Assembly (NCBI GenBank): GCA_965242485.1
Contig: CBDESM010000002.1
Span: 25,266-89,265 of the forward strand
Source of the DNA: Dehalococcoidia bacterium
GTDB taxonomy: Bacteria; Chloroflexota; Dehalococcoidia; Bin125
Length of the DNA: 64,000 bases
Direction of reading: 5' to 3'
Shown one piece after another: positions 1 through 64,000 of this stretch; within the stretch, counting starts at the first letter, position 1; the number at the start of each line of letters is the position of its first letter. The notes beneath the pieces were generated by a model. It ran no database searches. It saw nothing but the letters and a program-made list of their open reading frames with translations, and was not told the origin of the DNA. A program made the position numbers and the translations under genes.

Positions 1-114
1 CTCCACATCTACCGGCCGGGCATGGAGGTCGAGAAACGAAATCGGCCGCTCAGCGTTGAAGCCGGCCCCGAGATGCCCGGCTTCGTCGTAGACATGGTCC
101 CGATCTGGGAATAA
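1..114 (+). CDS. Uma2 family endonuclease, C-terminal fragment (gene starts upstream of window)
   Basis: Frame 1 translates to ...EAGPEMPGFVVDMVPIWE*. This matches the conserved C-terminus of the other Uma2 copies in the window (GPEMPGxxxDFxRIW). Confidence 0.6.
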   Translation, partial: LHIYRPGMEVEKRNRPLSVEAGPEMPGFVVDMVPIWE

Positions 115-134
115 CCGCCCGCACGGAGCAGGCC

Positions 135-797
135 ATGACCACGCTCGCAAGCGAATCTCCGCCCTATGCCGGACTTGAAATCGGCCGCCATCCGCTGCCG
201 CCCGGCTTCGAAGCCACCGACGAGTTCATGCGCGAGGTGCAGGAACTCAATCCGGGCAAGCTGATCGAGTGCTGGAAGAACAGAGAGCTGGTGGTCACCG
301 TGGGAGCAGGCGGCAACGCATCGGCGCGCGGGGGCTCGCTGTACATCCAAGTCGACGAATGGACCGTCAAGCTGGTTCCCGGCCTCGCTGAAGAGAGCTC
401 GCAGGGGTACGACCTGCCCGACGGCACGCAGTACAAGCCCGATGTCAGCTGGATGGACGAGGCGACGGTGCGGCTGCTGAACGAGATGTACGAGACCGAT
501 CTCGACTGGCCCGAGTACCTGCCGGTCGTGCCCCGATTCGTCGTCGAGATCGCCTCGCCGTCAGACAAGCGCCGCGACAATCTTGCCCAGCAGCGGGCGA
601 AGTGCGGGCATTGGGTCGAACAGGGCGTCGGCGTCGCTTGGCTGATCGACCCGTTCGATGATCTCCTGCTCGTCTATCGCGACGGGATCGAAACCGAGAT
701 CCACCAACGTCCGGCGCGGATCGAAGTGGGGCCGGAGATGCCCGGGCTGGAGATCGACTTCGGCAGGATCTGGACTGCGCGCGGATCGCGGGGTTAG
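135..797 (+). CDS. Uma2 family endonuclease (DUF820, PD-(D/E)XK-like)
   Basis: 220 aa. Motifs PRFVVEIASPS and GVxxAWLIDP, C-terminal GPEMPGLEIDFGRIW, typical of Uma2/PF05685. Confidence 0.8.
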   Translation: MTTLASESPPYAGLEIGRHPLPPGFEATDEFMREVQELNPGKLIECWKNRELVVTVGAGGNASARGGSLYIQVDEWTVKLVPGLAEESSQGYDLPDGTQYKPDVSWMDEATVRLLNEMYETDLDWPEYLPVVPRFVVEIASPSDKRRDNLAQQRAKCGHWVEQGVGVAWLIDPFDDLLLVYRDGIETEIHQRPARIEVGPEMPGLEIDFGRIWTARGSRG

Positions 798-809
798 GGG
801 ATTGCGGGA

Positions 810-1025
810 TCAGAACGGGGGGCGGCGGCGCTGCTTCATCATGGCGCGGCGGCGGCGGCGGGCGGCCTTGCGCTCGGCTTGCCGCTGCTTCTCGCGGTTC
901 GAGATGAAGCGCCGGCGGCGGCGCGCTTCCTGCAGCACCCCGTCGCGCTGCACCATCTTGTTGAACCGGCGGATCAGCGCCTCCGGGCTCTCCTGATCCT
1001 TGCGAGTCACCAACAGCATCGGCAT
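810..1025 (-). CDS. rpsU: 30S ribosomal protein S21
   Basis: 71 aa, MPxLLVxxxESxExALRRFNKxVQRDGVLxExRRRRxF...QRQAERKAARRR, the characteristic basic S21 sequence. Confidence 0.85.
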   Translation of the reverse strand: MPMLLVTRKDQESPEALIRRFNKMVQRDGVLQEARRRRRFISNREKQRQAERKAARRRRRAMMKQRRRPPF

Positions 1026-2020
1026 CCTGCTCCCGCGTCGCTTGCAGCTAGGGGAAAGATACCACGCCCGGCGCGGCGGGCGCGCCGAACACGGGGCGGA
1101 AGTGGTACCACTGGTCCGGGTGCTCCCGCAGCCACGGCTCGAACGCGGCCAGCACGCCCCGCGTCACCTCCGATACCGAGTCGCCGCGCAGCGGCCCCGA
1201 TGCGTGCATCAGCCCCTCGAAGCGGCCGCGGTCGCCCGCCGTCCGCACGGCCGCGAGCGGCTGCACCGGCGCGTCGGTGAAGACGGACAGCCGGCCGGGC
1301 ACGTCAGATACGGTCACCGTCCGCCCGAACAGCTCGCCCGTCACCGAGCGCTCGAGCGAGCCGACGGGGCGGTCGATCAGCACGGCGACCGCGCCGCCCG
1401 CGCGCAGCACCTCGACCGCGCGCCGCAGCCCGCGGCGGTGCATCAGCGTGCGCGCGCCCAGCCGCTGCCGCGCCCGCCGCATCTCGCGGTCCAGCGCCGC
1501 GTGCCTCAGCGAGTCGGCGATCACGTGCAGTTCGCCCCCGCCGCCGTGCAGCGCCCGATGGTGCGTCCAGGCGCCGCTGAGCACGTCCCAGGCGCCGAAA
1601 TGCATCAGCGCCAGGATCAGCGGCCCCGAACGGCGCTGCGCTTCCAGCCGCTCCCAGGCCCCGCGCGGCGCGGAGACCGCCTCGTAGCACTCCTGCGGGG
1701 TGCGCCGCGGCAGGTTGGCGGCGTCGACCAGCAGTTCCCCGTAGCGGCGGAATTGCTCCAGTGCCAGCAGCGACGGATCGTGCCGCCAGGATTCGCGGTC
1801 GCTCTCGGCCGCGAGCACGCGCGCGTTGGCCAGCGCCCCGCGCCGGCCGCGCGGCCAGCAGCGGTAGACCGCCTCCATCGCCCGCCGCGCCGCGCCGTAG
1901 GCCCGCTCCTCGGGCATCCGCCGGACCAAGCGCCCGGCCGTGTGCCAGCCCAAGTAGAGCAGCGAACCGGCGGCCGCGGCGGCGGGATCGTCCGCGCGGG
2001 ACGCGGGGGGCGGGACGGCG

Positions 2021-3100
<1,080 letters not shown>

Positions 3101-3244
3101 ATCACTCCCCTGCTGCGCCGCTCACGCCCGCCCGGAACGCGCGTTCCGCGCGATTTGCCGGCTGCCTTCTGGCGCGTCGGAATCCCGCTCCGGCGCCGCG
3201 CTGAGCGCCCGTTGCGAGTACTGCACTGTACCATCCCGTCCGCC

Positions 3245-4072
3245 ATGCCCGACCCGCGCGAACTGGTCGCCGATCTCTACGCCGGCTTCGCCGCCGAGCT
3301 CGCCGACGCCGCCCGGCCGATCATCGCCCCCCGCTTCCGCCAGCCGATCGCGATCGAGGCCAAGCGGGACGGCTCCCCCGTCACCATCGCCGACCGCGAG
3401 GCCGAGCGGGCGCTGCGCGCGATGATCGAGCAGCGCCACCCGCAACACGGAATCATCGGCGAGGAGTTCGACGACGTCCGCGCCGATGCGGAATGGGTCT
3501 GGGCGCTCGACCCGATCGACGGCACCGGCGCGTTCATCAGCGGCGTCCCGACCTTCGCGACGCTGATCGCGCTGCTGCACGAGGGCCGCCCCGTGCTCGG
3601 GATCATCGATCAGCCGGTGCTGCGGGAGCGCTGGATCGGCGCGATCTTCGAGGGCGCGCCGCGCCGCGCGGAGTTCGCCGGCGAGGGGGGAATTCAACAA
3701 CTCCACACGTCTTCCACAGTGGATTTGACCGAAGCGACCGGATTCGCCACCACCCCCGCCATGTTCCAAGGCGGCGCCGCGCCCGCTTGGAACCGCCTCG
3801 CCGGGCGGCTCCGCAGGGCCCGCTACGGCATCGATGCCTATGCCTACGGGCTGCTCGCGATGGGCCGGATCGACCTCGTCTGCGAGGCGCAGCTCAAGCC
3901 TTGGGACTACCTCGCCCTGGCCCCGATCGTGCGAGCCGGCGGCGGCGAGATCTCCGACTGGGAAGGCGAACCGCTGACCGCGTCGTCGGGCGACCGCGTG
4001 CTGGCGGCGGCCTCGCTCCCGCTCCACCGCGCGGCCTTGGAAGCGTTGTCGAATGGTGAACGCAACCTCTGA
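3245..4072 (+). CDS. Inositol monophosphatase family protein (IMPase/HisN-like)
   Basis: Motifs ALDPIDGTGAFISGVP and WDYLA of the FIG/IMPase superfamily. Start chosen at Met 3245 (MPDPREL). Divergently adjacent to ino1. Confidence 0.8.
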   Translation: MPDPRELVADLYAGFAAELADAARPIIAPRFRQPIAIEAKRDGSPVTIADREAERALRAMIEQRHPQHGIIGEEFDDVRADAEWVWALDPIDGTGAFISGVPTFATLIALLHEGRPVLGIIDQPVLRERWIGAIFEGAPRRAEFAGEGGIQQLHTSSTVDLTEATGFATTPAMFQGGAAPAWNRLAGRLRRARYGIDAYAYGLLAMGRIDLVCEAQLKPWDYLALAPIVRAGGGEISDWEGEPLTASSGDRVLAAASLPLHRAALEALSNGERNL

Positions 4073-4193
4073 TCGGCGCTGCTACCAGATAGGCGCGGGG
4101 CGCGATCCGCGCGCCGGCGAACGGGAAGCGCCGGCCCGCTCGGTCGTGGCGGCACCGGTTCCGCGGCGCCCGGGCCGGCCCTGCGCGGCGGCT

Positions 4194-4412
4194 CTAGTTG
4201 GCCGCCGCGGCTTCGCGCTGCTTGCGCAGGACGGGCAGCCCGGTGCGCTCGCTCTCGATCACTTCGTAGCCGGCCGGCACGGCGTCGAGCGCGCCCGGCT
4301 TGATCTCCTTGGCGAAGAAGAAGATCGTCTGCTGGCGGTTGTTGCGCAGCGCCACGTCCTTCGAATGCAGGTAGTAGGTTTGCCCTCGCGAGTTGATCTT
4401 CGAGTAGGCCAT
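4194..4412 (-). CDS. Small conserved hypothetical protein (72 aa)
   Basis: Clean ORF with non-biased composition (MAYSKINSRGQTYYLHSKDV...). No recognisable domain. Confidence 0.45.
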   Translation of the reverse strand: MAYSKINSRGQTYYLHSKDVALRNNRQQTIFFFAKEIKPGALDAVPAGYEVIESERTGLPVLRKQREAAAAN

Positions 4413-4441
4413 CTCGGTCCTCCGTCCAAGATTCGGATCAG

Positions 4442-5461
4442 ATGCCTATCCACCTGATCCTTCGGTTCGGCTGGACTTCGGCGGCGCTGATCGCCGTCGT
4501 CGTCCTGATTTCGACTGTAGCCACGCGCTGCGCCGACGACGCCGCCCCGCAAGCGCAGACGATCACTGACGTAACAAACCAAAATGCCGGGTTATGGGCG
4601 GTATCGAGCATCGATTCCGACGCTCCGTGGCTGCCCGTGCTGGCCTCGCGCGAGCTCGCCGTGGGCGTCCGCCGGCTCGCCTTTTCGCTCCTGCCGCGCG
4701 ACGCCGCGCCGCCGTTCGACGCCGCCGCTCCGCCTGCCGTCCGCGCCGCCGTCTACCAGCTCGACGAGTCGGCCGAGCAGCCGCGCGCCGTGCGCTTCGC
4801 CGCCTACCTGCCGCTCGCGCCCTCGCCGTTCACCGCCCACGCCCACGCGGGCGCGACCGTCTCTGACAACGCCGAGCCGATCAGCGGCGGCCTCTACGTC
4901 GTGCCGCTGGCGCTCGACCGCGCCGGCGATTGGGGAATCGAGTTCAGCATCTCGGCCGGCGATGTCGCCGACACGGTCCGCTTCCGCTTCAGCGTCCGCG
5001 AGCGGCCGGCCGCGCCCGGCGTCGGCGATGCGGCGATCTCCGTCGCCACGCCGACCGCGGCGGATGGGGACGCGATCGCGGAGATCAGCAGCGATCCCGA
5101 TCCGGAGCCGGGCCTCTACGCCCGCTCGCTCGACGAGGCGCTGGCGGCGGGCGCGCCGATCCTGCTCGCCTTCGCCACGCCGGCCTACTGCCACTCACGC
5201 ACCTGCGCGCCCGTGCTCGACGCGGTCAAGCGGGTCTGGCGCGAACACGCCGGCCGGCTCACGGGAATCCACGTCGAAATCTTCCGCAACCCCCGCAATC
5301 CCGAACGGCTGGAAGAGGCCGAGGCGTTCGCCGCCTGGCGCTTGCCCAGCGAGCCTTGGGTCTTCCTGATCGACCGCGAGGGCAGGATTGCGGCGGCTTG
5401 GGAGGGCCCGGCCGCGCGCACGGAGCTGGACGAGGCCGTGCGGGCGCTGCTAGGCGGGTAA
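4442..5461 (+). CDS. Hypothetical exported/membrane protein with C-terminal thioredoxin-like (SCO1/TlpA-like) segment
   Basis: N-terminal hydrophobic segment. The C-terminal LLAFATPAYCHSRTCAP resembles a redoxin-fold Cys motif. Weak assignment. Confidence 0.45.
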   Translation: MPIHLILRFGWTSAALIAVVVLISTVATRCADDAAPQAQTITDVTNQNAGLWAVSSIDSDAPWLPVLASRELAVGVRRLAFSLLPRDAAPPFDAAAPPAVRAAVYQLDESAEQPRAVRFAAYLPLAPSPFTAHAHAGATVSDNAEPISGGLYVVPLALDRAGDWGIEFSISAGDVADTVRFRFSVRERPAAPGVGDAAISVATPTAADGDAIAEISSDPDPEPGLYARSLDEALAAGAPILLAFATPAYCHSRTCAPVLDAVKRVWREHAGRLTGIHVEIFRNPRNPERLEEAEAFAAWRLPSEPWVFLIDREGRIAAAWEGPAARTELDEAVRALLGG

Positions 5462-5471
5462 CCTGCGCGGC

Positions 5472-6326
5472 ATGGCCATCTCGGGACCCGACCGCGCCGC
5501 CATCCGCCAGCACTTCGCGGCGCTCAACGCGCCGATCAAACTCGACTACTTCCATCAGTCGCCCAAGCGGGTCGTCGTGCCCGGCCGGGTCGAACGGCCC
5601 TCCTGCGCCTTCGCGCTCGAGGTCTACGAGGAAATCGCCGAACTCTCCGATCAGGTCGCGCTCAACGTCTACGAGCATGAGGACGAGCCCGAGATCGCGG
5701 CCAAGCGCGGCGCGGGCGACGTGCCCTGCGTGGTCGTGCGGGGCGAGCTCAACCGCCCGCTGCGGCTCTACGGGCCGCCCAACGGGCATCTGCTGGTCGC
5801 GCTGGTGCGGGCGATCGTGCTGGCCTCGGCGCGGCCCCGGGCGCTGGGCGCGATCACCCGCGCACTCAAGCGGCTGCGCGCGCCGCTGGCGATCCGCGTC
5901 TTCGCCTCGCCGCTGCAGCAGGAATCGGGCGAGGCCGCGCTGGCCGCTTGGGCCACCGCCCTGCTCAGCCCCAAGCTCTCCACCGACGTCTACGTCGTCG
6001 AGGAGTTCGCCGACGAGGCCCGCCGCGCTTCGGTGCAGGCGATCCCGTCCACGATCTTCGGCGAGATGCCGCCGGCGCCCGGCGTGATCGACGGGCAGGC
6101 GCTGGCCGAGTACGCCGGCCTCGCGCAGGCAAGGCCCGAGCGGGCGAGGCTCAACCCGCCGCAGTATCGCCCCAGCAGCGCCGTCGCCTGGCGCCCCCCG
6201 CCCAGCCAAGCGCAGCAGCAGCGCAGCCCCGATCCCACAGCCCTCGCCGCCGGCGCAGCCGCCACGACCGAGACGCCCGCCGGCATGCACCGCACCGCCG
6301 GCGGACTGATCGTCCCCGACCGCTGA
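5472..6326 (+). CDS. Thioredoxin/glutaredoxin-like two-domain protein (hypothetical)
   Basis: Two glutaredoxin-like repeats (..VYEHEDEPEIAAKRGAGDVPCVVV.. and ..IRVFASP...VYVVEEF..AIPSTIF) without a canonical CxxC. Pro/Ala-rich C-terminal tail. Confidence 0.4.
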   Translation: MAISGPDRAAIRQHFAALNAPIKLDYFHQSPKRVVVPGRVERPSCAFALEVYEEIAELSDQVALNVYEHEDEPEIAAKRGAGDVPCVVVRGELNRPLRLYGPPNGHLLVALVRAIVLASARPRALGAITRALKRLRAPLAIRVFASPLQQESGEAALAAWATALLSPKLSTDVYVVEEFADEARRASVQAIPSTIFGEMPPAPGVIDGQALAEYAGLAQARPERARLNPPQYRPSSAVAWRPPPSQAQQQRSPDPTALAAGAAATTETPAGMHRTAGGLIVPDR

Positions 6327-6374
6327 CCCGCGCCTGATTCAACGCAAAGCGACGGAGTGTACGAGATGCCACGC

Positions 6375-6444
6375 AAGTCAAGTCAAGTCAAGTCAAGTCA
6401 AGTCAAGTCAAGTCAAGTCAAGTCAAGTCAAGTCAAGTCAAGTC
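6375..6444 (+). repeat. Pentanucleotide microsatellite (AAGTC)14, perfect, 70 nt
   Basis: Read directly: aagtc x14 from 6375 to 6444, immediately upstream of the MTase-HNH ORF. All three frames through it are open (KSSQV cyclic peptide). Confidence 0.95.
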
Positions 6445-6451
6445 GCCCTCA

Positions 6452-7858
6452 TTGGGCCCGGGCGATCCGAACGTTGAAAACCGCACCCTCTTCGAGCACG
6501 ACAACCTCCCCGTCATGCGCGGGATCAACTCCGAAACCATCGACCTGATCGCCACCGACCCGCCCTTCAACAAGGGCCGCGACTTCCACGCCACCCCCGA
6601 CTCGCTCGCAAAAGGCGCGAGCTTCCAAGACCGATGGCGCTGGGAGGAGGACGTGCAGGCTGAGTGGGTGGACGCGATCAAAGATTCGGAGCCCGGCGCA
6701 TGGGCCGTGATCGACTGGACACGGATGACCTACGGCGACGACATGGGGGCGTTCTTGTGCTTCGTCGGGGTGCGGCTATTGGAGATGCGGCGGGTGTTGA
6801 AGCCGACGGGGAGCATCTACCTCCACTGCGATGACACAGCGAGTGCATACCTGAAGACGCTGATGGACGCGATCTTCGGGCGGCAGAATTTCCGCAATGC
6901 GATCAAGTGGTGCTACACGGGACCAAGCGTAGCCAAGCGTTGGTTCCCTCGAAAGAGTGATTCGATCCTCTTCTATGCGAAGAGCGATGCGAGTACGTTC
7001 AATTCGCAACGGAAACCGCACAAGTCAGGTATCCACAATAACGGAACGGTCTTCGGAAAGATCGACGGTGATGCCGAGCAAATGCGGCAACGGGAAGTAG
7101 ATGGGAAGCTTGTCGAGGACTGGTGGGATGATTTTGGTGCCGGAGCACATATCGCTAAGGGCGAGCGCACTGGCTACCCGACACAGAAACCGCTCGCGCT
7201 TTATGATCGGATCATCCGGGCCTCGTCAAATGAGGGTGATTGGGTGCTGGATCCGTTCGCGGGGTGCGCGACTACGCCATTGGCGGCGGAGATGGCGGGG
7301 CGGCGCTGGATCGGGATCGACCTTTGGGACGGGGCGATGCAGACCACGATTGAACGTTTCCAGAAGACGGTGAAGCTGGCGGCTGCGGATACTGCGGTCA
7401 ATACGATGGCGATCATCGGCCAGCTGCACCACCGTACTGATGTGCCAGAACGTACTGATGGCGGGGATGCGGCTGCGCCATATCTGGCGACGCCGACGAA
7501 GGGGATGCGGCGCAGGCCGTTGATGGGCGTGAGCGAGATGAAAGAGCTGCTGGTCGATAAATTTTGGTTCCATTGCTGGGGCTGTAATTTCGTCGCGCCC
7601 GACGCGCGCTATCTCGAACTCGACCACATCCGCCCGCGCAATTCCGGCGGCTCCGACGATATCGACAACCGCGCCCTGCTCTGCGGCCCCTGCAATAAGA
7701 TCAAGCGCGACCACGCGACGCTGGTCAGCCTCCGAAAGGCCAACGAGAAATCAGGCCACCTCAGCGGCACGCACCCGATCAACCTCAAAGAAGCCGGCCG
7801 CTGGACCCGCCAACAGTACGAAGCAGCCCTCGCCAAGCGCCTCGGCGCAGAAGCCTAG
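6452..7858 (+). CDS. Beta-class N6A/N4C DNA methyltransferase fused to a C-terminal HNH endonuclease domain
   Basis: Motif IV DPPF (IATDPPFNKG) precedes motif I (LDPFAGCATT), i.e. beta class, PF01555-like. The C-terminus HCWGCNF...LELDHIRPRNSGGSDDIDNRALLCGPCNKIK is a clear HNH motif. GC (~52-60%) is lower than the neighbours. The annotated start is a TTG with no SD directly after the repeat, so the true start and frame linkage depend on repeat number. Confidence 0.8.
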   Translation: MGPGDPNVENRTLFEHDNLPVMRGINSETIDLIATDPPFNKGRDFHATPDSLAKGASFQDRWRWEEDVQAEWVDAIKDSEPGAWAVIDWTRMTYGDDMGAFLCFVGVRLLEMRRVLKPTGSIYLHCDDTASAYLKTLMDAIFGRQNFRNAIKWCYTGPSVAKRWFPRKSDSILFYAKSDASTFNSQRKPHKSGIHNNGTVFGKIDGDAEQMRQREVDGKLVEDWWDDFGAGAHIAKGERTGYPTQKPLALYDRIIRASSNEGDWVLDPFAGCATTPLAAEMAGRRWIGIDLWDGAMQTTIERFQKTVKLAAADTAVNTMAIIGQLHHRTDVPERTDGGDAAAPYLATPTKGMRRRPLMGVSEMKELLVDKFWFHCWGCNFVAPDARYLELDHIRPRNSGGSDDIDNRALLCGPCNKIKRDHATLVSLRKANEKSGHLSGTHPINLKEAGRWTRQQYEAALAKRLGAEA

Positions 7859-7874
7859 CGGCGAGCCGATCGGA

Positions 7875-7902
7875 ACAGCCGACGCCGCAGGGCGTCGGCT
7901 GT
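7875..7902 (+). terminator. GC-rich hairpin (12-bp perfect stem, GCAG loop), putative terminator after the MTase-HNH gene
   Basis: acagccgacgcc-gcag-ggcgtcggctgt, followed by a moderately T-containing stretch and then an AAGGAG RBS for the next gene. Confidence 0.5.
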
Positions 7903-7930
7903 TCGCTATCATCAGATCAAGGAGCAGCCA

Positions 7931-8560
7931 ATGGTCAGCGCGCCAGCCATCGAGACCATCGAGGATGCGGCCGAGGCCGCCCGCGAGGGCCCGCCCGTCT
8001 GCTTCCACCCGAACGCGCCCGTCTCCGACGAGCAGCTCACGCAATGGGCCGGCCAGTTCGAGCTCTGGTTCGAGGACGGCGAAGAAGGAGAGATCATCAT
8101 CACTGGAGGAGCAGGCGGCGACTCGCCGAACATCACCTTGGAAGCGTCGGGGCAAGCCGCAAACTGGTCAGTGAACCTCCTCATCGGCATGTGCCGCGAC
8201 GCGCAGGGCGGCTACCACCCGCCGCTCGGACGCCGCTGGATCCCCGACCTCAGCTGGCTCAGCGACGAGACCCTGGCCAAACTCACGGAATCGCAGCGGC
8301 GCGGCGTCTGCTGGCCTGTCGCGCCGGATTTCGTGCTCGAAGTCGTCTCGCCCAGCCAACAACTCTCCAAGCAGCAGGAAAAGATGCGCGGCTGGATCGC
8401 CGCCGAAGTCCGGCTCGGGATGCTGATCTCCCCAGATGACGAACTGGTCGAGCTCTACCGCGCCGACGGCTCCGTCGAAACCTTCCACCGCCCCGACGCC
8501 GTCTCCTGCGACCCCGTCATGCCCGGCTTCACCATGACTTTCGAGCGCATCTGGCGCTGA
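7931..8560 (+). CDS. Uma2 family endonuclease, tandem copy 1
   Basis: 209 aa; PDFVLEVVSPS, GMLISPDDELVELYR, PGFTMTFERIWR. RBS AAGGAG upstream. Confidence 0.8.
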   Translation: MVSAPAIETIEDAAEAAREGPPVCFHPNAPVSDEQLTQWAGQFELWFEDGEEGEIIITGGAGGDSPNITLEASGQAANWSVNLLIGMCRDAQGGYHPPLGRRWIPDLSWLSDETLAKLTESQRRGVCWPVAPDFVLEVVSPSQQLSKQQEKMRGWIAAEVRLGMLISPDDELVELYRADGSVETFHRPDAVSCDPVMPGFTMTFERIWR

Positions 8561-8594
8561 GCCGTACCCGGTACCCTTCTTGCGAGGAGCAGCC

Positions 8595-9224
8595 ATGGTC
8601 AGCGCGCCAGCCATCGAGACCATCGAAGACGCAGCCGAGGCCGCCCGCAAAGGCCCGCCCGTCTGTTTCCGCCCGAACACGCCCGTCTCCGACGAGCAGC
8701 TCGCGCAATGGGCCGGCCAGTTCGAGCTCTGGTTCGAGGACGGCGAAAAAGGGGAGATCATCATCACTGGACCACCAGGCGGACTCGCATCCGATCACAC
8801 CAGCGAAATCGTCGCGGACATGATCTTCTGGTCCCGCCGCCGCGGAGGCGGCCGGGCGCGGGAGTCGCAACGCGGCTTCGACCCACCGTTCGGACGCCGC
8901 TGGGTTCCCGACGCCAGCTGGGTCAGCGAAGAAACGCTCGCCAAACTCACCGAGGCGCAAAAGCGCCGACCCTTCTGGCCCGTCGCGCCCGATTTCGTGC
9001 TCGAAGTCGTCTCGCCCAGCCAGCAGCTCTCCAAGCAGCAGGAAAAGATGCGCGGCTGGATCGCCGCCGAAGTCCGGCTCGGGATGCTGATCTCGCCAGA
9101 CGACGAACTGGTCGAGCTCTACCGCGCCGACGGCTCCGTCGAAACCTTCCATCGCCCCGACGCCGTCTCCTGCGACCCCGTCATGCCCGGCTTCACCATG
9201 ACTTTCGAGCGCATCTGGCGCTGA
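8595..9224 (+). CDS. Uma2 family endonuclease, tandem copy 2
   Basis: Start at MVSAPAIETIEDAAEAARKG (Met 8595). First ~55 and last ~100 residues are near-identical to copy 1; the central ~50 residues are divergent. Confidence 0.8.
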   Translation: MVSAPAIETIEDAAEAARKGPPVCFRPNTPVSDEQLAQWAGQFELWFEDGEKGEIIITGPPGGLASDHTSEIVADMIFWSRRRGGGRARESQRGFDPPFGRRWVPDASWVSEETLAKLTEAQKRRPFWPVAPDFVLEVVSPSQQLSKQQEKMRGWIAAEVRLGMLISPDDELVELYRADGSVETFHRPDAVSCDPVMPGFTMTFERIWR

Positions 9225-9260
9225 GCCGCTACCCGGTACCCTGCTTGCGAGGAGCAGCCA

Positions 9261-9887
9261 ATGGTCAGTGCGCCAGCCATCGAGACCATCGAGGATGCGG
9301 CCGAGGCCGCCCGCGAGGGCCCGCCCGTCTGCTTCCGCATCACTGCGCCCGTCTCCGACGAACAGCTCGCGCAATGGGCCGGCCAGTTCGAGCTCTGGTT
9401 CGAGGACGGCGAAAAAGGAGAGATCATCATCACTGGACCACCAGGCGGTTTGGCATCCGACCACACCAGCGAAATCATCGTCGACATGGGCCTCTGGGCC
9501 CGCATCACCGGCGGCCGCGCGCGCGACTCGCAGCGCGGATTCCACCCGCCGCTCGGACGCCGCTGGGTTCCCGACGCCAGCTGGGTCAGCGAAGAAACGC
9601 TCGCCAAACTCACCGAGGCGCAGAAACGCCGCCCCTTCTGGCCCGTCGCGCCCGATTTCGTGCTCGAAGTCGTCTCGCCCAGCCAGCAACTCTCCAAGCA
9701 GCAGGAAAAGATGCGCGGCTGGATCGCCGCCGAAGTCCGGCTCGGGATGCTGATCTCCCCAGACGACGAACTGGTCGAGCTCTACCGCGCCGACGGCTCC
9801 GTCGAAACCTTCCACCGCCCCGACGCCGTCTCCTGCGACCCCGTCATGCCCGGCTTCACCATGACTTTCGAGCGCATCTGGCGCTGA
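9261..9887 (+). CDS. Uma2 family endonuclease, tandem copy 3
   Basis: 208 aa, near-identical to copy 2 except in the central block. Confidence 0.8.
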   Translation: MVSAPAIETIEDAAEAAREGPPVCFRITAPVSDEQLAQWAGQFELWFEDGEKGEIIITGPPGGLASDHTSEIIVDMGLWARITGGRARDSQRGFHPPLGRRWVPDASWVSEETLAKLTEAQKRRPFWPVAPDFVLEVVSPSQQLSKQQEKMRGWIAAEVRLGMLISPDDELVELYRADGSVETFHRPDAVSCDPVMPGFTMTFERIWR

Positions 9888-9899
9888 GCCGCTATCTGT

Positions 9900-11399
9900 T
9901 TACGCGCGGGCCAAGAGGCGGATGGCGAAGACGGCGGAGAGCGCGAGCGCGACGGCAGAGAGGGCGATCAGCGGGTATTCCCAAGGGAAGCCGCTGTCTA
10001 CGGGGAAGAACGGGGCGGGGCGGCGCTCTGATTGCCGGGCGCGGATTTCGCCGGTGCGGGCGCTGATCTCCGCTTCCGAACGGTCGTCGACCCAGCCGTC
10101 CTCGTCATCGGCGGGGGCGTCAGCCGCGGCCTCGTCTCCCGCGTCGTCCCCGGCTGCCGCCGCATCGCCTTCGTCCGCGTCCGACTCGGCGTCGTCCTGC
10201 TGCTGCGCGTCTTCAGCCGCTGGTTGCTCGGCTCGGCCGTCATCCTCGGATTCCTCGTCGGCGATGACGGGGCCGGAGATGACTTCGTCTTCGACGGTGG
10301 TGCTGCGGTCTTCGCCGCGTTCGCGGGGGGCGAGGCCGACCGACTCGCGCCATTGATTCTCGAGTTCGTCGCGGCCGAAGCCGTAGACCTCTTGGAGCGC
10401 GTTCTCCGTGGTCGAGCCGGCCTTGAAGACGCGGAACAGCTCGGCTATCAAGGGGCCGCCGTACCGCTCGATCAGGAAGTCCACGATCGCGGCGGACTGC
10501 CCGTAGAAGAGGTCGACTTGGCCGGCGAGGTTGGTCGACGATTCCATCGCGCGCAGGGTCAGCACGGCATCGGCGCGGATCGCCCGATTGACGGCGGGCA
10601 TGCGGCGCTCGCGCCAGTCGAGCTCGCGGATCGTGGCCATGCCCTCGTCGAGCCAGGCGGGGATCGCGCCAATGCCGCCCTCGCCGGCGACCTTGGTCAG
10701 CACGTGCGTCACTTCATGGCGGACCACCCAGCGGGTCGGCGTGAAGACGTGGATCAGGTCGGCGAGGACGCGCTGGCCGCCCGTGACGACCTCTTCGGAG
10801 TAGCCCTCGGGCCGCGGGCGGTCGACCCCTTGCGCGTCTTCGCTGCCCAGCCAGACGTAGATGTGGATCGGGAAGCCGACTTCGGTTTCCAGCAGCGCTT
10901 CGCTGGTTTCGAGCGACTCCGCGCCTTCGGCGGCGAGCACGGCAGCGAGCTCCTCCGCGCCGTAGTAGTGGATGATCACGTCGCCGCGGCGGACTTCGCG
11001 CCACTCGTAGCGCGGGTCCTCGTAGGCCCACGGCTCGAGCTCGGTCAGGTGCTCCTCGCCGTCGGCCGTGATCAGCTGCCACTGCCACTCGAAGCGGGAG
11101 CCGGCGGGAATCCAGACGTCGCCGCGGGCGGTCGGGATCTCCGCCCGCAGGCGGGTCGCGTCGCCGGCGGTGATCTCGGCCGGCAGGCGGGTGATCGCGC
11201 CTTCGGGCAGCACGCGGTAGAGCAGCGTCGCTTCGGAGAGTTCCGCGCCGCGCACGAGTGCGGAGACGTCGACCGTGGCCGGCCAGTTGTCGCGGCGGAA
11301 GTCGGTGCTGACGACCTGGGGGGACTGCGCGGAGATCGCCGGACCGAGCCAGGCGAGGGCGGCAGCGGCGATCAGCAGGGCCAGCGCGGCCTTCCTCAC
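9900..11399 (-). CDS. Secreted peptidase MA-like zinc metallohydrolase with acidic linker and C-terminal membrane anchor
   Basis: HExxH (HEVTHVL) in a peptidase_MA-like context; signal-like N-terminus; Asp/Glu/Ala-rich low-complexity region; C-terminal hydrophobic helix. Likely GTG start at 11399 that overlaps the prfB stop (GTGA). Confidence 0.6.
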   Translation of the reverse strand: MRKAALALLIAAAALAWLGPAISAQSPQVVSTDFRRDNWPATVDVSALVRGAELSEATLLYRVLPEGAITRLPAEITAGDATRLRAEIPTARGDVWIPAGSRFEWQWQLITADGEEHLTELEPWAYEDPRYEWREVRRGDVIIHYYGAEELAAVLAAEGAESLETSEALLETEVGFPIHIYVWLGSEDAQGVDRPRPEGYSEEVVTGGQRVLADLIHVFTPTRWVVRHEVTHVLTKVAGEGGIGAIPAWLDEGMATIRELDWRERRMPAVNRAIRADAVLTLRAMESSTNLAGQVDLFYGQSAAIVDFLIERYGGPLIAELFRVFKAGSTTENALQEVYGFGRDELENQWRESVGLAPRERGEDRSTTVEDEVISGPVIADEESEDDGRAEQPAAEDAQQQDDAESDADEGDAAAAGDDAGDEAAADAPADDEDGWVDDRSEAEISARTGEIRARQSERRPAPFFPVDSGFPWEYPLIALSAVALALSAVFAIRLLARA

Positions 11400-12521
11400 G
11401 CCGCCGCCCCTTCGGCGATCCTCGTCTGCAGCCAGGCGCGCATCAGCGGTTCGACCTCGCCGTCCAGCACGCCCGTCGTGTCCGAGGTTTCCCACTGCGT
11501 CCTCAGATCCTTGACCATCTGGTACGGGTGCAGCACGTAGGAGCGTATCTGGTTGCCCCAGGCGGGCTGCTTGCGTTCGCCGCGCAGCGCCTGCTTCTCC
11601 GCCTCCTGCCGTTCCTCCTCCAGTTTCAGCAGCTTGGCCATCAGCACGGTTTTCGCGCTCTCGCGGTTGCGCCTGAGCGAACGTTCGTTCTGGCAGGAGA
11701 CGACGATCCCAGTCGGCAGGTGCGTGATCCGCACCGCGGTCGAGTTCTTCTGCACGTTCTGCCCTCCGTGCCCGGAAGCGCGGAACACGTCCGTCTTGAG
11801 GTCGTTCTCCTCGTCGATCTCGATCTCGGCCGCGCCCTCGACTTCGGGCAAGATCACGACCTCGGCGAAAGCGGTGTGGCGCAGCTTGTCGTTGTCGAAC
11901 GGGGAAATGCGGACCAGCCGGTGGACGCCGTGCTCGGAACGGAGCCAGCCGTAGGCGGAATCGCCCTTGACTTCGATGATGGTGCTTTTGATCCCGGCCT
12001 CGTCGCCGCGCACGACATCGATCAGGTCGGCGTCGAAGCCGCCGCGCTCGGCCCAGCGCAAGTACATCCGCTGGAGCATCTCGGCCCAGTCCTGCGCGTC
12101 GACGCCGCCGGTGCCGGGGCGCAGCTCGATGATCGCGTTGCGCTCGTCGTAGGGCCCGGAGAAGGCGAGCTGGAAGGATTCGCGCTCGATCGCGCCGGCG
12201 ATCTGCTCAACCTCGGAGTCCATATCGGTCGCGAGCTCGAGCCGCTCGGCTTCGTCGTCGACCAGCGCGGCGAGCTCGATCAGCTCCTTGGCGTCGCGGA
12301 TGCGGCGGTCGAGGCCGTCCCACGTTTCGATCATGGCCTGGCGCGAGGCGAGCCGCCGCATGTGCGCCCGCGCCCGCTCGCCGTCGTCCCAGAAGCCGGC
12401 GGCGGCGGACTCCCGTTCAAGTCGCGCCGCTTCCGCGCGCATCGCGGTCAGGTCAAAGACGCTCCAAGACGTCGCGCAGCCGCGCCTCGACCTCGTTCAG
12501 CAGGTCCTGCAGATCGTCCAC
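11396..12521 (-). CDS. prfB: Peptide chain release factor 2, with programmed +1 ribosomal frameshift
   Basis: The downstream frame (11396-12442) aligns to RF2 from residue ~27, including the GGQ region (SGHGGQNVQK). On the minus strand upstream I read GTG-GAC-GAT-...-GAG-CGT-CTT-TGA-C (22 codons, GTG at 12521), i.e. the canonical CUU-UGA-C shift site preceded by an internal SD (GGAG). Confidence 0.9.
12452..12458 (-). promoter_or_regulatory. prfB: prfB +1 frameshift site CTT TGA C (autoregulatory recoding signal)
   Basis: Minus-strand reading ...ttggagcgtCTTTGACctgaccgcgATGcgc...; the in-frame TGA is at 12455-12453. Confidence 0.85.
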
Positions 12522-12563
12522 GAAGCCCCTCCGGCGCGGTTTCCGCGCGCGGCCGTCACGGTA

Positions 12564-13472
12564 TCAGTGGAGCGCCCGCGCGGAAGCGCGCGCCAGCCGC
12601 GCCGCCCGCGTCACGTTGTTCAGCAGCATCGCCACGGTCATCGGGCCGACGCCGCCGGGCACGGGCGTGATCGCCGCCGCGATTTCGGAGACCGCCTCGA
12701 ACTCGACGTCGCCGGCCAGCCGGTAGCCGCGCTTGCGGGAAGGATCGTCGACGCGGTTGACGCCGACATCGATCACGACGGCGCCGGGGCGGACCATGTC
12801 GGCGGTGATCGCGCCGGCACGGCCGGCGGCGGCGACGAGGATGTCGGCCCGCCGTGTGTGCCCGGCCAGGTCTTCGGTCGCGGTATGGCAGATCGTGACC
12901 GTCGCGTTGGCGCCCGAGCGCTTCTGGGCCAGCATCGCGGCCAGCGGCATGCCGACCAGCCGCGAGCGGCCGACGACGACGACGTGCTTGCCGGCCGGAT
13001 CGCGGCCCGAGCGCACGAGCAACTGCTGGACGCCGTGCGGCGTCGCCGGCAGGAAGCGCTCGCGCCCGAGCAGGATGCGGCCCTGGTTCTCCGGGTGCAG
13101 GCCGTCCACGTCCTTGAGCGGGTCGATCCGGTCGAGCAATGGCTCCGGCGGCACGCCGTCGGGCAGGGGCAGCTGGAGGATGATCCCGTGCACCGACGGG
13201 TCCTCGTTGAGATCGTCGATGCGCTGTTCGATCTGCGAGAGCAGGACGACGGCCGGGCCGGACGGAATGCGGTGGACGTCGACGCGGATGCCGGTTTCGG
13301 CGGCGGCGCGCTCCTTGCCGCGGACGTAGGAGGCGGAGGCGGGATCGTCGCCGACGAGGACGACGGCGAGGCGGGGGAGCAGGCCGTCGTCGAGCATCGC
13401 CTCGGTCTGCGCGGCGAGCCCGGCGCGGATGCCGGCGGCGATTTCGGCCCCGTCGATGATCGAAGCGGTCAC
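12564..13472 (-). CDS. folD: Bifunctional methylenetetrahydrofolate dehydrogenase / methenyl-THF cyclohydrolase
   Basis: IIDGxxIA N-terminus, YVxxKxxAAxxxGI, DGxxxQLPLP, PxKDVDG, TPVPGGVGPMTVAML, which is the FolD signature throughout. The long ORF's Arg-rich N-terminal extension is discarded; start set at GTG 13472 (VTASIIDG). Confidence 0.85.
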   Translation of the reverse strand: MTASIIDGAEIAAGIRAGLAAQTEAMLDDGLLPRLAVVLVGDDPASASYVRGKERAAAETGIRVDVHRIPSGPAVVLLSQIEQRIDDLNEDPSVHGIILQLPLPDGVPPEPLLDRIDPLKDVDGLHPENQGRILLGRERFLPATPHGVQQLLVRSGRDPAGKHVVVVGRSRLVGMPLAAMLAQKRSGANATVTICHTATEDLAGHTRRADILVAAAGRAGAITADMVRPGAVVIDVGVNRVDDPSRKRGYRLAGDVEFEAVSEIAAAITPVPGGVGPMTVAMLLNNVTRAARLARASARALH

Positions 13473-13674
13473 GCAGCGAGGGTATCCCGCCGCCCTTCTA
13501 GGCGCGCCCGCGCGGATCCGCGGCGGACGGTATCCGCCCGCTAACAGTGGCCGGCCCGTTATGGACGGCGCGCGCGGCATTTGACGCGGCGCTGATGGAT
13601 CGGCGCGGGCCGCTGGCTAGGGTGATCGGCGTTGCGTTTCGGCAGCCTCGGGCGGCGGGGCCGGTGCCGCGGCG

Positions 13675-14280
13675 GTGTCACTGCTACCCCACTCGATCTC
13701 CAGTGACGTCTCCGAGCGGATCGGGCGCGCGGCCGCGCGCACCGGTTTGACGCCCAACGCCTTCACGGTCCTCGGCCTGACGGGCGCGGGCGCCGCCGCG
13801 GCGCTGATCTCCTTCGGTTGGCTCTGGCAGGGCGGGGTCGTCTTCCTCGCCGCCTCGCTCTTCGATCTGCTCGACGGCGCGGTCGCCCGGGCGACCGAGC
13901 GCGCGAGCGATTGGGGCGCCGTCTTCGACGCCGTCTCCGACCGCCTCGCGGACTTCGCGATCCTGTTCGCGATCATCATCTGGGCGAGCGGCGCCGACGT
14001 CGGCCGCCGCGAGCTGGTGATCGTCGCAACCGTGGCGATGTTCGGCGGGATGCTGGTGAGTTATACGCGCTCGAAGGCGGGCGAGTTCGGCGTGCGCATC
14101 CGCAGCGGCCTCGGCACGCGGGCGGAGCGCACCGTGATCCTCGGCGCCGCGCTCGTCTTCGGCGGCGCAGTTCACATCGACGCGCTGCGCATCTGCCTCT
14201 ACCTGCTCGCCGTGCTCGCCTGCCTCACCGCCCTGCAGCGCTGGTACCTCACCTGGTCCGCAATGCGCGACTCCGCCTAG
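13675..14280 (+). CDS. CDP-alcohol phosphatidyltransferase (likely phosphatidylinositol-phosphate synthase / PgsA-like)
   Basis: Motif D-x2-DG-x2-AR-x8-G-x3-D-x3-D is present (DLLDGAVARATERASDWGAVFDAVSDRLAD), with multiple TM segments. The ino1 and pimA-like genes nearby suggest a PI-type substrate. Confidence 0.8.
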   Translation: MSLLPHSISSDVSERIGRAAARTGLTPNAFTVLGLTGAGAAAALISFGWLWQGGVVFLAASLFDLLDGAVARATERASDWGAVFDAVSDRLADFAILFAIIIWASGADVGRRELVIVATVAMFGGMLVSYTRSKAGEFGVRIRSGLGTRAERTVILGAALVFGGAVHIDALRICLYLLAVLACLTALQRWYLTWSAMRDSA

Positions 14281-14885
14281 CGGTCGAATAAAGCCCAGAT
14301 TCGCTTGAAGTCGACGACGAAACCGGGCATCTCGGGGCCGACTTCCAGCGTCAGCGGGCTCACGTGCACTTCCGGTTCGCCATCGTCGCAGAAGACGTAG
14401 ACCGTCTTGGACAAAGGGTCGATCATCCAGACGACTTTCGCGCCGTCGCGCATCCACTCGCGCGCGCTCTCCAGCTGCGAGGCGACCGACTGGCCGATGC
14501 GTCGAATCTCGACCACGACAGACGGGATTATGCGCGGATAGCCGGGTTCGCCGGCTTGGCGCAGCACCTTTTCGCCCTGCTCGGCGGTGAACCAGCACGC
14601 ATTGGGAGCACGCGTCCGCAGATCATGCGGCCGGCGAACCCCGGCGCCGGCGCCACTGACCAAGCCGCCGGCCTCGTCCGCCCAATTCATGAACTGCTGG
14701 ATCAGCATCACCCCGATGTACGGCGCGAAGCCGGGGCTGCTTCCAGAGAGGATGAGTTCCCCTCGCGCCCCGCGCTCGATGTCCAAGTGCGGGTTCAGCT
14801 CGGCGCAGCGCTCGAGCAGATCATCCGTCAGCGGCGTTTCGGCCGGCAGCTCGACGACGTAGACCGCGTCCTCGGCCGCATCCAC
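14277..14885 (-). CDS. Uma2 family endonuclease
   Basis: PSVVVEIRRIGQS, VVWMIDP, GPEMPGFVVDFKRIW. Confidence 0.75.
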   Translation of the reverse strand: MDAAEDAVYVVELPAETPLTDDLLERCAELNPHLDIERGARGELILSGSSPGFAPYIGVMLIQQFMNWADEAGGLVSGAGAGVRRPHDLRTRAPNACWFTAEQGEKVLRQAGEPGYPRIIPSVVVEIRRIGQSVASQLESAREWMRDGAKVVWMIDPLSKTVYVFCDDGEPEVHVSPLTLEVGPEMPGFVVDFKRIWALFDR

Positions 14886-14898
14886 GAGAGCGGCCGGG

Positions 14899-15519
14899 CT
14901 AGCAGCCGGACTTGACGAGGTCGACGATCTCGCGGACGGTTTCGTCGCGCCAGCTGGCCCACTCGTCGCCGCGCTGGAGGTCCTGGTAGCCCTGCCGGAT
15001 GCGGGCGCGGTGGTCGTCTTCGTTCTCGTCCTCGCCGCGCTTGAACAGCCGCTGCATGTCGGCCATGTACTCGTTGGCCTTGGCCGGGCGCTCGATCCAA
15101 TGCCCGATGTACTCGTGCTCCGGCGTGTAGAGCACGGCCGTCGGGATGCTCTGGTGCTCGCCGTCCTTGAGGAATTCGCGCATGATGTCGAGGTGCTCGT
15201 CGCGCGGGAAGATGCGCAGCTCCCAGCCGGCGTTGGCGGCGACTTCGGCCAGCACGGGCAGGCCGCGGTAGACGTCGGGGCACCAGTCCTCGCCGAGCAC
15301 GAGCATCTTCAGGCGCGGCAGCTGCTGCAGCTCGGCCCGGTGCTCGTCGGAGAGCTGCCAGGAGCCCATGTTGCGGACGAAGCGCTCGACGTTGGAGCCG
15401 CGCGGGTTGCCGCTGGGCGAGGGGCGCTGCTGGTTCTCCTCGGAGGCGATGTAGGCCAGGTACTGGTTCCAGGTCATGCCGGAGGCGAAGCGTTCCTCGG
15501 TGACTGCGGAGTCGGTCAT
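14899..15519 (-). CDS. Thioredoxin-family protein
   Basis: Start taken at Met 15519 (MTDSAVTEE) with an AAAGGA RBS. WCPDV segment with a thioredoxin-like length and fold pattern. The upstream Arg/Pro-rich extension is rejected. Confidence 0.55.
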   Translation of the reverse strand: MTDSAVTEERFASGMTWNQYLAYIASEENQQRPSPSGNPRGSNVERFVRNMGSWQLSDEHRAELQQLPRLKMLVLGEDWCPDVYRGLPVLAEVAANAGWELRIFPRDEHLDIMREFLKDGEHQSIPTAVLYTPEHEYIGHWIERPAKANEYMADMQRLFKRGEDENEDDHRARIRQGYQDLQRGDEWASWRDETVREIVDLVKSGC

Positions 15520-15559
15520 GTCGCGTTCCTTTCCGGGCGGCGCGGGCTCGCGGCCGCCG

Positions 15560-15814
15560 TTATGCGTGATCCTGATGGCAGGGGCATGAGCACTCGTCGA
15601 GCGAGTAGCGCATGACGTCGATATAGGTGGATTCGGCCAGCCGCTCGGCCAGGTCCGCGGAAAGGCCGGTGCCGCCGGGACCGCGCGCCTCGCGGACCTT
15701 CTCGTAGGCATAGGCGGCCATGGCCGAAGCGCGGTTGATGACGTCGGCCAAGTCGGAGCGGACGACGCCTTCCTCGCCCGCTGCCCTGTCCAGATCGGCG
15801 CCTTGATCGCTCAC
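15560..15814 (-). CDS. Small hypothetical protein (~84 aa) with C-terminal CSCPCH motif
   Basis: GGAGGTGG RBS then GTG. Normal-composition ORF ending ...YSLDECSCPCHQDHA*. No known domain. Confidence 0.3.
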   Translation of the reverse strand: MSDQGADLDRAAGEEGVVRSDLADVINRASAMAAYAYEKVREARGPGGTGLSADLAERLAESTYIDVMRYSLDECSCPCHQDHA

Positions 15815-15923
15815 GTCGCCACCTCCCCGGCAGCGGTGCGGCCGTCCGCCCCGCTCGGTGGCGATTATCGTACACGCCTGCGATGCCCGGCAACGGCCGC
15901 GGCAGGGCGACGGGAGGCGCGCG

Positions 15924-16820
15924 ATGGCCCAGATGGAGTTCGGCTGCCAGATACCGGCTTGGCATTGGCGCTGGGACGTGTCCGAGCTGCGCGACTGGGC
16001 GCAGGGCGTCGAGGCGCTCGGCGCGGACTTCATCTCGATGGCCGACCACGTCACCTACCAGTACGAGACGCCGGATCGGCCGATCACGGGGCCCTACCGA
16101 GACGACGTGCAGCAACACGAGGTGATGACGACGCTGGCCTGGTTGGCGGCGCACACGAGCCGGGTGGCGCTGCAGCCGAACGTGCTGGTGCTGACCCAGC
16201 GCGAGCCGGTGCTGGTGGCCAAGCAGGCCGCCGAGATCGACGTGCTCTCTGGCGGCCGCCTGCGGCTGGGGCTGGGGATCGGCTGGCAGGAGGGCGAGTA
16301 CGAGTCGCTGGGGGTGCCGTTCCGGCGGCGCGGCGCGCGGATGGACGAGGCGATCGAGGTGCTGCGCGCCTGCTGGACGATGGAGCCGATCAACTTCGAG
16401 GGCGAATGGACGACGATCCGCGAGATGAGCATGCTGCCCAAGCCGGTCACGCCCGGCGGCCCGCCGCTGCTCTTCGGCGGGCTCTCGGAGCCGGCCGTCG
16501 CGCGCGCGGCAAGGGTCGGCGACGGCTGGATCGCGCCGGTGCAGTCGGAAGTGGCGGCGCTGGCCGACGTGTCGGACCGGCTGCGGGCGGCGCTGGCCGC
16601 GAACGGGCGCGAGGAGGATGCGTTCCCGTTGCAATGGCTGCCGCCGATGGACGAGAACCTCGAGCGGACGCGCGACACGCTGCAAGCGGCCAAAGACGCC
16701 GGCTTCACCCGACTCGGCGTCGGCATGCCCAACTACGACCGCGAGGGCCAAGTCCCCGTCGACCAGTACCTGCGCCAACTGGAAGCAGTCTGGCGCGAAG
16801 TCTGGTCCGGCCTGCGCTGA
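15924..16820 (+). CDS. LLM-class F420-dependent oxidoreductase (luciferase-like monooxygenase family)
   Basis: TIM-barrel LLM signatures; GGGAGG RBS before Met 15924 (MAQMEFGCQ). Confidence 0.8.
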   Translation: MAQMEFGCQIPAWHWRWDVSELRDWAQGVEALGADFISMADHVTYQYETPDRPITGPYRDDVQQHEVMTTLAWLAAHTSRVALQPNVLVLTQREPVLVAKQAAEIDVLSGGRLRLGLGIGWQEGEYESLGVPFRRRGARMDEAIEVLRACWTMEPINFEGEWTTIREMSMLPKPVTPGGPPLLFGGLSEPAVARAARVGDGWIAPVQSEVAALADVSDRLRAALAANGREEDAFPLQWLPPMDENLERTRDTLQAAKDAGFTRLGVGMPNYDREGQVPVDQYLRQLEAVWREVWSGLR

Positions 16821-16865
16821 AACAGCGGCTCAGCATCGACAGATTGCATCAGGCGATAGGTGAAA

Positions 16866-16887
16866 CGACTTTTCGCGTGAAAAGTCG
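16866..16887. terminator. Perfect 9-bp hairpin between convergent genes (putative bidirectional terminator)
   Basis: cgacttttc-gcgt-gaaaagtcg, located between the LLM stop (16820) and the pimA-like stop (16896). Confidence 0.5.
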
Positions 16888-16895
16888 CCCATTGA

Positions 16896-17987
16896 TCAGG
16901 CGGGATCGGCGAGGAGTCGCCGGTAAAGATGCTCGTGAGCGCGGCCGACGATGGCGGCACTGAAGCGACGGGCGCCGGCGCGGCCGTTGGCGATCAGGCG
17001 CGCGCGTTCGGCGTCGTCTTGGAGAACGCGGGCGAGGGCGGCGGCCAGGGCGTCCGCATTGTCGGGCGGGACGAGCAGGGCGTCGCGGCCGTTCCGGGTG
17101 GCGATGCGGTAGCCGGCGATGTCAGACGCGACGACGGGGGCGCCGGCAGACATCGCTTCAATCAGCGTCAGGCCCAGCGCTTCGCCGCCCAACGCGGGCG
17201 AGCAGAACATGGCGGCGGCCGCCATCAGCTCCCGTGCACGGGCCGGCGGAACCGGGCCGAGGAAGTCAACCCGCTCCGCGACGCCCAAGCGGGCGGCAAG
17301 CTGCCGCGGCCGATCCGAGACCGGCCCGGCGACGACGATACGCGTATCGCTATCTCGCGCCAGCAACGCGGCGGCCCGCAGCAGGACGGGCAAACCCTTG
17401 CGCGGCTCGTCGCGGCCGACGAAGAGGATCGCGCCCGCAGCCGCGTCGTCTGCATCGGCGGATGGCAGCGGGGTAATGGCGGGAGGGATGATGCGGACGG
17501 GGCCGGGCAGCGCGGGAGCGGCCGTGGCCAAGGCGACGTTGGAAACCGCGATCAGCGCATCGGCGCGGGAGAGCATCCGCCGCGCGAGCGGGCGCAATGC
17601 TCGATAGGCGCGCGCCGACGACGGCTCGGCCGAGTGCAGCGTGCAGACCAGCTTCGCCGAGCGCGATGCCGCCGCCAGCGCGACCGACCCGAGCAGGGGC
17701 AGCAACGGCTCCTGGACGTGGATCACATCCCACGACGGGTCTGCAGCGAGCGCGCGGACCCGTGCCAGCGCGCGCGGGTCGAGCAGAAGATCGGCATCGG
17801 TGCCGCCGAGCCTGCGACGGATCGGGCGGCCGAGCGGCTCGACGCCAAGCGGCGAAGCGCCCGATGCCGGCGCGGCGAGCTCGACTTCATGGCCGCGGCT
17901 CCACAGCCAGTCGGAGATCGCCGTCGCGTGCGTCTGCACGCCGCCGGGCTTGGCGGCGTCGTAGGGCATCAGCTGCAGGATGCGCAT
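16896..17987 (-). CDS. pimA: GT4 glycosyltransferase, phosphatidylinositol mannosyltransferase PimA-like
   Basis: MRILQLMPY..KPGGVQTHA..GHEV N-terminus, the EPRKG motif and C-terminal E-x7-E region closely parallel mycobacterial PimA. Confidence 0.75.
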   Translation of the reverse strand: MRILQLMPYDAAKPGGVQTHATAISDWLWSRGHEVELAAPASGASPLGVEPLGRPIRRRLGGTDADLLLDPRALARVRALAADPSWDVIHVQEPLLPLLGSVALAAASRSAKLVCTLHSAEPSSARAYRALRPLARRMLSRADALIAVSNVALATAAPALPGPVRIIPPAITPLPSADADDAAAGAILFVGRDEPRKGLPVLLRAAALLARDSDTRIVVAGPVSDRPRQLAARLGVAERVDFLGPVPPARARELMAAAAMFCSPALGGEALGLTLIEAMSAGAPVVASDIAGYRIATRNGRDALLVPPDNADALAAALARVLQDDAERARLIANGRAGARRFSAAIVGRAHEHLYRRLLADPA

Positions 17988-18009
17988 GGCGGGACGCCGG
18001 CCGCGGCGG

Positions 18010-20562
18010 TCAGGGGACCTGGTTCCAGACGGCGGGCTCGTTCATGTGGATGGCGAGCACGTTGCCGGGTAGCGGCGCGGTGCTCCAGCCGCCGTCTTCA
18101 CGGAGGTCGATCCACTGCCCGGTTTCCGCGTCGAGCGCCCAAGCGCCCTCCAGCCGCGCCCCGAGCGCGCGCAGCGCGGCGGCCGCGCTCGCGTCGCCGC
18201 CCATCCAGGCGGCGTAGTTGAGCCCGGCGGCCAGGCCGACGCTGCCCTCGCCGGCCGGCACCGAGCGTTCGAGCGTGAGCAGCCAGGGCGATTCGAGGTT
18301 GATCAGCAGGACGTCGCCGCGGCGGACCGAGCTGAACGTCGCCAGCGGCTGCGGCGCGCGCGGGCTCCACATCCGCCAAGCCCTCGCTTCCGCGTCCCAG
18401 CGGGCGGCGGAGACGACGCGGCGGCCGAGCTCCGCCAGCGCGTCGGCGACCGGCCGCTCCGGCCCGAGCCAGGCGATCCAGCGGAAGCCCGCCTGCAGCG
18501 GCCGAGTCTCGGGCCGCAGGTAGGGCGCTGAAAATTCCGACGTGCTCGCGTCGGGGCCGATGGCCAGCGCGCGCAGCGCCGCCCGCGGCTCGACGTCGGT
18601 CGGCAGCTCAGCCTGCCAGCGGCCCGACGAGGCCGCCTGCCCGCGCGCGATCGGGCCGTGCCCATCCTGATCGACTTCGTAGATCCAGACGAGCGATCCG
18701 GGCGTTGCGTCGCCGGCGACGGTGACGCGGAGGTGGCCGAAGGACACATCAGCCTGGCCGACGGCTTCGTACTCGAGGATGCGCGGCGCGTTGATCAGGC
18801 CGTTGGGGCCGCGGTCGGCGTCGCCGGCGTCGTTGGGCGTGGGGCCGTCGCCGCCGAGGTCGATGTCTAGGCCGCCGTTGCCGCTGAAGACGTTGTCCTC
18901 GAGCAGGTTCCCCGTGGAATCATTCCCGAGCACCGCGATTCCCGCGCCGGCCAGGCCGGTGATCCAGTTCTCCCGCACGTCGATGCCGGCGGTCCCGTCC
19001 TCGAGCACGACGCCGCGTCCGGTCCGGGCCGCCGCGACGGCGCGGAAGGCGAGGGGGGTGCGGGCCGCCGCGCCGATCCGGTTGCCGCCGACCTTGGTCC
19101 CGCAGACGGGCCGGGACGCCTCGGCGCGGCAGTCGCCGGCCGAGGTTTCGGCGATCCGCACGGCCGCGTCGGCCCCGGCGAGGATGTTGCCGAGCCCGGG
19201 CTCGCCGCCGATCATGACTTCGGAGGCCAGGCTCGAATCGATCGCGGCCCGCGTGCCCGCGCCGCGCGCGCCAGCGATCTGGTTGCGATGGAGGCTGACC
19301 CGCGAGGTCGCCGCGTCGCGCACGACGATCCCGTACTCGCCGGCCAGCACGTAGTTGGCGCGGACGTAGACCGTGTTGGCGCCGGCGACGACGGAGACGC
19401 CGCGCTCGCGGTTGGGCAGCGGCTCGGCGTCGGCGAGCGCGGACGCCTCCGGCGCGCGGGCCGGCGGCGCGAAGCCGCGCGGGTACAGGCCGATCCAGTT
19501 GCGCTCCAGCCACACGTCGCGCGCCAGCTGCTCGACCGCGATGCCGACGCGGTTGCCGGCGACGACGTTCGCCCCGCCGAGCCCGATCTCGACATCGGCC
19601 GCGTTTTCGCCGATGAAGATGCCGATGTCGTTGGCCGCGGCCGCGCCGCCGGGGGCGACGCCGATCCAGTTGCCGTCGATCGCGGTCGCGGGCGAGGAGG
19701 TGCCGCGCACTTCGACCCCGGCGACGCGGGAGGCGGCGATCACGTTCGCGCGCACGGACGCCTGCGCGCCGTCGACGACGAGCACGCCGTCGTCGTTGGC
19801 CAGCGCCGTTCCGCCGGCGCCGAGGCCGATCAGGTTGCCGGCGACGAAGGCGTTGACGCTGCCCTGGCCGCCGATCACGACGCCGTGGCCGGCGCGGCCG
19901 GGCGAGGAGTTGCCGGCCAGGCGGTTGCCGCAGCCGGGGCACTCGCCGCCGATGCGGACGTCGGCCGCGCCGCCGAGCACGCCGATGCCGGCCAGCCGGT
20001 TGGGCGCGGCCGCGCGGCCGTCGGGCGTCATGCCGATCCAGTTGCCCTCCAGCACGGCGCCGGAGGCGGCGTTGTGGAAGACGCCGATGCCCTGCCGCTG
20101 GAAGCCGCCGATGCCGAGCCCGCGCACCACCGCCCCGCCGCGGTAGACCGTGATCCCCGCCGCGTCGCCCGCGCCGCTCCCGTCCAGGTAGACGCGCGGC
20201 GGCGCTCCGCTGCGCCAGCCGGGCTGGCTGGTCGCGTCGATCTCGATGCCCTCGTCGGCCAGCGGATCGAGCTCGCGCTGGAGCCGGATCACCGCGCGGC
20301 CCGCGCCGTCGAGGCCGCTGGCGATGTTGAAGCGGATGCGGTCGGGGCCGTTCGAGTCGTTGGCGGCGCGGATCGCCTGGCGCAGCGTGCAGCTGGACGG
20401 ATGGCAGAGGCCCGCCTCGTCGCCGGTCGAGGTGACGGTCCAGGCGTGCGCCTGGCCGCCGGCGCGGGGGGCGAGCGCGATCAGCGCCGCGGCGATGACG
20501 GCGAGCGCGATCAGGAGGGCGGCGAGGAGCGGGCGGCGGGAGCGGGCGGGCGCGGCGGGCAT
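18010..20562 (-). CDS. Secreted right-handed parallel beta-helix repeat protein
   Basis: Many NxIxGN / GxxVxGNxIG repeats typical of pectate-lyase/NosD-like beta-helix. Signal/TM at Met 20562 (MPAAPARSRRPLLAALLIALAVIA). The upstream low-complexity extension is discarded. Confidence 0.65.
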   Translation of the reverse strand: MPAAPARSRRPLLAALLIALAVIAAALIALAPRAGGQAHAWTVTSTGDEAGLCHPSSCTLRQAIRAANDSNGPDRIRFNIASGLDGAGRAVIRLQRELDPLADEGIEIDATSQPGWRSGAPPRVYLDGSGAGDAAGITVYRGGAVVRGLGIGGFQRQGIGVFHNAASGAVLEGNWIGMTPDGRAAAPNRLAGIGVLGGAADVRIGGECPGCGNRLAGNSSPGRAGHGVVIGGQGSVNAFVAGNLIGLGAGGTALANDDGVLVVDGAQASVRANVIAASRVAGVEVRGTSSPATAIDGNWIGVAPGGAAAANDIGIFIGENAADVEIGLGGANVVAGNRVGIAVEQLARDVWLERNWIGLYPRGFAPPARAPEASALADAEPLPNRERGVSVVAGANTVYVRANYVLAGEYGIVVRDAATSRVSLHRNQIAGARGAGTRAAIDSSLASEVMIGGEPGLGNILAGADAAVRIAETSAGDCRAEASRPVCGTKVGGNRIGAAARTPLAFRAVAAARTGRGVVLEDGTAGIDVRENWITGLAGAGIAVLGNDSTGNLLEDNVFSGNGGLDIDLGGDGPTPNDAGDADRGPNGLINAPRILEYEAVGQADVSFGHLRVTVAGDATPGSLVWIYEVDQDGHGPIARGQAASSGRWQAELPTDVEPRAALRALAIGPDASTSEFSAPYLRPETRPLQAGFRWIAWLGPERPVADALAELGRRVVSAARWDAEARAWRMWSPRAPQPLATFSSVRRGDVLLINLESPWLLTLERSVPAGEGSVGLAAGLNYAAWMGGDASAAAALRALGARLEGAWALDAETGQWIDLREDGGWSTAPLPGNVLAIHMNEPAVWNQVP

Positions 20563-20566
20563 CGGC

Positions 20567-22231
20567 TCAGCGGGCGACGAGCGGGAGCACGACGGCGGTG
20601 TCGACGCGGATGTAGAGCTCGTCGCCGGGGCGCAGGGCGAAGGAGCCCTCGTCGCCCGCGCCGAGCCGGTAGCGCTGCCAGCCGCCGCCGCTGCCGTCGC
20701 GTTCGCCCCCGTCACTGTCGCTGCCGTCACTGCCATCGCCGTCGCCGCCGTTGCCGTCCCAGCGCCAGACTTCGCCGGCGAGGCGGGCGATGGGGGCCAT
20801 CGCTTCGTGCACGGGGGCTTCCGCGCCGACCCAGGTGACGCGGTTGATCCCGCGTCGCAGGGCCGTGCCTGCGCCGAGCAGGCTGGAGAGCATCGCCGAT
20901 TGGCCGACGCGCGGGAGGTCGGCGACGGTCGCCTTGATCATCGCGTCGGCCTTCGCGCCGGTCGGGGCGGCGGGCAGCGAGAGCACGACCGTGGACGCGC
21001 CGGCGGAGACGGGGGTCAGCGGCGAGTCGAGCGCCGCGCCGTCGGGCGCGCCGTCCAGCGTCCAGCGGATGCTGCGGCCGTCGGCGACGGGGCGCGAGGC
21101 GGCGTCGACCAGCGAGGCGGTGATGCGGTAGGCGTCGGGCGCGCCGCTGGCGGGGGCGGCCAGGCGCTCGGCGGCGAGGTAGAGCGCGGCGGGGCGGCCG
21201 GCGACTTGCACGGCGATGCGGTCCTCGAGTTCGCCGCGCCAGGAGGCGGCGATGACGTGGCTGCCGGGCGCGGCGGAGGCGGCGTCGAAGCGGGCGAAGA
21301 GGCTGCCCTGCGCGTCCGTGAGCAAGCGCCCGTCGGCGCGTTCGGAGATGATCGCGAGGCCGCTGTCGCCGAGCGCGAGCCCGATCTCCTGGCCGGGCAC
21401 GCCGCGGCCGTCGGCGTCGGTCAGCAGCAGCCAGACGCTGCCCGGCTCGCCGGCGGAGCCGCGCTGGATCGGGCCCGGGTCGAGCGCGACGAAGAGCAGC
21501 GCGACCGGCTCGGGCTGGAGCGCGAAGCGGAACTCGGCGGAGGCCGCGCCGGCGGAGGCGCGGACGGAGGCAGAGCCGGCCGCGCCGGTGATGCGGACGA
21601 TGGCGCTGCCGTCGGGGCCGGCGCGGCGGTCGGCGCGGATGATGCGGGCCTCGCCGCCGCTGATCGCGAACTCGATCGGCTGGCCGGGCAGGGGGGAGCC
21701 GAGCCGGTCGAGCACTTGGAAGGCGAAATCGTGGCGGTCGCGGGCGAGCAGGCCTTCGGCGGAATCGGGCGGGGCGATGGCGGCGACGGGGCCGGTGAAG
21801 GCGATCCGCAGCGTGCCCGTGGCGCCAGCGCCGGCGGCGAAGATTTTCGCGGGGCCGGCGCGACCGTCGCCGTAGATGGCGACGCGGGCTTCGAGCAGGG
21901 AGCCGGCGGCGCGGGCGAGCGCGAGTTCGGCGCGGCTGGGGCCGGTTTCGCCGCCGAAGACGCCGAGCTCGGCCGAGAGCGCGATGCGGTCGCCCGGCGC
22001 GACTTCGCCGCTGCGCACGGCGGGGCCGGAGACGGAGACGACGAGCTGCGCCGAGCCGCCGTCGGCCGGGATGTACTCGGCATCCGTCGTGATCTGGATC
22101 CGCGCCGATTGCGCCGCCGCGGGTGAGGCGGACAGGAACGCGAGCAGCAGCGCAACCGCGACGGCCAAGGCGGCCAGCGTGAGCAGCAGCCGGCTGGGAG
22201 TTGCGCTGAGGGGGGGGTGAGGGCGCGACAT
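20567..22231 (-). CDS. Secreted protein with bacterial Ig-like (Big) repeats
   Basis: Signal peptide (LLLTLAALAVAVALLLAFLSASPAAAQS), repeated ~90-aa beta-rich modules and a C-terminal Gly/Asp-rich segment. Its stop lies 4 nt before the next gene's start, so the two are co-operonic. Confidence 0.6.
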   Translation of the reverse strand: MSRPHPPLSATPSRLLLTLAALAVAVALLLAFLSASPAAAQSARIQITTDAEYIPADGGSAQLVVSVSGPAVRSGEVAPGDRIALSAELGVFGGETGPSRAELALARAAGSLLEARVAIYGDGRAGPAKIFAAGAGATGTLRIAFTGPVAAIAPPDSAEGLLARDRHDFAFQVLDRLGSPLPGQPIEFAISGGEARIIRADRRAGPDGSAIVRITGAAGSASVRASAGAASAEFRFALQPEPVALLFVALDPGPIQRGSAGEPGSVWLLLTDADGRGVPGQEIGLALGDSGLAIISERADGRLLTDAQGSLFARFDAASAAPGSHVIAASWRGELEDRIAVQVAGRPAALYLAAERLAAPASGAPDAYRITASLVDAASRPVADGRSIRWTLDGAPDGAALDSPLTPVSAGASTVVLSLPAAPTGAKADAMIKATVADLPRVGQSAMLSSLLGAGTALRRGINRVTWVGAEAPVHEAMAPIARLAGEVWRWDGNGGDGDGSDGSDSDGGERDGSGGGWQRYRLGAGDEGSFALRPGDELYIRVDTAVVLPLVAR

Positions 22232-22523
22232 ATTGACAGGATATTCGCGCGGGAACGGGGGGTTGGGGTAGGGGCGGGGCAGTTCAGGGGCAGTTTACGC
22301 GCAGGTCATACTTTCTGGGCGTCGCGTGCGGCTGCCGGGGGCGTTGCGCGAGGGGCGATGCCGGCTGCTCGGCGCGGTGCCGGCGAGGGTCGGCCGGCTG
22401 CTCGGCGGAGCTCGGCATCGCTCGCTGCTTCGAGCGTTGGCCGGCTGTTCGGCGCGGCGGGGGCGGGGGGGCGACCGGCACGGCTGGTTCCTCCGGGCGC
22501 GGGGGGCTATGAAAAAGAGAAAC

Positions 22524-22554
22524 GGAGAGGGCGGGGATTGCTCCCCGCCCTCTC
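22524..22554 (-). terminator. Rho-independent terminator for the minus-strand gene ending at 22610
   Basis: gagagggcgggg-attgctc-ccccgccctctc, a 12-bp GC stem. On the minus strand it is followed by gtttctctttttc (U-rich). Confidence 0.6.
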
Positions 22555-22609
22555 GCGGTTGTGCCCAGTGGTGGGTGGCTGGCTGTGCGGGTTGTTGCCC
22601 GCGGGGGGG

Positions 22610-23389
22610 TTAGAGGTTGGCGCCGACCTTGCGGTGGGCGGCGAAGGCGCCGAGCAGGCCGAGCAGGACCAGGGCGCCGCTGAGGCCGAAGACCCAGGCG
22701 TCGGTGCCGTTGCCCTGGCCGAGCAGGCCGCCGGTGCCGCCGACCGGCATCTGGCTCATGCCGCCCTCGTCCATGCTCTCGTCGTCGCCGTCCATGCCCA
22801 TCATCGCGCCGCCGTCGTCGGCGTCGCCTTCGAGGTCGCCCTCGTCGGTGCCCATCATGGCGCCGCCGTCTTCGTCGCCGGCCATCATGGAGGTGCCGTC
22901 GCCGTCGTCGGTGCCCATCGACATGCCGTCGCCGTCGTCGCCGCCCATCATGCCGTTGTCGCCGTCATCCTCGGTGCCGAGGATGTCGCCGTTGTCCTCT
23001 TCGGGGGCCGGGGCGGGGGCGGGGGTCATGGCCGCGAGGGAGACCTGCTTGAAGCCGCCGCCGCGGGTGGGGGACATGACGGTGTCGGCGACTTCGCCGC
23101 CGTCGCCGACCATGAAGGTGAGTTCGGTGTTGGCGGGGACGTCGACGAACCAGCCGTTGTCGTCCCACTGGGCGCTGAAGGATTCCTCGCCGGCCATCGC
23201 GGTGATGGCGATGCCGTCTTCGGCGACGCCGTCGAGGGTGACGGAGCCGTTGGCGCCCCAGACGACCGCCTGCGGGGTGCCGGGGACCTGCGCGTGCGTC
23301 GTCGCCGCCGCGAAGGCGAGGGCGGCGGCCGCCGCGGCCAAGGCCAGGAGCCTCGGCATCATCTTCACTCGTGCCATTCCTCGTGCCAT
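22610..23389 (-). CDS. Secreted Met/Asp/Gly-rich protein with C-terminal hydrophobic anchor
   Basis: AAAGGA RBS, signal peptide (MARGMARVKMMPRLLALAAAAAALAFAAATTHAQ), a repetitive region (MMGGDDGDGMSMGTDDGDGTSMMAGDEDGGAMMGTDEGD) and a C-terminal TM helix with basic tail (LSGALVLLGLLGAFAAHRKVGANL). Confidence 0.6.
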   Translation of the reverse strand: MARGMARVKMMPRLLALAAAAAALAFAAATTHAQVPGTPQAVVWGANGSVTLDGVAEDGIAITAMAGEESFSAQWDDNGWFVDVPANTELTFMVGDGGEVADTVMSPTRGGGFKQVSLAAMTPAPAPAPEEDNGDILGTEDDGDNGMMGGDDGDGMSMGTDDGDGTSMMAGDEDGGAMMGTDEGDLEGDADDGGAMMGMDGDDESMDEGGMSQMPVGGTGGLLGQGNGTDAWVFGLSGALVLLGLLGAFAAHRKVGANL

Positions 23390-23516
23390 GTCCGTGTCCT
23401 TTCTCTGCCGTCCCCAGCATTGTGGCGGGGGAGGCTGGCGGCGATCCAGCCGATTGCGTAAAGCGTGCCGCCGGGAGGCGCCCAAGCGCTCCCCCGGCGG
23501 CCAGCCTCAGCCTGCC

Positions 23517-25988
23517 CTAGTTGCGGCCCCCGATGAAGAGGGTGTCGCCGGACTGGATCTCGAAGTCGGGGTCGCTGCCGGGGATCGGGGTGGCGCCGTC
23601 CGGGAGCAGGCCGAAGCGGAGCCAGGTGCCGTCGGGGTTGTACTTCCAGAGCAGGCCCACGCCGCGCGCCTGCAGGCCGCGGTAGAGCTCGCCCGCGGTG
23701 ACCGTGTTGTCCGGCTGCCAGTTCGCGAACCCGTTCAGGCTCGAGAGCCCGGTGATGTCGCGCACCTCGGTCGCCTGCGCCGCGCCGCCGACGTTGATCA
23801 GCAGCGTCTTCACGATCGTGTCCGCCGTCGCCGTGACCACGGTCAGGCCGCTGCCGACCACGATGGTGCTGCGGCTGGCCACGCCGCCCTTCGTCTTCGC
23901 CGTCCGCGACGGCGTCGTGTCCAGCAGCGCCGCGGCCGTGCCGCCGCCGGCGGGGCGGATCGAGAAGGTCACGTTGGTCCCGTCCGCGACCGGGTTGCCG
24001 GCCGCGTCGTTGACCGTCGCGGTCAGCATGACCTGCGTGCGGATGCCGGCGGGAACGGCCGGGTCCGCGACCAGCGTCGTCTGGTCGTCGGCCGCGGGGC
24101 CGACCACGGTGAACTCGATCGACTTCTTCAGGCTGGTGCCGTCCAGCCGCACCTCGACCTTGTGCGTGCCCGGCTTGAGCCGCCCGGTCGCCGTGTTCGG
24201 CGCGATCACGGTCAGGCCGAAGCCGGTCAGGTCGTTGTCGTCGGCGTCTTCGCTGGCGCCGCGGGTGTTGTCGAGGTCGAAGTTGCTGTTCGCGACGCGC
24301 CGGTTGTCGGGGCCGGTCACGGTGAAGGTGGTCGGGTGGAGTCTGTTGACGGTGACGGCTTCGCCGCTGGCGTCGGTCGCGGTCGGAACCAGCGTCAGGC
24401 GGTCGCGGTTGTCGCCGTCGGTGCCGGCCCAGAAGACGTTGCTGGCGGCCGGGGCGAGGGCGAGATCCTTGGCCGGGCCGGCGATGCGGACCTCGACCGC
24501 GTTGGTCTCGACCCAAGAGCCGTTGATCGCCTGCACGCGGGCGGTGACCGTGGCGGTGCCGGTCTCGGTGCCGGTGGACTTGAGGACGATGCTGCCGATC
24601 GCGCCGGCTTGCTGGGTGCCGTCCCACGGGTCGTTCACCGTGTTCAGGCCGGTCCACTGGCAGATGCGGGTGCCGAAGCAGTTGCGCTTCACCTTCTCGT
24701 TGGTGCCCGGGATGAAGGTGTCGTTGGCCGTGCCTACGCCGTAGGAGTCCCTGATGTCGCCGCGGCTGGTCTGGATCTCGATGGTGCGGATGCCGTTCCA
24801 GTTCGAGCCGGCGCCCTCGGAGTTGCTCACGGCGAGGGTGAGGTTGGTGCTGGTCGTGTCGCCGCCGGCCGAAGTCGTGATCTGGCTGGGGCATTCCGCG
24901 CCCGCCGCGCCGCTGCAGGGCTTGCCCTCGGCGGTGTTGATCCCGAGCGAGAGGGCGGCGGCGGCGACTTCGTTCTCGCCGTTGTTGATCCGCAGCGTGG
25001 CGCTGCCGGAGCGGGTGGCGGGTCCGAAGATCGCCTGGTCGTCAGCTCCGTCCCCCCATTTGATGCCGAGGCGGCCGAGGTTGAGACGGGCGTTGATGTT
25101 GATGCTCGCGCCGTCGGAGAGGCCGGCGATGAAGACCTCGGGGTCCTCGTAGGCCGCGTAGCGATCTGCGTCGTCATCGGCGTCGTTGGCGGTGTTGTCG
25201 AGAACCCCGTGGGCGAGCACGACGAAGCAGGACTGGGTGACGGTCGTCTTGCCGTCGGCGTTCTGGTCGGTGCGCGGTCGGTTGCCTTCACGGAGCGGAA
25301 CGCCATTGTCGTTGCCGTCTTCGTCCACGGTCCGCTGGAGGCAGTCGAGCACGACCGCGGGGTTGGTGCGGGTTCGGATGGACTCGTCAACCTCGGTGGT
25401 CGTGGCGACGTCGCTGAGGGTGTCGTTGGCGAAGTAGAGGGTGGCGACGCTGGGGCGGTTGAACTTGTTGCCACCGCTCAGCGAGATCCGGGAGCCCGAG
25501 GCTTGCGTATCGGTCGCGCCGCCAGTGATGCCGAGCAGTACGCCGTCTTCAACAGCATCATCGTCGTCAGTGGCGTCGGCCTCAGTCGGGTCCGGAGACA
25601 TGAGGCCTGACATGTCCTCGTTGGCCGAGAACGCAGTAATCTCGCTGGCCACGGTGTCGGTGGCCTCGGTGGCGGTGCCGAAAGCATCGATCGTCGGTGC
25701 CGTGCCCGTGTAGGGGACGGTGGCGCGGAGCTCGATCGCGACGGGGACCCGGTCGACGCCTGCGTTGGAGCCGCTCTTGGCGACGAAGACGCCGTCGGTG
25801 TCGTTCGGGAAGTAGACATGGACGGCGAGGGTGACCTCGTCGCGGTCGACCACGGTGGGGGCGGGGTCGGCTTGCTGCGCGCTGGAGGTGGAGAGAGCAG
25901 CGAAGGCAGCGGCGACGAGGGCCGCCATCACCATCAGCGCCGCAAGCTGAGAGCGCCGGCTCAGCATCTGCTGGATTGCCTGAATCAT
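23517..25988 (-). CDS. Large secreted surface protein (823 aa), Thr/Asp/Gly-rich, beta-rich repeats
   Basis: Signal peptide (MVMAALVAAAFAALSTSSAQQ), Ig-like repetitive composition, no catalytic motif. AT-richer promoter region at 26150-26200. Confidence 0.55.
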   Translation of the reverse strand: MIQAIQQMLSRRSQLAALMVMAALVAAAFAALSTSSAQQADPAPTVVDRDEVTLAVHVYFPNDTDGVFVAKSGSNAGVDRVPVAIELRATVPYTGTAPTIDAFGTATEATDTVASEITAFSANEDMSGLMSPDPTEADATDDDDAVEDGVLLGITGGATDTQASGSRISLSGGNKFNRPSVATLYFANDTLSDVATTTEVDESIRTRTNPAVVLDCLQRTVDEDGNDNGVPLREGNRPRTDQNADGKTTVTQSCFVVLAHGVLDNTANDADDDADRYAAYEDPEVFIAGLSDGASININARLNLGRLGIKWGDGADDQAIFGPATRSGSATLRINNGENEVAAAALSLGINTAEGKPCSGAAGAECPSQITTSAGGDTTSTNLTLAVSNSEGAGSNWNGIRTIEIQTSRGDIRDSYGVGTANDTFIPGTNEKVKRNCFGTRICQWTGLNTVNDPWDGTQQAGAIGSIVLKSTGTETGTATVTARVQAINGSWVETNAVEVRIAGPAKDLALAPAASNVFWAGTDGDNRDRLTLVPTATDASGEAVTVNRLHPTTFTVTGPDNRRVANSNFDLDNTRGASEDADDNDLTGFGLTVIAPNTATGRLKPGTHKVEVRLDGTSLKKSIEFTVVGPAADDQTTLVADPAVPAGIRTQVMLTATVNDAAGNPVADGTNVTFSIRPAGGGTAAALLDTTPSRTAKTKGGVASRSTIVVGSGLTVVTATADTIVKTLLINVGGAAQATEVRDITGLSSLNGFANWQPDNTVTAGELYRGLQARGVGLLWKYNPDGTWLRFGLLPDGATPIPGSDPDFEIQSGDTLFIGGRN

Positions 25989-26241
25989 CGTTGCTACTTG
26001 CCTCCTCGTAGAGCTCGCACCGCCCCTGGACCCGGCGGTAGGTGTGCCTCGTTCGTGATCGGTCGCGTGGTGACACCTCCTCCGGAGCGGCGATGCGGCT
26101 GCGCCCCCGCAGGGGCGCCGCGACCGCGCGCACGTGTCTCAGCGAGCATCTTAGGTCTGCTGCTTAGTTGTGCCAAACATGATTTACGGCTGCGCAATAG
26201 AGCGCCGAGCGGAGCCGCCGCCTGCGCCGGCGCGCCCGCGC

Positions 26242-27474
26242 TCATCGGCCGACCACCAAGGCGACCGAGGTCGTGCCGGAGCCGCCGATGTTGAGCGTGC
26301 CGACGCGCGACGCGCCCTCAATCTGGCAGCCCTCGGCCCGCCCCGTCACCTGCTTCCAGGCGTCCACCGTCTGGCGCACGCCGGTCGCGCCGACCGGGTG
26401 GCCGCCGCCGATCAGCCCGCCCGAGGGGTTCATCGGAACGGAGCCGCCGAAGTCGATGGTCCCGTCCTCGATGGCCTCGAAGGAGCGGCCCGGCCCGGTG
26501 ATGCCGAAGTGGTCGATGGCCATGTACTGCGAGGTGGTGAAGCAGTCGTGGGTCTCGATGGCGTCGAGTTCGGAGGCGTCGGCGATGCCGGCGCGCTCGA
26601 AGGCGTCGGTGATGGCGCGGCGGGTGTGCGGGAGCACGTAGTCGTCGCCGGCGGCCTGGGCGATTTTGGAGTCGAAGGTGAGCGCGGCGGTGCGGTGGCC
26701 CCAGCCCTGGATTGCGGGGACGTCGGCGAGGTCGATGCCGCGGCGCTCTGCCCACTCGGCGGCGCGCTCTTCGGAGGCGAGCAGGAGGGCGGCCGCGCCG
26801 TCGGTGATCTGGGAGCAGTCGCGCAGGGCGAGGCGGGGGGTGATCTCGGCGCAGTACTTGCCCTCGGCGAGTTCGGCGGGGACGTCCTCGCCGAGCCAGG
26901 CGCGGGTTTGGGCGAGCGGGTTGCGCTGGGCGTTTTCGTAGTTGAGTTCGGCCAGCCGCTGGAGGTGGGCCGCTTCGAGGCCGTAGCGCTCGTCGTAGAC
27001 GTCGCCGAGCCTGCCGAAGAGCTTGGGGAAGGGGAGTTCGACGCCTTCGGCTTCGAGTTCGTACCAGCCGGCGGTGCCGAGGAAGTCGCCGCCCTCCGCG
27101 GGGGAGACGGTCTTCATCTGCTCGACGCCGAGGACGAGCGCGGTGCCGTAGCGGCCGGCCTCGATTTCGGCGGCGGCCATGAGGATGGCGATGGAGCCGG
27201 AGGCGCAGGCGGCCTCGTGTCGGGAGGTGGGCAGGCCGGAGAAGTCGGCGTCGAACTCGGCGAAGAAGCCGCCGAGCTGTCCCTGCTTGGCGTAGAGCTC
27301 GCCGGCGAAGTTGCCGACGTGTGCGGTGTCGACGTCGCCGGCCTCGGCGTTGGCGGCGTCGAGCGCGCCGGCCGTGACCTCGGCCATCACGTCGCGGAGG
27401 TTGGCTTCCTCCTTGCGCCAGTTGCGGGCGAAGTCGGTCTGGTAGCCGCCGAGGATGTAGACGGGAGCGGTCAT
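26242..27474 (-). CDS. Thiolase-family acetyl-CoA C-acyltransferase (SCP-x/thiolase-like)
   Basis: Thiolase fold motifs with an active-site Cys context (ACASGS) and C-terminal GGLIGGGHPVGATG. Confidence 0.8.
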   Translation of the reverse strand: MTAPVYILGGYQTDFARNWRKEEANLRDVMAEVTAGALDAANAEAGDVDTAHVGNFAGELYAKQGQLGGFFAEFDADFSGLPTSRHEAACASGSIAILMAAAEIEAGRYGTALVLGVEQMKTVSPAEGGDFLGTAGWYELEAEGVELPFPKLFGRLGDVYDERYGLEAAHLQRLAELNYENAQRNPLAQTRAWLGEDVPAELAEGKYCAEITPRLALRDCSQITDGAAALLLASEERAAEWAERRGIDLADVPAIQGWGHRTAALTFDSKIAQAAGDDYVLPHTRRAITDAFERAGIADASELDAIETHDCFTTSQYMAIDHFGITGPGRSFEAIEDGTIDFGGSVPMNPSGGLIGGGHPVGATGVRQTVDAWKQVTGRAEGCQIEGASRVGTLNIGGSGTTSVALVVGR

Positions 27475-27628
27475 GAGGGTTGCGTGCCTCCGCGCCTTCC
27501 GCGCCGTGCGGCGCTGCGATCTCGCGTGCGGGCGCAGTGTAGCGCCCGTCGGCGTTCGCGCAGGCTAGCAGCATCCGCCGCTACGCACGCGGCGGGCTCC
27601 GCAAGCGGGCTCATGCGGGCGCTCGTCA

Positions 27629-38398: not shown

Positions 38399-38632
38399 AT
38401 GACCGACAACCGCGCGATCCTCCCGGCCGAAGATGAAATGCCCGAATACGTCGCGCCGGAAGATCCGATCTTCGTGTTCGAAGTCGAGTTCAGCGGCGAT
38501 GAGGTCGAGCAGCTCGGCCGGATGCTCCGCGACGACGGCAACCCGCTCGTCAACGACTACCTCCGCAACTTGGCGCTCGAAGCGATCCGCTCCTGGGAGC
38601 GGAAGCAACCGGCGGCCACAGTCGCGGACTAG
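38399..38632 (+). CDS. Small acidic protein, paralog 2 of 3
   Basis: MTDNRAIL...FSGDEVEQLGRMLRDDGNPLVNDYLRNLALEAIRSWERKQ. Confidence 0.45.
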   Translation: MTDNRAILPAEDEMPEYVAPEDPIFVFEVEFSGDEVEQLGRMLRDDGNPLVNDYLRNLALEAIRSWERKQPAATVAD

Positions 38633-38650
38633 TCGTCTGCTGGCCATCGC

Positions 38651-38878
38651 TTGACAGATTCACGCATGAACGCCGAGAACGCCCGGCCAGCCGCCGATGA
38701 GACCAGCCTGCTCATCGACATCCGCTTCCGGGGCGATGAAGTTCTGCGCATCGGCCGGATGCACCGCGCCGAGGCAGACGGCAAGTTCAGCGCTTTCGTC
38801 CACGATCTTGCCATGCAGGCGGTCGCCGACTGGGAAGCGGAGCAATCCGGCAAGCCCGGCGCAACCGCCGCCGACTGA
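38651..38878 (+). CDS. Small acidic protein, paralog 3 of 3
   Basis: MTDSRMNA...FRGDEVLRIGRMHRAEADGKFSAFVHDLAMQAVADWEAEQ. The C-terminal 25 aa are identical to paralog 1. Confidence 0.45.
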   Translation: MTDSRMNAENARPAADETSLLIDIRFRGDEVLRIGRMHRAEADGKFSAFVHDLAMQAVADWEAEQSGKPGATAAD

Positions 38879-38880
38879 CC

Positions 38881-39765
38881 TCAGTCCCGCCGCAACTCCA
38901 CGACGCACAGTTCGGGGCGGGCTTGCAGGCGGAAGGGGACGATGGCGGTGCCGAAGCCGCGGCTGACGACCACCTTGCCGCCGGCGACGTCGAAGGCTCC
39001 CGCGGGCTTGTGGCGGCTAGCCAGGCGCGAGTGGCGGAACGGCGCTCCGTAGCCGGGAATCGCGATTTGCCCGCCATGCGTGTGGCCGGCGAATGCCAGC
39101 GGGGGAACCGCGCCGCCGGCTTCGGCGTGGTCGAGGACGGCGTCGGGGGCGTGGGTCAGCAGAATCGTGAAGACGTCATCGTCCGGCGGCAGCGCGGCGG
39201 CGAGGTCGGCCATGCCGGCGGAGGCGTCGCCGGCGCCGGCGATGCGGACGGGTTCGCCGTTGATCTCGATCTCGCGCCATTCGTTGCGGAGCACGTGGAT
39301 GCCCGCCTCGCCCAAGCGGCTGCGGAAGGGGGCGGCGCTGATCATCCGCCGCCGGCCGGCCGAGCGTTCCCGCATCGCGCGCAGCCACTCCGCGGCGCTG
39401 CGGACGGGCGGCAGATGGTCGTGCGCTCCGAGCACGGCATGCGTCGGCGCTCGTTCCGGCAGCGACGCGAGCGCCTCCGCGGCGGCATCCCAGCCGGCCG
39501 CGGTCTCGACATAGTCGCCGGTCGCGGCGACGAAATCGAACTCCGCCCGGTCGACCGCCTCAAGGAAGCGCGCGACCGACTCGCCGTCGGCCGGGAAGTG
39601 CGTATCGCTCACGTGCAGGATGCGGAGGCCGTCGAGCGCGGGCGGAAGTCCGCGCGGGCGGACGATCCGGCGCGTCAGCTCGACCCGTTTCGATTCCCGC
39701 CATGCATATGCGGCGGCAGCCGCGCCGAGCGCGGAAAACGCTGCGAGGGCGCTGGACGGATGCAA
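38881..39765 (-). CDS. Metallophosphoesterase (calcineurin-like, YkuE-type) with N-terminal TM segment
   Basis: Motifs ILHVSDTHF, GDYVE, HDH and GHTHGGQ. Probable TTG start at 39765, directly after the AKR stop. The upstream Arg-rich part of the track ORF is rejected. Confidence 0.65.
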   Translation of the reverse strand: MHPSSALAAFSALGAAAAAYAWRESKRVELTRRIVRPRGLPPALDGLRILHVSDTHFPADGESVARFLEAVDRAEFDFVAATGDYVETAAGWDAAAEALASLPERAPTHAVLGAHDHLPPVRSAAEWLRAMRERSAGRRRMISAAPFRSRLGEAGIHVLRNEWREIEINGEPVRIAGAGDASAGMADLAAALPPDDDVFTILLTHAPDAVLDHAEAGGAVPPLAFAGHTHGGQIAIPGYGAPFRHSRLASRHKPAGAFDVAGGKVVVSRGFGTAIVPFRLQARPELCVVELRRD

Positions 39766-39767
39766 GT

Positions 39768-40721
39768 TCAGCCGCCGAGGATCCGGTCGACCTGCTCCAT
39801 CTCGTCCGCGTCGAGGCGCCAGGCTTCGGTCGCGGACGCGTTGGCCGCGACCTGCTCCGGCGAGGTCGCGCCGGCGATCACGGAGGAGACGGCGGGATCG
39901 GTGGCGAGCCAGCACAGGGCGAGTTCGAGGATCGTGCGGCCGCGCTCGCCGGCGAAGGCTTCGAGCGCCTCCAGCTTGTCGAAGTTCACCTCGGCCGTCA
40001 GCGCGTCGATCCGGCCGGGCATGCGCTCGCGCCAGGCGCGCAGGCGCGTGCCCTCGGGCAGCTCCGCGCCGCGCCGGTACTTGCCGGTGAGGAAGCCCGA
40101 CGCGAGCGGGAAGAAGGGCAGCTGGCCGAGCCCGAACTTGCGGCAGGCCGGCATGATCTCGGGCTCGATCTTGCGCTCGAGCAGGCTCCACTCGTTCTGG
40201 GCCGAGACGAACCGCGCCAGCCCGCGCGTCCGCGACGTCCAGTCGGCGTCGGCGATCTGCCAGCCGGAGAAGTTGGAGTGGCCGATGTAGCGGACGAGGC
40301 CGCGCCGGACGAGGTTGTCGAGCGTTTCCAAGGTCTCCTCGATCGGCGTGCGCGGATCCGGCTGGTGCATCTGGTAGACGTCGATGTAGTCGGTGCCGAG
40401 CCGGTTGAGCGAGCGCGTGACCGCAGCCTCGATGTACTTGCGCGAGCCGCCCTGCGTATGCGGCCCCTCGCCCGTGGACATGCCGAACTTGGTCGCGATC
40501 AGTACCTCGTCGCGGCGCGAGCCCAGCGCCTTGCCGAGGTACTCCTCCGAGAGGCCGCCGCCGTAGATGTCGGCCGTGTCGAAGAAGTTGATCCCCGCGT
40601 CCAGCGCCGCGTTGACCACGGCTTCGCTGCCCGCGTAGTCGAGCCGCATCCCGAAGTTGTTCGTCCCCAGCCCCGCCACCGAGACTTCCAGCCCCGAGTT
40701 CCCCAGCCGCCGAAATTCCAT
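39768..40721 (-). CDS. Aldo/keto reductase
   Basis: AKR signatures (FDTADIYG, GHSNFSGWQ, and the C-terminal IAGATSPEQV region). Confidence 0.85.
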   Translation of the reverse strand: MEFRRLGNSGLEVSVAGLGTNNFGMRLDYAGSEAVVNAALDAGINFFDTADIYGGGLSEEYLGKALGSRRDEVLIATKFGMSTGEGPHTQGGSRKYIEAAVTRSLNRLGTDYIDVYQMHQPDPRTPIEETLETLDNLVRRGLVRYIGHSNFSGWQIADADWTSRTRGLARFVSAQNEWSLLERKIEPEIMPACRKFGLGQLPFFPLASGFLTGKYRRGAELPEGTRLRAWRERMPGRIDALTAEVNFDKLEALEAFAGERGRTILELALCWLATDPAVSSVIAGATSPEQVAANASATEAWRLDADEMEQVDRILGG

Positions 40722-40800
40722 GTCGCCCTCCGTTCGCTCCCCGAAATCTTATCGCCCCGTTCCTCCCGGGCGGGCGCATAGAATGGGCGCGGGGGACGCG

Positions 40801-41205
40801 ATGGCAAGCTACGCCGGCAGTTTTCGGAATGGCGCCGCGGATGCAGCGGCGTTCGACCGGGCCGAACGGGCGGAGCGCTGGCTGCCGGTGCTCAGGGAGT
40901 ACCAAGCCGAACGGGCCGCGGCGCTCGGCGTACAGCCGCGTCCCGATCCCGATCTGCTGCTGATGATCGATGAAGCGCCCGAAGAAGCGTCCGTTGACGA
41001 TCTGCGCGAGCAGGTCGACCTCGCGCTCAGCTGGCCGGCGAGCCTGCCTCCGCCCAGCCCGCGCGTGTTCTACCAGATGCCCGGCTTCGGTCTCGGCTTC
41101 GGTTCCACCGCCATGTGGATCACCGACTGGATCGACTATTGCGCGCTATGGCTGCTCAGGCGGCGATTGCCGCCGCGACCACCAGCACGGCCTCGACTGC
41201 TGTGA
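40801..41205 (+). CDS. Hypothetical protein
   Basis: ORF from Met 40801 (MASYAGSFRNG...). Moderate composition, no domain recognised. Confidence 0.3.
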   Translation: MASYAGSFRNGAADAAAFDRAERAERWLPVLREYQAERAAALGVQPRPDPDLLLMIDEAPEEASVDDLREQVDLALSWPASLPPPSPRVFYQMPGFGLGFGSTAMWITDWIDYCALWLLRRRLPPRPPARPRLL

Positions 41206-41669
41206 GTGTGCTCGCGATTTTCAGCTTGGCGAGGTGGGCGGCGAATGCGGACTGATTGGCCCTGAGCGCCGCCGCCCGTTCTCTTGCCACCCATGCCCGC
41301 ACGACCGCCTCAGAGTGCCGGTCGGCGCGCGCCTCGAGCGCGCGGCTGTCGGGTCCGCTTCGCCACTCGCCGGGGGCGAGCACAGATACCCCGTACCCGG
41401 CAATCATGAGATAGATGGCGCCGACTGCCACGAGCAAGCCGATGTCCTGCGGCGCCGAAAGCCCTGCCTCCGGAATCGCCGACAGATGGAAGCCGACGAG
41501 CGCCGTTGAAATCGTGAGGACGACGGCGGCTCCGATACGGACGGCGGAAAAGCAGCCCGCTCAGTTCGTCTGCGGCCCACTTGCCCGCGATCAGGAACGG
41601 GTGATCGGGGCCGATCCCGTCCGTCGGATCGCCCTCGTCCGGCACGGACCCCGCGCCCCGTTGCGGCCG

Positions 41670-43325
41670 CTAGCGCTGGAGCCAGCCGAACTGCTGCTTG
41701 CGGCGCTGGGCCTTGGTCGAGATCTCGACGTTGATCAGCGTCGAGCCTTCCTGGGCGAAGCTGTCGTCCAGCGCCGCTTCCAGCTCTTCGGGGCTCTGGC
41801 AGTAGTAGCCCTTGCCGCCGAAGGCTTCCATGATCCGCTCGTAGTGCGCGCGCGGCACCAGCTGGTTGGGCGGCGGCGGGCCCTCCGCCGGCAGCTCGTC
41901 CTGGCCGCCGCCGATCCCGTTGTTGTTGAAGATGATCCAGGTGATCGGCAGCTTGTGCCGCACCGCCGTCTCCACCTCGCCCGGGCCGAACCCGAAGGCG
42001 GCGTCGCCCTCCAGCGCGATGACCCGCTTGCCGGGGTTGCAGACCTGCGCCGCCAGCGCGAAGCCGGGGCCCACGCCCATCGTGCCCCAGGTCCCCGCGT
42101 CCAGCCGCGAGCGCGGCTCGTAGGACTGGATCACCTGCCGCGCGATCGCCATCGTGTTCTCGCCCTCGGTCACGAAGATCGCGTCCCGCGGCAGCCGGTC
42201 GTCGATCTCCTTCAGCGGCCGGTAGTAGTTCATCGGCGCCTCGTCCGACGCCATCCACTCCCCCTGCTCCTTCGCCTTGCGGTCGATCTCCGCCTCGATC
42301 GAGGCCACCCACTCGGTCGTGTCCTCGAACCGCCACGGGTTCTCGTCCAGGTACTCGTTCAGCTGCCCCATCACCGCCTTGCCGTCGCCGACCAGCGCCA
42401 CCTCCGTCGGCACGTTGGTGCCGATCTCCTCCGGCTCGATGTCGAGCTGGATCACGCGCACGTCCTCGCGGAAGCGCGGCGGCAGCCCGAAGTGCAGGAT
42501 CCAGTTGAAGCGCGCGCCCAGCAGCACCACCAGGTCGGCGTTCTTGAGCACGTGCGTCCGCGCCGCCGCCGCGTTGCCCGGCGCGTCCGCCGGCACCACG
42601 CCCGCGCCCATCGGCGTCGACAGCCAAGGGATGCCGGTCTTGTCGACGAACTCGCGCACTTCCTGCTCGGCCCGCGACCAGGCCATCCCCTTGCCCACGA
42701 TCACCAGCGGGTTCGACGCCGTCTTCAGCGCCTCGATCGCCTGCTCGACGTTCTCCGAGGAGACCATCGGCCGCGCCGGCTCCGGCACCCGCTCCTCCCA
42801 TTGCACCTCGTCCTCGTCCACCACCGCGTCGATCACGTCGCCCGGCAGATCGAGGTAGACCGGGCCCGGGCGCCCGTTGATCGAGCTGCGCACGGCCTGC
42901 GCGATCAGCCTCGGGATCAGCCGTGCGTCGCGCGCCTGGTCGGCCCATTTCACGAACGGCTTCGCCGCCTCCACCTGGGGCGCGTCCTGGAAATCGCCGC
43001 GCGCCGAGAGCGACACGTTCGCCGCGCCGCCGATCAGCAGCATCGGCCAGCAGTTCGCCTCCGCGTTGCCCAGCGCCGAGATCGCGTTGGTCATGCCCGG
43101 CCCGGAGACGACGAGGGCGGCCGAGATGCGCCCGTTCATGTAGGCCGCCGCCTGCGCCGCGTAGCCCGCCGCCTGCTCGTGGCGCACCCCGATGAAGCGC
43201 TTGCCCTCCTGCATCCAAGCGATCGAGATCGGCACCACCGGCACCCCGACCAGCCCGAACATCTCCTCCACGCCCTGCTGCTTCAGCGCCTTCGCCGTGA
43301 TCTGCGCACCGGTCAACTCAGCCAT
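41670..43325 (-). CDS. TPP-dependent oxalyl-CoA decarboxylase / 2-hydroxyacyl-CoA lyase family enzyme
   Basis: GGGAGAG RBS then Met 43325 (MAELTGAQI...). Collinear with Oxc/HACL: GVPVVPI, GVRHEQAAGYAA, GPGxTN, GARFNW, FVTEGENT, and the TPP motif GDAAFGFGPGE...NNNG. Confidence 0.85.
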   Translation of the reverse strand: MAELTGAQITAKALKQQGVEEMFGLVGVPVVPISIAWMQEGKRFIGVRHEQAAGYAAQAAAYMNGRISAALVVSGPGMTNAISALGNAEANCWPMLLIGGAANVSLSARGDFQDAPQVEAAKPFVKWADQARDARLIPRLIAQAVRSSINGRPGPVYLDLPGDVIDAVVDEDEVQWEERVPEPARPMVSSENVEQAIEALKTASNPLVIVGKGMAWSRAEQEVREFVDKTGIPWLSTPMGAGVVPADAPGNAAAARTHVLKNADLVVLLGARFNWILHFGLPPRFREDVRVIQLDIEPEEIGTNVPTEVALVGDGKAVMGQLNEYLDENPWRFEDTTEWVASIEAEIDRKAKEQGEWMASDEAPMNYYRPLKEIDDRLPRDAIFVTEGENTMAIARQVIQSYEPRSRLDAGTWGTMGVGPGFALAAQVCNPGKRVIALEGDAAFGFGPGEVETAVRHKLPITWIIFNNNGIGGGQDELPAEGPPPPNQLVPRAHYERIMEAFGGKGYYCQSPEELEAALDDSFAQEGSTLINVEISTKAQRRKQQFGWLQR

Positions 43326-43436
43326 GAGGCACTCTCCCCAGAATCGTCGCGGGTAGACCCGCAGGCTAGCCCACAACCCGATCACGCGCCCGCGGCGGCG
43401 GCTCGAACCCGGCGGAGGCCTGCAAAGCGGGCGGCC

Positions 43437-45326
43437 TCAGCCGCCTTCGGGATCCATCCAGCGCGATGACGGCCACTCGAGCGGCTCCGGGGATTCGAGG
43501 ACGATCGTGTTGCTCACGGCCGCCGGGAGATTTCCGGAGCTGGGGGCATTCAGGTCGAACGATGGCTCCACCTCGATGAGATCGCCCCATCGTCCCGGCG
43601 ATACCCACGGCTGGACCGCCACGCGAACGCGATCTCCGTCAAGCCGCCAGGCCAGCCGGTGGTACAGGTTCCACGCAATTTCATCAGTGTTCCGGAACCG
43701 TGGAAACAGGCTGTACCATTTCCCGTACGTCCAGTCCCCACCATCAGGGGACGGACTGATTTGCACCATCCCTTCCCTGGCCCATCTTCCCCATGACTTC
43801 AATTCCTGTACGTACAACGTTCGCCAGCCCGAACCGCCCGGACGGGCGGGCCACCAAGCGACGCGGATCGTCGAGATCGGCGGATGCTGCCGCGGCTGGT
43901 AGCAATCCGCCGGAGTGAGCCCGTCGTCAGCGCGATCCTGCCTCGATGCCGGAGTGACCTCCAACATCGCGCCGGGACCCAAGTCGCGATCTTCCGCCGG
44001 CCACGGAACCGCCAAGCGCACGATCGAGGACAGATACAGGCCAGGCTGGCGCGGCACTATTTGGCTGGCCGGATGAACCCGCTCCCCCCAAGCCTCGACT
44101 CGGCCAACCAGTCCCAGCTGGACGGCCACGCGTACGCCGCTCGCGCTTTCGTTCCGGGCCGCGATCCGTACCGGTACAAGGGTCTGGTGCCATGAATATT
44201 TGCAGGTCCTGGCGGTGATCGGCCAGACGTAGTGCTCTTCGGTAACCCGCCAACCGACTGCCTCCAGCGGCAAGTGGGCGTGCCGCTTCCCGGGTTCCCA
44301 AATCCCTCCCGGATTCCGATACTGCAATTGCAGTGCCGTGCCGCCGTCCTCATCAACCAACGCCGCGACCCGCACATCCAAGAACCGTCCCGCGGCCAAC
44401 ACCTCGGCATCCGTCGCCCCGCCGATCTCTTCCACAGCGGACGCGGAGTCATCCGTCTCCGTCGTGCCCTCGTCGTTCGTGCCCGACGACGCCACGTTCG
44501 ACGATCCGGAAGATGCCGGATCCGCCTCTGACCCTTCTTCCTCGCCGGTGCCCACGGTCCCGCCATTCCTCTCTTCATCCGACGATTCGGCGGCGGTATC
44601 CGCCGCCGGTTCGGGACCACTCGACCCTGTCGCTTCCTCGTCGCCCGGCCCCGAACTGCCGTCGGCAGATTCCGATGCGTCGTCCGTCGATTCGGAAGGC
44701 GCGGGACTCTCTTCCGATCCTTCCTCGTCGGTTCCTGCAGCGCCCTCGTCTGGCACGCTGCTTCCGTCCTCATCAGACGGTTCGCCGGCGGCACCCGATT
44801 CTTCGGCCGGCGGTGCGGACTCCTCCGCCTCAGGAGTTTCCGCGGCGCCCTCGGCCGACGACGGCTTTTCCCCTGCTTCCTCGTCCCTGGAATCCGGCCG
44901 CGGCACGCTCAGCACGGATGAATACCGCCAGCCCTCGACCGACGACTGCAATACCCGCGCCCGTGGATGCTGCGACTCTCCCCAAGACCCCGAATCCGTC
45001 CGAACCTGCAGCGCCAGCCGCACTCCGCGCGCGATGCGGAGCACCGCTCCGCGCACTTCCACGCCCGAGACGGTCACCGGCGATGAGTACTTCCACCCCT
45101 CCACGCCGACGGGCAGATACCGCCCCGACGGCAGCACCGGCTCGCCCCAAGCACCCGGCGCATCGCGCCCCTGCAGCGCCAATTCCACCCGCCCATCCGC
45201 CAAATTCTGCGCCCCGACCCGGACCTCGACCGCCTCCTGCGCCCAGACGCCGACCACGGCGGCAACCAGCACGACCAGCCCCGCCGCCAACCCGCACACC
45301 GCCGCCCATGGTCCCGAACGCCTCAT
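43437..45326 (-). CDS. Secreted hypothetical protein with acidic Ser/Glu/Asp-rich linker
   Basis: Signal peptide. The N-terminal module (VEVRVGAQNLADGRVELALQGRDAPGAWGEPVLP) is repeated and is shared with the neighbouring gene. Confidence 0.5.
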   Translation of the reverse strand: MRRSGPWAAVCGLAAGLVVLVAAVVGVWAQEAVEVRVGAQNLADGRVELALQGRDAPGAWGEPVLPSGRYLPVGVEGWKYSSPVTVSGVEVRGAVLRIARGVRLALQVRTDSGSWGESQHPRARVLQSSVEGWRYSSVLSVPRPDSRDEEAGEKPSSAEGAAETPEAEESAPPAEESGAAGEPSDEDGSSVPDEGAAGTDEEGSEESPAPSESTDDASESADGSSGPGDEEATGSSGPEPAADTAAESSDEERNGGTVGTGEEEGSEADPASSGSSNVASSGTNDEGTTETDDSASAVEEIGGATDAEVLAAGRFLDVRVAALVDEDGGTALQLQYRNPGGIWEPGKRHAHLPLEAVGWRVTEEHYVWPITARTCKYSWHQTLVPVRIAARNESASGVRVAVQLGLVGRVEAWGERVHPASQIVPRQPGLYLSSIVRLAVPWPAEDRDLGPGAMLEVTPASRQDRADDGLTPADCYQPRQHPPISTIRVAWWPARPGGSGWRTLYVQELKSWGRWAREGMVQISPSPDGGDWTYGKWYSLFPRFRNTDEIAWNLYHRLAWRLDGDRVRVAVQPWVSPGRWGDLIEVEPSFDLNAPSSGNLPAAVSNTIVLESPEPLEWPSSRWMDPEGG

Positions 45327-45356
45327 CCCGAAGAGCCTAGCCCTCCCTGCATCCGC

Positions 45357-47243
45357 TTATGGACAGCGCACGACGAGCTCCTGGCCGACCTCGATGAAGC
45401 CATTGCCGATTTCGGGATTGAGTGCGCGCAACTGCTCCGGCGTCAGGCCGTACCGCGCTGCAATACCGAACGCCGTGTCGCCAACCGCCACCACGTAGAT
45501 GCAGTCCCCCTGCGCCGCCACGACTGTTGGCAGCCCCAGCCGCTCGGTCACAGCCGCCGCGCCTGTTCCGCCGCCAACCGGCCGCAAGGGGGATGCACCC
45601 GCGACATCCACGCCATGCAGCCTCGCATCCGCCCGCGCCCGCACTCCATTGAAGCCGGGCACGTACCGCTCCCACAGCATCAGGATCGTCGCCGCATACT
45701 CCCGCCCGTGTCCGTCCCATCGCCGATATGAGCGATCCGCTTCCGCATCCAGCAATGCATGCACGGTCTCGTGCAGCACCGTTGCCGCGTTCCGGCCTCC
45801 TGGTCCGAGCCGGATCTGGCGGAATCGATGGACATACTCCGAACCGTCGGCATCCACCTCCCGCACGCGGGGAGCTGGGCGTTGCCTGCCCATTATGTCG
45901 GCGAAGACTCCATTCACGATCGACTGGGCAGCGGCGACCGTGATCTCCTCGCCCAATTCCGCCGGCAGCAGATTCGCTTCTATCTGCCGCTCCCAGTCAT
46001 AAACCTGGTACTGCTGCGGATCGTCTTGCTCGAACGGCACCCCCGCCCGTTCTGCGAACCCGACCGGGATCAGTCGTCCGTCGTCCTCGCAGTCACTCCA
46101 CCCGCCCGGCCGCGCCCAGACCGCGGAGAATCCGCGCACCACGACGAAGAAGTCGCATTGGCTCTCAGCTGAGCCCAGCGGCGAGGAAACGCGCAGCACC
46201 CCGTTGCCCGGACTGATGGTGAAGCGCGCTTCCGCGGGCGGTGCCGTCTCAAAGTCACTCGCCGCATCATTCGCCGAGTCGGGCAACCCGAGTAGTTGGC
46301 GAACGCGGACAATCACGCCGCTGTCGCGGCGAACGGGAGCGGCCGGCGCTGCCGGCGCGACCAGCACGCCTAATCTGCGCGCCTGTCGCCTCGCCTCAAC
46401 TGCATCGAATCCCGGCACATAGCGCTCATGAACAGCGAGCACTTGCGCCGCCAGCTCGGGGCCCGACCACTCGAATTCGTCTTGCTCATCGGATGCCGCG
46501 GTCAACTGGTATGCAATCGAGTTAAGCGCCCAAGCTGGCGAGAACGACTCCAGGCCGGTCAAAATTTCGCCCTCCGCGAAATCGTGCAGCGTGACCGTGC
46601 GATCCGCTTCATAGACAACCGCGGGCGGACGCGCCGATGTTGGCAGGAAGTCTTGGTACGCGTACGCCACCAACGCCTCGAATTCCGCCAGCGTGAGGTC
46701 GTCACCGCCCAGCTCGCCCGCCCTCTCCCCGACGCGCAGCAGCCAATCACTGACATGCTCGGCTTGAGGATCCTCAGGGTCGAGGGGAACCTGGCCATCG
46801 CTCAGCACCAACAGCGGCTCGCGGATGTCGGCGCCGTCGCAGAATTCGCCCGCTCGCGCGCTGAACCAAACCACGGGCGACCGCTCGGACCGATACATGA
46901 ATGCGAAGTTGCAGCGGGTTTCGGCGATCGGCGCAGGCGTCGCGTAAATCGATTCCGCCGTCACGCGGAACTCGACCACGCCGTCTGTCGCGGACGGGCG
47001 CACCCCGACCGGGCTCGAAAACGTCCAGCTGCGGCTGCGCGAATCCACGACGTTCGAGGCCGGCTCGACCACGTCGCCCCACGCTCCATCTGCCTGTCGT
47101 TGCTGCAAGCCGACTTCGAAGCGGCTTGACGAGAGCCAACGTGCCGCGATCCGCACCTCCTCAACCCCACTCGAGCTCGAAACCACTGCAAGCCCAGCGG
47201 CACCGATGACGACCCCGGCCAGCAACGCAAACAAGATCTTCAC
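45357..47243 (-). CDS. Secreted protein with HExxH metalloprotease-like motif and C-terminal LysM domain
   Basis: Signal peptide MKILFALLAGVVIGAAGLAVV. HETVHAL. C-terminal LysM (CIYVVAVGDTAFGIAARYGLTPEQLRALNPEIGNGFIEVGQELVV). The N-terminal module is paralogous to 43437-45326. Confidence 0.6.
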   Translation of the reverse strand: MKILFALLAGVVIGAAGLAVVSSSSGVEEVRIAARWLSSSRFEVGLQQRQADGAWGDVVEPASNVVDSRSRSWTFSSPVGVRPSATDGVVEFRVTAESIYATPAPIAETRCNFAFMYRSERSPVVWFSARAGEFCDGADIREPLLVLSDGQVPLDPEDPQAEHVSDWLLRVGERAGELGGDDLTLAEFEALVAYAYQDFLPTSARPPAVVYEADRTVTLHDFAEGEILTGLESFSPAWALNSIAYQLTAASDEQDEFEWSGPELAAQVLAVHERYVPGFDAVEARRQARRLGVLVAPAAPAAPVRRDSGVIVRVRQLLGLPDSANDAASDFETAPPAEARFTISPGNGVLRVSSPLGSAESQCDFFVVVRGFSAVWARPGGWSDCEDDGRLIPVGFAERAGVPFEQDDPQQYQVYDWERQIEANLLPAELGEEITVAAAQSIVNGVFADIMGRQRPAPRVREVDADGSEYVHRFRQIRLGPGGRNAATVLHETVHALLDAEADRSYRRWDGHGREYAATILMLWERYVPGFNGVRARADARLHGVDVAGASPLRPVGGGTGAAAVTERLGLPTVVAAQGDCIYVVAVGDTAFGIAARYGLTPEQLRALNPEIGNGFIEVGQELVVRCP

Positions 47244-47365
47244 GGAACACCTCCAGATCGGTGCGGAAACCGGGGCGAGTCTCGCACGGCTGAAGCCGCA
47301 TCATCCGCCCGCCGGCGCCCGCAACGCCACACGCCGTAACCGCGGCCGATCGACGTCGATGACTT

Positions 47366-48163
47366 TCAGACCAGCCGCCAGCCGGAGCGTTGCCAGAGGT
47401 TCCTTGCTTCGGCGTGCAGGGTTGGGGTTCCGGCGATCAGGCCGCGCACGGACGGTTCCGGCTGGTTGAAGCGCAGGGCGCGGCCTTCCAAGTCCGTCAC
47501 TTCCGCGCCGGCGGCGGCGAGCAGGGCCGCGCCGGCGGCTACGTCCCACTCGCTCCGATGCCCCGCCGTGAACAGCAGGTTGCCCGTTCCCGTGGCCAGC
47601 AGGGCCATGCGGTAGGCGATGGAGCCGACGGGCATCAGCTTGGTGCCTTCGGGCACGGGCGGCAGGTCGCCCCAGCGCCATTCGCCGCGGCCGGCCAGCA
47701 TGAAGCCCTCCGCGAGCGATTGCGCCGCATCCAGCCGGAACCCGTCTCCGCCGCCGCCCGCCGCCGCGCCGTACAGCTCGTCCGTGGCCGGGTTGTAGAC
47801 GGCGCCGGCCGCGGCTTCCCCGTCCACGGCGAGGCCGATCGAGACGGCGTATTCGGGCACGCCGCTCAGGAATTCCCGCGTCCCGTCCAGCGGATCCACG
47901 ATCCAGACCCGGCGCTTGGACAGCCGCGCAGCGTCGTCCGGATGCTCCTCCGAGAGCCATCCGTCCTCCGGGAACGCGCCCAGCAGCCGTTCGCGCAGCG
48001 CCGCATCGACCTCGATGTCGGCCTCGGAGACCAGCTCCATCCCCCACTGGCCGCCGGGCTTCCAGCCATAGCGCGCGCCGCGCTCCGAGTAGCGCCGCAG
48101 GATCGCGCCGCCCGCCCGCGCCGCCTCGGCCGCCGCCTCCAGTTCCACCGCGTAGCCCGGCAA
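47366..48163 (-). CDS. Inositol monophosphatase family protein (SuhB/CysQ-like)
   Basis: VWIVDPLDGTREF and WD(x)AAG motifs. Confidence 0.8.
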   Translation of the reverse strand: MPGYAVELEAAAEAARAGGAILRRYSERGARYGWKPGGQWGMELVSEADIEVDAALRERLLGAFPEDGWLSEEHPDDAARLSKRRVWIVDPLDGTREFLSGVPEYAVSIGLAVDGEAAAGAVYNPATDELYGAAAGGGGDGFRLDAAQSLAEGFMLAGRGEWRWGDLPPVPEGTKLMPVGSIAYRMALLATGTGNLLFTAGHRSEWDVAAGAALLAAAGAEVTDLEGRALRFNQPEPSVRGLIAGTPTLHAEARNLWQRSGWRLV

Positions 48164-48167
48164 CGGC

Positions 48168-49136
48168 CTAGAAGCCCGCCTGCTTGTCGACCAGGCCGAC
48201 CAACTCGCGTCCGGCGCGGTGCCGGCGCAGGTTCTCGCAGAAGCGGTCGAGGTTGCGGCCCGCGCGCAGCTGGCTGGCGCCGGCCGTGTGCGGCGTCATC
48301 GCCACGTCGTCGCGCTCGAAGATCGGGTGATCCGCCGGCAGCGGCTCGCCCTCGACCACGTCCAGCGCCGCGCCGCCCAGCGGCCCTTCCTCCAGCGCCC
48401 ACATCAGCGCGTCCAGCTCGATGATCTCGCCCCGCGTGACGTTCATGATCACCGAGCCCGGCTTCATCTTGGCGAACCGCTCGCGGTCGAACAGGTGCCG
48501 CGTCTCCGCCGTCAGCGGCGTGCAGACCGCGACCACGTCGGAGCGCCCGAGCAGATCGTCAAGCGATTCCATCCCCAGCACCATCGCCACGTGCTCCGTC
48601 GCCTTGACCGGCAGCGCGTCGACGGCGCGCACCTCCATCCCGAACCCGCGCGCCCGCTGCGCGATCTCCCGCCCCGTCCCGCCGAAGCCGACGATCCCCA
48701 TCGAAAGCCCCGAGAGCTCGAAGGCGGCGCGCCGCATCGGCACCCGCGAAGCCCAGGCCTCGCCCTTGAGCCGCAGCGCCGGCCCCAGTGAGCGCGCCAG
48801 CGCCAGCAGCAGCGCGAAGCCGTGGTCCGCCAGATGCGGCCCGACCAGCCCCTTCTCGCCAGTCAGCGGGATCTCCGAGTCCTTGAACGAATCGAACAGG
48901 TAGCCGTCGACGCCCGACGCGGTCGCGTGCACCCATTCCAGCTTCTCCGCCTCCGCGAACAGGTCCTCGGTCAGGTAGCCCAGCAGCACCTCGGCTTCGG
49001 GGATCTGCGCCATCGCCTCCTCGCGGTTCGAGGCCACGACCACCTCCGCGTCGGGTCCCGCCGCCTCGCGGATCTTGTCCAAGTCCGCCTCCGTCACCTC
49101 CGGCAACGTCAGCCCCGGCATCACCAGCACCCGCAT
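48168..49136 (-). CDS. D-isomer-specific 2-hydroxyacid dehydrogenase (NAD-binding)
   Basis: GIVGFGGTGREIA Rossmann motif, catalytic R/E/H pattern, 322 aa. Confidence 0.85.
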   Translation of the reverse strand: MRVLVMPGLTLPEVTEADLDKIREAAGPDAEVVVASNREEAMAQIPEAEVLLGYLTEDLFAEAEKLEWVHATASGVDGYLFDSFKDSEIPLTGEKGLVGPHLADHGFALLLALARSLGPALRLKGEAWASRVPMRRAAFELSGLSMGIVGFGGTGREIAQRARGFGMEVRAVDALPVKATEHVAMVLGMESLDDLLGRSDVVAVCTPLTAETRHLFDRERFAKMKPGSVIMNVTRGEIIELDALMWALEEGPLGGAALDVVEGEPLPADHPIFERDDVAMTPHTAGASQLRAGRNLDRFCENLRRHRAGRELVGLVDKQAGF

Positions 49137-49307
49137 GTCCCACCTCCAGTCCCGCGCAGGATACGCGCCGCATGCGCCGGTCCCTGAGCCTGCGCGATTG
49201 CTGAAATCAGCAGGTTGAAATCATTTATTGCACTAATAGAGGCAAACTGATATCCATTTTGCGAACGCACTGCGCCGCGCCGTCGCGGCGTTGATTGGAG
49301 ATGCCCC

Positions 49308-50468
49308 ATGCAGAGATTCGCAACAGCCGCGCTCGCGCTCGCGACGGCGTCGGTGCTGGCCGCCGTCGCCGCCTGCTCCAGCGACGACGCCCCCGACGTC
49401 TCCAAGGAAGACGTCGTCGCCCATTACGCCGTCGGCGTCCACGCCACCTACCAGGCCTCCCTCGCCTCGGCCGCCGACATGGCCGGCGCCATCGACGCCT
49501 TCCTCGCCAACCCCGCCCCGCACACCCTCGAAGCCGCGAAGCGCGCCTGGCTCACCGCCCGCGACGACTACGGCGTGACCGAGGCCTACCGCTTCTACGG
49601 CGGCCCCATCGACGACGAGGAAACCGGCCCCGAGGGCCAGCTCAACGCCTGGCCGATGGACGAGGCCTACGTCGATTACGTCGAGGGCGACCCCGACGCC
49701 GGCATCGTCAACATGGCCGGCGAGTACCCGCAGATCACCAAGCAGCTGCTCGCCGACCTCAACGAACAGGGCGGCGAAACCAACGTCTCGACCGGCTGGC
49801 ACGCGATCGAATTCCTGCTCTGGGGCCAGGACCTCAACGAGGACGGCCCCGGCGCCCGCCCGGTCGAGGACTACACGACCAACGCCAACGCCGACCGCCG
49901 CGCCGCGTATCTCGCCGCGGTGACCGAGCTGCTGCTCGACGATCTCGAGGACATGGTCGACGCCTGGGCGCCCGGCGGCGGCAACTACCGCGCCGACTTC
50001 CTCGCCATGGACGCCGACGAGGCGCTGGTCAACATCATCACCGGGATCGGCGAACTCTCCCGCGGCGAACTCGCCGGCGAACGCATGACCGTCGCCTACG
50101 ACGCCCGCTCGCAGGAGGACGAGCATTCCTGCTTCGCCGACAACACCACCAAGGACATCATCGCCAACGCCAAGGGCATCCAGAACGTCTGGACCGGCGA
50201 CTACGGGCTGGTCCAGGGCCCCGGCCTCGCAGACCTCGTCGCCGCCGAAGACGCCGAGCTGGCCGAGCTCGTCACCTCCCAGATCGCGCAGAGCGTCGCC
50301 AACGCCAACGCGATCCCCGCGCCCTTCGACGCCGCCCTGCTGCCGGGCATCGCGGACTCCGCCGGCAGCCGCCGCGCCGTCCTCGCCACGATCGAGTCGC
50401 TCTCCGATCAGACCGACAACATCGTCGCCGCCGCGGAAGCGCTCGGCGTCTCCATCAGCGTCAGTTAG
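49308..50468 (+). CDS. Imelysin-family lipoprotein (peptidase M75-like / EfeO-type)
   Basis: Lipobox (LAAVAAC), imelysin fold blocks and HxxE-type region (GWHAIEFLLWGQD). AT-rich promoter 49150-49300. Confidence 0.75.
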   Translation: MQRFATAALALATASVLAAVAACSSDDAPDVSKEDVVAHYAVGVHATYQASLASAADMAGAIDAFLANPAPHTLEAAKRAWLTARDDYGVTEAYRFYGGPIDDEETGPEGQLNAWPMDEAYVDYVEGDPDAGIVNMAGEYPQITKQLLADLNEQGGETNVSTGWHAIEFLLWGQDLNEDGPGARPVEDYTTNANADRRAAYLAAVTELLLDDLEDMVDAWAPGGGNYRADFLAMDADEALVNIITGIGELSRGELAGERMTVAYDARSQEDEHSCFADNTTKDIIANAKGIQNVWTGDYGLVQGPGLADLVAAEDAELAELVTSQIAQSVANANAIPAPFDAALLPGIADSAGSRRAVLATIESLSDQTDNIVAAAEALGVSISVS

Positions 50469-50563
50469 CAGCCGCTCGCCGGCTCTCTCCGCGGCCGCCC
50501 GCGCGCCCCCGCCGGGTCCCCCGGGATCCGGCGGGGGGGCGGCCGCTCCCCCACGCAGAACCC

Positions 50564-51943
50564 GTGAAACGCCGAACCGCCTTCGCCATCGCGGCCGCCT
50601 CGGCCGCCGCAGTGGCGCTCGCCGTCGCCTGCGGCGGCGGCGAGCCCTCCCCGAGCGACCTGCTCGAGCTCCGCTCCGGCGGCGACGGCACCGCCCACAC
50701 GGCCACCCGCAACGCCTTCGCCCTCCCGGCCCGCAACCTCGAAACCGACGAAGAGCGCCGCCGCTTCGCGATCGGCGACTCCTTCTTCACCTCCAACTGG
50801 GTCACCGCCGGCAACTCCACCGAGGCCCGCGACGGCCTCGGCCCCCTCTTCATCGCCCAATCCTGCTCCTCCTGCCACGGCCACGACGGACGCGCCCGCC
50901 CGCCGCTCGACAACGACGACCCCGTCCGCGGCCTCGTCGTCCAGATCAGCCTGCCGACCAAGCTCGGCGACGCGCCGATTCCCGACCCCGCCTACGGCGG
51001 CAGCATCCAGGACCGCGCCATCCTCGGCGTCCCGCCCGAGGCCGAAATCCACGTCGAATGGAAGGCCGCAGCCGGCGAGTACGCCGACGGGACTCCCTAC
51101 GAGCTGGTCGAGCCCGTCTTCACCATCGCCGAACCCGCCTACGGCGCGCTCCACCCCGAACTGCGGATCGGTCCCCGCATCGCTCCGCCCGTCTTCGGCG
51201 CGGGCCTGCTCGAAGCGATCCCCCTCGAACGCCTGCAAGAGCTCGCCGACCCGGACGATGCCGACGGCGACGGCATCTCCGGCCGCATCAACATCCTGCC
51301 CGGCGGCGAGGCCGGCCGCTTCGGCTGGAAGGCCAACCAGCCCGCGACCGACGCACAGGTCGCATCCGCCTTCCACGGCGACATCGGCATCACCAGCCCG
51401 CTCCGGCCGGACGCCACCTGCACCCCCGCACAAGCCGCCTGCCTCGCCGCGCCCGACGGCGGCGACCCCGAAATCCCCGCCGATCTCTTCGACGACGTCG
51501 TCTTCTACGTCCAAACCCTCGCCGTCCCCGCCGCGCGCGATTACCCGGAGCGCGAGCGCGGCGCGGAACTCTTCTTCGCCGCCGGCTGCCAGCAGTGCCA
51601 CGCCCCCCGCCACCGCACCGGCGAACACGCCGTCCCCGCCCTCTCCAACCAGCTGATCTTCCCCTACACCGACCTGCTGCTCCACGACATGGGGCCCGGC
51701 CTGGCCGACGGCCGCCCGCACTTCCAAGCCTCCGGCTCGGAATGGCGCACCCCGCCGCTCTGGGGCATCGGCCTCACCGAAACCGTCAACGGCCACACCC
51801 GCTTCCTCCACGACGGCCGCGCCCGCAACCTCGCCGAGGCCATCCTCTGGCACGGCGGCGAAGCCGAAGCAGCGAAGGAGAGTTTCCGAGCCATGTCCAG
51901 CGAAGACCGAGCCGCCCTGATCAAGTTCCTAGAGTCGCTCTGA
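50564..51943 (+). CDS. Di-haem cytochrome c peroxidase-like oxidoreductase (DUF1111 family)
   Basis: Two CxxCH haem motifs (CSSCH, CQQCH), a lipoprotein-like N-terminus, and classic pairing with imelysin genes. GTG start at 50564 is tentative. Confidence 0.75.
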   Translation: MKRRTAFAIAAASAAAVALAVACGGGEPSPSDLLELRSGGDGTAHTATRNAFALPARNLETDEERRRFAIGDSFFTSNWVTAGNSTEARDGLGPLFIAQSCSSCHGHDGRARPPLDNDDPVRGLVVQISLPTKLGDAPIPDPAYGGSIQDRAILGVPPEAEIHVEWKAAAGEYADGTPYELVEPVFTIAEPAYGALHPELRIGPRIAPPVFGAGLLEAIPLERLQELADPDDADGDGISGRINILPGGEAGRFGWKANQPATDAQVASAFHGDIGITSPLRPDATCTPAQAACLAAPDGGDPEIPADLFDDVVFYVQTLAVPAARDYPERERGAELFFAAGCQQCHAPRHRTGEHAVPALSNQLIFPYTDLLLHDMGPGLADGRPHFQASGSEWRTPPLWGIGLTETVNGHTRFLHDGRARNLAEAILWHGGEAEAAKESFRAMSSEDRAALIKFLESL

Positions 51944-52983
51944 TGCTCAAATACGCCGCTTTCCCCGCCCTCGTCCTGGCTCTCGCGCTCGCCGCGGCCG
52001 CATGCAGCGGACCGCCCGAACGCCGCGACATCCTCGCCAACCTCGCCGACTTCGTCTTCCTCCCGGTCTTCGAGGAGGCCGCCGACAGCGCCGCCGAACT
52101 CGCACGGGCGGTCGAGACCTACGCCGCTGATCCGACGCCGGGCCGGCTCGACAACGCCCGCGGACGCTACGCCGTCGCGCGCAGCGGCTGGGCCGCCACC
52201 GCCGCCTTCCGCTTCGGCCCGGCCATGGACCGCCGCTCCGAATCGCAGATCGATTGGTGGCCGATCGACCCCGCCGCCATCGCCGCAGCAGCCGCGGCCG
52301 GCGCGGGCGTCGAAGACATCCGCGAACGCCAGTCAGCCGCCACCCGCGGCTTCCATGCCCTCGAATCTCTGCTCTGGAACGACGATCTCGGCGACGACCG
52401 CGCTGCCCGGACCTACGCGGCCCACCTCGCCCGCATCATTGCCGACGAAACTGCCGCCATCCGCGACGAATGGACCGGGGCCGGCCGCGACTTCGCTTAC
52501 GCCGATGCCCTCGCCGGACGCGGCGGCACCGCCATCTCTGCCGCCCTCGCGCTCGCCGACGTCGTCCGCACCAGCATCTTCCTCACCGAAACCGTCGGCG
52601 ACATGCAGCTCGGCAAGGCGCTCGGCATCACTGGCGACCGCGACCCGGAGGCGATCCCCGGCCTCGGCCCCTCCAGCGGCGACGACCTCCGCCAGATCGT
52701 GCGCGGCATCCGCGCCTCCTTCCTCGGCGTCGGCGACCATCTCGCCGTCGGCACCCTCGTCAACGATCTGGACGACGATGCCTACGACCGCATGCAGGCC
52801 GCGCTCGACGCCGCCGTGGCCGCGGTGGACGCCCTGCCCGCCGACATCAAGGCCGATGCGGACGAACGCGCCCTCGCCGCCGCCCGCGACGCGATCAAGC
52901 AGGTCCAGATTCTCTACGCCACCGAGGTCGTCTCCCTGCTCGGCATCTCCGTCGGCTTCTCCGACAACGACGGAGATTCCTGA
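51944..52983 (+). CDS. Imelysin-like lipoprotein, second copy
   Basis: ATG overlaps the previous stop (TGATG). Lipobox (AAAACSG). The imelysin-type HALESLLWNDD block is present. Confidence 0.7.
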
Positions 52984-52990
52984 GCCGCGC

Positions 52991-54434
52991 CGTGACCGCC
53001 CGCGTCCCCGCGCTCGCGGCGCATGCGATCCCGCGCCCGCGGCCTTGGCGCGCAGTCGACGCCGCCGCCGCGCGCGCCGCCCGTCCCGTCGACGGCGCAT
53101 CCGCCGCCGTCTTCCGCATCGCCTTCGGCGCAATCGGTCTCGCCGCCGTCATCCGCTTCTTCGCCTACGGCTGGATCGACCAGCTCTACGCCGCCCCCGC
53201 CCACCACTTCAAGTACATCGGCTTCGAGTGGGTCGCCGCCTGGCCCGCCCCTTGGATGCACCTCCACTTCGCCGCCCTCGGGCTCCTCGCCGTCGCCGTC
53301 ATCCTCGGCGTCCGTTCCCGCGCCGCCGTGCTCCTCTTCACCATCGGCTTCACCTACGTCGAACTGATCGACAAGACGACCTACCTCAACCACTACTACT
53401 GGCTCTCCCTCGCCGGCCTCCTCCTCGCCGCCCTGCCCGTCCACCGCGCCTGGACGCTCGACGCCCGCCGCAACCCGCGCCCGGGCGACGGGCAAGTCCC
53501 CGTCGGCGCGATCTGGCTGCTCCGCGCGCAGGTCGCCGCGCTCTACCTCTTCGCCGGCATCGCCAAGCTCAACCCCGACTGGCTACTCCACGCCCAGCCC
53601 CTCGCGATCTGGCTCCCGCACCACGCCGACGCCCCGCTCGTCGGCCCGCTCATGACCCAGCCTTGGCTGCCCTACGCGATGAGCTGGGCCGGTGCGGCCT
53701 TCGACTGCACCATCGCCCTCTGGCTCCTGATCCCCCGCACCCGCGCCTTCGCTTGGATCGTCCTCGCCGTCTTTCACCTGATCACCGGGCTGCTCTTCCC
53801 GATCGGCGTCTTCCCCGCCCTCATGGCCGCCGCCGCCCTCATCTTCTTCAAGCCCGATTGGCCCCGTCGCGCCCTCGACCGCATCCGCCGGGCTCGAAAG
53901 GCCGAACCGTTACTGGAAAGCACTGAAATAATTTCGCAGTACGGCTCCAAAACGCCCGAGTCATCCGCCCGCGCCGCTTTGATGGCCCGCGCCGCCGTGA
54001 TCGTCGTTGTCCTGATCGCCCTCGTCCAGATTGCCGTGCCGCTCCGCCACCACCTCTATCCCGGCAATGTCCGCTGGAACGAAGAGGCCTACCGCTTCTC
54101 TTGGCGCGTCCTCCTCACTGAAAAAGCCGGCCACCTCGAGTACCGCGTCGCCGACCCGGCGACGGGATTGAACCTGCTCGTGCACCCAAGCGACCACTTC
54201 ACTCCCCTCCAAGTCGAGCGCATGGCCCACCAGCCCGACATGATCCAGCAAGGCGCGAAGATCATCCGCGACCACTACCGCGGCCTCGGCCACCTAAATC
54301 CCCAAGTCCGCGCCGATGCCCACATCGCCTGGAACGGCCGCCCCGCCGCCCGCCTGATCGACCCCGACATCGACCTCGCCGCCGAGCCGGCGACGATCCT
54401 GCCGAAGCCGTGGCTGCTGCCTGCGCCCGACTGA
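52991..54434 (+). CDS. HTTM-domain (vitamin K-dependent gamma-carboxylase-like) polytopic membrane protein
   Basis: Multiple TM helices with the HTTM pattern (AVFRIAFGAIGL..., WxxxxFxxxLLxxxP). It lies downstream in the imelysin operon. GTG start tentative. Confidence 0.65.
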
Positions 54435-54508
54435 GCGCGACGCACCTCTATCCTCAATCACGGCGGCGCCGCCACAAGCAGCCGCCCAACGGGAAAAGAG
54501 AACGAAAA

Positions 54509-55432
54509 ATGGAATTCGGCGCGCAAGTCACCGCCTACCGCACCTCTTGGGATGACATCAACGCCGTCGTCCAGCGGATGGACAAGGGCGGCTGGAATTC
54601 CGTCTGGTTCGCCGACCACTTCGTCCCGCCCAATAGGCCCCGCGCGATGGAGCCCGAACCCGCCTACGAGGCCTTCACTCTCGCGGCCGCCGTCGCCGCC
54701 GTCACCGAAACCCTCCAAATCGGCCATCTCGTGCTCGGCAACACCTACCGCAATCCCGCCCTCGCCGCCAAAATGTCGGGCGTCGTCGACCATGTCTCGC
54801 ACGGACGCTTCACGCTCGGCATCGGCGCCAGCTGGTTCAAGCGCGAACATGAGGCCTACGGCTGGGACTTCCCCCCGATGAAGGAGCGCCAAGACCGCTT
54901 TCAAGAGGCGATGCAGATGATCCGCCGCCTCTTCCACGCCGGCGGCGAACCCATCAGCCACGAGGGCGAGTACTACAGCCTCGACGAGGCCCCCTTCTCG
55001 CCCGGCTGCTACGACGCCCCCATCCCCATCCTCGTCGGCGGCACCGGCCCCAAGCGCACCCTCAAAACCCTCGCCATGTACGGCGACATCATGAACCTCG
55101 ACGGCTGGGCCGGCCGCGGCATCAGCGTCGAGCTGCTCAAGGAAAAGACCGACATCCTCGAACAGCACTGCGAAGCCGTCGGCCGCGACTACTCCGAAAT
55201 CAAGATCACCTGCCTCGTCCCCACCCGCCTCACCGACAACCAGGAACAAGCCAACCGCTTCATCGAGGCCATCGGCCCCAATTCCGTAGCCGGCAACGCC
55301 GACTACATCGTCCAGCGGCTCGGCGAACTCGAGCAGGCCGGCGTCTCCGAAGTGATGCACGGGCTGCTCTACAACAACCCCGATCATTTCCAGCAACTCG
55401 AAGAAGACGTCCACCGGCAGCTCGCCGGCTGA
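54509..55432 (+). CDS. LLM-class F420-dependent oxidoreductase (second copy)
   Basis: LLM TIM-barrel signatures (FADHFVPP..., GGTGPKRTLK). Start at Met 54509 (MEFGAQV). Confidence 0.8.
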   Translation: MEFGAQVTAYRTSWDDINAVVQRMDKGGWNSVWFADHFVPPNRPRAMEPEPAYEAFTLAAAVAAVTETLQIGHLVLGNTYRNPALAAKMSGVVDHVSHGRFTLGIGASWFKREHEAYGWDFPPMKERQDRFQEAMQMIRRLFHAGGEPISHEGEYYSLDEAPFSPGCYDAPIPILVGGTGPKRTLKTLAMYGDIMNLDGWAGRGISVELLKEKTDILEQHCEAVGRDYSEIKITCLVPTRLTDNQEQANRFIEAIGPNSVAGNADYIVQRLGELEQAGVSEVMHGLLYNNPDHFQQLEEDVHRQLAG

Positions 55433-55461
55433 GGCGAGCGCACCGCGAAGGGATTCCGCAC

Positions 55462-56463
55462 ATGAAGTACCGCAACATGGGGCGCACGGGACTGCGCGTT
55501 TCCGAAATCTGCCTGGGCACGATGACCTTCGGATTCCAGACCGAACGGCCGGAGGCGTTCGCGATCATGGACATCGCCTTCGAGCGCGGCGTCAACTTCC
55601 TCGATACCGCCGACGTCTACCCGCTCGGCACCTCCGATGTCGGCAAGACCGAGGAGATCGTCGGCGAGTGGCTGCAGGGCAAGCCGCGCGACCAGATCAT
55701 TCTCGCCACCAAGTGCGTCGGCCCGACCTCGCGCGACCCCAACCACCGCGGCGCGTCCCGCCAGCACATCCTCGACGCCGTCGACGCCTCCCTCAAACGG
55801 CTCGGCACCGACCATATCGACCTCTACCAGCTGCACGGCCCGACGCCGCAGACGCCGATCGACGAGACGCTCAAGGCGCTCGACGATCTCCAGCGCTGGG
55901 GCAAGATCCGCTATGCCGGCACGTCCAACTACCGCGCTTGGCAGCTTGCGCTCGCGCTCGGCGAGAGCGACCGCGGCAATCTGATCCGCTTCGATTGCGA
56001 CCAGCCCAGGTACAACATCCTCTGGCGCGATATCGAAGCCGACCTACTCCCCCTCTGCCAAGACCAAGGCGTCGGCATCATCGCCTACAACCCGCTCGCC
56101 GGCGGCTTCCTGACCGGCAAGTACCAAAATACCGAAGACCTGCAGGAAGGCACCCGCTTCAAACTCGGCAACGCCGCCCAACGCTACCAGGCCCGCTACT
56201 GGCACGAAGCCCAGTTTGACCAAGTCAGCATCCTCGCCGATCACTTCAGCGCCAAAGGCCAAAGCCTCACCCACGCCGCCATCCAATGGGTCCTCGCCCA
56301 ACCCGGCATCACCAGCGCCATCGTAGGTGCCAGCAAGCCGGGCCAAATCGAAGACTCGCTCAACTACGAGCAAGTCCAACTCACCGAAGACGACCTCGAA
56401 GCCTGCGAAACCCCGTGGTACAACATCCCCAGGCCGAGCGACCCCGAAGTAGCGCTGCGCTGA
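55462..56463 (+). CDS. Aldo/keto reductase (second copy)
   Basis: AKR motifs (FLDTADVYP, GTSNYRAWQ, IVGASKPGQIED). Confidence 0.85.
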   Translation: MKYRNMGRTGLRVSEICLGTMTFGFQTERPEAFAIMDIAFERGVNFLDTADVYPLGTSDVGKTEEIVGEWLQGKPRDQIILATKCVGPTSRDPNHRGASRQHILDAVDASLKRLGTDHIDLYQLHGPTPQTPIDETLKALDDLQRWGKIRYAGTSNYRAWQLALALGESDRGNLIRFDCDQPRYNILWRDIEADLLPLCQDQGVGIIAYNPLAGGFLTGKYQNTEDLQEGTRFKLGNAAQRYQARYWHEAQFDQVSILADHFSAKGQSLTHAAIQWVLAQPGITSAIVGASKPGQIEDSLNYEQVQLTEDDLEACETPWYNIPRPSDPEVALR

Positions 56464-56790
56464 GGCGGACGGAATGGCGATTTCCGATCATCAACGCGCC
56501 GACCTCTAGGTGCGGGCGTGCTGATAAAACCCCTGCCTCGCCGCCGAATCAGCCAAGGACCTTCCGTTCAAGCAGATTTTAGGTCTTGGACGACGATGCG
56601 GAAGACTAGACGAACGCATCAACGATCATGTACGCGATCTGCGAGATCGTGAGCGCTGCAAGCCACCAGATCCGCCAATCCGTCCACCAACTCGTGCTTG
56701 AGACCATGTAAGACGAGGCATCCACCTCCACATCGCGCCGCCGAATGCGGATTCGCCAGCCCGACTCCGTCTCTCGTCGCCAGCCCGCCA

Positions 56791-57042
56791 TCAGACCCAC
56801 AACACTTCTACGTTGTGGCCCGTGCCGTCCTCGTACTCGATCTGCGCGAACCCGGTCTTGTCGACTCGGATCACGTGCGCCGGCACCTCAACCCCGTCCT
56901 CGCCCAGCATTCGCCGACCCTGATCTGAAGGAACCCGGTATGTCAGCCGGAACGCCTTGCCGCGCTTTTCCTTCGCCACCTCGATCTCGGTGATGTGCTT
57001 GATGCACCGGCTCGGCCGGGCATCCGTCTCTGCAAGTGCCAT
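56791..57042 (-). CDS. Small hypothetical protein (83 aa)
   Basis: Clean non-biased ORF (MALAETDARPSRCIKHITEIEVAKEKRGKAF...) in a locally lower-GC stretch. No domain recognised. Confidence 0.3.
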   Translation of the reverse strand: MALAETDARPSRCIKHITEIEVAKEKRGKAFRLTYRVPSDQGRRMLGEDGVEVPAHVIRVDKTGFAQIEYEDGTGHNVEVLWV

Positions 57043-57140
57043 GTCGTCCTCCCCTTGCTAGGCACATCCTAGCGCTTTGCGTTGTCGGCAGGCTAGCCTG
57101 TGGGCGACGCGACCATCGCGTCCTGGACAGGAGATTCCGC

Positions 57141-58235
57141 ATGCGCGCCGCCGTTCTCGATGCTCCGAACACGCCAATGACGATCCGCGAGCTGGTGCAG
57201 GATGAGCCGGGCTTCGGCGAAGTCCGCGTGCGGATGGGGGCCGCGGGCATCTGCGCCTCCGACCATCACGTGATCCAGGGCACCGCGCCGTTCCCGCTGC
57301 CTTCCGTGCTCGGGCACGAGGGGGCCGGCACGATCGAAGCGGTCGGCGAGGGGGTCACCAACGTCGAACCCGGCGACCGCTGCATCCTTTCCTTCGTCAC
57401 GCCGTGCGGGCAGTGCGCGACCTGCCGGCGCGGCACGCCACAGCTGTGCGACGCGCACCAAGCGACCGGCTCGCGGCTGCTCGACGGATCGGTCAAGCTG
57501 CACGACGAGAACGGGGCCGAGGTGTTCCAAATGGGCAAGCTCGGAGTCTTCGGCGAGTACGTCGTCACGGACCAGCGCGCCTGCCATCCGATTCCCGACG
57601 ATGTTCCCATCGAGGTCGCGGGCCTGATCGGCTGCTCCGTCACCACCGGCGTCGGCGCGGTGATCAATCAGCCGACCGCCCGCGCCGGCATGACCGTCGC
57701 CGTGATCGGCTGCGGCGGGGTCGGTCTCAACGCGATCCAAGGGGCGGCGCTGCTAAACGCCTCCAAGATCATCGCGGTCGACGTCCACGATCACAAGCTC
57801 GATTTCGCGACCAAGTTCGGCGCGACCGATACCGTCAACGCACGCAACATCGACCCCATCGCCGCAGTCCGCGAGCTGACCGGAGGCGGTGCCGACTTCA
57901 CCTTCGATACCTTCGGCTCCGCCGAAACCAGCAGCCAGGCCATCGAAGCCGCCGGCAAGGGCGGCACCGCCGTCATCGTCGGCCTCGCCCCCGTCGAAGC
58001 CCGCGGCCACATCGACCTCGTCGACATGGTCCGCAAGCAGAAAACCGTCACCGGCAGCTACTACGGCAGCGCCAGCCCCCACCAAACTTTCAACACCCTG
58101 GTCGACATGTACCGCAACGGCCGCATCGAAGTCGACAGCATCATCCAGCGCCGCTACGCCCTCAACCAGATCAACGAGGCCTTCCGAGACCTAGAAGCCG
58201 GCAAGGACGGCCGCGGCGTCATCGTCTATGACTGA
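57141..58235 (+). CDS. Zn-dependent alcohol dehydrogenase (MDR family, class III-like)
   Basis: GHEGAG, Cys cluster CGQCATCRRG for structural Zn, and Rossmann VIGCGGVGL. GGAG RBS then Met 57141. Confidence 0.85.
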   Translation: MRAAVLDAPNTPMTIRELVQDEPGFGEVRVRMGAAGICASDHHVIQGTAPFPLPSVLGHEGAGTIEAVGEGVTNVEPGDRCILSFVTPCGQCATCRRGTPQLCDAHQATGSRLLDGSVKLHDENGAEVFQMGKLGVFGEYVVTDQRACHPIPDDVPIEVAGLIGCSVTTGVGAVINQPTARAGMTVAVIGCGGVGLNAIQGAALLNASKIIAVDVHDHKLDFATKFGATDTVNARNIDPIAAVRELTGGGADFTFDTFGSAETSSQAIEAAGKGGTAVIVGLAPVEARGHIDLVDMVRKQKTVTGSYYGSASPHQTFNTLVDMYRNGRIEVDSIIQRRYALNQINEAFRDLEAGKDGRGVIVYD

Positions 58236-58795
58236 GCGCCGAAGATTTCGGCCATCACTGCTTCGGCCTGCACCACATCGCCGCCCCAACGCGCCATCCA
58301 TTGCGGTGAATCGCCCACGCGCACATCGAGCCACAGGGGCTCTACCGCTCCCGCGCCGCCATGTTGGCCGGATACGCCATCAGGTCTCGCCATTAGAATT
58401 TGCTTCGGGATGATCCAGATCGCCACGTCCTCAAGGCGAGGAGCGAGTCCGATGCAGATCATGATCTCGTAGTTTTGATCACGAATTTGTTGGAACTTGA
58501 ATCGGCCATTCGCCCATAGGGTCGAGAGTTTGATTTCGACTCGACGGCCCTCAATCAGCCGGTCAGCTTCACTGTCACCGGCAGGCTCGACTGTGTACCC
58601 GAGCGCTTCGCACCAGTCCGCGATGAGATTTTCGCCAGTCGCACCTCTTGCCCGTGACGGCAATTGTCTGAGCCATCCAAACGGACTCTGATCCCATTCG
58701 CGATCTTCCTGGGAACGCGAGGCCTCAAGATTGGACGAAATCTCAGCGAGCAGATTGAGCAATTCGTCGCGCCGTTGATCTGAGTCCGGCATCAT
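58226..58795 (-). CDS. Putative Type II restriction endonuclease (PD-(D/E)XK-like), partner of the adjacent MTase
   Basis: 189 aa. Start overlaps the MTase stop by 4 nt. Candidate catalytic motif D-x13-E-x-K (AGDSEADRLIEGRRVEIK). GC ~57%, well below the genome background. Confidence 0.55.
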   Translation of the reverse strand: MMPDSDQRRDELLNLLAEISSNLEASRSQEDREWDQSPFGWLRQLPSRARGATGENLIADWCEALGYTVEPAGDSEADRLIEGRRVEIKLSTLWANGRFKFQQIRDQNYEIMICIGLAPRLEDVAIWIIPKQILMARPDGVSGQHGGAGAVEPLWLDVRVGDSPQWMARWGGDVVQAEAVMAEIFGAQS

Positions 58796-59673
58796 GCCTC
58801 CAATACGAGTTGTCGGGTGCTCTCTGTGAGGTTATCAGGCGCGAAGCCTTGAAATGTTGGATTAGCGAACGCCAGTCGTGTCGCCATCGTGCATGCTGCG
58901 TCGGGGTTCACGTCGATCATCGTGAAGCAGCGCCGGAGTCGTGCCGCTGCTTCTCCAGTCGTGCCAGAACCAGCGAAGAAGTCAAGGATGTGATCGCCGG
59001 GATCGGAATGTACGGCGATCAGTCGCTTGAGAATCGACAGAGGCTTCTGCGTCGGATATCCAGTTCGCTCCTTTCCGTTCGTCGGCACGATCGTGTTCCA
59101 CCAGACGTCAATGGGCGGACGGGCGGACTCGGCTGCGTCGCCCGGCATCGGGTAGTCCGACGAGTTGGCGACATCGGCATTGAAGACGTATTGATTTGGA
59201 TCTCTTGCATACCAAAAGATCGAATCGTGCTTCGCAGCCCATTTCCGCTTCGAACGGCCGCCGAAGTCGTATGCCCAGATGATCTCATTCATGAACGATT
59301 CGATTCCGAAGATCGAGTCCAACAACAGTCGGCAATAGTGAGATTCCCGCTGATCGATGTGGAAGAAGAGGGAGCCATCAGCTGTCAGTATCCGGCGAGC
59401 TTCGGCTAGCAACGGTGCTAGAAATTCGATGTATCCATCAAACGAATCGTCATATCCCTTTGAATCGATGGGGATTGAACGATAGGCGCGCCCGCCGAAG
59501 CCGACTCTGTCCCCGTTCACCGCATCGGCCACGACTTTGATGCGGTTCAGCGTCTGGGTCTTGCCGGTGTTGAACGGCGGATCGATGTAGATCAGGCGGG
59601 CGGATTCATCGGGGAGCAACGGCAAGACGCTCGCAGAGTCGCCGCAGATGATCGAGTTGCCCGTTGGCTGCAC
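58792..59673 (-). CDS. Beta-class N6A/N4C DNA methyltransferase (Type II)
   Basis: DPPF (LIYIDPPFNTG) precedes FAGSGTT; PF01555-like. GGAG-N8-GTG start at 59673. The upstream 730 codons of the track ORF are an Arg-rich shadow and are rejected. Confidence 0.85.
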   Translation of the reverse strand: MQPTGNSIICGDSASVLPLLPDESARLIYIDPPFNTGKTQTLNRIKVVADAVNGDRVGFGGRAYRSIPIDSKGYDDSFDGYIEFLAPLLAEARRILTADGSLFFHIDQRESHYCRLLLDSIFGIESFMNEIIWAYDFGGRSKRKWAAKHDSIFWYARDPNQYVFNADVANSSDYPMPGDAAESARPPIDVWWNTIVPTNGKERTGYPTQKPLSILKRLIAVHSDPGDHILDFFAGSGTTGEAAARLRRCFTMIDVNPDAACTMATRLAFANPTFQGFAPDNLTESTRQLVLEA

Positions 59674-59678
59674 GGCAT

Positions 59679-60767
59679 CTACTCCAGCGTTGCTTGGAGC
59701 TGGTTGTGGATCAGCGGCCAGTCGATTTCGTGGCCCAGGCCTGGTTTGGTGGGGGCGTGGACTGTGCCGTTGGTCATGTCGATCTCTTCGGCTAGGCCGT
59801 AGACGAGGCCGCCGGTGCTGGGGAAGTACTCGTAGAACTCGCTGTTGGGGGTGGCCATCATGACGTGGAGGTTGGCTACGTTGTTGAGGCTGTTGCCGCC
59901 GTGGTGGATCTCGCATTTCATTTGGAAGCCTTCGGCGAGGTGGCAGAGCTTGACGAGGGGGGTGATGCCGCCAGTGACGGCTACGTCGCCGCGGAGGATG
60001 TCGGTGGCGTATCTGGTGATCCACTGGGTCATGCCGTAGTAGCGGCCGGGGGCGTATTCGGTGGACATGATCGGGATGTCCATCTTGGCGCAGAGCTTGA
60101 CGTAGCTGTAGAGGTCTTCTTCGGCCAGCGGGTCTTCGTACCAGTAGTAGTCGAGCTCCTCGATGGCGCGGCCGACGCGGACGGCGTCCTCGTATTGGTA
60201 GGCCCACATCGAATCGAGCATCAGCTTCATCTCGGGGCCGACGGCTTCGCGCACGGCGCGGCAGATTTCGATGTCCTCCTTGGGGTCGGCGTGCGGGTGG
60301 ATCTTGTGCGCCGTCCAGCCTTCGGATTGGAATTTCAGTGCCTCTTCGGCGTATTCCTGCGGGGTGTCCCACCAGGCGGTGCTGGAGTAGACGGGCATCT
60401 CCTCGCGGACGGTGCCGAGCAGGCGGTGGATCGGCTGGTTGGCGATTTTGCCGTTGATGTCCCAGAGGCAGATGTCGATCGCGCCGATCACGTGGGTCGA
60501 GACGGCGCGGTTCTGCTTCCAGAGGTCCTTCCAGATCGCGCCGATGTCCTGCGGGTTCTTGCCCAGCACGCGCGGCTTGACCACGTCGATCAGCGACTGC
60601 GCGTGGTGTTCGGGCCGGCTCAGGAAGGCGTGGCCGGAGACGCCCTCGTCGGTTTCGACGGCGACGACGCCTAGTGAGCGCTTGCCGCCGAAGCGCATGT
60701 GGCTGCCGACCTTCCATTCGGGCGTCGGCCAGTCGAAGACGAGGACTTTGACGTTGGTGATCTGCAT
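59679..60767 (-). CDS. Enolase-superfamily enzyme (mandelate racemase / muconate lactonizing enzyme family)
   Basis: MR/MLE N- and C-domains, with metal ligands in the KxK...D...E...D pattern. GC ~60%. Confidence 0.75.
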   Translation of the reverse strand: MQITNVKVLVFDWPTPEWKVGSHMRFGGKRSLGVVAVETDEGVSGHAFLSRPEHHAQSLIDVVKPRVLGKNPQDIGAIWKDLWKQNRAVSTHVIGAIDICLWDINGKIANQPIHRLLGTVREEMPVYSSTAWWDTPQEYAEEALKFQSEGWTAHKIHPHADPKEDIEICRAVREAVGPEMKLMLDSMWAYQYEDAVRVGRAIEELDYYWYEDPLAEEDLYSYVKLCAKMDIPIMSTEYAPGRYYGMTQWITRYATDILRGDVAVTGGITPLVKLCHLAEGFQMKCEIHHGGNSLNNVANLHVMMATPNSEFYEYFPSTGGLVYGLAEEIDMTNGTVHAPTKPGLGHEIDWPLIHNQLQATLE

Positions 60768-60776
60768 CGCGCGCTC

Positions 60777-61943
60777 CTATGCCAGGTTGTTGACGTTGGT
60801 GACGAGGTTGTAGATGAACCAGCCGTCGTCGACGCCGAAGGTTTCGGGCTTGGCGCGGAGGTTGTCGCGCATGATGCCGAGGCCGTCGGTGTACGGCTCG
60901 AAGGAGACGATCTTGTCGTGGCGGACGCGGAAGCGCTCGCGTTCGCCGTGGAAGTAGAGGTGCTTGGTGGTGACGCCGAGCATGCCGGTGTCGGCGAGGA
61001 TCGTGACCTCGCGGGAGTGGCTGCGGCCGCGGAACTGGCTGGGGCGGAGGTAGACGCCGCTGGCGACGCGGACGCTGACGCCCATCGAGCTGCCGCGGAA
61101 CTCGCGCTCGGTCTTGGTTTTGTAGTACTTGGCGTCTTGGAAGACCCAGATCATGTCTTCCGATTTCATCAGGTTGAACGGCATCCGGCCGCCGAAATCC
61201 ATGCGGTCGGGCAGGTGGCCGTCCATGACGTCGCGCAGGACGCCGGCTTGGACGAGCTTGGTGAAGCGCCCGTTGCCGTCGAGCTGGGATTGGGAGAGAT
61301 CGAAGTGCTGCATGAAGCGGCCGAGCGAGGCTTCTTCGTCCTGCGAGAGGAGGCCGTCCTCCAGGGCTTCGTCGACGGCGCGGCCCCAAGCGACGGGGGA
61401 GAAGCGGCGGGCGGCGGACTGGGCGAAGCCGAGCTGGTCGAGTTCTTGGTCCATCTCGGGCAGGGAGATGTTGCCGTGCGCCGCGTCGACGATGATTCCC
61501 TCGGCTTGGCGGCGGATGCGTTCCGCCTCGCGCTGCTCGCGGACCGCGATCGCCTGCTCGAAGTCGCGCCAGGAGTTGCGGTGGTCGAGATCGGCCCGGC
61601 TCAGTTCGTAGTGCTCTTGGAAGCGGCGCAGCGCGGCTTCTTCTTCTTGGCTGAGCAGATCGTCGGACAGCGATTCGCGGAGCACGTCGCGCCAAGCTTC
61701 GGCTTGCGCGGAGCGGGCGCGTTCCGGTGCCATCTCCAGCGCTTCGAGCACTTCGTCGGCTTGGGAAGGGTCCATGTTGCCGCGGGCGGCGGGCTTGAGG
61801 ACGCGCAGCGCGGAGGCACGGACTTCGGCGATGCGCCGTTCTTCGGCCTGCTCGGCCGCCTTGCACGCGAGGTGCTTGGGCCCGAACGCCTTCAGCGTCT
61901 CGCGGAAGCCGACATCCTCGCCGCAGATCGAACAGGCGGGCAT
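60777..61943 (-). CDS. Hypothetical protein with N-terminal zinc-ribbon (CxxC...C) and uncharacterised C-terminal domain
   Basis: MPACSICGEDVGF...LACK N-terminus, central coiled-coil-like acidic region and a conserved-looking C-terminal ~150 aa. No family recognised. Confidence 0.45.
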   Translation of the reverse strand: MPACSICGEDVGFRETLKAFGPKHLACKAAEQAEERRIAEVRASALRVLKPAARGNMDPSQADEVLEALEMAPERARSAQAEAWRDVLRESLSDDLLSQEEEAALRRFQEHYELSRADLDHRNSWRDFEQAIAVREQREAERIRRQAEGIIVDAAHGNISLPEMDQELDQLGFAQSAARRFSPVAWGRAVDEALEDGLLSQDEEASLGRFMQHFDLSQSQLDGNGRFTKLVQAGVLRDVMDGHLPDRMDFGGRMPFNLMKSEDMIWVFQDAKYYKTKTEREFRGSSMGVSVRVASGVYLRPSQFRGRSHSREVTILADTGMLGVTTKHLYFHGERERFRVRHDKIVSFEPYTDGLGIMRDNLRAKPETFGVDDGWFIYNLVTNVNNLA

Positions 61944-61950
61944 CTGACGC

Positions 61951-62775
61951 CTAGCGGCCGGTGAAGCGGGCGGGGCGCTTTTCGAGGAAGCTGTTGATGC
62001 CCTCTTGGCGGTCCTCGCTTTGGCCGGAGATGCCGAGCGCCCAAGCTTCGCGTTCGAGCTGGCCGTCGAAGTCGGCGTTCGCGCCGTGCTGGACGAGGCG
62101 CTTGGTGAGTTCGATGGCCAGGCTGGGGCCGCGGGCGATGCGCTCGGCCAGGGCGAGCGATTCGGGCATCAGGCGCTCCGGGTCGACGACGCGGTTGACG
62201 ATGCCCCACTCGGAGGCTTGGGCGGCGTCGACGCTGTCGCCGGTGAACATCATCTCGAGCGCGCGCCCGGTGCCGATCAGGCGGGGCAGGTGGTAGGTGC
62301 TGCCGGTGTCGGGCGAGATGGCGCGGTGGACGAAGGCGGAGACGAAGCGGGCGTTGGTCGAGGCGATGCGGATGTCGCAGGCGAGGGCGAGCGACATGCC
62401 GGCGCCGGCGGCCGCGCCGTTGACGGCGGCGATGGTGGGCTTGGGGTAGGCCTTGAGGGTGCTGAAGAGCGAGCCCCAGTGGCCGATCGGGGCCTCGGCG
62501 TGGCGGCGGTATTCGCGCCCGGCCAGTTCGCGGCCGGCTTCGCGCGCTTCGGCGTCCTCGCCGACGTCGGCGCCGGCGCAGAAGCCGCGGCCCTCGCCGG
62601 TGATCACCAGCACCTTGACGGAGTCGTCGTGGCGGGTGCCTTCGAGCACGTCGAGCAGCTCATGGACGAGGCGCCCGCCGACGGCGTTCATTTTCTCGGG
62701 GCGCATCAGGGTGGCGACGGCGACGCCTTCGGATTCTCCGTCGAGGCGCTCGACGCTGACGTGCTGGTACTCCAT
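61951..62775 (-). CDS. Enoyl-CoA hydratase/isomerase family protein
   Basis: Crotonase fold (FCAGADV..., AAVNGAAAGAGMSLALACDIRIAS). Confidence 0.8.
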   Translation of the reverse strand: MEYQHVSVERLDGESEGVAVATLMRPEKMNAVGGRLVHELLDVLEGTRHDDSVKVLVITGEGRGFCAGADVGEDAEAREAGRELAGREYRRHAEAPIGHWGSLFSTLKAYPKPTIAAVNGAAAGAGMSLALACDIRIASTNARFVSAFVHRAISPDTGSTYHLPRLIGTGRALEMMFTGDSVDAAQASEWGIVNRVVDPERLMPESLALAERIARGPSLAIELTKRLVQHGANADFDGQLEREAWALGISGQSEDRQEGINSFLEKRPARFTGR

Positions 62776-62799
62776 GTCCTGCTCCTTCGCGCGCCGCGG

Positions 62800-63579
62800 C
62801 TAGACCTTGTAGCCGCCGTCGACGCTGATGACCTGTCCGGTGATGCCGGCGGCCTCGGGGGCGGCGAGCAGCGCGGCCATGGGGCCGAGCTCCTCGGGCT
62901 CGAGGACGCGGTTCTGCAAGTTTTCGGAGGCGCGCCAAGCATGCGCCTCTTCGGCCGAGATGCCGGCGGCGCGGCCCATCGCCTCCCAATCGACCAAGGC
63001 CGTGTTGGTCCAGCCGGGGCAGAGGCAGTTGACGGTGATTCCGTGCGCGGCAGTGTCGTGGGCGAGCGCGCGGGTGAAGCCGATCAGGCCGTGCTTGGCT
63101 GTCGTGTAGGCGAGCGCGCCGCCGGAGCGCTTGGCGTAGCCGGAGCCGATGTTGATGATGCGGCCGTAGCCGCGCTCGCGCATGCCCGGCAGCGCCTCGC
63201 GGGTCGTCCAGTAAGCGGAGGTGAGATTGAGCGCGAGGTTGGCTTCGAAGACGTCGTCGTCGTGGTCGAAGGGGTCCTGGGAGCCGCGCAGGGGCGCGCC
63301 GCCGCCGACATTGTTGACGAGGATGTCGGCGGAGCCGAACTCGGCCGCGGCGCGGCGGACGGGCTCTTTGGCCTGGTCGCGGTCGAGCGCGTCGGCCACG
63401 ACGCCGAGTGCGCGCGGGCCGATCGCGCGGATTTCGGCGGCGACGGCGTCGAGCTGCTCCCACGTGCGCGAGGAGATGACGATGTCCGCGCCGTCGCGGG
63501 CGAGGTCGAGCGCGATGGCACGGCCGATCCCGCGCCCGCCGCCGGTGATCACGGCGACCTTGCCGTCCAGCCTGCCCAT
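62800..63579 (-). CDS. SDR-family oxidoreductase
   Basis: GGGAGG RBS. TGGGRGIGR Rossmann motif, NNVG, catalytic YxxxK (YTTAK). Confidence 0.85.
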   Translation of the reverse strand: MGRLDGKVAVITGGGRGIGRAIALDLARDGADIVISSRTWEQLDAVAAEIRAIGPRALGVVADALDRDQAKEPVRRAAAEFGSADILVNNVGGGAPLRGSQDPFDHDDDVFEANLALNLTSAYWTTREALPGMRERGYGRIINIGSGYAKRSGGALAYTTAKHGLIGFTRALAHDTAAHGITVNCLCPGWTNTALVDWEAMGRAAGISAEEAHAWRASENLQNRVLEPEELGPMAALLAAPEAAGITGQVISVDGGYKV

Positions 63580-63649
63580 GCGCGCCTCCCCTGCGCGGAT
63601 GCTAGCGCCTGCCCGCACGGGGCACGCGCGGAGGCGATTGAAGGCCGTA

Positions 63650-63949
63650 TCAAATGGGCCGGCGCTGGTGGCCGCTGCGGAAGATCGACACCGTGCCGAC
63701 CAGCAGCTGCGACGGAAACCAGAGGCGCTCGCGCCCTTCGCAGTCCAGATAATGGATTCGACCCACCCGCCGGCCGTCGAGGTCGCGGATGATCCAGTAG
63801 GACGAGAGGCCATCGCAGCTCTTCGCTGGAGTAGGCTCGCGTTCCAATTCCTCGACGTAGCAACCGCCGGCGATCAGGCCGCGAATTTCGAGCGCGTCGA
63901 ACAGGTCGCGCAATTCGTACTCGGGAACTCGTATGCTGGGTTTGGGCAA
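63650..63949 (-). CDS. Hypothetical protein (99 aa)
   Basis: Clean ORF, no domain recognised. Close to the window end. Confidence 0.25.
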   Translation of the reverse strand: MPKPSIRVPEYELRDLFDALEIRGLIAGGCYVEELEREPTPAKSCDGLSSYWIIRDLDGRRVGRIHYLDCEGRERLWFPSQLLVGTVSIFRSGHQRRPI

Positions 63950-64000
63950 GGGGAAGCGCCAATGCTTGACGAGGCCGTGGTTCGACGCGAATTCCTCAGT

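What the first reader, a model, noticed from the sequence alone, without database searches (positions are those of the whole stretch)
6357..6548. Perfect (AAGTC)14 pentanucleotide tract positioned to switch the reading frame of an MTase-HNH gene (candidate phase-variable methyltransferase)
Seen directly: 14 perfect AAGTC units (6375-6444) sit between a GGAG-RBS/ATG at 6366 and the methyltransferase ORF at 6452. Because the unit is 5 nt, every frame through the tract is open, and unit-number changes shift the downstream frame. With 14 units the ATG at 6366 is out of frame (offset 86 nt) and terminates at 6548. The MTase frame has only an SD-less TTG at 6452. With 13 or 16 units the ATG-6366 ORF fuses in-frame to the MTase-HNH. 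Established knowledge: slipped-strand mispairing at 4-5-nt repeats in or before mod/hsd genes produces ON/OFF phasevarions (Haemophilus, Neisseria, Helicobacter). It is rarely reported in high-GC genomes. A 70-nt perfect microsatellite is very unlikely to persist by chance in a 70% GC chromosome.
Basis: partly seen in the sequence, partly recalled or inferred. Interest (0 to 1): 0.82.

Follow-up and report, generated by a model that had tools for sequence, protein, structure and literature searches.

The report
Repeat-switched DNA methyltransferase-nuclease gene, currently off
A perfect 14-copy AAGTC repeat sits just after the start codon of a DNA methyltransferase-HNH nuclease gene in an uncultured Chloroflexota bacterium, and its copy number differs in every related population examined, so this is very probably a slippage-driven on/off switch of a familiar kind, found in an unfamiliar enzyme type and phylum.

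Summary
(AAGTC)14 lies at 6375-6444, nine bases after an SD-led ATG (6366). It puts that ATG out of frame with a 468-aa N6_N4-methyltransferase + HNH ORF (6452-7858). Copy numbers of 10, 13 or 16 would restore the frame.

Comparative data support the phase-variation reading:
- Eleven syntenic orthologous loci from metagenomes have the same ATG.
- Three alleles without the tract start at that ATG in frame. One of them has exactly the n=1 length.
- Eight alleles carry perfect AAGTC tracts of 3, 5, 5, 5, 5, 6, 8 and at least 21 units.
- The gene is under strong purifying selection (dN/dS 0.07 between two tract-bearing alleles).
- It has a hypervariable central target-recognition region, like modA alleles.
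- Three distant homologues (Paracoccaceae, Tepidiformaceae) carry C13, G10 or C10 runs right after their own ATG.

Caveats:
- All 8 countable tract alleles, including the window, are OFF in the consensus sequence.
- No ON-state protein exists in the database.
- Switching within a population, methylation and nuclease activity were not testable.

Verdict: a new member of a known kind (an SSR phase-variable methyltransferase or R-M enzyme). It is not Type I, III or IIG. Moderate interest.

The parts
6354..6357 (+). Shine-Dalgarno-like GGAG, 8 nt upstream of the ATG
   Evidence: Read directly. GGAG/GGAA plus ATG is conserved at the same spacing in all 12 orthologous loci, with or without the tract.
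6366..6368 (+). Authentic start codon of the methyltransferase-HNH gene (currently out of frame)
   Evidence: Tract-less orthologues L002, L022 and L021 start here in frame. Codon 2 varies only at its third position (CCA/CCC/CCG) among tract-bearing loci.
6375..6444 (+). (AAGTC)14 perfect pentanucleotide tract; the hypermutable switch element
   Evidence: Orthologous tracts have 3, 5, 5, 5, 5, 6, 8 and at least 21 units.
6445..6459 (+). Right flank GCCCTCATTGGGCCC, invariant in all 9 tract-bearing loci; it contains TTG 6452-6454, the first start codon in the methyltransferase frame and a possible leaky start
   Evidence: There is no purine-rich SD in front of the TTG. In L021 the TTG is TGG.
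6366..6548 (+). 60-aa out-of-frame product of the present (n=14, OFF) state
   Evidence: Its GC by codon position is 0.39/0.69/0.52, which is not gene-like.
6452..7858 (+). Methyltransferase-HNH ORF, 468 aa as it stands (495 aa if n=13)
   Evidence: Pfam N6_N4_Mtase 3.7e-40 (residues 30-297) and HNH 2.1e-9 (residues 375-419). PADLOC best match is MTase_II. The fold matches beta-class MTases CcrM, M.RsrI, M.BceJIV and M.MboIIA.
6515..6517 (+). Met22 ATG, an internal start chosen by gene callers in some OFF orthologues; unlikely to give an active enzyme
   Evidence: P0006, P0007, P0009 and P0011 start here. Invariant L13 and N18 and near-invariant N7, N10, R11, T12, D17 and L19 lie upstream. Modelled strand 12-15 and helix 18-24 also lie upstream.
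6884..7171 (+). Hypervariable central region (residues ~145-240), the presumed target-recognition domain
   Evidence: Mean column identity is 0.02-0.4 here, against 0.8-1.0 in the N- and C-terminal parts across 12 orthologous alleles. It has the lowest G+C in the region, 0.56.
7574..7708 (+). HNH nuclease domain with CWGC...DH...N...CGPC zinc-finger/catalytic pattern
   Evidence: Columns C375, G377, C378, D391, H392, N406, C411, C414 and N415 are invariant in 90 homologues.
7931..9887 (+). Three tandem Uma2-family (putative endonuclease) genes downstream (7931-8560, 8580-9224, 9261-9887); neighbours, probably not part of the switch
   Evidence: L015 has only one, and L002 and L017-L022 have none, so they are not required partners.

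Best explanation
The AAGTC tract is a slipped-strand hypermutable repeat lying in codons 4 onwards of a stand-alone gene. That gene encodes a beta-class amino-methyltransferase fused to a C-terminal HNH nuclease. Translation starts at the SD-led ATG 6366 and runs through the tract. Only copy numbers n = 1 mod 3 (such as 10, 13 or 16) deliver ribosomes into the enzyme frame, giving a full-length protein with an N-terminal (KSSQV)n tail. With n = 14 the gene is OFF: a 60-aa nonsense peptide is made and ribosomes on it cover the weak TTG. Gain or loss of units during replication switches the gene ON and OFF heritably but reversibly. The lineage therefore carries subpopulations with and without this methylation, and probably restriction, activity. 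Exchange of the central target-recognition region changes which sequence is recognised. Shown here: tract anatomy, the orthologous start codon, copy-number polymorphism between populations, purifying selection, and target-recognition-region (TRD) mosaicism. Inferred: slippage as the mutational process, reversibility within a clone, enzyme activities, and the biological pay-off. I favour bet-hedging of an R-M-like barrier and its cost, with methylome change as a consequence, over a dedicated regulon.
For: The frame arithmetic was verified. The domains are N6_N4_Mtase + HNH. The ATG and SD are conserved in 12 of 12 orthologous syntenic loci, and three tract-less alleles initiate there in frame. 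One of these (L021) is 48 nt from the ATG to the conserved AAC, exactly the n=1 length. Tract lengths are 3, 5, 5, 5, 5, 6, 8, 14 and at least 21, and all tracts are perfect although the host genes have diverged to dS 0.5-1.5. This implies continuous turnover by slippage. Two scaffolds break inside the tract: L018 has an N-gap between 10 and 11 units, and L020 has a gap with a duplicated left flank. For the two same-TRD pairs of tract-bearing alleles compared, dN/dS is 0.068 (window vs L001, dS 0.54) and 0.09 (L017 vs L018), and all 9 ORFs are intact. The conserved N and C parts with a hypervariable centre match the allele structure of phase-variable mod genes. Residues upstream of Met22 are invariant and structured, so an upstream start is required. 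There is independent recurrence: homologues at 52-66% identity in a Paracoccaceae MAG and two Tepidiformaceae MAGs carry C13, G10 and C10 runs immediately after their own ATG. That is 3 of the 7 homopolymers of at least 9 nt in 73 kb of these loci, roughly p~1e-5 for the position by my arithmetic.
Against: All 8 tract-bearing alleles whose length could be counted are out of frame (n mod 3 = 0 or 2). If the states were equiprobable and independent, p = (2/3)^8 = 0.04, but four share n=5 and may not be independent. No protein beginning MPRKSSQV... fused to the enzyme exists among 5.8 billion clusters. Strong purifying selection on alleles that are OFF in every consensus could instead mean expression from another start; the TTG is conserved in 9 of 9 tract alleles. 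No reads were available, so within-population length heterogeneity and reversibility are not shown. Methyltransferase and nuclease activities are inferred from motifs only.
Confidence: 0.7

Rival explanations
1. Leaky or constitutive expression. The enzyme is really translated from TTG 6452, alone or by re-initiation after the short upstream ORF. The tract then sits in a translated leader and at most tunes the expression level rather than switching it ON and OFF.
For: All 8 countable tract alleles are out of frame with the ATG, yet the ORF is under strong purifying selection. The TTG and its 15-nt context are invariant in 9 of 9 tract alleles. Gene callers picked the TTG for P0001, P0002, P0003 and P0005. 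The OFF-frame ORFs end only 22-95 nt past the TTG, so re-initiation is conceivable.
Against: There is no SD-like sequence before the TTG, whereas the ATG has a conserved GGAG. In L021 the TTG is TGG and the ATG is used. Ribosomes started at the strong ATG would run over the TTG. This view does not explain why a perfect, length-variable tract is kept exactly between the ancestral start and the enzyme. It also does not explain why unrelated homologues have homopolymers at the same place. The invariant 15 nt may simply have been inherited together with the tract.
Confidence: 0.15
2. Three-state switch. In the sister clade (L016, L019, L020) the n = 2 mod 3 frame ends at TAATG, overlapping the Met22 ATG. 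That state could therefore produce, by translational coupling, an N-terminally truncated protein that lacks methyltransferase activity but keeps the HNH domain. n = 1 would give the full enzyme and n = 0 would give nothing.
For: TAA overlaps the ATG of Met22 in L016, L019 and L020. n = 2 mod 3 is the commonest state, in 6 of 8 alleles. Gene callers predict the 448-509 aa Met22 products.
Against: The overlap is absent from the window's own clade, where the stop lies 30 nt downstream of Met22. The TAA derives from a GTA valine codon and may be coincidental. A truncated protein would lose invariant residues and a core strand, and a free nuclease without cognate methylation should be toxic.
Confidence: 0.07
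3. Decaying gene or neutral microsatellite. The frameshift has killed the gene and the tract is a selectively irrelevant expansion.
For: The consensus state is OFF everywhere. The G+C of the gene is lower than that of its surroundings.
Against: The ORF is intact in all 9 tract-bearing loci, with dN/dS 0.07-0.09 for the two same-TRD pairs, the window-L001 pair at dS 0.54. Catalytic motifs are invariant. A neutral 70-nt sequence would not stay perfect at this divergence without ongoing slippage.
Confidence: 0.04
4. Assembly or sequencing artefact.
For: Repeats can be mis-assembled, and two scaffolds have gaps at the tract.
Against: The same tract with the same flanks occurs in nine independent assemblies from different samples and technologies.
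Confidence: 0.01

Closest known systems
Phase-variable Type III mod genes (modA/modB/modD of Haemophilus and Neisseria; the survey of Atack et al. 2018, PMC5909438)
   Same: A short-unit SSR lies inside the 5' coding region, so unit number sets the reading frame. The enzyme is a beta-class N6_N4 methyltransferase. The 5' and 3' gene ends are conserved and the central target-recognition region differs between alleles. Tract length differs between strains. Pentanucleotide units are already known (GCACA, CCCAA, ACCGA) and environmental species are included.
   Different: There is no res gene: the downstream genes are Uma2, Peptidase_MA_2 and RF2. The nuclease is an HNH domain fused to the C-terminus of the methyltransferase itself. 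PADLOC scores it best as MTase_II. The AAGTC unit was not found in the literature in connection with a phase-variable methyltransferase. The host is an uncultured Chloroflexota, not a host-adapted pathogen.
Phase-variable Type IIG single-polypeptide R-M enzyme Cj0031 of Campylobacter jejuni (PMC4889913)
   Same: One polypeptide combines nuclease and methyltransferase and is switched by an intragenic SSR.
   Different: From general knowledge, Type IIG enzymes have an N-terminal PD-(D/E)XK nuclease and a gamma-class methyltransferase, and the Cj0031 tract is a poly-G inside the ORF. Here the methyltransferase is beta-class with a C-terminal HNH and a pentanucleotide tract at the N-terminus.
M.MmyCI of Mycoplasma mycoides (AG dinucleotide repeats in the methyltransferase coding region, PMC3498834)
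   Same: A repeat in the methyltransferase coding region causes premature termination in some length states (abstract).
   Different: It is a Type III system with a dinucleotide unit in a low-GC host.
Solved beta-class methyltransferases CcrM (6pbd), M.RsrI (1eg2), M.BceJIV (8urk), M.MboIIA (1g60)
   Same: These are the best fold and sequence matches for residues ~10-310.
   Different: None carries an HNH domain, none is known to me as phase-variable, and identity is only 20-25%.

Membership tests
SSR-mediated phase-variable DNA methyltransferase | A simple sequence repeat lies in the ORF (or promoter), positioned so that unit changes shift the reading frame | tested here: met
   (AAGTC)14 begins at codon 4. 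Only n = 1 mod 3 gives the full ORF.
SSR-mediated phase-variable DNA methyltransferase | Tract length is polymorphic among strains or populations at the same locus | tested here: met
   There are 3, 5, 5, 5, 5, 6, 8, 14 and at least 21 units in 9 syntenic loci with identical flanks.
SSR-mediated phase-variable DNA methyltransferase | Both ON and OFF length states occur in nature | tested here: not met
   All 8 countable tract alleles are OFF. The only ON alleles are tract-less (L002, L022) or n=1-like (L021). No ON protein is in the database. The sample is small.
SSR-mediated phase-variable DNA methyltransferase | High-frequency, reversible length change occurs within a clonal population | not testable with these tools
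   No reads were available. There is only indirect evidence: the tracts are perfect despite dS 0.5-1.5, and scaffolds break at the tract.
SSR-mediated phase-variable DNA methyltransferase | The gene encodes an active methyltransferase when ON | tested here: inconclusive
   DPPF, the FAGCATT-type motifs and the fold are conserved, and dN/dS is 0.07. Activity and motif were not measured.
Phasevarion (phase-variable regulon) | ON/OFF state changes the expression of multiple genes through methylation | not testable with these tools
   This needs methylome and transcriptome data from locked ON and OFF variants.
Type III R-M (Mod/Res) | A res helicase-nuclease gene is adjacent to mod | tested here: not met
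   The neighbours are a thioredoxin-like gene upstream and Uma2, Peptidase_MA_2 and RF2 downstream in every syntenic locus.
Type IIG / IIC single-chain R-M | Nuclease and methyltransferase are in one polypeptide | tested here: met
   N6_N4_Mtase 30-297 and HNH 375-419 are in one ORF. The same architecture occurs in all top homologues.
Type IIG / IIC single-chain R-M | Sequence-specific cleavage is blocked by the enzyme's own methylation | not testable with these tools
   No characterised MTase-HNH fusion was found in PDB or in the literature searches.
Pfam PF01555 N6_N4_Mtase and PF01844 HNH | Score is above the curated gathering threshold | tested here: met
   138.7 bits against a threshold of 26.7, and 37.8 bits against 21.4.

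The most novel reading that the evidence does not exclude
Stand-alone methyltransferase-HNH fusions may form a widespread, so far uncharacterised class of single-polypeptide R-M or epigenetic switches in free-living environmental bacteria (Chloroflexota/Dehalococcoidia, Alphaproteobacteria). They would have modA-like exchangeable recognition cassettes. They would have acquired a 5' hypermutable tract independently at least three times (AAGTC, poly-C, poly-G). The predominance of OFF consensus states would then reflect a costly enzyme kept in reserve as a contingency locus.
Probability: 0.35. Interest if true: 0.7.

Novelty: new member of a known kind. Interest (0 to 1): 0.58.

Why it matters
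Phase-variable methyltransferases are studied almost entirely in small-genome, host-adapted pathogens and in Type I and Type III systems. This locus extends the same switch logic to an uncharacterised enzyme architecture, a beta-class methyltransferase fused to an HNH nuclease. It also extends it to an uncultured, high-GC, free-living Chloroflexota lineage. Natural alleles already document tract-length and specificity variation. The finding gives a concrete, testable case for asking why environmental bacteria keep contingency loci. It also suggests that long-read metagenomes, which give tract length and methylation on the same read, could measure switching in situ. The independent homopolymer tracts at the same position in distant homologues suggest the family as a whole is prone to this regulation.

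Tried and rejected
- **Prophage context.** I rejected it because the neighbours are housekeeping genes: inositol-P enzymes, a thioredoxin-like gene, RF2 and FolD. PHROGs hit only the MTase and HNH domains.
- **JGI metagenome scan, exact right flank plus two units.** No hit, so this lineage is absent from that collection.
- **N-terminal-only protein search for ON-state fragments.** It returned only short N-terminal fragments of homologues, none with KSSQV repeats.
- **Generic (AAGTC)6 scan.**
  - At least 120 metagenome contigs matched.
  - The adjacent ORFs are mostly unrelated, and many look eukaryotic (Mito_carr, EF-hand, RCC1, LRR).
  - AAGTC tracts are therefore not a general marker of methyltransferases; only 1 of 125 loci had an MTase homologue, L140.
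- **PPP/GGG runs in homologue N-termini as a proxy for homopolymers.** The one case I could fetch (P0027/L148) has only C6, so the proxy is unreliable.
- **Viral homologues.** None of the 7 has a 5' SSR.
- **Antisense promoter.** An antisense promoter made by TTGACT motifs on the minus strand of the tract was considered. The spacing to the only -10-like hexamer is 14 or 19 nt and the promoter scan reports nothing there, so it was dropped.
- **Rfam.** No RNA family in the window.
- **Literature.** No paper links AAGTC repeats to a phase-variable methyltransferase, none describes phase variation in Chloroflexi, and none characterises an N6_N4_Mtase-HNH fusion.
Full report
**1. Observation.**
- Window 6375-6444 is exactly (AAGTC)14.
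- GGAG lies at 6354-6357 and ATG at 6366.
- The ATG frame reads MPRKSSQV(KSSQV)n and, with 14 units, ends at TGA 6546-6548.
- The enzyme frame is open through the tract, and its first start codon is TTG 6452; that ORF is 6452-7858, 468 aa.
- Rebuilding the locus with 10-18 units shows that only 10, 13 and 16 units fuse the ATG to the long ORF.
- A 15-nt AAGTC x3 probe is expected 0.01 times by chance and matches only inside the tract.
- No other microsatellite of comparable size exists in the 64 kb.
- The window is 69.4% G+C.

**2. The gene.**
- The ORF carries Pfam N6_N4_Mtase (residues 30-297, 3.7e-40) and HNH (375-419, 2.1e-9).
- PADLOC ranks it with Type II methyltransferases.
- PDB sequence and fold searches give the beta-class enzymes CcrM, M.RsrI, M.BceJIV and M.MboIIA, and no solved MTase-HNH fusion.
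- The HNH zinc and catalytic pattern (CWGC...DH...N...CGPC) is invariant in 90 homologues.
- The architecture is common: every one of the 120 best database hits but one (P0015) has both domains.
- I found no characterised example in the literature.
- There is no res-like partner. The neighbours are a thioredoxin-like gene upstream, and Uma2 genes, a Peptidase_MA_2 gene and RF2 downstream.

**3. Which start codon is real.**
- Eleven orthologous loci with the same gene order were recovered from ENA metagenomes and one MAG chromosome.
- All keep the SD-like GGAG/GGAA and the ATG at the same spacing.
- Two alleles lack the tract and run straight from that ATG into the enzyme: L002 (also fetched as L009; OZ242037.1, 'MAG: Dehalococcoidia bacterium') and L022, reading MPHQSS[I/T]PNVANRTLFE.
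- L021 reads ATGCCAGTCAAGCCGCCCTCATGGGAC... It is 48 nt from the ATG to the conserved AAC, exactly the length of an n=1 configuration, and it is in frame (MPVKPPSWDSSAPNV).
- The n = 1 mod 3 frame is therefore the native one.
- Codon 2 varies only at its third position (CCA/CCC/CCG).
- An alignment of 90 homologues shows invariant L13 and N18 and at least 90% conserved N7, N10, R11, T12, D17 and L19, all upstream of Met22.
- The AlphaFold model (pLDDT 81) places strand 12-15 and helix 18-24 there.
- A Met22 start would therefore delete conserved core elements.

**4. Tract polymorphism.** At the identical site, with identical flanks (ATGCCNCGC on the left, GCCCTCATTGGGCCC on the right), the unit counts are as follows.

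| Locus | Units | Note |
|---|---|---|
| window | 14 | |
| L015 | 8 | |
| L001 | 6 | |
| L014 | 5 | |
| L016 | 5 | |
| L019 | 5 | |
| L020 | 5 | scaffold gap and duplicated left flank at the tract |
| L017 | 3 | |
| L018 | at least 21 | 10 units, an N-gap, then 11 units |

- Every tract is perfect.
- The host genes have diverged to dS 0.54 (window vs L001) and about 1.5 (window vs L017).
- Perfection at that divergence requires continuing expansion and contraction, which is an inference.
- Three different alleles coexist in one sample, ERZ25070167: n=3, n=5 and tract-less.

**5. The gene is alive.**
- All nine tract-bearing ORFs are intact.
- dN/dS is 0.068 for window vs L001 and 0.09 for L017 vs L018.
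- Across the 12 alleles, the N-terminal part (residues 22-145) and the C-terminal part (240-468) are 80-100% identical.
- Residues ~145-240 are essentially unalignable between alleles. They also have the lowest G+C, 0.56 against 0.70-0.75 in the flanks.
- This is the allele structure described for phase-variable mod genes: a conserved frame with a swapped target-recognition domain.

**6. Recurrence in the family.** Among ten more distant chromosomal homologues (39-66% identity), three have homopolymers immediately after their own ATG.

| Locus | Host MAG | Sequence after ATG | State |
|---|---|---|---|
| L005 | Paracoccaceae | ATGA(C)13AAATTGG, MTPPPPNWRNRTLFHGDNL | in frame |
| L007 | Tepidiformaceae | ATG...CAAC(G)10 | one base short of the frame |
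| L012 | Tepidiformaceae | ATGCAGA(C)10 | one base short; no other in-frame start |

- These are shown.
- They are 3 of only 7 homopolymers of at least 9 nt in about 73 kb. The chance of three falling within 25 nt of this start codon is roughly 1e-5 by my arithmetic.
- These MAG chromosomes appear to come from long-read assemblies (inferred from the accession style), so exact run lengths, and hence the ON/OFF calls, are unreliable. The existence of the runs is not in doubt.
- Seven viral-contig homologues have no such tract.

**7. The puzzle.**
- All eight countable AAGTC alleles are out of frame: six have n = 2 mod 3 and two have n = 0.
- Neither protein search found an ON-state product.
- If the states were equiprobable and independent, p = 0.04. 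However, the four n=5 alleles may share ancestry.
- Either OFF is the favoured majority state of a costly enzyme, with ON cells a minority that consensus assemblies do not show, or some expression bypasses the tract.
- The TTG at 6452 is conserved in all tract alleles, but it has no SD and would be overrun by ribosomes from the ATG.
- In the sister clade the n = 2 frame ends at TAATG on Met22, which allows a coupling model. The overlap is absent in the window's clade.
- I rank these possibilities as rivals at 0.15 and 0.07.

**8. Organism.**
- RF2 from the window is 95% identical to a protein on the L015 contig. It is 57-64% identical to proteins named Chloroflexota, Dehalococcoidia or Tepidiforma sp..
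- The syntenic tract-less allele lies on a 2.85-Mb 'Dehalococcoidia bacterium' MAG chromosome.
- The window therefore comes from an uncultured Chloroflexota lineage, probably class Dehalococcoidia.

**9. Comparison with the known.**
- The mechanism is the classical one: an SSR in the 5' coding region of a methyltransferase.
- Atack et al. [quoted passage not shown]
- A Type IIG single-chain enzyme is phase-variable in C. jejuni (PMC4889913).
- This locus fails the Type III test because it has no res gene. By domain class it is not Type IIG.
- I found no paper on AAGTC tracts in methyltransferases, on phase variation in Chloroflexi, or in a 2026 review.
- It is thus a new member of a known kind, with an unusual enzyme and host.

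**10. Side survey.**
- (AAGTC) tracts of at least 6 units occur in at least 120 JGI/ENA metagenome contigs, mostly next to unrelated, often eukaryote-like genes.
- One contig (L140) has the tract 34 nt upstream of the ATG of an unrelated 609-aa N6_N4 methyltransferase.

**11. Limits.** No reads, methylation data or expression data were accessible. Switching within a population, enzyme activities and any regulon are inferred, not shown.

Noticed in passing
window 7931-8560, 8580-9224, 9261-9887 (+) and 135-797 (+): Three tandem Uma2-family (PF05685, 'putative restriction endonuclease') paralogues lie directly downstream of the MTase-HNH gene, and a fourth lies at the window start. The close relative L015 has one copy at this position and the sister clade has none, so the array is expanding or contracting locally.
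   Followed up: partly
window 12521-12452 (- strand); CTTTGAC at 12458-12452: The release factor 2 gene shows the classical programmed +1 frameshift site. A 22-codon ORF from GTG 12521 ends in CTT TGA C and is preceded by GGAG. The 348-aa ATG-initiated ORF (11396-12442) listed mechanically is therefore only the post-shift part.
   Followed up: partly
L005 3005-3017; L007 2979-2988; L012 2988-2997: Homopolymers C13, G10 and C10 lie immediately after the ATG of distant MTase-HNH homologues in a Paracoccaceae MAG and two Tepidiformaceae MAGs. L005 is in frame, and L007 and L012 are one base short. The lengths are uncertain because these appear to be long-read assemblies.
   Followed up: yes
L010 5596-5610: A C15 run lies at the 3' end of a second, separate methyltransferase-like ORF (…DPFIGSGQTALAA…), about 1 kb downstream of an MTase-HNH paralogue. 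It is in the same Tepidiformaceae MAG (OZ220489.1) that also holds L007. That genome may carry several homopolymer contingency tracts in methyltransferase genes.
   Followed up: partly
L018 1848-2056; L020 2103-2282: Two Illumina scaffolds break inside the AAGTC tract. L018 has 10 units, an N-gap, then 11 units. L020 has 5 units, an N-gap, a repeated left flank, then 5 units. This fits a tract longer than the assembler could span, or length heterogeneity in the population.
   Followed up: partly
L016, L019, L020 (stop of the n = 2 mod 3 upstream ORF): In the sister clade the out-of-frame ORF ends at TAA overlapping the Met22 ATG (TAATG), a classical translational-coupling arrangement. It is absent in the window's clade, where the stop is TGA 6546-6548.
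   Followed up: partly
L140 10150-10179 and 10213-12042: An (AAGTC)6 tract lies 34 nt upstream of the ATG of an unrelated 609-aa N6_N4 methyltransferase (28% identity to the window enzyme) on a 50% GC metagenome contig. The same repeat unit is thus associated with a second methyltransferase gene, possibly in a promoter or leader position.
   Followed up: partly
L023-L142 (metagenome) and L143-L147 (viral contigs): (AAGTC) tracts of at least 5-6 units are frequent in metagenomes (at least 120 contigs, GC 0.28-0.71). Most lie next to unrelated genes, and several have eukaryote-type domains. One ORF has a Type ISP R-M specificity domain (locus not identified) and one is a CheB-CheR fusion (L031). 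Three viral contigs share a 455-aa ORF with the tract in mid-gene.
   Followed up: partly
window 6600-7600: The MTase-HNH gene body has 56-62% G+C against 70-75% in the flanking genes, with the minimum over the variable target-recognition region. This fits horizontal exchange of that segment.
   Followed up: no
proteins P0121-P0240: Hundreds of 60-170 aa database proteins consist only of the conserved N-terminal part of this methyltransferase family, although they lie on long contigs. Some end in out-of-frame sequence (for example P0123 and P0126). They may be long-read indel errors or genuinely frameshifted genes. I did not resolve this.
   Followed up: no

Follow-up and report, generated by a model that had tools for sequence, protein, structure and literature searches.

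The locus considered here raises the question of whether a polypeptide that joins a DNA methyltransferase to an HNH nuclease constitutes a complete restriction-modification system, whether its expression can be switched, and whether the three tandem Uma2-family genes behind it belong to the same system, as was suggested when an earlier note on this DNA described the stretch as a possible defense hotspot. The analysis covered a window of 64 kb (the whole stretch of 64,000 nucleotides from a contig of a Dehalococcoidia bacterium), in which the methyltransferase-nuclease gene (MTase-HNH) and its adjoining elements are located as follows.

6354–6368, forward strand: ribosome-binding site GGAG (6354–6357) and ATG (6366–6368), the real start of MTase-HNH at a permissive repeat number
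6374–6444, forward strand: (CAAGT)14.2, a perfect repeat of a pentanucleotide within the 5' part of the coding sequence (TRF score 142, 100% matches)
6452–7858, forward strand: MTase-HNH open reading frame, 468 aa, callable from TTG
6539–7342, forward strand: beta-class N6/N4 DNA methyltransferase domain, aa 30–297 (PF01555 N6_N4_Mtase, E 3.7e-40)
6890–7165, forward strand: target-recognition domain (TRD), about aa 147–238, the lowest-GC stretch, with unrelated sequence in its place in close relatives
7574–7708, forward strand: HNH nuclease domain, aa 375–419, with Cys4 zinc site CWGC...DH...N...CGPCN..K (PF01844, E 2.1e-09)
7872–7906, forward strand: hairpin 3' of the MTase-HNH stop codon, with a 13–14 bp perfect stem and the loop GCAG

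[quoted passage not shown] The methyltransferase is of the beta class, as described, because motif IV, DPPF (aa 36–39), lies N-terminal to motif I, FAGCATT (aa 269–275), with the TRD as a variable block between them, and the motifs DPPFNK and FxGCATT (DPFAGCATT) were invariant in 30 homologs, down to approximately 50% identity. The best solved relatives of the methyltransferase domain are MboIIA, M.BceJIV, RsrI and CcrM, and N4-cytosine enzymes match too; the Asp of DPPF and the best structural matches suggest N6-adenine as the target base. Among the 30 homologs the invariant HNH residues were C375, G377, C378, D391, H392, N406, C411, P413, C414, N415 and K418, comprising the catalytic set (D391, H392, N406 and N415) and the zinc ligands (C375, C378, C411 and C414), so that the reading was not refuted by the loss of HNH residues that the earlier note had envisaged. 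The AF2 model has pLDDT values of 78–91 for aa 361–440, the HNH part, after a low-confidence linker. The family is large, its closest homolog to MTase-HNH (P0001) being 94% identical, and PF01844 was retained in 119 of the 120 best homolog matches. A literature search found neither a characterized member nor a paper on the family, and no solved structure or profile covering both the methyltransferase and HNH domains was found. The PADLOC scan that had been proposed recognized the methyltransferase part, calling the gene only 'MTase_II', while its nuclease models matched the HNH part weakly (E about 1e-3).

The open reading frame had been correctly placed at 6452–7858 on the forward strand, but the ATG at 6366 and the repeat both lie upstream of the start first given, TTG 6452, which is in frame with MTase-HNH and has no Shine-Dalgarno sequence. 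The arrangement GGAG-N8-ATG is common to the orthologous loci L001, L083, L084, L085, L086 and L002, and the coding sequence would be 6366–7858 with a permissive repeat number. The repeat, (CAAGT)14, sits between this ATG and the body of the gene and encodes (KSSQV)n in every frame, free of stop codons; no other repeat of its strength is present in the window. Its 5-nt unit shifts the frame, MTase-HNH being in frame with the ATG only if n mod 3 = 1, and the gene of the window is out of frame. Across five assemblies of the same locus n is 14, 6, 5, 8 and 5, while L086 and L002 are repeat-free with the ATG in frame with the methyltransferase. These differences between assemblies demonstrate mutability, not reversible switching, and agree with the earlier suggestion that the gene is, judging from its sequence, plausibly phase-variable.

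Simple sequence repeats (SSRs) unrelated to (CAAGT)n were detected in the 5' coding region of homologs, including (GTCCACCC)14 in Paracoccaceae, (GAAGAGCA)n in Nitrospira, C15 in Acidimicrobiales and C9 in both Dehalococcoidia and Flavobacteriaceae, and the 5' repeats of MTase-HNH homologs span five phyla; three Anaerolineae/Phototrophicaceae loci have polyC tracts upstream of the homolog. Of 54 SSRs altogether, 15 fell within a 1.6% share of the sequence where 0.85 would be expected (Poisson P 3e-14); one orthologous locus accounts for five of these 15. In the consensus assemblies the frame was OFF for each of the nine genes whose repeat is intragenic, which fits a costly and mostly silent gene and equally fits silencing before loss, or an unrecognized start codon.

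Regarding base composition, the GC content of MTase-HNH is 0.611, and 0.555 in the TRD part, against 0.70–0.73 in the flanks and 0.694 in the whole window; the contrast described before is thus real, although the 52–60% then given for the gene was slightly low. The dip recurs in six orthologous loci (0.60–0.66 vs 0.69–0.71). Since MTase-HNH occupies the same site across lineages whose flanks are approximately 74% identical, the lower-GC 'island' of the earlier note does not represent a recent insertion. On the alignments, what turns over at this site is the TRD: the hypervariable block corresponds to columns about 160–340 of alignment A2, positions 6801–7180 align only with L001 even though the flanks are 89–93% identical in L083 and L084, and at least six different TRDs were found at the orthologous chromosomal site. 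Apart from Uma2, the neighbors are housekeeping genes (a thioredoxin-like gene, Peptidase_MA_2, prfB and folD).

Clustering of the neighboring genes identified the IS1595 transposase as the only family recurring immediately beside MTase-HNH (within 600 nt in 10 of 82 loci). Neither the window nor any of the 82 loci has a Res (helicase-nuclease) gene next to MTase-HNH, and these loci show no conserved neighbor that would serve as a separate cognate endonuclease or methyltransferase; as previously proposed, the unit is self-contained as far as gene content indicates. In the loci L006, L007, L029 and L075, inverted repeats beginning GGG..TTATA and 8-bp target duplications enclose both MTase-HNH and the transposase, which carries PF12762 and PF12760. 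A nearby transposase is missing from about 70 of 80 loci, among them the window and every one of the six orthologous loci, and several genomes have two or three copies of MTase-HNH. The earlier note had considered an orphan methylase carried by a prophage; the gene is neither phage- nor plasmid-borne, as none of the phage or plasmid records covered at least 80% of it.

The strong hairpin reported behind the gene was confirmed (-36.5 kcal/mol, z = -4.0, with none of 200 shuffles as stable) and is kept in L001 with one mismatch. It was missed by the terminator scan because it has no T-run, and is probably a T-run-less transcription terminator or an RNA-stability element. Beyond it lie the three Uma2 genes.

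7931–8560, forward strand: Uma2 copy A, 209 aa, central helix type 'DSPNITLEASGQAANW' (PF05685, E 7.2e-21)
8595–9224, forward strand: Uma2 copy B, 209 aa from ATG 8595 (PF05685, E 2.6e-25; alignment A1)
9261–9887, forward strand: Uma2 copy C, 208 aa (PF05685, E 1.5e-25)

Their identification as tandem Uma2 genes stands, all three matching PF05685 at 74.9–90.1 bits against a gathering threshold of 27, with a repeat period of 664–666 nt; copy B likely starts at ATG 8595 rather than at TTG 8580. The AF2 model of copy C (pLDDT 82.5) matched TT1808 (1WDJ) in Foldseek with E 2e-17 and TM 0.80/0.89, and alignment A3 shows conservation of the acidic residues D105 (PD) and E136 (EVVS). Searches of literature and databases found no characterized Uma2 family member. 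The centers of the copies are diverse (pS 0.38–0.45, pN 0.34–0.35) compared with the flanks (pS 0.05–0.25, pN 0–0.05), the hypervariable segment being helix 64–83, alpha1 of the nuclease core, and a diverse center between near-identical ends was also present in a five-copy Uma2 array of L002. The subfamily is small (38 sequences above 52% identity), and no published description was found of Uma2 arrays with homogenized ends and a hypervariable alpha1 helix.

Among known systems, Type IIG/IIC enzymes (MmeI, BpuSI, DrdV) hold methyltransferase, target recognition and nuclease in one polypeptide, need no partner gene and change their specificity through changes of the TRD, and MTase-HNH resembles them in having both domains in one chain with intact catalytic motifs. 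Type IIG enzymes combine an N-terminal PD-(D/E)XK nuclease with a gamma-class methyltransferase, whereas MTase-HNH, known here from sequence, has a beta-class methyltransferase and a C-terminal Cys4 HNH domain; because it departs from the canonical Type IIG build, it can be described only as a variant Type IIC/IIG-like architecture. With Type III Mod proteins (ModA, ModH, ModM, ModS and the EcoP15I Mod) it shares the beta-class adenine methyltransferase fold (structural matches 6K0W, 4ZCF and 7DSU) and, with the phase-variable ones, many TRD alleles at one locus and a 5' coding repeat whose unit number would govern expression; unlike Type III systems, it has no adjoining Res, is shorter (430–550 aa), contains its own HNH nuclease and scores higher in PADLOC on Type II than on Type III methyltransferase models. 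The HNH part shares the beta-beta-alpha-metal arrangement DH...N...N and two CxxC pairs with PF01844 nucleases (McrA, the HNH domains of Cas9/IscB and group II intron maturases, and HNH Type II enzymes such as KpnI and Hpy99I), with weak but specific sequence matches to the HNH domains of Cas9, McrA and IscB, but differs in being fused to a methyltransferase, which would supply sequence recognition.

Regarding the neighboring elements, the Uma2 genes resemble other Uma2/DUF820/COG4636 proteins (TT1808 1WDJ, 3OT2, 6OKH and 9Y1L) in their Pfam scores and in the superposition of copy C on 1WDJ, and cyanobacteria and Thermus were known before to have lineage-specific paralog expansions of Uma2; the genes here differ from described members in forming a small subfamily with tandem arrays, homogenized ends and the hypervariable alpha1 helix. 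The transposon-borne homologs resemble the IS1595 'transporter IS' with passenger genes, although no record of MTase-HNH as an IS1595 passenger was found, and the copy in the window, unlike these, is not inside such an element.

The reading that accounts for these observations, and that is held here with moderate confidence, is that MTase-HNH is a phase-variable, self-contained, single-chain restriction-modification enzyme and that the Uma2 array is a separate neighbor. It is very unlikely that the triplet and MTase-HNH form one defense locus in which Uma2 proteins have an accessory nuclease, decoy or anti-restriction role. Both families are nuclease-related, and the genes are immediately adjacent on the same strand in the window and in its close relative L084, which has a single Uma2 gene of the copy A type; L001 has a Uma2 HMM match downstream and L083 the N-terminal 56 aa of a probable Uma2 protein, both contigs ending in the gene, and the Uma2 proteins match the PADLOC candidate system PDC-S03 weakly (E 3.6e-07 to 1.5e-05, covering the C-terminal half only). 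Against this, the strong hairpin lies between the genes, the number of Uma2 copies behind MTase-HNH at the syntenic site is 0, 0, 0, 1 or 3, and among 80 more distant loci only 6 have any Uma2 gene within 10 kb and none has the arrangement of the window. Uma2 arrays also occur elsewhere, with the five copies of L002 located 6 kb upstream and three genes besides the triplet in the window; adjacency is cheap because the window holds six Uma2 genes. Comparison of gene order thus largely refutes the joint locus. The proposed defense hotspot is not supported, the other neighbors being of housekeeping character, and the triplet appears from sequence to be an array of PD-(D/E)XK-fold proteins that was amplified locally and is independent of MTase-HNH.

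The remaining alternatives concern MTase-HNH itself. That it is a decaying, frameshifted pseudogene with the repeat as its inactivating lesion is extremely improbable: the ATG is indeed out of frame in all five repeat-bearing assemblies and in four other SSR-bearing homologs, but the open reading frame behind the repeat is intact in 5 of 5 orthologs (468–525 aa) with all catalytic residues conserved and distinct, functional-looking TRDs, the repeat persists across lineages with flanks 75–93% identical, and the occurrence in five phyla of independent repeats at the same position of the gene indicates that switchability is selected. A 5' SSR combined with allelic TRDs is also exactly the signature of phasevarion Mod proteins in host-adapted bacteria, and the names of relatives (Poribacteria, Poriferihabitaceae, AqS1 and RHO1 bins, which we take to be sponge- or coral-associated bacteria) and the maintenance of the gene at one chromosomal site among housekeeping genes would suit an epigenetic regulator in which HNH serves DNA binding or another role in place of restriction. 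Nevertheless, the invariance of the HNH His, Asp and Asn residues and four zinc cysteines, together with the retained fusion, would be difficult to account for if the protein were not a nuclease, and several copies per genome, a TRD that turns over and carriage on transposons are what restriction-modification genes typically show; a purely regulatory role is therefore considered unlikely, although regulation and restriction are compatible and not exclusive. It is also judged quite unlikely that the gene is mainly a selfish stabilizing or mobility module of IS1595-type transposons, either an addiction cassette killing cells from which it is lost or a nickase aiding the spread of the element, with the copy in the window a domesticated or stranded remnant. 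The presence of a transposase at 10 of 82 loci, the four elements that hold both genes, the genomes with two or three copies and the known category of IS1595-family elements with passengers all favor it, but most loci are free of a nearby transposase, the long residence of the window's copy at one site with an intact open reading frame and a diversifying TRD argues for a host-level function, and it is normal for restriction-modification systems to show addiction as well as defense.

If MTase-HNH is a restriction-modification enzyme of this kind, the central TRD would read a short DNA site, the beta-class core would methylate the cell's own copies of that site (at N6-adenine, as DPPF suggests), and the HNH domain, on a flexible linker of roughly 45 residues, would nick or cut DNA without the mark. 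One HNH site cuts one strand, and double-strand cleavage needs a dimer, whose formation is assumed because other beta-class methyltransferases are dimeric. Slipped-strand mispairing at (CAAGT)n would switch expression at random, with full-length protein made only at n = 1 mod 3, and because both activities reside on one chain, modification and restriction would go on and off together; a switch to ON in an unmethylated genome would risk self-restriction. Specificity would change through TRD swaps by recombination in the conserved flanks, and the family probably moves between phyla as a passenger of roughly 3-kb IS1595-family transposons. The Uma2 array was probably inserted once behind MTase-HNH in the lineage of the window and then expanded by tandem duplication, with gene conversion keeping the ends near identical while the alpha1 helix stays highly diverse. 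Thus, if this reading is correct, MTase-HNH is likely to be a switchable, self-contained anti-virus system from an unstudied family.

Regarding the gene that fuses a beta-class DNA methyltransferase (MTase) to a C-terminal HNH nuclease, the observations of the earlier note are confirmed, as the fusion, the GC contrast, the hairpin and the Uma2 triplet were all found. Motif IV (DPPF) is N-terminal to motif I (FAGCATT), an order typical of the beta class. The gene has a GC content of 0.611, falling to 0.555 at its lowest in the middle, compared with 0.70-0.73 in its flanks and about 69% in the window, in which no tRNA genes that could serve as island borders were found. The linker (aa 320-370, window 7409-7560) has an invariant P-x-R-x-D (P332, R334, D336), with Thr335 nearly so, and a short predicted strand, the rest being modelled at low confidence.

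Features of the window
135-794, + strand, further Uma2 gene (PF05685)
6374-6444, perfect (CAAGT)14 repeat, immediately 5' of the MTase-HNH ORF as first called
6452-7858, + strand, MTase-HNH ORF of 468 aa
aa 30-297 of this ORF, PF01555 N6/N4 methyltransferase domain (E 3.7e-40)
aa 375-419 of this ORF, PF01844 HNH domain (E 2.1e-09)
7872-7906, perfect hairpin of 13-14 bp (-36.5 kcal/mol, z -4.0)
7931-8560, 8595-9224 and 9261-9887, + strand, tandem Uma2 triplet (PF05685)
14295-14885, - strand, further Uma2 gene (PF05685)
29213-29797, - strand, further Uma2 gene (PF05685)

The (CAAGT)14 array is the sole simple repeat of such strength across the 64 kb and is flanked by a GGAG ribosome-binding site and an ATG (6366) upstream and by the gene body downstream. 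In the window, ATG 6366 and the methyltransferase are in different frames, and TTG 6452, the only in-frame start past the repeat, is without a Shine-Dalgarno sequence. The spacing from ATG 6366 to TTG 6452 is 16 + 5n nucleotides, therefore the MTase-HNH gene is in frame only at n mod 3 = 1, and we consider it repeat-switchable with high confidence. No sigma-70 promoter was found in a scan upstream of ATG 6366, and a metagenome scan with the 3' junction of the repeat gave no match. A scan with (AAGTC)5 yielded 120 loci, none of which has an MTase-HNH gene; the repeat unit therefore does not mark the family in general.

Exact look-ups with the proteins of the closest homologues traced the same chromosomal site in six other assemblies, where it has a thioredoxin-like gene at one end and Peptidase_MA_2, prfB and folD at the other. 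The flanks match the window at 89-93% identity in loci L001, L083 and L084 and at about 74-75% in L085, L086 and L002, and GGAG-ATG is common to all syntenic loci compared. The repeat is present in five assemblies including the window (n = 14, 6, 5, 8 and 5), all of these copies being out of frame in the consensus with intact ORFs behind the repeat (468-525 aa); in L086 and L002 the repeat is absent and the ATG is in frame with the methyltransferase. The closest homologues are nearly identical in their N-terminal (motif IV) and C-terminal (motif I, linker, HNH) parts and have unrelated central blocks, and in the DNA alignment window positions 6801-7180 match L001 only, from which at least six different target-recognition domains (TRDs) are present at one chromosomal site. 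The TRD block coincides with the GC minimum of the gene. Thus, the lower-GC island is in the main an often-exchanged cassette and does not represent a recent insertion of the entire gene.

Repeats were also detected at the 5' ends of homologues elsewhere.

Repeats at the 5' ends of MTase-HNH homologues at other loci
L007, Paracoccaceae, (GTCCACCC)14, within the 5' coding region
L011, Nitrospira, (GAAGAGCA) in at least 12 units, directly 3' of the ATG
L015, Acidimicrobiales, C15, within the 5' coding region
L021, Dehalococcoidia, C9, within the 5' coding region
L075, Flavobacteriaceae, C9, within the 5' coding region
L022, L024 and L048, Anaerolineae/Phototrophicaceae, polyC, promoter-like position

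The (GAAGAGCA)n array of L011 (9771-9980) is broken by a run of N at an assembly gap and must therefore exceed what the reads used could span. Across 1.75 Mb of loci, 15 of the 54 strong repeats fall in 5' windows that make up 1.6% of the sequence (0.85 expected, Poisson P 3e-14); five of the 15 represent one orthologous locus, leaving about ten independent cases. All nine genes with a readable intragenic repeat (those of the window, L001, L083, L084, L085, L007, L015, L021 and L075) are OFF, i.e., out of frame with the start codon in the consensus assemblies, with intact ORFs behind the repeats, an outcome with a probability of (2/3)^9 = 0.026 if frames were random. That the repeat units differ between phyla, yet occupy an equivalent position in the gene, indicates convergent selection for switchable expression.

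The polyC tracts of L022 (9803-9817), L024 (5485-5495) and L048 (9935-9943) are located upstream of the MTase-HNH genes, with a conserved motif ..GAATG(T/A)ATGTTCTAAATT.. on their 3' side, and may be promoter-spacer repeats. A similar tract in L022 (277-296) precedes an unrelated 770-aa ORF. Very long homopolymer and heptanucleotide tracts are present beside other ORFs in L039 (3832-3862, C31), L027 (5500-5527, G28), L044 (13546-13608, (CTGACCA)9) and L035 (17649-17665, G17); many more repeat-controlled genes are suggested in these related MAGs.

Of 8000 scored candidates from a word-indexed search, the 120 best have E < 1e-141, and the HNH domain is kept in 119 of these 120. In an alignment of 30 members, with identities as low as about 50%, no variation is seen in DPPFNK and DPFxGCATT or in the HNH residues C375, G377, C378, D391, H392, N406, C411, P413, C414, N415 and K418; the nuclease domain is therefore not degenerate, and the catalytically dead HNH domain that the earlier note had allowed for is not seen in this alignment. 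The linker-plus-HNH module on its own matches 235 cluster representatives (50% identity) at E 1e-10 or better. With one genome per species searched, relatives are encoded by at least 595 stretches, and the top 80 of these are nearly all from MAGs named as Dehalococcoidia, Anaerolineae/Phototrophicaceae, Poribacteria, Paracoccaceae, Nitrospira, Acidimicrobiales, Rhodothermales, Flavobacteriaceae and Latescibacterota; several of these genomes have two or three copies. Many of the names (Poribacteria, Poriferihabitaceae, and AqS1, HK1 and RHO1 bins) are presumably those of sponge or coral symbionts, the records themselves giving no host; a literature search for phase variation in sponge symbionts found nothing.

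Source annotations of family members read only 'DNA methyltransferase' or 'HNH endonuclease', and none of the solved structures and profiles spans both domains. The best structural relatives are the adenine methyltransferases CcrM, M.BceJIV, MboIIA and RsrI, and also Type III Mods. The proposed PADLOC-type scan recognized only a Type II methyltransferase, with nuclease models barely matching the HNH part, and NCBIfam has no family-level model, giving only partial MTase and IscB/Cas9 HNH matches, all under cut-offs. A literature search for beta-MTase-HNH fusions found no paper. The alternative of a prophage-borne orphan methylase, also raised previously, was rejected, as no phage or plasmid record spans at least 80% of the protein and a full-length relative is present in only two IMG/VR contigs.

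Regarding mobility, neighbour clustering over 82 loci revealed one family recurring immediately beside the MTase-HNH gene, an IS1595-family transposase (PF12762 plus PF12760), which lies within 600 nt of it in 10 of the 82. In four loci from Chloroflexota, Alphaproteobacteria and Bacteroidota hosts, both genes are enclosed by inverted repeats starting GGG..TTATA (2.5-3.0 kb) with 8-bp direct duplications outside, so that the MTase-HNH gene is a transposon passenger there.

IS1595-family elements with transposase and MTase-HNH genes, with their direct duplications
L006, 8864-11890, TTTCTTTG
L007, 9774-12718, CAAAAATT
L029, 9874-12341, CATAAATT
L075, 8792-11678, TAAAAAAG

Clear element ends were not found by inverted-repeat search in the other six transposase-linked loci, and the window copy lies outside any such element. 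Carriage of passenger genes is already recognised in the IS1595 family; a literature search for an MTase(-HNH) passenger found none. Such carriage would account for the spread of the MTase-HNH family between phyla.

The 64-kb window contains six Uma2 genes in total. Neither the third gene of the triplet (9261-9887) nor P0136, a protein identical to the first gene's product in all alignment columns shown, gave an exact hit in the contig index. The one at 135-794 resembles the last gene of a five-copy tandem array in L002 (1123-4418, 6 kb upstream), and the window therefore probably begins within a second Uma2 array. At the shared site, the number of Uma2 genes 3' of the MTase-HNH gene is three in the window, one in L084 and zero in L085, L086 and L002; L001 has at least one and L083 probably too, both contigs ending in that gene. 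Uma2 genes are found within 10 kb in only 6 of 80 distant loci, none of them arranged as in the window. The variable copy number, this scarcity in distant loci and the frequency of Uma2 genes in the lineage argue that the adjacency reflects a lineage-specific insertion with subsequent tandem duplication and not a conserved partnership. The functional pairing considered previously is poorly supported; the array is independent of the MTase-HNH gene with high confidence and is not to be annotated within its system.

The Uma2 copies are almost identical in their first ~58 and last ~79 codons (pN 0-0.05, pS 0.05-0.25) and strongly diverged in the centre at both kinds of site (pS 0.38-0.45, pN 0.34-0.35), and the L002 array has the same conserved ends and hypervariable centre. 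Among 38 subfamily members the variable part is a segment of about 25 residues with about six discrete types; in an AF2 model (pLDDT 82.5; TM 0.80/0.89 to TT1808, 1WDJ) it maps to the long helix 64-83, which is first among the helices of the PD-(D/E)XK core. This pattern fits gene conversion of the ends, with diversity retained or selected in one helix. A diversity-generating retroelement was rejected as the source, as synonymous divergence within the variable segment is as high as non-synonymous divergence; the single unnamed ORF in the flanks (4442-5461), for which no Pfam family was found, lends a retroelement origin no support either. Uma2 paralogue expansions have already been described, and a literature search for Uma2 function found nothing. 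The tandem arrays could be a diversified nuclease or cognate-recognition repertoire under diversifying selection.

The MTase-HNH protein resembles Type IIG/IIC enzymes in being single-chain, whereas their gamma-MTase/PD-(D/E)XK build is absent; it resembles phase-variable Type III Mods in fold, TRD alleles and 5' repeat, whereas their Res partner is absent. Since a defining feature of each is missing, it is placed as a variant among known systems and does not amount to a new category; the enzyme family is widespread, though uncharacterised. The reading proposed previously is supported in part, for a switchable single-chain restriction-modification-like enzyme and not for the Uma2 link; we lean slightly towards the full statement, a phase-variable, self-contained, single-chain restriction-modification enzyme. 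For the HNH domain acting as a restriction nuclease, the chances are about even. A purely regulatory 'phasevarion' methylase is a rival with which the repeat and the likeness to Type III Mods are in keeping, the conserved HNH domain standing against it; a selfish transposon-stabilising module is another, consistent with the four passenger-bearing elements, though the window copy has no such element around it. A decaying pseudogene would agree with the out-of-frame starts and is poorly supported given the intact ORFs behind them.

In the furthest-reaching reading, the single-chain fusion carried by IS1595 elements could be an unrecognised mobile restriction-modification class, kept mostly silent and randomly switchable as a 'standby' immunity gene in many phyla, with its specificity renewed as TRD cassettes are exchanged at one fixed site on the chromosome. 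The joint reading of such a class with Uma2 arrays as a diversified repertoire is tentative and rather unlikely.

If the fusion both methylates and cuts, a compact architecture of ~450 residues, beta-class MTase plus HNH, would be added to the single-chain restriction-modification enzymes, and its naturally swappable recognition domains would be useful to the search for new enzymes. Most known cases of DNA-modification genes whose phase variation is driven by repeats come from human and animal pathogens; the unrelated 5' repeats of one gene family in five phyla extend this behaviour, here outside pathogens and in uncultivated MAGs. The family is also a concrete test case for how cells tolerate restriction activity turned on in an unmethylated genome.

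Follow-up and report, generated by a model that had tools for sequence, protein, structure and literature searches.

Three adjacent Uma2 genes in a Dehalococcoidia genome are shown by comparison with their relatives to be a mosaic tandem family under partial concerted evolution: the ends of the genes are homogenised within a genome, while the middle of each gene belongs to one of a few old types. The best explanation joins two parts, (i) mosaic evolution of the array and (ii) a module built around one helix as the inferred determinant of specificity, and this joint reading is given a probability of about 0.6. The array is an ordinary though clean case of partial concerted evolution; it is no new mechanism or system, and no active generator of diversity. 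The window is the whole 64-kb stretch of DNA that was analysed; its features are collected in Table 1.

The repeat unit and its uneven divergence

The three genes match the Uma2 profile with 74.9–90.1 bits against a cut-off (gathering score) of 27. The start of copy 2 is taken as the ATG at 8595 and not the TTG at 8580, because this ATG is aligned with the other two starts and is preceded by an AGGAG motif. A repeat finder returned direct repeat families of 258 nt and 300 nt, spaced 663–666 nt apart; the array was missed by Tandem Repeats Finder, its period being greater than 500 nt. With a period of 664–666 nt, each repeat unit begins ∼14 nt ahead of the ATG and ends 8 nt past the stop codon; it includes the spacers, which are conserved and have a length of 34–36 nt.

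Table 1. Features of the window, with positions counted from its first nucleotide
Feature	Positions	Strand	Basis and remarks
Uma2 C-terminal fragment, truncated by the window edge	1–114	+	20 nt upstream of the gene at 135–797
Divergent Uma2 paralogue, forming a second tandem pair with 1–114	135–797	+	Pfam E 3.9e-18; 30% identity to copy 1
N6/N4 DNA methyltransferase fused to HNH nuclease	6452–7858	+	Pfam; neighbour, outside the repeat unit
Hairpin, perfect 14-bp stem, 4-nt loop	7874–7905	+	Upstream of copy 1
Uma2 copy 1, 209 aa, core type A	7931–8560	+	ORF; Pfam PF05685 E 7e-21
Copy 1 core module, codons 60–96	8108–8218	+	Loop, helix 65–83, turn and strand 88–90; relative to copies 2 and 3, dS 0.7–0.8 and dN ∼1
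Copy 1 moderately divergent tail, codons 97–128	8219–8314	+	Flanks the putative catalytic Asp106
Spacer 1, AGGAG ribosome-binding site	8561–8594	+	Within the repeat unit; kept in L031 and L032
Uma2 copy 2, 209 aa, core type B	8595–9224	+	ORF; Pfam PF05685 match
Copy 2 core module, codons 60–96, type B	8772–8882	+	
Spacer 2, ribosome-binding site	9225–9260	+	Repeat and spacer comparison
Uma2 copy 3, 208 aa, core subtype B'	9261–9887	+	Pfam E 1.5e-25
Copy 3 core module, codons 60–95	9438–9545	+	One codon shorter
Solitary divergent Uma2 paralogue	14277–14885	-	Pfam E 1.3e-16; 28% identity to copy 1
Solitary divergent Uma2 paralogue	29195–29848	-	Pfam E 2.4e-19; 35% identity to copy 1

An earlier sequence-only reading of this DNA described three adjacent genes with near-identical ends, and nucleotide identity is indeed 92–94% at the 5' end and 97–99% at the 3' end. 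Over codons 1–59 (177 nt), copies 1 and 2 differ at 11 positions, copies 1 and 3 at 10 and copies 2 and 3 at 15; over codons 129–209 (243 nt) the corresponding numbers are 7, 4 and 3. Codons 60–96 (∼111 nt) differ at 58, 54 and 21 positions in the same order of pairs, leaving copy 1 ∼48% identical to both others and copies 2 and 3 at 81%, and codons 97–128 (96 nt) differ at 22, 19 and 5. The divergent middle, put at ∼50 residues in the earlier reading, is thus better described as a strongly divergent part of ∼37 residues (60–96) followed by a moderately divergent tail to about residue 128. The claim that the copies differ in a central cassette applies to copy 1; copies 2 and 3 carry two subtypes of one cassette. 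At third codon positions, copies 1 and 2 differ far more often within alignment codons 62–129 (27/68) than elsewhere (13/141; Fisher P = 4.5e-7). The site patterns of the triplet come in runs (runs test P = 0.0006), and protein constraint alone does not account for the uneven divergence.

Each core has its closest matches outside the array. The copy 1 core is closest to the type A core of L029, L031 and L032, which are other assemblies, and its tail differs by just 2–3 nt from the type A genes of L031 and L032, as against 19–22 of 96 nt from copies 2 and 3. The copy 2 core lies 2–4 nt from the cores of L031_3 and L032_2 and 58 nt from that of copy 1, and the copy 3 core lies 1 nt from that of L031_2 and 21 nt from that of copy 2. 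The remaining Uma2 copies in the window are much more distant: all four have 28–38% protein identity to the triplet, which rules them out as donors of the type A core, and the three full-length ones score 61–70 bits against PF05685. A six-frame scan with a purpose-built HMM finds exactly six full Uma2 genes in the window; with the edge fragment this makes the seven copies that had been counted before.

Core types and gene conversion among relatives

The comparison covers 54 distinct relatives, every traceable one of which comes from a Dehalococcoidia assembly. A protein search recovered a compact subfamily of ∼36 clusters with 51–91% identity, separated by a gap from ordinary Uma2 proteins, whose identity does not exceed 40%. 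Among named genomes the closest is the chromosome of a Dehalococcoidia metagenome-assembled genome, OZ242037.1. NCBI and ENA records place the three window proteins on a contig of 128,057 nt. A scan of JGI metagenomes found only distant Uma2 proteins (27–37% identity), a scan of viral contigs only weak partial matches (31–33%), and a contig search by protein returned none for copy 2 or P0004.

Tandem arrays of the subfamily recur at two loci. At locus 1, the one seen in the window, the array lies between the methyltransferase-HNH gene and a Peptidase_MA_2 gene and has the core order A,B,B' in the window, A,B',B in L031 (a 37.6-kb long-read contig with flanks ∼96% identical to the window), A,B in L032 and B',B in L030. 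Locus 2 lies upstream of a 2-hydroxyacid dehydrogenase gene, with four copies in L001 (one of them frameshifted), four in L003, three in L028 and two in L027. Arrays of 3–4 copies are present on two long-read contigs of chromosome scale, each ∼2.85 Mb long, of which one bears the label of a chromosome. The size (1–4 copies), order and content of the arrays vary between close relatives, with the proviso that some differences in order come from metagenome contigs built with short reads or with 3x long reads, where mis-joins across the repeat are possible, and that the copy order in the window needs long-read confirmation.

At a threshold of 60% identity, the cores of the 54 proteins form six clusters. 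Identity between pairs of cores has two modes, 20–40% and 60–100%, and the C-terminal part is always 60–100% identical. Within type B, pN/pS of the core is 0–0.11 in most pairs (one pair reaches 0.34, with a single substitution of each kind); within type A it is 0.04–0.38, and within type D the core dN/dS between L003 and L027 is 0.09. Cores differ by 1–2 nt between genomes that are ∼4% diverged. Between types both dN and dS are near saturation, so positive selection is neither shown nor excluded there. By these measures the cores are few, old and discrete types, each conserved across genomes under purifying selection (pN/pS 0–0.38), and the earlier description of the core as hypervariable does not hold.

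The two parts of the gene tell opposite histories. In the 3' part, the window copies are separated from one another by a dS of 0.05–0.13 and from same-type genes of L029 and L030 by 0.44–0.55; in the core the relation is reversed, with a dS of 0.19 between copy 1 and the type A gene of L029 and 0.81 between copies 1 and 2. When nearest neighbours are tabulated, the ends sort according to genome and the cores according to type, which is the mark of concerted evolution by gene conversion. Likewise, in a comparison of the window, L031 and L032, the L032 copies are 2 nt apart in the 3' part and 6–11 nt from the others. Converted segments are thus closer among paralogues within a genome than between genomes, and individual tracts are visible.

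The clearest tract is found at locus 2, where L001 and L003 are near-identical and carry the arrays E'(frameshifted),C,E,C and E',D,E,C, respectively. Over ∼60 consecutive informative sites (alignment nt 195–326), copy 1 of L001 agrees with copy 3 of the same array and not with its counterpart, copy 2 of L003; outside this stretch the pattern is mostly the reverse. The cores of L001 copies 1 and 3 show 0 differences over 105 nt, between flanks with a dS of 0.16–0.24. A conversion tract of ∼130–180 nt has swapped the whole core module in L001, one type replacing another. As reconstructed, this event lowered diversity, since copy 1 took the core of copy 3. The earlier reading spoke of cassette-like diversification or gene conversion: conversion is at work, but an active generator of diversity is not supported. 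The core types are few and old, conversion mainly homogenises the ends, and the one core conversion removed diversity. Recombination is also visible nearer the start of the gene. A small N-terminal variable patch (residues 24–30; 26–29 in the window group) is combined with one core type or another depending on the genome within the window group; a fixed link between patch and core type was rejected, as the patch RITA accompanies B' in the window and A in L031. This reassortment implies that recombination takes place in the conserved segment between patch and core as well.

Within each genome, codons 1–59 and especially 129–209 are homogenised by recurrent gene conversion and unequal recombination between copies. 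The homogenised 3' part includes what remains of the catalytic domain, namely Glu137, Lys151 and the C-terminal sheet. Codons 60–96, with the tail to about codon 128, are retained as a small number of discrete modules that diverged long ago and are each kept by purifying selection. A conversion tract can also move a whole module between copies, so that copy number, order and module content differ between close relatives.

The helix module and the putative active site

An AlphaFold2 model of copy 1 has a pLDDT of 80. In a model with a pLDDT of 92.7, the core module consists of a loop (60–64), a helix (65–84), a turn and a strand (87–90). All three window copies share Asp106, Glu137 and Lys151. 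A profile alignment places them on the PD, FEV and AKM motifs of TT1808 (PDB 1wdj), which are read here as the D, E and K130 of the published active site (PMC551604). In the model they sit on a strand (107–110), a strand (134–138) and a helix (145–157), respectively. This is the layout of a PD-EXX-K site, with Asp on strand 2, Glu on strand 3 and Lys shifted to the following helix, and the fold as a whole has the N-terminal subdomain and the restriction-endonuclease-like core of TT1808. Residue 65, the first of the module helix, aligns with the active-site Ser of the S-PD-EXR-K motif of TT1808; most of the Uma2 family has a conserved His at this position (PMC551604).

Sequence entropy is highest at residues 64–88, within which G86 and the helix residues Q75 and W79 are conserved, as are G62 and G63 just before. 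The entropy shows a helical periodicity (104 degrees, P = 0.02), meaning that one face of the helix is conserved and the other variable. The variable part is the exposed face of one helix, and the suggestion that variation is focused on one surface is upheld. Because the helix starts at an active-site position, its variable face is exposed and the residues flanking Asp106 co-vary with it, the most likely role of the module is to determine the target that a given paralogue binds or cleaves. The array would then encode two to four putative nucleases with a common scaffold and differing specificity. A more far-reaching proposal is that the helix 65–84 module is an exchangeable specificity determinant and the array a battery of nucleases of multiple specificities, defensive or selfish, which is reshuffled between strains by conversion; this is put forward tentatively, as one possibility with the odds against it.

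Several known systems invite comparison. In the hsdS genes for type I specificity subunits, conserved flanks let recombination reassort variable blocks, giving a limited and discrete repertoire. The outcome in the Uma2 arrays is similar to this exchange of target recognition domains, with recombination in the flanks and few discrete alternatives. In contrast with hsdS, the Uma2 array has no invertase and no inverted repeats, its copies are complete and all read in one direction, and the variable block is part of the catalytic domain rather than of a distinct recognition domain. Concerted tandem gene families share with the array the closer similarity of paralogues within a genome and conversion tracts of a few hundred bases, but here homogenisation is partial and halts around one multi-allelic structural element. 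Type IIG/IIL restriction enzymes (DrdV, 7lo5; BpuSI, 3s1s) are large fusions that take their specificity from another domain, unlike the stand-alone Uma2 proteins of ∼210 residues. The candidate defence gene PDC-S03 of PADLOC gives a profile match to the C-terminal half of the Uma2 copies (E 3.6e-7 to 1.4e-5) which, though weak and partial, suggests that PDC-S03 is a distant Uma2-like protein.

Genomic setting, competing explanations and meaning

The methyltransferase-HNH gene belongs to a very widespread fusion family and has a GC content of 58–62%, against ∼70% around it. It adjoins the array in the window and in L029, L030, L031 and L032. In L033–L035, which stand for the L003 genome and a further two contigs, the syntenic gene lies directly next to Peptidase_MA_2, with neither Uma2 nor the hairpin in between; the array and hairpin of the window lineage are read here as an insertion between the two genes. 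The hairpin is kept in L029–L032, is absent from L033–L035 and from the locus 2 arrays, and occurs solely where an array follows the methyltransferase-HNH gene; scans for tRNA genes and Rfam families were negative, placing no known RNA family near the array. A restriction-modification unit formed by the methyltransferase-HNH gene and the array was considered and rejected on account of the synteny without Uma2 in L033–L035. The arrays of L001, L003, L027 and L028 have no adjacent methyltransferase (one nearby is unrelated), and the methyltransferase is no dedicated partner of the array. Feder and Bujnicki (2005) likewise found no methyltransferase link for the family (PMC551604).

With its conserved flanks around a variable block, the array superficially resembles a system of programmed diversification, for example a diversity-generating retroelement, a shufflon driven by an invertase or a set of silent cassettes that supply an expression site. 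Nothing else speaks for this and it is given almost no credence. No reverse transcriptase or recombinase was found among the ∼45 window ORFs scanned against Pfam, and the positions at which copy 2 departs from copy 3 are not confined to adenines but take in all four bases; a retroelement is rejected on these two grounds. A shufflon or phase-variable locus is rejected because all copies are direct repeats, the array holding no inverted repeats, and no recombinase is found among the neighbours. A search for silent donor cassettes found none; every copy is intact, reads in the same direction and has its own ribosome-binding site, and the near-identity of cores between diverged genomes also argues against such a system. 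An assembly artefact, in which a repeat was collapsed or expanded or several strains were merged into a chimera, is very unlikely as well. Short-read assemblers could be confused by the 243-nt 3' blocks, the order of B and B' is reversed between the window and L031, and L029 joins two different loci. Against this, the three window proteins recur on the independent long-read contig L031, core types recur in at least five assemblies, the two ∼2.85 Mb long-read contigs hold arrays of their own, and every window copy has an intact reading frame.

The mosaic itself might be a neutral by-product: in old tandem paralogues conversion would act where the copies are still similar, the middle would be too divergent to pair, and the cores would have no distinct function. 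Homology-dependent conversion alone suffices for the mosaic, positive selection within types was not detected, one conversion erased a core type with the reading frame intact, and L001 contains a frameshifted copy. Yet the conservation of core types across genomes, with pN/pS down to 0–0.1, implies that each is functional; variation is limited to one helix face while the packing face is conserved; and arrays of different lineages repeatedly hold differing types and not duplicates. These points make a neutral origin possible but unlikely. There is also an alternative role for the variable face. PD-(D/E)XK nucleases usually act as dimers, and the helix could keep co-expressed paralogues from forming mixed dimers, with cutting unchanged. 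The paralogues are near-identical on their remaining surfaces and probably co-transcribed, and the solved Uma2 entries 1wdj, 3ot2 and 9y1l hold 2–3 chains, although chains in an entry may not be biological oligomers. The module includes residues flanking the catalytic Asp106, however, which suits a substrate cleft better than a dimer contact, and a role as subunit interface is considered improbable. Mosaic evolution with the helix module as specificity determinant is preferred.

For the Uma2 family (COG4636, DUF820), which is very large, the defining account is that of Feder and Bujnicki (2005), who established the PD-EXX-K site and the proliferation of the family in genomes, with over 2% of Gloeobacter genes, and already reported tandem duplications, including a four-gene run in Crocosphaera (PMC551604). 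The window triplet shares the family, fold, active-site layout and gene multiplication, and the picture of nucleases of unknown function that are expanded in some genomes, given in the sequence-only reading, agrees with that account. Homogenised ends and exchangeable helix modules are absent from it, and the literature searched on Uma2/DUF820 yielded no description of a mosaic with discrete exchangeable modules; nor did the literature searched yield a report of biochemical function or nuclease activity for any Uma2 protein. The mosaic as a general property of tandem Uma2 pairs is unsupported: the one cyanobacterial pair checked, on a Pseudanabaena plasmid, is 23% identical throughout and lacks it.

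The arrays amount to a natural experiment, in which near-identical proteins carry one exposed helix face beside the active site in a few conserved versions. They highlight the part of the protein that most likely decides what Uma2 acts on, and they supply matched pairs for biochemical comparison and for helix swaps. If the module does act as a specificity determinant, this would be the first experimental handle on what the uncharacterised Uma2 nucleases recognise.

The methyltransferase-HNH gene and its adjoining hairpin

Upstream of the array of three tandem Uma2 genes lies a gene for a DNA methyltransferase with an HNH nuclease fused at its C-terminus, which has a GC content of 58-62% against ~70% in the flanking DNA. 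The fusion family is very widespread, with at least 8000 matches at E <= 1e-20, the best 120 of which share 50-94% identity with the window protein. The syntenic position of the gene is unchanged across related genomes. Between this gene and the array is a perfect hairpin that lacks a T run on its 3' side. The hairpin is conserved 5' of the first Uma2 gene in the related contigs L029-L032, and in the related loci compared it was not found at methyltransferase-HNH genes without an adjoining array. The hairpin may act as a terminator or have a regulatory role.

Features of the window and of related loci
Sequence	Position	Strand	Feature
Window	1-114, 135-797		Second tandem pair of Uma2 genes, with 20 nt between them, at the window edge
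Window	6452-7858		N6_N4_Mtase DNA methyltransferase-HNH fusion
Window	7874-7905		Hairpin, 14-bp stem and 4-nt loop: GAACAGCCGACGCC GCAG GGCGTCGGCTGTTC
Window	13675-14885		CDP-alcohol phosphatidyltransferase gene and solitary Uma2 gene, at synteny break
Window	32383-37655	-	Four-gene run: NYN-domain protein (816 aa), then DUF429 protein, CxxCxxCC protein, weak radical-SAM-like protein
Window	58792-61866	-	1024-aa protein, N6_N4 DNA methyltransferase domain C-terminal
L001	7301-7932		Frameshifted fourth Uma2 copy, called as two genes (135 and 58 aa)
L029	1-1974		Methyltransferase-HNH gene and one type A Uma2 gene joined to 2-hydroxyacid dehydrogenase gene
L033	9333-11656		Counterpart of the synteny break

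Other genes of the window

The Uma2 pair at the window edge represents a separate, divergent lineage. The CDP-alcohol phosphatidyltransferase gene and the solitary Uma2 gene are both missing from the related genome represented by L033, where an inversion with respect to the window affects the luciferase-like and Thioredoxin_9 genes. In the 1024-aa protein, the large N-terminal part carries no assignment.

A frameshifted copy and joined loci

Elsewhere, Uma2 arrays lie upstream of a 2-hydroxyacid dehydrogenase gene, as in L001 and L003. The fourth copy of L001, the counterpart of which is intact in L003, is either a pseudogene or the product of a long-read indel error. In L029, the methyltransferase-HNH gene and one Uma2 gene of the core type found in array copy 1 (type A) adjoin a dehydrogenase with 93% identity to the L001 protein; this join reflects either a chimeric short-read contig or a real rearrangement via the Uma2 repeats.

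Follow-up and report, generated by a model that had tools for sequence, protein, structure and literature searches.

Background

How much of the region 58226-61943 in the 64,000-nucleotide stretch of Dehalococcoidia DNA analysed here (the window) was acquired from elsewhere, and what do the acquired genes encode? A sequence-only reading had described this region as a single low-GC (57-64%) island that holds a Type II restriction-modification (R-M) pair, an enolase-superfamily gene and a 388-aa zinc-ribbon protein gene, the last of these as a possible additional defence or mobility component. Low-GC, mobile, substitution-type R-M islets are textbook material. The host lineage is uncultured and has a GC content of roughly 69%. 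Here we report that 58226-59673 very probably encodes a compact Type II (IIP-like) R-M module, and that the DNA of foreign composition consists of the methyltransferase-nuclease (M-R) pair alone, about 1.44 kb (58236-59678) and not 3.7 kb. The features discussed below are compiled in Table 1.

Table 1. Genes and intervals of the R-M locus, in window coordinates
Feature	Position	Strand	Evidence or description
R gene, 189-aa candidate PD-(D/E)XK restriction endonuclease	58226..58795	-	PADLOC REase_II, predicted fold
M gene, 293-aa beta-class N6/N4 DNA methyltransferase	58792..59673	-	PF01555, PADLOC MTase_II
Enolase-superfamily (MR/MLE) gene, 362 aa	59679..60767	-	PF13378 E 2e-53, PF02746 E 6e-12
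388-aa protein gene	60777..61943	-	N-terminal CxxC...HxxC ribbon, helical region, C-terminal PH/GRAM-like domain
Variable cassette slot	58236..59678	.	ADH stop codon to enolase stop codon, 1,443 bp, GC 0.586
Hyper-divergent block	58230..58880	.	All of R and about the last 25-30 codons of M; bounds ± ~30 bp

Results

A methyltransferase gene overlapped by a nuclease gene

The M gene begins with a GTG codon 5 nt past the stop codon of the enolase-family gene, a start that matches the gene calls in the relatives L003, L004 and L006. Residues 26-259 of its product match PF01555 (E 1e-41), and the PADLOC MTase_II model PDLC03300 matches it over nearly its full length (E 6e-111). The DPPF and FAGSGTT motifs that had been read from the letters are both there and stand in the beta-class order, with motif IV (IYIDPPFNTG) in the N-terminal part near residue 30, motif I (DFFAGSGTTG) in the C-terminal part near residue 240, and the TRD between them. 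Among solved structures, N6A enzymes are its best relatives (M.RsrI, the closest, E 1e-22; CcrM; EcoP15I Mod), N4C enzymes score much lower, and homologs are named adenine-specific in JGI. Motif IV is of the DPPF and not of the SPPY/F type. From the DPPF motif and the similarity to M.RsrI only, M probably methylates N6-adenine.

The start of the R gene overlaps the stop of M by 4 nt (ATGA/TGATG), with a GGAGG just upstream, and at the other end there is a 10-nt overlap between its own stop and that of ADH, a convergent gene. The two genes are separate and adjoining, and the pair has no ATPase/helicase or specificity subunit, as is proper to Type II systems. The PADLOC REase_II model matches R over nearly its full length (E 6e-43). 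The classic overlapping M-to-R arrangement proposed for this pair is thus borne out by both PADLOC models, PF01555 and the ATGATG overlap.

Searches of R against PDB, as a single sequence and as a 37-sequence profile, gave nothing significant, and the protein has no detectable similarity to restriction enzymes that are solved or modelled in Pfam/NCBIfam. Its predicted structure (pLDDT 90) has the restriction-endonuclease/PD-(D/E)XK fold with the alpha-beta-beta-beta-alpha-beta core. In the R family (37 sequences, 33-78% identity) D78...E87-x-K89 is invariant, and the three residues fall on or near the predicted core strands E79-81 and E84-92. On this model R belongs to the PD-(D/E)XK superfamily, catalytic D...(D/E)-x-K residues included, as had been suspected of the 189-aa frame. 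The closest solved fold neighbours are the homing endonuclease I-Ssp6803I and the enzymes NhoI and Eco15I, at only 9-19% identity. The PDB entries of NhoI and Eco15I show them bound to methylated targets; we take both to be members of the BisI family, cutters of methylated DNA. Since homing and methyl-dependent enzymes are among the nearest folds, classical restriction is not proven by the fold on its own. A methyl-dependent R was considered on the strength of these BisI-like folds and rejected in view of its obligate pairing with M.

Avoidance of palindromes was assessed by comparing observed with Markov-expected counts for all 4-mers and 6-mers and for NNxNN patterns in the 64-kb window, in 60 kb from close relatives and in 580 kb from 80 homologous loci. 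Only the generic signals CTAG, GGNCC and CCGG were obtained, and no single site was picked out; TCNGA was slightly depleted in each of the three sets (O/E 0.71-0.86), which is not distinctive.

The pair recurs in many phyla and genomic contexts

R was found in 249 species genomes, spread over many phyla. Among uncultured organisms the family is widespread in Actinomycetota, Chloroflexota, Planctomycetota, Gemmatimonadota and further phyla, and its carriers include HiFi/ONT MAGs such as OZ242293, OZ242040 and NZ_OZ253573. Two strains in culture, Meiothermus hypogaeus DSM 23238 and Tepidimonas sp. HKU77, also have it and would allow its specificity to be worked out. Of the 80 genome loci inspected, 77 have an M homolog (46-60% identity) directly upstream of R on the same strand, and in the other three R is within 240 bp of a contig end; the M-to-R pair is therefore present in 77/77 evaluable genomes, which represent more than 10 phyla. 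It is likewise found in Ca. Poriferisodalis, in L001 and in the relatives L003, L004 and L006. Across the 81 loci, 62 unrelated flanking contexts were distinguished. We regard the pair as an ordinary, uncharacterised example of a well-known system type.

Foreign base composition is confined to M and R

The part of the window with the lowest GC content is 58.0-60.0 kb (GC 0.586 against 0.694 overall), where best-frame third-position GC (GC3) falls to 0.63 against a window median of 0.87. Gene by gene, GC3 is 0.62 for R and 0.67 for M, compared with 0.85-0.93 for eight neighbouring genes (for instance 0.88 for ADH and 0.93 for both ECH and SDR). The departure from uniform composition and codon usage that had been expected is thus seen, but it is limited to M and R; the enolase-family and 388-aa genes (GC3 0.90 and 0.89) do not share it, so that only the M-R portion (about 58236-59678) of the supposed island 58226-61943 stands. 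Low GC3 of M and R is a feature of every carrier genome, from which it follows that acquisition by the window genome was not recent.

Flanking direct repeats or att sites had been suggested as marks of insertion. Our search for direct and inverted repeats and att sites around the cassette found short chance matches only, none of them at the junctions, and no integrase, transposase or other mobility gene lies within the slot or adjoins it. The plasmid collection searched held no match. A scan of 57.9-62.9 kb returned a single terminator-like site, which lies within the ECH gene, and nothing resembling a sigma-70 promoter, although such a scan says little for a high-GC organism.

The enolase-family and 388-aa genes belong to the host backbone

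The enolase-family product is acid-sugar dehydratase-like and scores below all NCBIfam cut-offs. Its gene has a total GC of 0.634, a low value for which the first two codon positions account; it reflects the amino-acid composition of the product and not foreign codon usage. The protein is 93-99% identical and encoded at the same position in L003, L004, L006, L007 and L009. A foreign origin, for which the lower total GC might speak, was rejected in view of the native GC3 and the conserved synteny, and the gene is accordingly no part of the island to which it had been assigned.

The 388-aa gene has a GC of 0.668, outside the 57-64% range ascribed to it. The N-terminal ribbon noted earlier is genuine: C4, C7, H24 and C27 are kept in 90% or more of the 43 homologs compared. 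The helical region that follows carries two LSQ(E/D)EE...F...LS repeats, and the C-terminal domain has a PH/GRAM-like fold, not a nuclease or recombinase fold or that of any DNA-metabolism enzyme. No Pfam, NCBIfam or PHROG family was found for the protein, which has several hundred homologs. Its sole signal related to defence is that residues 28-121, in the helical region, match the PADLOC candidate PDC-S48 weakly and partially (E 3e-8, 91/411 model positions), as do 24 of the 43 homologs (best E 5e-9); the zinc ribbon and the conserved PH/GRAM-like domain lie outside the match. The ECH-388aa-enolase synteny is kept in every relative, including L007 and L008, which have no R-M pair (83-99% identity). 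In two other genomes, a small sample, the homologs have uvrB/ruvABC or trehalose/Usp genes as neighbours and no R-M genes close by. Thus neither the C-terminal domain of the 388-aa protein, nor its ordinary contexts, nor its presence in genomes that lack R-M lends support to a role in defence or mobility. Both genes are host backbone and lie outside the acquired segment, which corrects the boundaries of the island and removes them from the defence hypothesis.

The slot is polymorphic and the window carries a deeply diverged R allele

The slot between the enolase-family and ADH genes was sequenced in six genomes. M and R occupy it with identical junctions in four (the window, L003, L004 and L006), and an unrelated cassette lies between the same flanking genes in L007 and L008. 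Homology between the window and the latter two ends exactly at both flanking stop codons. The alternative cassette has an 83-aa ORF in both genomes and, as seen in L007, a gene for a 304-aa ClpP/SDH-like serine protease (the L008 contig ends just after the 83-aa ORF). In L007 the slot measures 1,452 bp, its cassette also has a low GC3 (0.64-0.70), and PADLOC returned no match for either of its genes.

Among the carriers, a 30-bp identity profile of the window against its closest relatives drops to 46-86% within the hyper-divergent block and is mostly 83-98% on either side. R is 70-73% identical to the relatives' copies, compared with 95-99% for flanking genes in those genomes. Synonymous divergence (dS) is about 1.55-1.63 for R, 0.38-0.62 for M and 0.05-0.29 for flanking genes, and the dN/dS of R (0.11-0.13) is in the same range as that of housekeeping neighbours. 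The window R is thus a deeply diverged allele under purifying selection.

Horizontal acquisition of the M-R pair, as earlier suggested, is supported by the GC3 deviation, by the substitution polymorphism of the slot in close relatives and by the patchy distribution of the pair across phyla in unrelated contexts.

Discussion

Function and history of the module

The observed gene identities, fold, catalytic residues, M-R pairing, composition, slot polymorphism, allele divergence and purifying selection would fit together as follows. The beta-class methyltransferase would mark a short target sequence in host DNA, and R, presumably as a homodimer, would cut the same target when unmethylated; activity, modified base and target are all predictions here. 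As the start of R overlaps the stop of M, translation of R would be coupled to, and follow, that of M. Transcription of the pair probably runs on from the host ECH-388aa-enolase operon, since the pair has no promoter space of its own and M starts so close behind the enolase stop. As foreign DNA, the module would have entered between the enolase-family and ADH genes, two convergent genes 0 bp apart, in an ancestor of the lineage. The slot now varies across the population, the R-M pair occupying it in one set of genomes and an unrelated cassette in another. R and the 3' tail of M would later have given way to a far more ancient allele of their family, in the lineage of the window or in that of its relatives, likely through homologous recombination with M and ADH as flanks.

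Alternative explanations

That the whole of 58226-61943 is one acquired island, with the 388-aa zinc-ribbon protein as an accessory defence or mobility component, is barely credible. The four genes are indeed co-directional with gaps of 5-9 nt, the enolase gene has a low total GC, and the helical region of the 388-aa protein does match PDC-S48. However, the GC3 of both upstream genes is like that of the rest of the genome, their synteny with ECH survives in L007 and L008 without R-M, the match leaves most of the PDC-S48 model uncovered, and the 388-aa protein ends in a PH/GRAM-like domain and has homologs in two other genomes without R-M genes in the vicinity. We also consider it very improbable that R is some other PD-(D/E)XK nuclease (homing, repair or resolvase-like) beside a solitary or regulatory M, a reading against which stand the co-oriented methyltransferase of one family at all 77 evaluable loci and in 62 contexts, the overlap that couples translation of the two genes, and the near full-length REase_II match; for a homing enzyme in particular, the intron, intein or tRNA context typical of such enzymes is missing.

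The remaining alternatives concern the state and the age of the pair. Orphan M genes are a common outcome of the decay of R-M systems, and the low identity of R relative to its flanks might reflect relaxed constraint on an inactive or decaying nuclease beside a functional M. This is very unlikely given the low dN/dS, with the excess divergence being synonymous (dS ~1.6), the intact, full-length reading frame, and the presence in the window copy of 25/25 family-invariant residues, D78/E87/K89 among them, a count that follows by construction. There is, lastly, a slim chance that the low GC3 arose without transfer, in a long-standing, vertically inherited pair that selection keeps at low GC3 (acting, for instance, on expression level or target-site avoidance), the L007 cassette being the newcomer. 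Identical junctions in four of the six genomes do imply that the pair predates their split, and in Ca. Poriferisodalis, too, the homologs fall below the adjoining genes in GC3 (0.69-0.71 against 0.80-0.85). Yet a spread over more than 10 phyla and 62 unrelated contexts requires transfer, the low GC3 of the L007 cassette means that foreign DNA fills the slot in either state, and the R alleles coalesce far earlier than their flanks. Acquisition of an R-M module followed by exchange of its R allele hence remains our preferred reading.

A more speculative view, which we hold to be unlikely, is that the slot is a mini defence hotspot for R-M or an unrelated low-GC3 cassette, and that the split in R may reflect balancing selection. 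The 83-aa and 304-aa genes could form an undescribed two-gene defence or toxin-antitoxin system, and the R-confined allelic split, with most of M retained, could result from balancing selection on the nuclease, such as escape from phage anti-restriction proteins, and not from neutral import.

Comparison with known systems

Orthodox Type IIP systems (RsrI, PvuII and HinfI-type pairs) likewise consist of two small genes, a PF01555 M and a small PD-(D/E)XK R, in M-to-R order with overlapping stop and start and with no ATPase, helicase or specificity subunit. Unlike them, the pair described here has an R without detectable sequence similarity to solved or modelled restriction enzymes, lacks a controller (C) protein and is appended directly to a host operon without promoter space of its own. 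R also differs from its closest solved folds by an extra N-terminal helical arm of ~65 residues and by its constant pairing with M, whereas I-Ssp6803I is an intron homing enzyme and, to our knowledge, none of I-Ssp6803I, NhoI and Eco15I is paired with a methyltransferase. The practical value of these findings is modest and they change no concept; what they add is a clean Type II R-M family of two genes, with a nuclease for which there is neither a Pfam/NCBIfam model nor a solved structure.

R-M loci that show substitution-type polymorphism and a biased GC3 have been described and are common (Furuta, Abe and Kobayashi 2010; PMC2853133). The present locus shares with them conserved flanks, R-M genes in some genomes and unrelated genes in others, the biased GC3 of the R-M genes, and the lack of mobility genes or repeats. 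It differs from those loci in that its junctions fall, to the exact base, on the stop codons of two convergent genes and in that, among carriers, only R and the tail of M have been swapped for a distant allele of the same family, and so offers a tidy natural case of base-exact cassette substitution combined with R-only allele exchange.

Extent of the foreign segment

The sequence-only reading had placed a low-GC island at 58226-61943, comprising a Type II restriction-modification (R-M) pair, an enolase-superfamily gene and a 388-aa Zn-ribbon ORF. These four ORFs all lie on the minus strand. Base composition is indeed not uniform: GC is lowest at 58.0-60.0 kb (0.586 vs 0.694 overall), and best-frame GC, scanned in 424 windows of 450 bp across the 64 kb, has its minimum at the R-M stretch (0.63 vs a median of 0.87). 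Judged by GC at third codon positions (GC3; see table), the foreign composition is limited to the methyltransferase M and the candidate nuclease R and does not include the enolase-family or 388-aa gene. Both the R-M pair and its low GC stand, and the extent contracts from 3.7 kb to 1.44 kb. A 1024-aa version of M in the mechanical ORF list was rejected, since it extends upstream through a frame of high GC.

The enolase-family gene does not belong to the island, as it has native codon usage and is kept in all relatives at 93-99% identity. Its total GC of 0.634 reflects amino-acid content, since the deficit is located in codon positions 1 and 2. It carries MR_MLE N- and C-terminal domains, resembles acid-sugar dehydratases while scoring under every NCBIfam cut-off, and is a host metabolic gene.

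Features of the R-M locus, its flanks and nearby variable regions (W, window; L003, L004, L006, L007 and L008, metagenome scaffolds of close relatives; L001, Candidatus Poriferisodalis sp.; L093, Synechococcus phage S-BM3)
Feature	Sequence	Position	Strand	Length	GC3
N6_N4 methyltransferase (PF01555, E 4e-40) with C-terminal HNH nuclease (PF01844, E 2e-9), fused	W	6452-7858	+	468 aa	
Uma2-family "putative restriction endonuclease" (PF05685, E 7e-21)	W	7931-8560	+		
Luciferase-like monooxygenase (LLM)	W				0.85
Aldo-keto reductase (AKR)	W				0.86
ORF between AKR and ADH genes	W	56791-57042	-	83 aa	
Zn alcohol dehydrogenase (ADH), flank, convergent to R-M side	W	57141-58235	+		0.88
R, candidate nuclease	W	58226-58795	-	189 aa	0.62
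M, methyltransferase (start, in-frame GTG at 59673)	W	58792-59673	-	293 aa	0.67
Enolase-superfamily gene	W	59679-60767	-	362 aa	0.90
388-aa ORF	W	60777-61943	-	388 aa	0.89
Enoyl-CoA hydratase (ECH), other flank	W	61951-62775	-		0.93
SDR	W				0.93
Extra Mrr_cat/NA-iREase1 nuclease	L004	14722-15768		348 aa	
BsuBI/PstI-family endonuclease (PF06616/PF17728)	L004	20306-20555			
BsuBI/PstI-family endonuclease (PF06616/PF17728)	L006	20012-20563			
Alternative cassette with 83-aa ORF	L007	12369-13531			
Alternative cassette with 83-aa ORF	L008	2849-3100			
M-R pair, then S-adenosylhomocysteine hydrolase	L001	5047-7997			
Distant R homolog	L093	2588-2929			

The methyltransferase and the nuclease

M matches PF01555 (E 1e-41) and, over almost its full length, the PADLOC MTase_II model PDLC03300 (E 6e-111). 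Its motifs run in beta-class order, IV (DPPF) before I (FAGSGTT), and among solved structures it is closest to M.RsrI (E 1e-22), CcrM and the EcoP15I Mod subunit. From DPPF and this ranking, N6-adenine leads over N4-cytosine as the predicted target.

R gave no sequence match in Pfam, NCBIfam or PDB, even with a 37-sequence profile, and matches the PADLOC REase_II model PDLC03515 over residues 21-180 (E 6e-43). Its homologs form 83 clusters of about 185 aa, all without names. Among 37 aligned sequences (33-78% identity) 25 columns are invariant, including D78, E87 and K89 of a D-x8-E-x-K motif and an FQQxRDQxY block, and the AlphaFold model built from this alignment has a mean pLDDT of 90.2. 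Alignment and model place R among the PD-(D/E)XK nucleases, so that the case which would have refuted the sequence-only reading, homologs that plainly are no nucleases, does not arise. The closest solved fold to the model is a cyanobacterial homing endonuclease. Distant homologs (31-36% identity, E 1e-15, PHROG 6927) are encoded by the T4-like cyanophages S-RIM14, S-SSM2, S-ShM2 and S-BM3, with matches in S-BM3 and 12 other cyanophage records; in S-BM3, the sole phage region inspected, no methyltransferase is annotated beside the homolog.

Pairing and spread

A pattern scan found R relatives in 249 GTDB species genomes, in Actinomycetota, Chloroflexota, Planctomycetota, Gemmatimonadota, Verrucomicrobiota, Deinococcota (Meiothermus hypogaeus), Proteobacteria (Tepidimonas) and other phyla. 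Of these, 80 loci were retrieved. An M homolog (46-60% identity) lies directly upstream on the same strand in 77, and in the other three R is at most 240 bp from a contig end, so that the upstream position is not assessable. This pairing is the best argument for R as a putative restriction enzyme over another kind of nuclease and, with the matches of both proteins to PADLOC Type II models and the nuclease motif, bears out the proposed R-M pair. With the window added there are 81 loci, which separate into 62 groups with no flanking protein in common over about 4 kb; M-R is a mobile module of two genes, complete in itself. The M stop of the window pair overlaps the R start (GCATGATG) just after a GGAGG, which suggests translational coupling.

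In the sponge-associated acidimicrobiian Candidatus Poriferisodalis sp. the homologous pair is followed by an S-adenosylhomocysteine hydrolase gene whose start overlaps the R stop by 4 nt; S-adenosylhomocysteine is the methyltransferase by-product, and the overlap may be coincidence.

By sequence, the locus is on every testable criterion a predicted orthodox Type II R-M system, and its family is already represented among PADLOC Type II models. What is distinctive is limited to an R family without a Pfam/NCBIfam model or solved structure, base-exact junctions and an allele swap confined to R.

A polymorphic slot in close relatives

Metagenome scaffolds of close relatives were reached through homologs of the 388-aa protein. 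Three (L003, L004, L006) share the gene order of the window, SDR-ECH-388aa-enolase-M-R-ADH. In the other two (L007, L008), whose backbone proteins are 83-95% identical, the enolase and ADH genes enclose a different cassette, its ORFs on the opposite strand with GC3 0.64-0.70. An 83-aa ORF is present in both; L007 adds a gene for a 304-aa serine protease of ClpP/SDH-like type (PF01972, E 2e-13), and the short L008 contig stops after the 83-aa ORF. None of the cassette proteins matched a PADLOC model, and together they may form a defence or addiction pair not yet described.

Between the two types, homology runs up to the stop codons of the enolase and ADH genes and breaks off at the very next base. 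The slot so delimited (58236-59678 in the window) measures 1,443 bp, as against 1,452 bp in L007. A flanking-repeat check and ORF/domain annotation revealed neither direct repeats nor an att-like sequence nor any mobility gene there. With an R-M pair in the window and an unrelated cassette in relatives, the slot belongs to the substitution class, the commonest R-M locus polymorphism in the survey of Furuta et al. and likewise GC3-biased (PMC2853133). The claim of horizontal origin is upheld by the GC3 deviation, the substitution at the slot and the unrelated contexts across phyla.

Probable allele exchange in R

Between the window and L003, protein identity is 96-99.6% in the flanks, 91% in M and only 73% in R. 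Nei-Gojobori comparison of the window with L003, L004 and L006 gave dS 1.55-1.63 (dN/dS 0.11-0.13) for R, 0.38-0.62 (0.11-0.14) for M and 0.05-0.29 (0.04-0.26) for flanking genes; the R genes of these relatives differ among themselves by a dS of only 0.25-0.44. With low dN/dS and high dS, R is under purifying selection, yet its coalescence is much older than that of the surroundings. In a 30-bp identity profile the divergent block (about 58230-58880) spans all of R and the 3' end of M, its last 25-30 codons; this end is past motif I and hence outside the TRD. The simplest reading is that a distant allele of the R family was imported by homologous recombination. Further R alleles in databases show 94%, 81% and 79% identity.

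Proposed mechanism

M and R are intact genes, with catalytic motifs, purifying selection, obligate pairing across phyla, foreign composition and a polymorphic slot. M would methylate N6 of adenine within a short site, probably a palindrome, and R, presumably a dimer, would cut that site when unmodified; a palindrome-avoidance scan of the window and related loci singled out no target site. Self-restriction would be limited by M-first translational coupling. M starts 5 nt downstream of the enolase stop codon, which forms one slot edge, suggesting that M-R is transcribed by read-through from the host operon upstream. An ancestor may have acquired the pair by illegitimate recombination into an intergenic gap; homologous recombination in the conserved flanks would then have spread it and exchanged its alleles.

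The 388-aa protein

The N-terminal ribbon is real: of 43 homologs, at least 90% keep C4, C7, H24 and C27. Island membership and a defence or mobility role are unsupported, because the gene has native GC3 and backbone synteny and also occurs in genomes without the R-M pair. More than 350 homologs exist, mostly of 285-480 aa and many on Mb-size chromosomes; two other contexts examined were uvrB/ruvABC and trehalose/Usp genes. No Pfam family covers the protein, and one homolog has a TerB match. Residues 28-121 weakly match the untested PADLOC candidate PDC-S48 (E 3e-8), as do 24 of the 43 homologs (best E 5e-9); a literature search found no mention of this model. Conservation is extreme in the C-terminal PH/GRAM-like domain (PFNLMKSE...W...Y...R...G.S.G.S), with 56 invariant columns across 43 family sequences of 38-93% identity, and shorter 285-aa forms do not have the N-terminal part.

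Other variable and defence-like genes nearby

Directly after the aldo-keto reductase stop, L004 carries an extra nuclease gene that matches PADLOC candidate PDC-S02 (E 2e-101) and has no counterpart in the window, L003 or L006. Its insertion point, window 56466-56557, makes a second variable slot for defence genes, about 1.7 kb away from that of R-M. The 83-aa window ORF between the AKR and ADH genes, in an intergenic region of low GC (about 0.61), has no Pfam or PADLOC match; its identity is 88-98% in L003, L004 and L006 and only 40% in L007. In L004 and L006 a BsuBI/PstI-family gene adjoins the imelysin gene exactly where window similarity ends (51966); the window has different ORFs there, without Pfam match. 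A second low-GC3 stretch lies at 6151-7800 (GC 0.618), and the methyltransferase-HNH fusion and the Uma2-family gene that follows it may be a second R-M-like element of the window.
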